IMG/VR virus record: IMGVR_UViG_3300027782_006468
Location: 56,940-76,939 of that record
Length of the DNA stretch: 20,000 nucleotides
Origin: an uncultured virus (IMG/VR IMGVR_UViG_3300027782_006468)
Lineage: Duplodnaviria; Heunggongvirae; Uroviricota; Caudoviricetes
Direction: 5' to 3' (one strand)
The notes under the pieces were generated by a model. It was not told where the DNA came from and did not search any database. It worked only from the letters and a program-made list of their open reading frames with translations. A program made the position numbers and the translations under genes. Below, piece by piece: positions 1-20,000 of the stretch (the first letter of the stretch is position 1; each line of letters begins with the position of its first letter).

Positions 1-932
1 TGAAAAACATCATGCTGTTGATGAAATTTGAAATCATTGCCAAACACTCCATCAATCTCACATAATATATTCTGCTTCATACGCATAAAAAGCCATTCTT
101 TTACCTCTTTTAGACCAGACGATAAGTTAGAATCATCATCAAATCTAAGCAATTCCATGACTTTATTGAAATCTAACCAAGCATAGCCAGTCATTTGGTT
201 ATTTTTTTCATAATTTTTCAATAATGGTAATTTGGAAGTAATATTTACAAAATGAAGAAGAAATAAAATGTAATTTTTTGCATCAAAATAATTTAAACAA
301 GCAGATGCATCCATTATTCTAAATTCAATAGTCTGTCTTTTATTGTTTACGAAATGATATGTATTAATCGAATAATATTTATGCATCCCAATTGAATTTA
401 TAAGTTTATTAGAACTAATAAGTGGGTGTTCAACTTCATCAACAATGTCGGAAAAAGACAATAACTGGCAATATCTATTTCTTTTTCTTTTAATTGGAAC
501 CATGTTTGCGAACACATATTCGCATTTAATCCACCAACTAATTACAGAAGCAACTTGATCAACAGAAAGATCGTGAACATCAACATGAACATGAAACGAA
601 CATCTTTCATCTGCTTTTATATTGCTGTCATTGCTAAAAGCATTGACAACAGTAGATACTTTTCTCACTCCATCAATTCCCTTTAAAACTGGTGTGCATA
701 CTTCGATACCACAACTACTATCTGGCTTTAAAATCCAAGAATCATTATTGTGATTATTTCCCCACTTTTGAATAAACACCTTATCTTTGGCAACTTTTTG
801 AACCAGCCAAGAAACATAAAAAATTCCTTTTGGCAAATTTCCCAATTCATAATCAAATGGACGACTTCTGCCATCGAAGGCATTAATTTCTAACTCAACT
901 CCAAAACGCCTTTTATTATTACAATTATTCAT
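1..932 (-). CDS. Putative amidoligase (COOH-NH2 ligase, Amidoligase_2-like); 3' end runs off the window
   Basis: Not in the ORF track; translated by hand: MNNCNNKRRFGVELEINAFD...WILKPDSSCGIEVCTPVL...DERCSFHVHVD...KYYSIN...RQTIEFR. The FGVELE, D-S-(x)-E-x-x-T-P, CSFHVH and TIEFR motifs fit this glutamine-synthetase-fold family. GAGG SD lies 5 nt before the ATG. Confidence 0.82.
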   Translation of the reverse strand, partial: MNNCNNKRRFGVELEINAFDGRSRPFDYELGNLPKGIFYVSWLVQKVAKDKVFIQKWGNNHNNDSWILKPDSSCGIEVCTPVLKGIDGVRKVSTVVNAFSNDSNIKADERCSFHVHVDVHDLSVDQVASVISWWIKCEYVFANMVPIKRKRNRYCQLLSFSDIVDEVEHPLISSNKLINSIGMHKYYSINTYHFVNNKRQTIEFRIMDASACLNYFDAKNYILFLLHFVNITSKLPLLKNYEKNNQMTGYAWLDFNKVMELLRFDDDSNLSSGLKEVKEWLFMRMKQNILCEIDGVFGNDFKFHQQHDVF

Positions 933-942
933 GTTCACCTCA

Positions 943-972
943 TTGCCAAGTCAACGACATCTCTTTTATAAT
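943..972 (+). promoter_or_regulatory. Sigma70-type promoter for the gene starting at 1000
   Basis: TTGCCA (943-948), 18-nt spacer, TATAAT (967-972); then AAGGAG SD and ATG at 1000. Confidence 0.6.
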
Positions 973-999
973 ACAGTAACACCAAATCAAGGAGTTTCT

Positions 1000-1482
1000 A
1001 TGAATTATTTGATGATTGAATTGAAGGACAAAAGAAAATTTATTACAAATAAAAAAAATTTGAGTAATTTAATCGAATTTTCCAAGACATTTAACGCAGA
1101 TCTTTCAATAATAAGCACTGAGAGTAAAAATTCTCTATCACTAGAACAATTGGCAAATGAAATTTGCGACACAAATCGCAAACAAGAAGAATTTGAATAT
1201 AAAACAATTGAAACTTTGAACAAAAAAGAAACAAACCAAAGTAATTTAATATTTTCACATATAATAAAAACACTTCAAAGCAAAAAAGAAATAGATACAA
1301 ATAAACTAATTGCAAAATTCAAAAAAAAAGGAATAGATGAAAAAAACATCTATTCCCAAATAACAAAAGCAAAAAACTACATCAAAAATATAGGAAAAAC
1401 TTTAAAGAGGCTTGGAAAAACCAAATATAAAATTGATTATTCTTCTATCTCTGAATCAATTTCATCATCTATTCCTTCTTGA
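1000..1482 (+). CDS. Hypothetical Lys-rich protein, possible C-terminal winged-helix DNA-binding domain
   Basis: ORF 931..1482; ATG 1000 preferred because of the AAGGAG SD and upstream promoter. The basic helical C-terminus ends in a beta-hairpin-like LKRLGKTKYKI. Overlaps the recA 3' end convergently by 46 nt. Confidence 0.6.
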   Translation: MNYLMIELKDKRKFITNKKNLSNLIEFSKTFNADLSIISTESKNSLSLEQLANEICDTNRKQEEFEYKTIETLNKKETNQSNLIFSHIIKTLQSKKEIDTNKLIAKFKKKGIDEKNIYSQITKAKNYIKNIGKTLKRLGKTKYKIDYSSISESISSSIPS

Positions 1483-2645
1483 TTGGTTATGTCTGTTTCT
1501 ATGACATCACCACCAATCTGGAATTCCATAGCTGCTTTAAATGGCTCCAAATAATCAATTATATCTTGTTCAGATGCTGCATCAATAATCGATGGGCATT
1601 TGAGCAAGATTTCAAGAGGAATTTCATTCTTGTCTAAGGAGGCTTTGAATTTAATTTCCTCACCATTGCTATAAGGCTCTGCAACGATGAAATTTCCAGC
1701 ACTCTTGGCAATAATCCTATTTGCATCAAGCAAACAAGATAATAAGCCACTAACAGGATTTATTCCGTGTTCAAAAAGCAATTGAATGTTTTCTGTTGAA
1801 ATAAATGGTGTATGAGTCTTATTTTTAACATTTTTAACACGAATGTTAATGCCAAGAATCTTGGTTTTTTTTGCACTAATTTTATATTCTATCTTCTTCA
1901 TTGTCGATGTTTCTAATCGACACGAAGCATAAAACGGTAAAGCATTACCACCACCAGCAGTTGTGGTTGGATTTCCATAAAGAACACCAATTTTTGAACG
2001 AGTCTGATTCAAAATGACAACAGTAGCATCATTCTTTTCCATAACTGTGTTCAATTTTCGGAATTCTCTAGAACAAATCTTAGCTCTTTCTCCGGGTTGC
2101 TCATGCCCACCAACAATGCGTTTGAAATCAGCTTTCGAAGCGTTCTCTGGAAGATTAACCTCTCTAAGCTCTCTAGCCGATGGACTTACGCCAATGGAGT
2201 CATAAACAATAGCAATCGGACATTCTTTTCTTTTTGATCGAACAAATTCAATAGATTTATACATCTTCAAAAAGACATCTTCCAATGCTTGTGGAGTATG
2301 TCTGACGATTTTATTCAAATCGCAATGTGATGCTCGTTGAATAAATTCTTTATTAGCAGAATTCTCACAATCTTCCAAAATAGCAATTCCACCAGAACGC
2401 TGGCAACCGAACAAAACATTTGTTCCAATCAAAGATTTTGAACTAGATGAAGGACCATAAATTTCCGTAAGCTTACCGCCCGGAACTCCACCGCCCATAA
2501 ACTTTCCACTACAAATATAATTGATTGCCAAATTTCCACTATCTACAAAATATTTAACGCTATCAATTTCAGCCACAATATCGCCACCAGTTTCATTTGC
2601 TAAATCTTGGAAGAAATTATCTTCATCGACTTTTTTACGAGCCAT
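1437..2645 (-). CDS. recA: RecA/UvsX-family recombinase
   Basis: [28 protein letters not shown] (Walker A region), DCEN (catalytic Glu), IVYDS (Walker B), [32 protein letters not shown], KNK; acidic tail. Start moved to ATG 2645 (AAAGGAG SD). Confidence 0.93.
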   Translation of the reverse strand: [402 protein letters not shown]

Positions 2646-2673
2646 AGTATCTCCTTTGTATATTATTTGAATA

Positions 2674-2711
2674 TGATAAAGCGTGAACACACCCATAGAT
2701 GCGTTCACGCT
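2674..2711 (-). terminator. Probable intrinsic terminator after the SSB gene
   Basis: Minus strand AGCGTGAACGCATC-TATG-GGTGTGTTCACGCT followed by TTATCAT. The 14-bp stem extends through G-U pairs only on the minus strand. The U-tract is weak. Confidence 0.65.
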
Positions 2712-2723
2712 AAAAGTGATTGT

Positions 2724-3728
2724 TTAGATTCCGTCAAGTTGCTTCAAGAAATCATCATCAGCAAGAGATTCATCTTCGCTAATAACACTCTTTGAAACCT
2801 TCTTGGATACAAGAACTTCTTCTCTGATGACATCAGAGCCAGTTATTACAGATTCTGCAGATTTTGCAGCAGCTTGAACTGGTGATTTGCTATAAAACTC
2901 ATCGAGTTCTCCAGCCGAGTCACCTTCAACAACCATACCTGTATGAACACGAAGACCATGCTTGATTTCTTCGGAAGTCTTCAGTTTTCTCAACGCAGAC
3001 AAATCGTTAAGATTACCGAACCAATTTTCCAATTCTTCTGGTGTTCCAGCAATAGACGCTTCCTCAAACTTTGAAAAATCATAGTTTGGATACTCTCTAT
3101 TCCCACTTTTAACAACCTTCTTTACAAGCCTAAAATCACGACCAGTTGTTGGATGTGTGATATCGCCTAGTTCTTTTTCTCCAGCAGCCTCATCACCAGA
3201 AATTGCTCTCATAATCTTGCTATGAACTTGCTTGCCACAAGAATAAATCTTAGGTCCAACATTAGCTGCTGTAGCTTTATTCTTCGGATCAACCTCTGAA
3301 CGCACAATTACATTGTAATAATAGCGTTCTATAGGCTTGAGTTCTCGTGCTTTGTTCTGAAGATTTTCCTGTTCTTTTCCAGAAAGACCTTCGGACTTCT
3401 GCCACAAGTCAGAATAGTACTTGCAAATAATACATTCGCCACGCCAAGCTTCTGCACCTTTGTCGTTTGGTGAAAGCTCTCTAGGGCAATGATAGGTTTT
3501 CTTTTGATTGGTCGTAGGATTTGTCAGCGTGTGAATTCTGGTCGCACAGTAGAGTCGATGACCTTTTTTCTTTGGAAGAAATCGCATCATTACGAATCCA
3601 TCCCTATCTGGCATCTTAACAAACTTTTGAAGGTACTCGTTGTCAAGACCTCCACCGTTTTCTGAGCTAACTCGTTTAGCTTCTGCTTTAATTTCGTTAA
3701 TGTCTAGTGGTTCGTAGTCAATTCCCAT
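2724..3728 (-). CDS. T4 gp32-like single-stranded DNA-binding protein
   Basis: RFLP, candidate Zn ligands (RIH...HCP...CIIC), RYYYNVIVR, GRDFRL, YPNYDFSKF and acidic C-terminal tail DDDFLKQLDGI; sits directly upstream of the recombinase. Confidence 0.85.
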   Translation of the reverse strand: MGIDYEPLDINEIKAEAKRVSSENGGGLDNEYLQKFVKMPDRDGFVMMRFLPKKKGHRLYCATRIHTLTNPTTNQKKTYHCPRELSPNDKGAEAWRGECIICKYYSDLWQKSEGLSGKEQENLQNKARELKPIERYYYNVIVRSEVDPKNKATAANVGPKIYSCGKQVHSKIMRAISGDEAAGEKELGDITHPTTGRDFRLVKKVVKSGNREYPNYDFSKFEEASIAGTPEELENWFGNLNDLSALRKLKTSEEIKHGLRVHTGMVVEGDSAGELDEFYSKSPVQAAAKSAESVITGSDVIREEVLVSKKVSKSVISEDESLADDDFLKQLDGI

Positions 3729-3760
3729 AGTTCGCCTCGTAGTTAAAAGTTAAGTAGTTT

Positions 3761-3783
3761 AGACAACGAACAACTCGTTGTCT
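3761..3783 (-). promoter_or_regulatory. Stem-loop in the 5' leader of the SSB gene
   Basis: Perfect 9-bp inverted repeat AGACAACGA (3761-3769) / TCGTTGTCT (3775-3783), 32 nt upstream of the ATG. Confidence 0.55.
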
Positions 3784-3857
3784 GACTTCGTTTATTAGTA
3801 TCATTATCTAGAATTCATTGCAAGATTAATTTATAAAAAAAACTATTCTTTTAAAAA

Positions 3858-4277
3858 TTAAATATTGATGGGTGAATCTGGATTCTGCAATTTCTCTTCC
3901 GACTCAACAACTTCCTTGTGCATTGCTGCGAGTTTATCTTGCAAGTTTCCATGTCCTTTGGATTCCAAATCTCCATTGAGATCATCTCTGCTTTGTCGTT
4001 CTTTTGAAAATTCTTCCTCTAATGCTTTCAATATTTGTTGATTTTTCAAAAGCTGCTCTTTGATTTTTGCGTCTCTATCTTCCATGGATTCATCTTTCTT
4101 TTTCATGTTGATAATGGGATTTTGTTTTGGCTGAACTAATTTTTCGAGCATATATTTCTTGGATTCTTCTTTACGCTCTTTGCGTACAGCCTCACGCCTT
4201 AGTAAAACTTTTACTTTAGACTTCTTTTCTCGCTCTTTACGCTTTTTTGCAATCTTTTCTTCTTTCTTCATGATCAT
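3858..4277 (-). CDS. Hypothetical basic coiled-coil protein
   Basis: 139-aa ORF, K/R/E-rich, packed in the minus-strand operon; no recognisable motif. Confidence 0.7.
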   Translation of the reverse strand: MIMKKEEKIAKKRKEREKKSKVKVLLRREAVRKERKEESKKYMLEKLVQPKQNPIINMKKKDESMEDRDAKIKEQLLKNQQILKALEEEFSKERQSRDDLNGDLESKGHGNLQDKLAAMHKEVVESEEKLQNPDSPINI

Positions 4278-4278
4278 C

Positions 4279-5004
4279 CTACTTTCTTAGGTTAGGCACA
4301 TTATCAGCAACTGCTCCGCCCCAATAAAGGTTGCCATGTTCCCTTTGTTTTTGGGTTTCAGAAAAATTCAACTCACTATCTGCCAAAAGATTCACATTGC
4401 CGGGAACAAAAAACTTATCGCTTATTTTTATTTCCCGATTAGTGTCATCAATAATTGTAAGTATCTCGCCATGTATAGAACCAGTCTTTCCATAAACTGC
4501 ATACTTTTTATCCACCGTAAGTCTATATCCCTTGTTCCTTACTTCGGTAATCATTTGTGGTTCTGGAAAAAACACCACATTGTCTACAATTCTTTTTCCT
4601 GACTGCCCACTTGCAGTTAATTCTTTTTTTGAATTTGCCAATTGTTCGTGGGGATAAAGAGTATTCTGCCCCTGCAATGGAACTACTGCGGTGCTTTTCT
4701 CTGGCTCTACTTCTTGTGTTATAAAATTTCCAGAAGTCTGATCAAATAAGAATTTTTTGTTCTTTATGACCACACCATTATCAGCTTCTCTAAAAGTAAT
4801 TTTCTTTTTAGCGAGTTCAAATATTTCAACGCCAATAACAAAAATATCTCTTCTTGCCAATTGACCCATGACACTACTCGCCAATGTTTCTAGAGAAACA
4901 TCTTCAAATGGATCTCCGACCTTTTTCTTTAAGGTTTTTGTTTCTTCTTTGTTGTAATTCCCATCCTGTTTTTCATGATAGGAATAAATAATTTCGTAGC
5001 CCAC
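4279..5004 (-). CDS. Hypothetical protein
   Basis: ORF 4279..5070; GTG at 5004 (MGYEIIYSY...) with a GGGGG SD-like run is preferred because it removes the overlap with the upstream gene. Confidence 0.72.
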   Translation of the reverse strand: MGYEIIYSYHEKQDGNYNKEETKTLKKKVGDPFEDVSLETLASSVMGQLARRDIFVIGVEIFELAKKKITFREADNGVVIKNKKFLFDQTSGNFITQEVEPEKSTAVVPLQGQNTLYPHEQLANSKKELTASGQSGKRIVDNVVFFPEPQMITEVRNKGYRLTVDKKYAVYGKTGSIHGEILTIIDDTNREIKISDKFFVPGNVNLLADSELNFSETQKQREHGNLYWGGAVADNVPNLRK

Positions 5005-5032
5005 ACGCACCCCCAGTGAACTAAATAAGTAA

Positions 5033-5659
5033 CTACTTAAACAAAATACCAGTTCCATATCTTGTTTCAAAAAAATTTGGCTTTACACCAACACTATCAG
5101 CAAAAGCCAAATACGCTTGTTTCACAGGTTTTAGATCCAAAGCATTGTCAATAATAATACAGCCATCATCTGATAAATATTCCCATGATACTTCAAGCAT
5201 ATAGAGAATATAATCATAATTTTTTTCTTCATTTATAAAAATTGCATCCCATTTTCTCTTCCCGATTCTATCGTGAAAATCATCATTTTTCATATCGCCT
5301 GTGAAAAAATCAAAATCTTTTTTGTAAGATTTTCTAATATTGTAAAAGCCCATACGATTAGAAAAGTAAACATTTTTATCAGTTTGATGGAAAGCAAGAA
5401 AATACTCTGTTTCTAAACAAGACATAAAAAAACACTTCTCTAATAATCCTAAATTGAAACTCAAAGATAATACACTCTTTGGCTTTATAAATTTACCTAA
5501 ATGGTAATAAAAAGGAACATAAAGCGGGTCGCTATATGAAGGACTTCTTCTAGAATTTTCATCAATTAATTTGCAATCTTGAAGGAGTATCTTGCCGTTT
5601 ACAAGTTTCTTTCTCAATAACTCTTTAATTTCTTTTTGAATGATATCAAAATTAGGCAT
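5033..5659 (-). CDS. Divergent class I SAM-methyltransferase-like protein (Methyltransf_24-like)
   Basis: KPKSVLSLSFNLG (degenerate motif I), WDAIFIN, WEYLSDDGCIIIDNA, VKQAYLAF, and terminal YGTGIL follow that fold's pattern; several canonical residues are lost. Confidence 0.5.
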   Translation of the reverse strand: MPNFDIIQKEIKELLRKKLVNGKILLQDCKLIDENSRRSPSYSDPLYVPFYYHLGKFIKPKSVLSLSFNLGLLEKCFFMSCLETEYFLAFHQTDKNVYFSNRMGFYNIRKSYKKDFDFFTGDMKNDDFHDRIGKRKWDAIFINEEKNYDYILYMLEVSWEYLSDDGCIIIDNALDLKPVKQAYLAFADSVGVKPNFFETRYGTGILFK

Positions 5660-5690
5660 ATAATATTATAGCTTTAACTACGGATATATT

Positions 5691-6803
5691 ATGTACGACT
5701 TTATTATTGTTGGATCAGGATTTTTTGGATCAACATTTGCAAGGCGAGTTACCGACCTTGGAAAAAAATGTTTAGTTCTAGATAAAAAGCCACACATTGC
5801 AGGGGCAGCACACGATATGCCTCAAGATGATTACTATGTTTCATCTTATGGCGCACATGTATTTCACACACACAGCGAAGAGGTTTGGGAATTTGCCAAT
5901 AACTTTTCTGAATTTATTCCATTTATAAATAGACCAAAAGTTCTATCGAATGAAAAAATATATTCATTTCCAATAAATTTGATGACACTTCAACAACTTT
6001 GGGGAATAAAAACTCCAGCTGAAGCAAAAAAAATATTAGAAGAAAAAAAAATTCCATGCGAAAATCCAAGTAATTTTGAAGAATGGGCATTATCCATGGT
6101 TGGAGAAGAAATATATAAAAAATTCTTCTATGGATATACAAAAAAACAATATATGCGAGAACCAAAAGAACTTCCAACATCAATAATTCAAAGACTTCCT
6201 ATTCGACTTACATATGACGAAAATTATTTTACTACGAAATTTCAAGGGATTCCAAAAAATGGATATACAAATCTAATTTATAATATGCTTGATGGTATTG
6301 ATGTTGAGGTTGGTGTAGATTTTATAAAACAAAAAGACAAACTAATGCGTCTCGCAAAACAGATTGTCTATACAGGTCGAATAGATGAATTTTTTGATTT
6401 TGAATTTGGGAAACTTGAATACAACACCATGAAATTTGAGAAAAAAGAATTTATTGGAGATCAACAAGGAAATGCAGTTATAAATCATGTTGATGAATCG
6501 GTTCGATATCTTCGAAGCATAGAGCATCGTCATTTCTACAAACACGGAGAGTCTATCAAACATTATGCTGGTAAAAAAGAAGATTTCACTAGCGTAATAA
6601 CCTACGACATTCCAGCAACATATGAAGAAAATCCAGACCCATTATACCCAATTAGAAATAAAATAAATTCTGAAATTTATCAAAAATATTCATCAATCAA
6701 ACCAAGTAATGTAACATTTGGCGGAAGATTGGGAGAATATAAATATTTGGACATGGATCAAAGTATGGCTTCTGCTCTTCAAAAGGCTAAATCCTTTGAA
6801 TGA
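5691..6803 (+). CDS. glf: UDP-galactopyranose mutase
   Basis: FAD-binding IIVGSGFFG, YGAHVFHT, FFYGYTKKQY, RLPIR..YDENYF, QGIPKNGYT, YTGRIDEFF, EHRHF, GGRLGEYKYLDMDQ. Confidence 0.95.
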   Translation: MYDFIIVGSGFFGSTFARRVTDLGKKCLVLDKKPHIAGAAHDMPQDDYYVSSYGAHVFHTHSEEVWEFANNFSEFIPFINRPKVLSNEKIYSFPINLMTLQQLWGIKTPAEAKKILEEKKIPCENPSNFEEWALSMVGEEIYKKFFYGYTKKQYMREPKELPTSIIQRLPIRLTYDENYFTTKFQGIPKNGYTNLIYNMLDGIDVEVGVDFIKQKDKLMRLAKQIVYTGRIDEFFDFEFGKLEYNTMKFEKKEFIGDQQGNAVINHVDESVRYLRSIEHRHFYKHGESIKHYAGKKEDFTSVITYDIPATYEENPDPLYPIRNKINSEIYQKYSSIKPSNVTFGGRLGEYKYLDMDQSMASALQKAKSFE

Positions 6804-6805
6804 AA

Positions 6806-7243
6806 TTATTCATGATCATATAGACACAACTCAACACCAGCCTCTTTGAACATTGTTCTGGAAATGTCACAGGAATCTTTCCATCTTTTTGCCAATTCTT
6901 CTGATAAGTTTGGTGCTATGCATCTTTTAATTCCACTTTGAATGATTAGAGAGGCACAACCAGAACATGGCATGAATGGATATGTAACTATAGAACATCC
7001 ATTCAAATTCCTTTGGGCAAATAAAATAGCATTAGCCTCTGCGTGGACTACCATTTTATACTTTATATCTCGATCATCATATCTTTGAGGATCATCACAA
7101 ACACCTTTTGGAAATCCATTGTAACCTATAGAGACTATTCTTTTGTCGGAATCAAAAATAACAGCACCAACTTTGGTTGATGGATCTTTGCTCCAAAGAG
7201 AAATGTGTTTAGCTAAATCTAAAAATCTAATATCCCAAATCAT
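6806..7243 (-). CDS. dCMP deaminase
   Basis: SKDPSTKVGAVI, GYNGFP, HAEANA and PCSGC zinc motifs. Start at ATG 7243, overlapping the upstream stop (TAATG), with an AAGGA SD. Confidence 0.93.
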   Translation of the reverse strand: MIWDIRFLDLAKHISLWSKDPSTKVGAVIFDSDKRIVSIGYNGFPKGVCDDPQRYDDRDIKYKMVVHAEANAILFAQRNLNGCSIVTYPFMPCSGCASLIIQSGIKRCIAPNLSEELAKRWKDSCDISRTMFKEAGVELCLYDHE

Positions 7244-7785
7244 TAAATTCCTTCGCAATCTTCAGCATCATAAGCCATTAAATTACTTGCAAATTCGTCT
7301 TGTGGCTGGCAATAATTCGTCTTATACAAAAAATGATACGCATCAAAGATTCCCTCGTCATCTCTAAAAAAATCTTTTTCTATAGATACAGCTTTAAATC
7401 CCATGCTCTTGAAAAAAAGATGGGCATGAAATCTTTCTTCAGAAATATAGGAATTTATATAATTTCGTTTATCTTTTTCTTCTGGATTGCAAGATTCTGA
7501 TCCTAGTTTGTCAATCAATTGATCTACCATCGCTCTGGCATAACCACGCCTACGATAATTTGGATTTATTGCTATATTGATAATATAAAATCCTTTAGGC
7601 ATCAGTTCGTACAAAATAAAGCCAACTATATTATTATCAACTATAATTACCTTTCCAATGTTGCCCCTATTTTTCAAACAATCCAAGAAATCTTTATGAC
7701 ACCAAGGTTGAGAAAAAGAATCTTTTTCAATTTTTACAACCAAATCAATATCATCTTTTATCATCCAACGAATATTATATTTCAT
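7243..7785 (-). CDS. RimI-like GNAT N-acetyltransferase
   Basis: IEKDSFSQPW, IVGFILYE, NIAINPNYRRRGYA (acetyl-CoA motif A), FFKSMGFK, DAY. Confidence 0.85.
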   Translation of the reverse strand: MKYNIRWMIKDDIDLVVKIEKDSFSQPWCHKDFLDCLKNRGNIGKVIIVDNNIVGFILYELMPKGFYIINIAINPNYRRRGYARAMVDQLIDKLGSESCNPEEKDKRNYINSYISEERFHAHLFFKSMGFKAVSIEKDFFRDDEGIFDAYHFLYKTNYCQPQDEFASNLMAYDAEDCEGI

Positions 7786-7791
7786 CTACAT

Positions 7792-8283
7792 TCACCGTTT
7801 TAAAATGTCTTCAGCATTGCACAATCCATCACTTCCATCTCTCCCTTCGTATATGTCCTTATTTAATTTGTCCAACTCCTTACGCAAAGTATGTCCACGA
7901 TTTTGTGCATTGTCATGATTTTTATCCCAAGCTTTTAAATACATTTTCAAAAATCCAACCGCAGATTTTCTTTCTATGACTTTTCCGAACAACTCAACAC
8001 ATTCCTGATTGCATTGAGATTTAGCCTTGCAATAAGTGTCAGAGCCTCCTTGGTCTTTATTCGAAATGTATATTTCGTTATATTTAGTCTCATAGGCAAG
8101 TTCAGCTAGTGATAGCTCTTTGTTTGCCATTTCAAGTTGTTTTCCGTAATAATCAATCCAAGCATATTCCTTATCCATATATTCGCTCAATGTAAATTCA
8201 TTGAATTTCATATTATCTGGATCAAGAATTATTTCTTTATTATTTACAATTACCTTAATCTTTTCGCTCGGTATTTCTGACAT
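7792..8283 (-). CDS. Helical hypothetical protein, possibly a UvsY-like recombination mediator
   Basis: 163 aa, coiled-coil character, C-terminal KAWDKNHDNAQNRGHTLR loosely like the end of UvsY; UvsX- and UvsW-like genes are in the same window. The UvsY call is inference. Confidence 0.45.
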   Translation of the reverse strand: MSEIPSEKIKVIVNNKEIILDPDNMKFNEFTLSEYMDKEYAWIDYYGKQLEMANKELSLAELAYETKYNEIYISNKDQGGSDTYCKAKSQCNQECVELFGKVIERKSAVGFLKMYLKAWDKNHDNAQNRGHTLRKELDKLNKDIYEGRDGSDGLCNAEDILKR

Positions 8284-8285
8284 GT

Positions 8286-9812
8286 TTATTCCTCTGCATC
8301 TATGACGCTATTTTTGGGTGATGTAACTTTCTTCTTCTTCTTATCAACAGAGTAAGTATCAAAAGCAATATCTTCGCTTCGTTGCATTTGAACCCTAGTG
8401 AGCCTTTCCTTGTAAGTTTCCACACTGATCTCGTAAATGTCCAAAGTTCCCATTGAAAAATCAAAAGCCATCTTGAATGGGAATCTTGATTTTCCATTTC
8501 TATGTTTTATAACAAATCCACGACCAACCTCTGCATCTTTTTCAATCGTTTGTTGATTGATCGACCAAAATCCATCCAAAGGTTTGAACTGGTCGAATGA
8601 TGTTCCAATATTTGATTCATCAATATATTGCGATATTTCTAACTTTGCGGCAGTTTGATTTGGTTGCACACAAGTTAATGTGCAATGTTGTTTCTCGACA
8701 CCAAATCCACGCAAATCTCTCAATATTCTATAAGCAGATTCATACTTTTTTACAGTTGGATCATCTTTCATTTCACCAACATAATCTATAATAACCAATG
8801 CTGGTTTCCATCCCATTGCCTCTAATCGTGAACAATATCCACGAATGCCATTCACATCTATAGAACCACCCGGAAATTGCTTTAATATAAAAAGATTTTG
8901 ATCATCTTTGTCTTTTCCAAATTCAGCAATAGTCTTCTTTATCTGTTCTTTTGATTCTCTTAAAAGATTAATATCTATCTTTGCAAATTGACTTGTAAAT
9001 CTCTGAGCAATCCCAACTTCATCCATTTCTAATGTTATGTACAAAACTTTATGACCAAGAAGAACATTTGCAACAGCAGCCTTTACTAGTGCCAAACTTT
9101 TTCCAGTTCCCGGCAAACCAATCCAAGCTGCAATCTGTCCGGGAAATAAACCACCATTCGTCAAGGCATCATCGATGGAAGGAAAACCACTAGTGAATCT
9201 TTCCTTGCCTTGAAATTGATCTTCCATTCTTCTGAACATCTCTTCGATATTCAAAAAATACTCTAATCCCGGTTCGTAGTCCGTATCCACACTCATAGAC
9301 TCACGCATTTTTTCATAAACATAAGACCATGTTTTTTCGTCTTCTGGTGCTTCCGACATCTTTTGCAAACATTCATGAAATGCTACTTTAATTGCTTGCA
9401 CCCTTGCAAAATATGTAACTCTTTCCAAAAGATATTCACGAGTATCAATGCCGGGAACATAGTAGTCATATAAGGCTTCAAGTTCAGAAATATAATACAA
9501 TTGAACTGAATTATCTTTTTCTTTAAGGTGATTTAAAAGCTCTTGCTTCAAAACAGCCATGTGAGGAGAAATTCTTTTTTCTTGAAAATAATTGAATAAT
9601 ATTTTTGTAATAGTGACATGAACTTCATTGCTGAAATAATGGGGCTTTAATTTGTCTATGCTTTGAATGAGCATAGTCTGATCCATCAACAACATTCCAA
9701 GAATTCTTCTTTGAAATGTATCATCCCATGCAAAATTTGTTTTTATACTATCTGGATCAGAGAAAGAATCGAATTTGGATTGTTCTTCTGGTGTCAACTC
9801 TCGCATGTACAT
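8286..9812 (-). CDS. Replicative DNA helicase (DnaB/T4 gp41-like, SF4)
   Basis: TSGFPSIDD..GGL, Walker A GLPGTGKS, YITLEM, Walker B IIDY, arginine finger KHRNG. The true start may be ATG 9806 (GGAG SD). Confidence 0.92.
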   Translation of the reverse strand: MYMRELTPEEQSKFDSFSDPDSIKTNFAWDDTFQRRILGMLLMDQTMLIQSIDKLKPHYFSNEVHVTITKILFNYFQEKRISPHMAVLKQELLNHLKEKDNSVQLYYISELEALYDYYVPGIDTREYLLERVTYFARVQAIKVAFHECLQKMSEAPEDEKTWSYVYEKMRESMSVDTDYEPGLEYFLNIEEMFRRMEDQFQGKERFTSGFPSIDDALTNGGLFPGQIAAWIGLPGTGKSLALVKAAVANVLLGHKVLYITLEMDEVGIAQRFTSQFAKIDINLLRESKEQIKKTIAEFGKDKDDQNLFILKQFPGGSIDVNGIRGYCSRLEAMGWKPALVIIDYVGEMKDDPTVKKYESAYRILRDLRGFGVEKQHCTLTCVQPNQTAAKLEISQYIDESNIGTSFDQFKPLDGFWSINQQTIEKDAEVGRGFVIKHRNGKSRFPFKMAFDFSMGTLDIYEISVETYKERLTRVQMQRSEDIAFDTYSVDKKKKKVTSPKNSVIDAEE

Positions 9813-9854
9813 CTCCGTTTTTATTTGATTCCAGAGATTACCAAATTTTACAAT

Positions 9855-10703
9855 TTAAGTAAAGGTGCTTTTTGGTTTTAAAAGCGATAGTTTCATCTTC
9901 TTTTGCGGAGAAGATGTTCCTTCAATCAAATCCTTGAATCTAAAATAACCATCCATCCAATTTTGCGTCAAAGTGTGATAAATCAGACAATCTCCATAAT
10001 AATTGTTTGTCTGCACATCTTGCTTTGTAAAATATTTGTATTTTAAATTTTTATCAAGCACGAAAATCGAACAAGCAAGTTCTTCCCTTCCTTGTGGCGG
10101 TTCATTCTTATCAGAAGTAACTTGGTGCAACCAATCACCCAATTCATGCGTTCTATCTTTGAGTGCAAGGCATAAATCAAAAACCTTTGTTGCATATTCT
10201 TTCAACAAACCTTTATTCCACAAAACCACACCACTATTGAATGGTCGCATAGTCGTAGATTTATAGGTCATAGAATATCTTTCACCAAAACAATTCTTAT
10301 CAGCAACAAAATCATACTCATCAAGCAAATTGAAAAGATGTGATATATCACCAAAGATAAAAGTGTCGGCATCCAACAACAATGTTTTTTCTTCAGATGC
10401 ATTAACTAAAAACTTTCGTTGTGCGGAACAATAACCTTTCTCCTGACCCATCTGAATGTCGTCTATTACTTTAACATTTACATTCAAACGATTACACAAC
10501 TCCATAAATTCATTTGTGGTGATCTGTGGGATTTTAGCGGCACATTGAAGCAGTCCGCCAACATTACGATTATTTTCGTTATTATCTTTGATGTAAAAAA
10601 CATCGACTGGAATAGAAGGATTATGCTTACGCAAGGTTATTAGGCTGCACCTTGCCATAGAAAGATAAAACCAGAATTCATTTACAATATAAACTATTCG
10701 CAT
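9855..10703 (-). CDS. GT-A fold glycosyltransferase (GT8-like)
   Basis: SLITLRKHNP, DxD motif LLLDADTF, FNSGVVL, late IYH. Confidence 0.75.
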   Translation of the reverse strand: MRIVYIVNEFWFYLSMARCSLITLRKHNPSIPVDVFYIKDNNENNRNVGGLLQCAAKIPQITTNEFMELCNRLNVNVKVIDDIQMGQEKGYCSAQRKFLVNASEEKTLLLDADTFIFGDISHLFNLLDEYDFVADKNCFGERYSMTYKSTTMRPFNSGVVLWNKGLLKEYATKVFDLCLALKDRTHELGDWLHQVTSDKNEPPQGREELACSIFVLDKNLKYKYFTKQDVQTNNYYGDCLIYHTLTQNWMDGYFRFKDLIEGTSSPQKKMKLSLLKPKSTFT

Positions 10704-10714
10704 GTTTTTATATT

Positions 10715-10791
10715 ATGGAGTGGGGGGTTACAAAACTGGGCTTTTGAAATTATTATATATATTATCCCGGCAACCTAATACCCCACTCCGT
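10715..10791. other. GC-rich interrupted inverted repeat filling the intergenic gap
   Basis: GGAGTGGGG (10717-10725) / CCCCACTCC (10781-10789); inner arms GGTT/AACC and CTGGG/CCCGG surround an AT-rich loop. Confidence 0.7.
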
Positions 10792-10804
10792 TGATTTATA
10801 ATAG

Positions 10805-11380
10805 CTATTCGCCATTTAAATAATCATATTCAGAAAGAGAAACCTGACCCGATCTTATTGATTTCTCTCTTGTTATTTTTTTGCCCATACTTTTTTGCCC
10901 ATTCCAAACAATTGCTTTGCAGTATGTGGAAAATTTTGTGTCTATTTTCAATCGTTCATTTCTATCTGGTCTAACTTTCTTTGGAACTACAGACTTCACA
11001 ATCAAATCAAGCATGCGTTCCTGCTTGTATCCAAACTTCTGTCTGTTCGCACCATGCCTAGTTCTATTGCTCCACAAATCTTGAAGCTTAACTATTATCT
11101 TCTTCATGAAGCCATCAATATTGTGCTGATCTACAGAAGCCAAACACTTCTCAATATATATCTGTCTTTTATAATAAGATCCAGCACGAATGATTGACAA
11201 TTGCAATTCTTGATTTATATCTTCAAAATCATCAGTGTAATTATTTTTTGAGTTTTTCTTTTGCAATTGATGTGCTGCGTAATAACAAAGCTTTCCAAAG
11301 CACTTAGTGAGATGATCATATTCCAATTGAGTTATCGGAAACGATTGGCAAATGTTTTTCGGATTCTTTTGATTTTTCAT
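10805..11380 (-). CDS. Sigma70 region-2-like protein (candidate phage sigma factor) with an internal insertion
   Basis: LCYYAAHQL...DFEDINQELQLSIIRA resembles regions 2.1-2.2 (DLIQEGNIGLMKA); KFSTYCKAIVWN resembles region 2.3 (KFSTYATWWIR); ends with a VSLSE motif. No region 4 visible. Confidence 0.55.
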   Translation of the reverse strand: MKNQKNPKNICQSFPITQLEYDHLTKCFGKLCYYAAHQLQKKNSKNNYTDDFEDINQELQLSIIRAGSYYKRQIYIEKCLASVDQHNIDGFMKKIIVKLQDLWSNRTRHGANRQKFGYKQERMLDLIVKSVVPKKVRPDRNERLKIDTKFSTYCKAIVWNGQKSMGKKITREKSIRSGQVSLSEYDYLNGE

Positions 11381-12710
11381 TCTTAGTCCTATTTGGCAGT
11401 TTAATTGTTTTCATCTCAGTAATTTTTCTTCCAACAGAGCAAGAAATGCTCATGCTCAAATTTGGAAATAAATTACATTCTGAAACCAACGATTTATGGG
11501 AAGCCAAAATAACTTCTTTTAATTTTTCCCTGTTTGCATAAATCATATACCCGTCATGTACATTATAAGCTATTCTCCCAATACCATTCAAGGATTTGTA
11601 AAGACCAATCAATTGATACAAACAATAAATGGCAGAAGGAGATTGAACTGCAAAATTTCTAGCCCTATAAGACTTATCTTGAAAATGCCTTGTTTTTCCA
11701 CAATAATCCACGACTTTTTTATCGATTTCGGCTTTGTTCTGGTAATCTTCAATCCACTTATAAGCTTTAAAAAATATATTTTTAATTCGATCAACAATTG
11801 CTTCTGCAACTTTTATTGGCAATCCAAACTTCTCTGATATTCCATAAGCACTCATACCATAAAAGACAGGCAAAAATATTTTTTTACATAATGATCTTTT
11901 GTCTTCGGAATCACAAGGAGTTTTCAAAATTTTCTCATAAGCAACTCTGTAGATGTCCTCGCTATCACACAAACCATTTATTTCCTCATCACCAGACAAC
12001 CAACCCAACATTTTAACTTCCATGCTTTTGTAATCCATATAAACAAATACGGAATCAAAATCCAAAGGCTTCAATAATTCACGCTGTTCTGGACTTATGA
12101 CATGCGGAACGAATGATCTAGTGAGAGCCTTATAGCAAAGCATTCTTCCATTTTCTTGACCAGTTATGTCATAAAAGGCATGTACCTTTTCGGTTGTCAA
12201 TATACCAATCGTTTCTAGCGAAGGAACTACTTCCAAAGCTAAAGGAAGATGAACCGACTTGTAAATCTTTTGTGTTTTAGACCAATTCTCAGAAGACATG
12301 ACCTTTTTCAATCTTCCCATGAATTCAATCATCGTTTTTGGCTTTTCGAGCTTTGTATCTGTATAGCTTTCCAAAATCTTAAGATCAATGAGTGTTCCCT
12401 TAAATTCAATAGTAATCCCATACATTCCCAACAAAAATGAAGCTATGACTTTCCAGTTCCAAACAAGTATCTTTTTGCCTTCACAACACAAAGAATTAGA
12501 AAAAGCCTTTGAGAATATTCTTGCAGACCAATCTCCATCCAAAGGTATCTCATGCGAACCAAAAGAAGAACAAATAAATATCGTGGCTTCTTTAGCCTTT
12601 TCTCTGCTCGTAAAGTCCAATACAGCATCCGTAGCTGAAAGGTAAACAGCCCCTGTTGCTGCATGATCATACAACAGCTTAACAATTTGACTGGGATGCA
12701 TGGAACTCAT
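11316..12710 (-). CDS. Family A DNA polymerase, thumb-less, with degenerate 3'-5' exonuclease domain
   Basis: KVHAFY..G..NGRM (RVHTSY..TATGRL), motif A YMDYKSMEVKML, DIYR, motif B RSLCKKIFLPVFYGMS, RARNFAVQS, motif C YNVHDG; only 464 aa. Confidence 0.88.
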   Translation of the reverse strand: MSSMHPSQIVKLLYDHAATGAVYLSATDAVLDFTSREKAKEATIFICSSFGSHEIPLDGDWSARIFSKAFSNSLCCEGKKILVWNWKVIASFLLGMYGITIEFKGTLIDLKILESYTDTKLEKPKTMIEFMGRLKKVMSSENWSKTQKIYKSVHLPLALEVVPSLETIGILTTEKVHAFYDITGQENGRMLCYKALTRSFVPHVISPEQRELLKPLDFDSVFVYMDYKSMEVKMLGWLSGDEEINGLCDSEDIYRVAYEKILKTPCDSEDKRSLCKKIFLPVFYGMSAYGISEKFGLPIKVAEAIVDRIKNIFFKAYKWIEDYQNKAEIDKKVVDYCGKTRHFQDKSYRARNFAVQSPSAIYCLYQLIGLYKSLNGIGRIAYNVHDGYMIYANREKLKEVILASHKSLVSECNLFPNLSMSISCSVGRKITEMKTIKLPNRTKNEKSKESEKHLPIVSDNSIGI

Positions 12711-12716
12711 ACATAA

Positions 12717-12744
12717 AATCTACCATAGCTTGAACTTAAATCAA
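12717..12744 (-). promoter_or_regulatory. Possible sigma70 promoter giving a (near-)leaderless polA transcript
   Basis: Minus strand TTGATT, 16-nt spacer ending in TGG, then TAGATT, 6 nt before ATG 12710; no SD. Confidence 0.4.
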
Positions 12745-12749
12745 TAGAG

Positions 12750-13500
12750 AAAAGTCGTAACAAAGTATTTTTCTACTATTTTTATATCTTTATATTTTAA
12801 ACCGAGTTGCCGACTTAGTTATCTTGCTGTTTAATGTATGAATTAAATAAAATTACATACATAATCAATTGAATTGTTTCTGTGTTTAAACATATCGTAA
12901 TTCATTTGATTCAACTGATAACTCATAGTATGAATTCTTATGAACATCATAAGATTCCTTGTGTTTTGAACAATTGATACCAATGAAGCCATATAACTCA
13001 CAGTTGTTCCCATTTCTTGTCTGCAAAATGAGAGTCGGCTATTTTTGACACAACTGCGGAAGACTTGGCTTTTCGAGCATAACAATGGTTCTCGTTGCAC
13101 CATTCGTGTTTTTCACTACAAAGACTTACCCGTCAGGGCTGCTCAAGTTTTTTTCACGGTAAGTTATCGTTGGGGTATCCTCAACAATTACCTAAAGGGG
13201 AAGAGTAAGCTTCCGTCTTAGTTATTTATAGTTTCTATGACAAGTAGAATTATTATAATTTAGGTAAGAGAAAATTGCAATCGATTATTTTGAAAAAATA
13301 ATTTCATTTTCAATAATCATTGCAAAAACTACAGATGTGATTAGTCTAATTCTTGTTTTGATAAAAATGAAAAAATTTTTTCAATTAATTGAATGACGAT
13401 TATCGTAAGCAATACTAACCAAAGTAATAAAATAATTTCATTCATTTTTGATATCATACTTTAATCTAAGATAATTTTCAACTAGATAAAATGCCATCTT
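12750..13500. ncRNA. Candidate structured non-coding element (large ncRNA, long leaders, or replication origin)
   Basis: Largest gene-free gap in the window, with more than 10 stems found by eye, e.g. 12834-12862, 12932-12957, 12986-13071, 13084-13104, 13123-13165, 13169-13185, 13188-13267, 13275-13325. No known family recognised; strand unresolved. Confidence 0.5.
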
Positions 13501-13526
13501 GAGAAATTTTATTTATAGGGTATAAT
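13499..13526 (+). promoter_or_regulatory. Possible sigma70 promoter for the 229-aa gene
   Basis: TTGAGA-N16-TATAAT. The -10 ends only 1 nt before ATG 13528, so if this promoter is used the true start may be ATG 13564. Confidence 0.4.
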
Positions 13527-13527
13527 A

Positions 13528-14217
13528 ATGATCGATTCAAAAAAACTAGCCGAGAAATACAAGATGGATGAATTAGAAGTAAAAGCTTTGAATGTATGTC
13601 AAATATGGATGGAAATGAGTAAAAAATTATTTCCAAGTTATAATCATAATAAATTTGGAAAAGGAGATCCAAGAAAAACTTTAATGTTTAAAGTTTGCTA
13701 TAAGCTAATTCGTGAAACTTCTGGATTTATAGGGGATGACGATTATCCATTATATGTTCGAGCGCAATTAGATATATTGAAACATATAAGTTTAGATAAA
13801 GGTCATCCACTTATAGAAGTTAATTGTTTAGTTGGAGATAAAGCTTGGAAACGATGGAAATTATGGAAGAAAAAGTATGATACTACTGTTCAAATTAGAT
13901 CAAAAACCGCCACAACTAAAGTTAACAATCCCAAAATCATTGAGGCTCTTAGAAAAACCAAAGAATTCTTTAGTTTACAATTTGAAAATAAACCATCTTA
14001 TGAAAAATTTAAAGAATTTGAAAAAGATGGATCGCTATACCGATATGTAAATTTTGGTAAAATATCTCCGTACTATTTAGTTTTGTCTCCATACTTTGAA
14101 AAACTTTCTAAAGAATGTGTGATGCAAAAGATGAATTTTGATATTCAACTATATAAGACTGGTATAGATGAGGCTACTTTAGAGCATTTTAAGAATTTAT
14201 TTATATATGAATTTTAG
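13528..14217 (+). CDS. Hypothetical protein (basic/aromatic, likely nucleic-acid binding)
   Basis: 229-aa ORF divergent from polA; KAWKRWKLWKKK patch. YRYVNFGKISPYYLVLS is weakly reminiscent of the gp59 helicase-loader C-domain (unverified). Confidence 0.75.
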   Translation: MIDSKKLAEKYKMDELEVKALNVCQIWMEMSKKLFPSYNHNKFGKGDPRKTLMFKVCYKLIRETSGFIGDDDYPLYVRAQLDILKHISLDKGHPLIEVNCLVGDKAWKRWKLWKKKYDTTVQIRSKTATTKVNNPKIIEALRKTKEFFSLQFENKPSYEKFKEFEKDGSLYRYVNFGKISPYYLVLSPYFEKLSKECVMQKMNFDIQLYKTGIDEATLEHFKNLFIYEF

Positions 14218-14660
14218 TCAAGCCAAGATATAAAATCACGAACATTCATATATCCTACTTTTCTTTTAATTTCATTTTCATTTTTATCCACAATAATTGT
14301 GCAAGGTATGGATTTAACTCCATATTTCCCTGCAGTACTTTGATTTTTATCAACATTTATTTTAACGATAATTGTATCATGAGATTCTACAGCACTAATT
14401 GATCTACTTGAAGTTAATGTATCATGCTCAAATTTTTGACACCACACACACCAATTTGCTCCAAAAACAAGAATCATTGATTTGTTTTCTTTTTTTGCTA
14501 TTTTTTTTGCGTTCTCATAAACATCATCTTTTTGGATTACAATATCTTTGGATGTTTGATTTATAATTATTTTTTCACTTTTATTTGAATTTGTATTTTT
14601 TGTTAAAAATATCAGAGCAAGACATATAGACGCTAAAAGAATATTAATTGCATTTTTCAT
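14214..14660 (-). CDS. Thioredoxin-family protein with an N-terminal signal/membrane anchor
   Basis: FGANWCVWCQK (CxxC), KINVD, YGVKSIP (cis-Pro loop); hydrophobic N-terminus ILLASICLALIFL. Confidence 0.88.
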   Translation of the reverse strand: MKNAINILLASICLALIFLTKNTNSNKSEKIIINQTSKDIVIQKDDVYENAKKIAKKENKSMILVFGANWCVWCQKFEHDTLTSSRSISAVESHDTIIVKINVDKNQSTAGKYGVKSIPCTIIVDKNENEIKRKVGYMNVRDFISWLD

Positions 14661-14667
14661 TTCACTC

Positions 14668-15468
14668 CTAATATGTCATAAATATTTTAGATATAGATTC
14701 TACAATTTCTTTTGGTTCTTGCGTTGGTGCAAACCATTCATCCCACTCTGATGGCTGAACTTTCCATGAATGTTGCTTTGTTGTTGAATCAATATCATAT
14801 CCCCAACAACGAATTAATCCTTTTTTGGCATCCCAATAAAGGTCTATATCGAATTGTTCTGCTCTTGAAGCGGTTGGTGCTTCAACGCCACCACCACGAA
14901 ATTCAAAAACATATTTGTGATAATTTTCACTCTTCTTATACATACCAATTGGAAACATACAATAAGATGGAAATACTTTTCTTACATTATTGAACATTTT
15001 TAGAGATAGTTTATCGAATCCTTTAAATTGAACATTTGGAGAATCAATAAGCTGTTCATTTAAATTAACTAAATAAGTGTGAATTTCAGAAGCATATATT
15101 TCTTCTCTTGTATTGTGATATCCTTCATCCAAAGGAAATACTTTTTTGCAAATCCAATTACTTTCACCAACAGCATCAATAACTTTTCTTCTGGCAACAA
15201 TCTTATAAGACCCTAAAGGAGTTAATTGTAATTGCAACGCACCAGCTTCATCACCCCATTCTATAAGGTTTTGAAATTTAGGGTTTGCTATGTAATTTCC
15301 AATTTCTGGTGTAGAAAGTAATTCTGAAATAATTTTACTTGAATGAATAATGTCAATAGGCATATGACCTTCAGCTGGCTTGGTTCCACCAGCTGGTTTT
15401 TTTAATTTTTCGCCAAAGCCAAAGTCAGCCCATTCTTTTAAGCTGATAAATTTTTTGAAGCTATACAT
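14668..15468 (-). CDS. Hypothetical protein, possible virion/internal head protein
   Basis: ORF 14668..15534; ATG 15468 (MYSFKKFISLKEW) preferred because it avoids overlap with the divergent gene and follows CTATATATA. Confidence 0.72.
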   Translation of the reverse strand: MYSFKKFISLKEWADFGFGEKLKKPAGGTKPAEGHMPIDIIHSSKIISELLSTPEIGNYIANPKFQNLIEWGDEAGALQLQLTPLGSYKIVARRKVIDAVGESNWICKKVFPLDEGYHNTREEIYASEIHTYLVNLNEQLIDSPNVQFKGFDKLSLKMFNNVRKVFPSYCMFPIGMYKKSENYHKYVFEFRGGGVEAPTASRAEQFDIDLYWDAKKGLIRCWGYDIDSTTKQHSWKVQPSEWDEWFAPTQEPKEIVESISKIFMTY

Positions 15469-15498
15469 AATTATATATAGATTAACAAAAGGATAAAA

Positions 15499-15771
15499 AT
15501 GAAACGATTTAAAGTTTGGATTGAAGCAAAACAAGAAAAATTAAAAGATTATTTAGATGTTGTTTTAAATTCTCTTAATTTAGACACAAAAAAAGGAGCA
15601 TCTACGCCAATAGACTCTTTAAATCAACAAAATTTACTGGCTAAATTAGAAAATTTGGAAGTTTATAAATTGTTGCCTACAAAAACAAAAGATTTAATTC
15701 GTAAAAAAATTGAAAGCGATAATAAAGGCACAGTTCTGGATATTATAAAAACAATGGCTGGATATCAATAA
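15499..15771 (+). CDS. Small hypothetical protein
   Basis: 90-aa ORF with an AAGGA SD that fills the gap between two minus-strand genes; begins MKRFKVWIEAKQE. Confidence 0.7.
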   Translation: MKRFKVWIEAKQEKLKDYLDVVLNSLNLDTKKGASTPIDSLNQQNLLAKLENLEVYKLLPTKTKDLIRKKIESDNKGTVLDIIKTMAGYQ

Positions 15772-16511
15772 GATTGTGCAATAATATCAATTAACTTTCT
15801 ATTAAATAATGTTCTTTTAGCTAAATCATTTTTCATAGGTGTTTCAGTTGTCAAATATGGAAAACCCATGTCGTGAATTCCATTTTCAATAGAACATTTG
15901 TGTTTAGGCTCTGATTCTATTCTTTGTTTTTTTGGATGAGATATCAAACCATTAATGCATTTATCGCCATGTATTTTCCCATCAAGTATGGGAAAATAAG
16001 ACGATGCTTCTCTTACGCATTTATCCCAAAGAGGTTTTTTATCTTCGTCTGAATAGTAAGAATAAAAACTATCTGTAGATTCATCTTCATGTAGTGTCCA
16101 GAATAAAGATGGCTTAATTTTCTTCGCCAATTCTAGAATACTTTTAACTTCTGGTTGTTTTATACGATGACACATATCTCGATTTAAATCGTTTCCTTCA
16201 TCGGTAAATCTGTTATTGGATATAAATCCAGTTGGATTTAGAATAGGAAAAAACTCAAGTGTTATATCTTTGGGAAATTTACCTCTTGATAAGTAATCGA
16301 TAATTCCAGTGATTCCACCTATTTCATTACCATGAATTCCACCGACTATAAAAATTGATTTTGATTTGTCGGGATTAATGGTGGCTCTGTATATTGGAAA
16401 ATTATTTTCACACAGCGTTACCAATTTAACTTTTGGAGTGCATCGAACAAGCCTAGAAACATAGGCATCATAACGATTCGAATCAGATTTAAAAAATTCT
16501 TTGAATTGCAT
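15765..16511 (-). CDS. M14-family zinc carboxypeptidase / succinylglutamate desuccinylase-like protein
   Basis: GGIHGNE (HxxE), PILNPTG, R...GNDLNR, TLHED (third Zn ligand), TTETP (catalytic Glu). Start likely ATG 16511 (MQFKEFF), 5 nt after CATAAATA. Confidence 0.85.
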   Translation of the reverse strand: MQFKEFFKSDSNRYDAYVSRLVRCTPKVKLVTLCENNFPIYRATINPDKSKSIFIVGGIHGNEIGGITGIIDYLSRGKFPKDITLEFFPILNPTGFISNNRFTDEGNDLNRDMCHRIKQPEVKSILELAKKIKPSLFWTLHEDESTDSFYSYYSDEDKKPLWDKCVREASSYFPILDGKIHGDKCINGLISHPKKQRIESEPKHKCSIENGIHDMGFPYLTTETPMKNDLAKRTLFNRKLIDIIAQSY

Positions 16512-16547
16512 ATTTTTATTTATGAACATTTACCTTTATAATTTAGC

Positions 16548-16823
16548 ATGCGAAGCAAAAAAAGCAAAAAACAGATAAAGAAACTTTCCGACAAGAGTTG
16601 TTATTTTTGTCGAGAAAGCGATTATGATCTTCTAGATGTGCATCGTATAATTGAAGGAAAAGATGGTGGAAAATACCATGAAATGAACACAATAACAGTT
16701 TGCTGTTTGTGTCACAGAAAAATCCACTCAGGTAAAATTAAAGTTTTTAGAAAGTATACAACAACCTTAGGAAGAATTGTTCTTCATTTTGAAGATGAAA
16801 ATGGCGAAGAAAAATTTGAATGA
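16548..16823 (+). CDS. Small HNH endonuclease
   Basis: CYFC...LDVHRI..GKDGGKY...NTITVCCLCHRKIH: Zn-binding CxxC pairs with HNH; TATAAT 5 nt before the ATG. Confidence 0.85.
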   Translation: MRSKKSKKQIKKLSDKSCYFCRESDYDLLDVHRIIEGKDGGKYHEMNTITVCCLCHRKIHSGKIKVFRKYTTTLGRIVLHFEDENGEEKFE

Positions 16824-17309
16824 TCATACTTCAAAAGGATTCAAATCTGAAATTTTCACATTATAACAGTCTGCTTTTACAGTGAAATTATTGTCTGGAT
16901 CAAAATCCCCTTTTTTAAGGAATTTTGCTTTTTTATAATATTCATCTTTATCAAGCCATCCTAAGATGTAAGCTTTATGCCATGTATCATTACTGAATTC
17001 CAATCTAACAAATGCATATTTTGTGCATATTTGATGTGTGTTTAAAGCTGCAATAGAACATTCATAATGTGGTCTTGGTCTAGATGTGCATCTTTTGGTT
17101 TTTACATCCCAAAGTATGTTGTCTTCAATAATGTCATAATCATAAGTGTTATTTATAATTCCTTTTATAACTTCATTTGCAACTTGCTCTCCAATAAAGC
17201 CAGCCATATTTCCCATCCCACTGGTAATCGAGTTTCTTATCTCTCCCATTTCCAATGATTTTTTTGTGGCACGAATGATCATTTCTTGAGTAATTTCTAT
17301 TTCAATCAT
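16824..17309 (-). CDS. Phage protein with a PD-(D/E)XK nuclease-like motif
   Basis: GFIGEQV...YDYDII...WDVKTK matches the E...D...DxK pattern; YILGW downstream. Confidence 0.6.
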   Translation of the reverse strand: MIEIEITQEMIIRATKKSLEMGEIRNSITSGMGNMAGFIGEQVANEVIKGIINNTYDYDIIEDNILWDVKTKRCTSRPRPHYECSIAALNTHQICTKYAFVRLEFSNDTWHKAYILGWLDKDEYYKKAKFLKKGDFDPDNNFTVKADCYNVKISDLNPFEV

Positions 17310-17621
17310 TCATAAGTTCCTTAAGAAAAATTTAATTTTATCATCATCTTTTGTTATTGTGTAGATTCTTTTCTTCGATGTTTCTGTCAAATACTGAAGC
17401 TTTTCTTTTTTAGAGCTTTTTGTTCTGCATTCTTTTAGTATTGGTTCCAATCCACATAAGAATATCCAAATTCTAAATGTACTTTCGTTCAATTTAGAAG
17501 AAATCAGTTTGTAAAATTTAGTCCAATTTATTTTCAACGAAGCAAATATTTTCTTGTATCTTTCAGACATACATTTTATTTGTTTTTCGTAATATTCTTT
17601 TTCAAATTCTGGAATTATCAT
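17310..17621 (-). CDS. Hypothetical basic protein
   Basis: 103-aa ORF with an ATGA overlap with the helicase stop, abutting the next start. Confidence 0.65.
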   Translation of the reverse strand: MIIPEFEKEYYEKQIKCMSERYKKIFASLKINWTKFYKLISSKLNESTFRIWIFLCGLEPILKECRTKSSKKEKLQYLTETSKKRIYTITKDDDKIKFFLRNL

Positions 17622-19048
17622 ATATCTGTCGTTTCGTTGACCACAACATTGTGTCCTTGTTCTCGTAGAATTTTGATTCGTTTCTTGCTATGTTCTAACA
17701 AATATGGATTGATATTAAAAACAAAATCATAATAATTTAGTTCTTCTTTATCTTTTGCAGTTCTCAACCCACGACCCATTCTTTGAATGATTTGATGATC
17801 TGCTTGACCACCTGCAGCATTTATAAGCGAATGAATAAAAACATTAATACCAGTATTGAATATTTGTTGTGTCGCAATTGCAATCAAAGATTTTTTTGAT
17901 TTTTGAAGCTGTTGAATTACTTCCTTCCTAGTGTCTGCATTATCTTTTCCTTGAACCCATAACGAATTTGGAATCATCTTGTTTAGAATGTCTCCATGTG
18001 CAATTCGATCAACAAGAATCAATGTCCTTCCTTTGCATTTTTTGGCAAGTCTGGTAACTATGTCATTGAAATAAAAATTTTCTGCAATGCCTCTTGTGAC
18101 CGCATCAAGATATATGTCGTAAGGAATACTTGGCTCATTGATAGGATAAAAATTGCAATTACTTGAAGATAAAATTCCTCTTTCTTGAAGTTGTGCCGTG
18201 GTAAGGACTCCATTGACCGATGATTTTATTTTCAATATAGGTCCAAAATATCCTTTTACTTGATGTTTTTGAACTTTATCTTTTTCTCCAAATTTGAAAG
18301 GCGTTGCAGATATTGCAATTCTAACGCTCGTACTTTTAAGTTTTTTGTATACATCTATTGGAGTTTTAGACATCATGTCATGTATTTCGTCAACAATAAG
18401 AACTTTAAATCTACTTAAAGCTTTATCTATTTTTTTTACAGACATTACGCTGGCGACAGTTACTATGTTTGGCTCAATTACACCGCCCCACAATCTTCCA
18501 AGATTGGGAACATCCCATTTTTTCAATTCAGCATAATTTTGTTCTGCAAGACCTACACGATTTTGAAGAATTAATGTTGGTGTTTTTGGAGGCAATGATT
18601 TTAATATACCCAAAAGAATCAAAGTCTTACCAGCTGAAGTGGGTGCGAATACAATTCCTCGTTTATGTTTTATGGCTTGGCTTATAAGTTCAACTTGATA
18701 ATCATGAAGTTTTATTGGTTCGAGTCCTTTTGGTAGCCACTGATTGAGAAAATTTTCTTCAATTAAATTTTCTGAAAATTTAAATTCTGATCTATTATCT
18801 TGAATTTCATATTCAATATCGAAATGCTTCAGTGCAGCAGAAACTTCTGGAATAAGACCAGTCAAAAATCTTCCTGTTTCTTTTTTGAAAAATTCTGTGT
18901 AACCATCCCAAAGTCGCTGTTTATACAGTCTGCTATGAAAGTAGTTCCGTTCACGAAAACGCAGACAATCCCACAAAGTTTGTTTGATTTTATGATTGGT
19001 TGTTAAAAGTTGACAATAATCGTTATCAATCACCAGCAAAGTGGTCAT
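17618..19048 (-). CDS. uvsW: UvsW-like superfamily 2 DNA helicase
   Basis: Y...LWDG N-domain, LHDYQ (Q motif), APTSAGKT, VDEIH, SATP, FNTGIN, QRMGRGLR. Start ATG 19048 with a GGAG SD. Confidence 0.88.
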   Translation of the reverse strand: MTTLLVIDNDYCQLLTTNHKIKQTLWDCLRFRERNYFHSRLYKQRLWDGYTEFFKKETGRFLTGLIPEVSAALKHFDIEYEIQDNRSEFKFSENLIEENFLNQWLPKGLEPIKLHDYQVELISQAIKHKRGIVFAPTSAGKTLILLGILKSLPPKTPTLILQNRVGLAEQNYAELKKWDVPNLGRLWGGVIEPNIVTVASVMSVKKIDKALSRFKVLIVDEIHDMMSKTPIDVYKKLKSTSVRIAISATPFKFGEKDKVQKHQVKGYFGPILKIKSSVNGVLTTAQLQERGILSSSNCNFYPINEPSIPYDIYLDAVTRGIAENFYFNDIVTRLAKKCKGRTLILVDRIAHGDILNKMIPNSLWVQGKDNADTRKEVIQQLQKSKKSLIAIATQQIFNTGINVFIHSLINAAGGQADHQIIQRMGRGLRTAKDKEELNYYDFVFNINPYLLEHSKKRIKILREQGHNVVVNETTDI

Positions 19049-19116
19049 ATTTGTCTCCAAAAAGATATTTTCTTATATTTAGTCAATTTATTCAATATCG
19101 TTTTTAAAAAAAGCTT

Positions 19117-19124
19117 CATAAATA
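19117..19124 (+). promoter_or_regulatory. T4-late-promoter-like element CATAAATA
   Basis: One mismatch from TATAAATA; upstream of the AAGGAGG SD of the putative structural operon. The same 8-mer is on the minus strand at 16517-16524. Confidence 0.5.
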
Positions 19125-19142
19125 TCCAAGGAGGAAGAAAAT

Positions 19143-19667
19143 ATGAGTGATGATTATACAATTTTAAATCCCGGCATAGGCGGGGATGTCATGGATGAAA
19201 CAGCAGTATCTTATGATGCTGCTCCGCTTGTTAGAAAAAGACCTCGTGTTGTTGTGACTGGAGAAGGTGCCGATGATGTTGTCACCACAACAGGAACTTT
19301 GCCAAATGATGGAGACATTGGTTTAGTTGTTAGAGAAGCTAGGAAAGGGCAATCGACAAGTGCAAACAGTATACCAGTTGTAGTCGCTTCAGATCAAACA
19401 GTTGGAAGAAGCAATGTAATTGTATTTCAAGAAATTATTGGAACATCGGAAACGCAACTTTCAGATAACGCAATATCATTATCAGTAACAATAAAATCTA
19501 TGGACTCTAATGATGGAGTTGTATATTTGGGAATTTTTGGTGTAACAAACTCTAATGGATTTGAATTAAGCGCTGGAGAAAGCATTTCGATTTCTATTGA
19601 TAATACTAATAGATTGTATGCAATAGCGAGTTCAATTAATCAAAAACTTTGTATTATAGGTATATAA
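19143..19667 (+). CDS. Hypothetical, probably virion structural/fibre-associated protein
   Basis: Strong AAGGAGG SD; GQSTSANSIPVVVASDQ linker and a beta-rich C-domain (NDGVVYLG...NGFELSAGESISISI); precedes the collagen-like gene. Confidence 0.65.
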   Translation: MSDDYTILNPGIGGDVMDETAVSYDAAPLVRKRPRVVVTGEGADDVVTTTGTLPNDGDIGLVVREARKGQSTSANSIPVVVASDQTVGRSNVIVFQEIIGTSETQLSDNAISLSVTIKSMDSNDGVVYLGIFGVTNSNGFELSAGESISISIDNTNRLYAIASSINQKLCIIGI

Positions 19668-19671
19668 ATTA

Positions 19672-20000
<329 letters not shown>

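Follow-up and report, generated by a model that had tools for sequence, protein, structure and literature searches.

A family A DNA polymerase without a thumb subdomain at the head of a conserved phage replication module

To our knowledge, the textbook Pol I-type enzymes all grip the primer-template duplex by means of a thumb. The stretch of DNA analysed here (20,000 nucleotides from an uncultured virus, a huge lake phage; hereafter the window) encodes a polymerase of this type that lacks the thumb, and raises the question of what such an enzyme might do in the phage that carries it. The coding sequence (11316..12710, minus strand) specifies a 464-residue protein, P0001, and its translation agrees with that quoted in an earlier, sequence-only reading of the window. 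The assignment draws on the open reading frame list and translation, Pfam PF00476, an AlphaFold model and VIA superposition. PF00476 matched P0001 with 73.1 bits (cut-off 34.3; E 2.7e-20) over profile positions 96-378 of 381, and with 73.9 bits in a genome-wide search; Foldseek comparison of the model with Klenow, Bst and Taq gave E values of about 1e-19 to 1e-20. The likeness of P0001 to family A polymerases is far beyond chance. P0001 is family A by sequence and atypical in architecture, in that palm and fingers are present and the thumb is not. Nor does it carry a 5' nuclease domain, as the 464 residues contain no PF02739 or PF01367 match and the model starts at an exonuclease-like domain.

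The thumb is missing at a sharply defined point. Only four residues (171-174) lie between SLETIGI and KVHAFY in P0001, whereas the corresponding segments of E. coli Pol I, RIERNGV (539-545) and RVHTSY (654-659), are separated by 108 residues (546-653), which bears out the deletion claimed in the sequence-only reading. The junction, ILTTEK (residues 170-175; 12186..12203, minus strand), was placed by alignment, family profile and residue counts and falls within the interval of ~12180-12218 proposed in that reading. Because the family profile hits Klentaq in two pieces, with chain residues 137-158 on profile positions 145-167 and chain residues 267-531 on profile positions 174-423, ~108 Taq residues are left without a profile match; the second piece has an i-Evalue of 1.1e-27 and the first is weak alone (2.4e3). 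The spacing between the columns of E166 and Y180 is 13-21 residues in 177 of 178 family proteins, the remaining one not being scorable, as against 117 in E. coli. The thumb is absent from all 177 scorable proteins, indicating that the deletion is kept among relatives and is not an assembly error. By these measures, about 104 residues that would make up a thumb have been cut out of P0001.

Two places in which a substitute might have been found were considered and rejected. PF00476 searches of the virus's own record and of five relatives for a separate thumb gene gave only the thumbless gene; the sole exception, in G004, scored a weak 16.9 bits, under the cut-off, and has three internal stops. 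A basic C-terminal tail, measured as the residues past the last conserved motif, was likewise discarded as a tether to DNA or a partner; its median length is 4 residues and it is net positive in 84 of 172 proteins.

The AlphaFold (AF2) model of P0001 (pLDDT 90.8) has no thumb formed elsewhere in the chain. VIA-align against Klentaq and Bst gave Z values of 28-30 for 388-408 aligned residues, with rmsds of 2.7-3.1, and the superposition pairs residues 4-435 of the model with 303-876 of Bst and 295-832 of Klentaq, so that no unexplained domain is left to serve as a thumb. The N-terminal region, about residues 1-140 (12291..12710, minus strand), was identified by superposition, hhalign and family columns as a reduced 3'-5' exonuclease-like domain that has no catalytic carboxylates. 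The Pfam exonuclease domain gave no match in P0001. A local, low-stringency hhalign alignment placed S25, T27 and A90 at the positions of D355, E357 and D424, with the Y497/D501 helix in a gap; as this alignment is weak alone (E 0.069), it was used only jointly with the structural superposition. The exonuclease catalytic columns are non-acidic across the family, and, as aligned, all four catalytic carboxylates are absent and the predicted proofreading site is gone. Klenow, Klentaq and Bst agree with P0001 in fold across the exonuclease-like domain, the palm and the fingers, and also in motifs A, B and C and in their contacts at the primer terminus; in Taq and Bst, too, the exonuclease domain is dead. 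P0001 differs from these Pol I large fragments in an exonuclease domain that is about 60 residues shorter and in having no thumb (546-653).

Given this reduction, is the active site preserved? Residue equivalents were read from a global MAFFT alignment with Klenow, in which the N-terminal half was wrongly placed. Each of the ten catalytic residues listed in the sequence-only reading has an equivalent in P0001: R189 (R668 in Pol I), D226 (D705), E231 (E710), R272 (R754), K276 (K758), Y284 (Y766), N352 (N845), Q356 (Q849), H385 (H881) and D386 (D882). R189 is kept in 177 of 178 family proteins. Motif A, DYKSME (12018..12035, minus strand), was placed by alignment and provides D226, found in 178/178 proteins, and E231, found in 176/178. 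E710 is the steric gate against rNTPs, and the near-invariance of its counterpart argues for the use of dNTPs rather than RNA synthesis. Motif B on the O-helix, RSLCKKIFLPVFYG (11856..11897, minus strand; by alignment), contains R272, K276, L280 and Y284, which are conserved as Arg in 171, Lys in 177, Leu in 169 and Tyr or Phe in 133 and 44 of the 178 proteins, respectively. The NFAVQ segment (11643..11657, minus strand) supplies the primer-terminus minor-groove contacts N352 (167/178) and Q356 (166/178), and motif C, HDG (11550..11558, minus strand; by alignment), contains H385 (173/178), D386 (178/178) and G387. Overall, the motif A Asp, the motif B Arg, Lys and Tyr and the motif C His-Asp are all present, in 171-178 of 178 proteins when position 284 is counted as Tyr or Phe.

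Several positions depart from Pol I. The replacement of E883 by Gly, already pointed out in the sequence-only reading, corresponds to G387 and is a family trait (Gly in 156 of 178, with Ala in 13, Glu in 5 and Ser in 3). Motif 2 (PNLQNIP) is replaced, as that reading had also held in citing FVPHVI, and FVPHVIS occupies the position of NIPVRN in Pol I. The 11 residues that precede N845 in E. coli Pol I, the template-binding loop, are missing from P0001, and F762 is replaced by Leu280, a change that had escaped the earlier reading. Either the Gly for E883 or the Leu for F762 may reduce or change activity.

The thumbless architecture is not an artefact. At E<=1e-30, 259 clusters at 50% identity match the family; the best 150 of these have lengths of 291-545 residues, and 148 of them matched as a single collinear stretch. 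A thumbless polymerase is encoded at 133 IMG/VR loci, and, as far as seen, the family occurs on phage contigs alone, the longest of which come from huge phages, with relatives of 340-436 kb. A subclade (5 of 178 proteins) has an extra conserved N-terminal domain of ~85-115 residues that belongs to no known family. Apart from the general design reported by Yutin et al. 2024, our literature search found no account of this family, members of which might be entered as ordinary PolA in the supplement to that article.

That design comprises two thumb-truncated groups, divPolA1 and divPolA2, which were published from sequence analysis (Yutin et al. 2024, Virol J 21:200, PMC11348598). divPolA1, exemplified by Flavobacterium phage vB_FspM_immuto and hosted by phages of 155-190 kb, resembles P0001 in its truncated thumb, inactivated exonuclease domain and retained palm residues (PMC11348598). 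The sizes are also similar, in that divPolA1 has about 440 residues and a replaced exonuclease catalytic Asp (PMC11348598), and P0001 has 464 residues and no such carboxylates. Like divPolA1, P0001 is a second polymerase beside a "regular" one, here a split DnaE, and, as in immuto, it stands at the head of a module with SSB, RecA and DnaB. The differences lie in detail and in sequence. The linker in place of the thumb has 23 residues in the immuto protein and 4 in P0001; the P0001 family has DYxxME, with the steric-gate Glu, and HDG, where divPolA1 has DxDxxH and YDA; and the relatives of P0001 are phages of 340-436 kb with split DnaE, in contrast to the smaller divPolA1 hosts. BLASTP of P0001 against the immuto divPolA1 gave E 0.093, and the family profile, searched against the immuto genome at E<=0.01, matched the regular PolA and not the divPolA1 gene. 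With hhalign, divPolA1 scored 93.3% (2.7e-7) and canonical PolA 99.65% (4.3e-25), the divPolA1 profile having been built from three sequences, with reference genomes LR796625 and MK892584 not included. Matches between the immuto and window modules were confined to DnaB (E 5e-38) and part of SSB (E 6e-5). MT837804, considered as an intermediate shared with divPolA1, turned out to encode a bacterial Pol I of the ordinary kind, thumb included. As judged from these sequence comparisons, the P0001 family shares the divPolA1 design but stands apart from it, without specific sequence kinship.

divPolA2, present in barbaviruses and some Vibrio phages (PMC11348598), is likewise a PolA palm without a homologous thumb that is encoded next to another polymerase, and a repair role has been proposed for it. 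Its N-terminal part is a globular domain whose fold is unknown, and the enzyme is similar to single-subunit RNA polymerases (PMC11348598). In P0001, unlike divPolA2, the N-terminal domain superposes on the Klenow-type exonuclease domain from model residue 4, and the family profile found no match in the divPolA2 reference genome MG592441. P0001 falls outside any already characterised thumb-less subfamily, because no such enzyme is known to have been characterised, divPolA1 and divPolA2 having been described from sequence analysis.

The polymerase is a conserved core gene in a lineage of huge phages. It heads their replication and recombination module, conserved at loci down to 31% identity, that encodes a putative sigma-like protein, DnaB, a gp32-type SSB and RecA/UvsX. 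Directly downstream lies p191 (10805..11380, minus strand), a conserved all-helical protein whose gene shares its first 65 nt with the 3' end of the polymerase gene. Of 80 related loci, 79 encode a p191 homologue, mostly immediately downstream of the polymerase, and p191 is the better conserved of the two (55-87% identity across related loci vs 31-72% for the polymerase). In a wide VIA search with its AF2 model (pLDDT 82.7), 19 of 50 rows were sigma-factor domain 2, with Z at most 7.4. Foldseek returned nothing at E<=0.001, Sigma70_r2 of Pfam matched weakly in 3 of 26 family members (best E 0.042), and an Atlas cluster at rank 21 has PF04542 in 53% of its members. Together, the predicted fold and these matches suggest that p191 may be a minimal sigma-like factor; with such a fold, it would be an unlikely thumb substitute. 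The co-directional DnaB-type replicative helicase (8286..9812, minus strand; PF03796 E 9.8e-12, phrog_19 E 3.4e-52) recurs in 72 of 80 related loci, so the gene context, like the deletion itself, is conserved among homologues. Further along are a gp32-type single-strand DNA binding protein (2724..3728, minus strand; PF08804 E 1.6e-10), which in compact modules (L065-L071) comes after the polymerase, and a RecA/UvsX-type recombinase (1437..2708, minus strand; PF00154 E 2.8e-35, phrog_97 E 1.9e-47).

A second polymerase is encoded outside this module. A split Pol III alpha (DnaE) is found on the same contig and in four of five relatives of 340-436 kb, and its two halves sit amid unrelated genes. 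Each of the five large relatives has one PolA. PolB, the 5' nuclease PF02739 and the beta-clamp domain PF02768 were each found in 0 of 5 relatives, in records that are 44-85% complete and in which divergent proteins may be missed. With neither 5' nuclease nor beta-clamp in the relatives, a Pol I-like set for Okazaki maturation is not documented.

What, then, might the enzyme do? From the architecture, residue conservation, family and gene context established here, we infer activity, low processivity and a division of labour with DnaE, and the reading that we favour, with roughly an even chance of being right, is that of a catalytically competent, DNA-templated, dNTP-using accessory polymerase of low processivity and without proofreading in huge phages. 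The polymerase consists of palm and fingers together with a vestige of the exonuclease-like domain; it retains the primer-terminus contacts (the R668, N845, Q849 and H881 equivalents) and has lost its grip on the upstream duplex, from which weak DNA binding and short, distributive synthesis without editing would follow. Such an enzyme could carry out short-patch synthesis, namely gap filling or the extension of primers or D-loops, with bulk DNA synthesis left to DnaE. The proposal of the sequence-only reading that this is not a normal processive replicase is supported by the absence of the thumb and proofreading residues and by the split Pol III alpha on the same contig and in four of five relatives. 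The predicted behaviour is modelled on a Klenow mutant in which 24 residues of the thumb tip were deleted and which reportedly (Minnick et al. 1996, J Biol Chem) kept catalysis with lower DNA affinity, processivity and frameshift fidelity. However, that mutant is an engineered loss of the tip only, whereas the P0001 family shows a natural, conserved loss of the whole subdomain. A precedent for a viral, thumbless, gap-filling repair enzyme is ASFV DNA polymerase X (PMC5330486). As a family X enzyme whose fold is unrelated to that of P0001, it serves as an analogy only.

As the polymerase lies in the replication module and the DnaE halves lie elsewhere, it could instead be a main polymerase of the replisome, serving one strand or both, with the thumb replaced in trans by other phage proteins such as DnaB, SSB or a clamp or tether that escaped recognition, which we consider rather unlikely. 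T7 gp5 gains processivity in a comparable manner, from thioredoxin and the helicase. The position of the gene at the head of the conserved DnaB/gp32/RecA module, set against the unrelated surroundings of the DnaE halves, is in keeping with such a role, as is the additional N-terminal domain of the five subclade proteins, and gene context led Yutin et al. to the same argument for divPolA1 (PMC11348598). However, no partner was found, the ever-adjacent p191 looks sigma-like, the clamp domain was found in none of the five relatives, and the C-terminal tail shows neither conservation nor a regular basic charge. Moreover, it would be unusual for a genome of 350-600 kb to depend on a sole replicase that lacks proofreading, and the conserved split DnaE is at hand.

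A partner of another kind is suggested by the DNA upstream of the polymerase. A conserved structured RNA element (12957..13263, minus strand), identified by nhmmer and covariation, precedes the start of the polymerase gene by about 250-280 nt. Of 44 distinct gaps between p229 and the polymerase, nhmmer located the element in 25; across those loci it is at least about 260 nt long and lies 200-320 nt ahead of the polymerase. Its 28 pairs form five helices, in which 82.7% of cells pair, compared with 36-45% when slid; compensatory changes occur in 27 of the 28 pairs, and the observed value was reached by 0 of 500 shuffles. No Rfam family matched the element, with either the gathering score or E<=1 as threshold, and a search for tRNAs was negative. 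A sigma-70-like promoter match, TTGCAA-17-TATAAT (13252..13280, minus strand; by consensus only), stands at its 5' edge, and TTGACA...TATAAT directly precedes the first hairpin in four related loci. A 151-nt contig from a lake-water RNA library matches the element without a single difference, although library contigs are not proof of transcription and span parts of the stretch only (13 of 30 bins in X1).

The polymerase might work with this RNA, either by extending it as a primer or pre-primer at an origin, as Pol I extends ColE1 RNA II, or by being held on its substrate by it as a scaffold. We regard this as doubtful, and it is similarly improbable that polymerase and RNA form one system in which the RNA, made from its own promoter, primes synthesis or replaces the thumb. 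The covariation in 25 of 44 gaps, the promoter-like site and the exact library match favour a partnership; yet position and promoter would suit a 5' leader that regulates the operon equally well, T4 gp43 repressing its own mRNA through an operator hairpin, and no terminator-like site was found between the RNA and the gene. If the partnership were real, huge phages would have their own RNA-dependent start or restart of DNA synthesis, for which no phage counterpart has been described. Lastly, a decaying remnant or assembly artefact without polymerase function, which the lost E883, the replaced motif 2 and the missing template-binding loop might suggest, is very improbable and refuted in practice by conservation, given the same architecture in 178 proteins, both catalytic Asp residues in 178/178, the 133 IMG/VR loci, the open frame and the confident model.

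The family is of interest beyond this locus. A large natural family (259 clusters at 50% identity) does without the thumb; this kind of polymerase was first noted in 2024, from sequence, and the P0001 family would, on the comparisons above, be a separate one of similar design. Should the enzyme prove active, it would mark the lower bound of what family A polymerases require and offer a 430-residue scaffold for enzymology and engineering. Activity would also bear on how phages of 350-600 kb divide DNA synthesis between two enzymes, a split Pol III alpha and a further polymerase that does not proofread, and the conserved RNA beside the polymerase gene raises a second question about these phages.

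The 464-residue protein (P0001) in which the sequence-only reading had seen a family A DNA polymerase stripped of its thumb is the translation of the open reading frame at window positions 11316–12710 (−). Residues 165–429 match Pfam DNA_pol_A at profile positions 96–378 of 381 (E 2.7e-20, 73.1 bits, cut-off 34.3), which leaves profile positions 1–95 without a match. The absence of the thumb is confirmed: in E. coli Pol I, RIERNGV and RVHTSY are separated by 108 residues (546–653), while in P0001 SLETIGI and KVHAFY are separated by four (171–174; window 12186–12203). Klentaq was matched by the family profile in two pieces, 'LYREVERPL-SAVLAHMEATGVR' (chain 137–158 against profile 145–167; weak alone, i-Evalue 2.4e3) and chain 267–531 (profile 174–423, 1.1e-27), leaving ~108 Taq residues between them without a counterpart. 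With hhalign against four canonical PolAs, helix 143–168 was paired, at low per-column confidence, with the last thumb helix. Under either alignment, ~104 residues are missing from P0001.

Alignment, with coordinates checked, placed in P0001 every catalytic and DNA-contact equivalent that the sequence-only reading had named, giving a family A catalytic core that keeps the steric-gate glutamate and the primer-terminus contacts. The two replacements it had listed are also present, a glycine at E883 (E. coli Pol I numbering) and a different sequence in the PNLQNIP region. Beyond that list, the F762 equivalent is Leu280, the counterpart of R841 is Tyr348 and the 11 residues that precede N845 in E. 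coli are absent.

To provide a structural view, an AlphaFold2 model of P0001 was computed from 23 family sequences (mean pLDDT 90.8, pTM 0.89), in which disorder is confined to the tail (442–464) and strand 175–177 directly continues helix 143–168. Foldseek retrieved Pol nu, Bst, Klenow, Taq and Pol theta (E ~1e-19 to 1e-20), and VIA-align superimposed model residues 4–435 onto Klentaq 295–832 and Bst 303–876 (Z 28–30, rmsd 2.7–3.1 Å, 388–408 residues aligned). Because this Klenow-type fold explains nearly every ordered residue, no other part of the predicted chain is able to form a thumb. In the superposition the N-terminal domain has the exonuclease-domain fold; a Pfam search gave no exonuclease match there. 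Profiles aligned locally at low stringency (E 0.069, weak alone), with conserved landmarks such as DLKILESY/DTMLESY falling in register, equate D355, E357 and D424 with S25, T27 and A90 and put the Y497/D501 helix in a deletion. Family columns at the exonuclease carboxylate positions are non-acidic, and the conserved D32 corresponds to the non-catalytic aspartate of 'DSLD'. From these positions in sequence and model, proofreading is very probably absent.

The deletion is a family trait. A word-indexed search found 28 relatives (263–530 residues, 33–99% identity, contigs up to 361 kb). When the profile was searched exhaustively, 259 cluster representatives (50% identity) matched at E<=1e-30; the top 150 of these 259 are 291–545 residues long, with a single collinear match in 148. 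When 178 family proteins were aligned with MAFFT, 177 had 13–21 residues between the E166 and Y180 columns, against 117 in E. coli, and the remaining protein lacks the region and falls outside the count; thus, none of the 177 scorable relatives carries a thumb-sized insert. D226 and D386 are invariant (178/178), followed by R189 and K276 (177 each), E231 (176), H385 (173), R272 (171), L280 (169), N352 (167) and Q356 (166). Position Y284 is Y in 133 and F in 44, and G387 is G in 156, A in 13, E in 5 and S in 3. Five of the 178 (P0023, P0037, P0039, P0050 and P0071) share an extra N-terminal domain of ~85–115 residues with the motif NYLPRYK...WVGK, which had no Pfam match and may be an added DNA-binding module.

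A comparable design was described in 2024. According to the available text of Yutin et al. 2024 (PMC11348598), divPolA1, a divergent phage PolA, has a truncated thumb and replacements of all three exonuclease aspartates, occurs in 14 phages (155–190 kb) alongside a regular polymerase, and sits upstream of replication genes; divPolA2 lacks a homologous thumb, and its N-terminal domain is novel. The divPolA1 of Flavobacterium phage vB_FspM_immuto has 441 residues and a module of SSB, RecA, 5'-3' exonuclease and DnaB. The P0001 family shares this design, but its kinship with divPolA1 is not specific. BLASTP of P0001 against the immuto protein gave E 0.093, and the family profile found the regular PolA of immuto and missed its divPolA1. 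By hhalign the family scored 93.3%/2.7e-7 against divPolA1 (a profile of 3 sequences) compared to 99.65%/4.3e-25 against the four canonical PolAs, and divPolA1 scored 95.7%/8.5e-9 against the canonical set. The motifs also differ, and by BLASTP only DnaB and part of SSB are common to the two modules. With the design in common but no specific kinship, the P0001 family is classed separately, as another family of this kind. Literature searches on thumbless polymerases, at the level of article text, turned up nothing beyond Yutin et al. 2024; the available text of Czernecki et al. 2023 describes 'broken' or extended thumbs in several PolA subfamilies, and a thumbless class was not found in it. A candidate record, MT837804.1 ('Bacteriophage sp.', 8.5 kb), was rejected: its Pol I, encoded beside a histidine kinase-like ORF, is of the ordinary bacterial type and has a thumb, and the record looks bacterial rather than phage.

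The window (bases 56940–76939; GC 29–39%) belongs to a 76.9-kb virus record of 16% CheckV completeness. Among public phage records the polymerase is matched best by a 595-kb 'uncultured phage' without annotation (32% identity), and the related contigs in IMG/VR are up to 436 kb long; from these sizes, the source is a piece of a huge-phage genome. Contigs from a lake-water RNA library match pieces of the stretch with 0–1 differences. The record encodes a RecA/UvsX-type recombinase, a gp32-type SSB, a DnaB-type helicase and an SF2 helicase and, beyond the window, PhoH, ThyX, DnaJ, translation initiation factor IF3 and peptide deformylase (the last three at L002:4080–7546 and L002:12871–13371), and a phage-borne PrkA/DUF444/SpoVR trio that is a bacterial stress or sporulation operon (L004:1110–5981, −). 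Among the replication genes (window 3–938, 5691–7785 and 9855–10703) are an amidoligase, UDP-galactopyranose mutase, dCMP deaminase, GT8-like glycosyltransferase and a 180-residue ORF provisionally read as GNAT-type; together, these may serve to modify nucleotides or DNA.

The same genomes carry a second, C-family polymerase. DnaE (Pol III alpha) is encoded outside the window by two same-strand genes separated by 13 kb (L003:2758–5487 and L003:18577–19926, both −), whose Pfam domains are PHP plus the first 98 positions of PF07733 in one half and PF07733 positions 100–259 plus the fingers and HhH domains in the other. Between them lies a 2654-residue protein with 21 Cys-rich Stig1 repeat matches (L003:9804–17768, +; PF04885, E 3.8e-156). 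The break falls at the same PF07733 position (98/100) in four of five large relatives (340–436 kb, 67–85% complete; halves 4–21 kb apart), and no such split was seen in the fifth, a record 44% complete. Split minimal Pol III alpha genes are described, there beside PolB, in the available text on jumbo phages (Iyer et al. 2021). Each of the five relatives has one PolA above cut-off, always of the thumbless type; PolB, 5' nuclease PF02739 and clamp domain PF02768 were found in none of these incomplete records. One relative has a weak match to thumb-side PF00476 (G004:C1:304718–305011; positions 30–134, 16.9 bits, E 3.4e-4) containing three stop codons, either chance or a relic.

IMG/VR holds 133 loci encoding a polymerase relative, of which 80 were taken with 8-kb flanks; these include many near-duplicates, with 47 distinct p191 sequences among them. 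Homologues of p191 (10805–11380, −; its first 65 nt overlap the 3' end of the polymerase gene) occur in 79/80 loci, directly downstream in most and after a few small ORFs in three. DnaB is present in 72, p229, upstream and divergent, in 69, p163 in 68, p288 in 60 and dCMP deaminase in 52. The most distant loci share a compact order (polymerase, p191, DnaB, p163, p208, p263, p139, gp32, RecA), and the polymerase has a conserved place heading a replication and recombination module. For the enzyme, a replisome role with partners supplied in trans is possible, if rather doubtful. The p191 protein is 55–87% identical across loci, compared to 31–72% for the polymerase. Sequence family searches gave it no confident assignment and Foldseek no match to its model, a predicted helical bundle (pLDDT 82.7); in a Foldseek-independent structure search, sigma-factor domain 2 filled 19 of 50 rows (Z up to 7.4). 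We read p191, with moderate confidence only, as a probable minimal sigma-like factor.

Part of the 817 nt that separate p229 from the polymerase start keeps 74–81% nucleotide identity across loci whose polymerases are only 48–72% identical. Three nhmmer rounds located this element in 25 of 44 distinct gaps, with its end 200–320 nt before the polymerase start. In the window it is at about 12987–13243 (−), and the strongly covarying structured RNA is listed at 12957–13263 (−), 250–280 nt upstream of the gene. RNAalifold, on a 20-sequence alignment, predicted a 14-pair long-range helix with compensatory changes in 14/14 pairs. With three hairpins added, the 28-pair structure pairs 82.7% of cells (36–45% when slid) and has double changes in 27/28 pairs (110 cells versus 23–29 slid), values reached by 0/500 shuffles; the hairpins were chosen by visual inspection of the window sequence, and this choice somewhat favours the unslid structure. 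Rfam gave no match. A promoter-like site (consensus match) lies at the 5' edge, and no terminator-like site between element and gene. An 86-residue ORF (12843–13103, −) overlaps the 3' part; because its homologues are confined to near-identical loci (8/80), this ORF is unlikely to be a gene. Most simply, the element is read as a structured 5' leader of the operon that includes the polymerase; that the RNA acts directly with the polymerase is possible, and we regard an RNA-linked role of the enzyme as improbable.

The thumb grips the duplex 4–8 bp behind the primer end, and Klenow with partial thumb loss has lower affinity and processivity, its catalysis not being abolished. From this behaviour and the missing thumb, we propose that the enzyme would add dNTPs in short runs and then fall off. 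Such synthesis would suit gap filling, primer extension before hand-off, or D-loop extension within recombination-dependent replication, a reading to which we give an even chance. The lack of both thumb and proofreading residues and the split DnaE alongside support the view that this is not a normal processive replicase, and in that part the sequence-only interpretation is supported. Decay or artefact is highly improbable. The thumbless family is large and clean.
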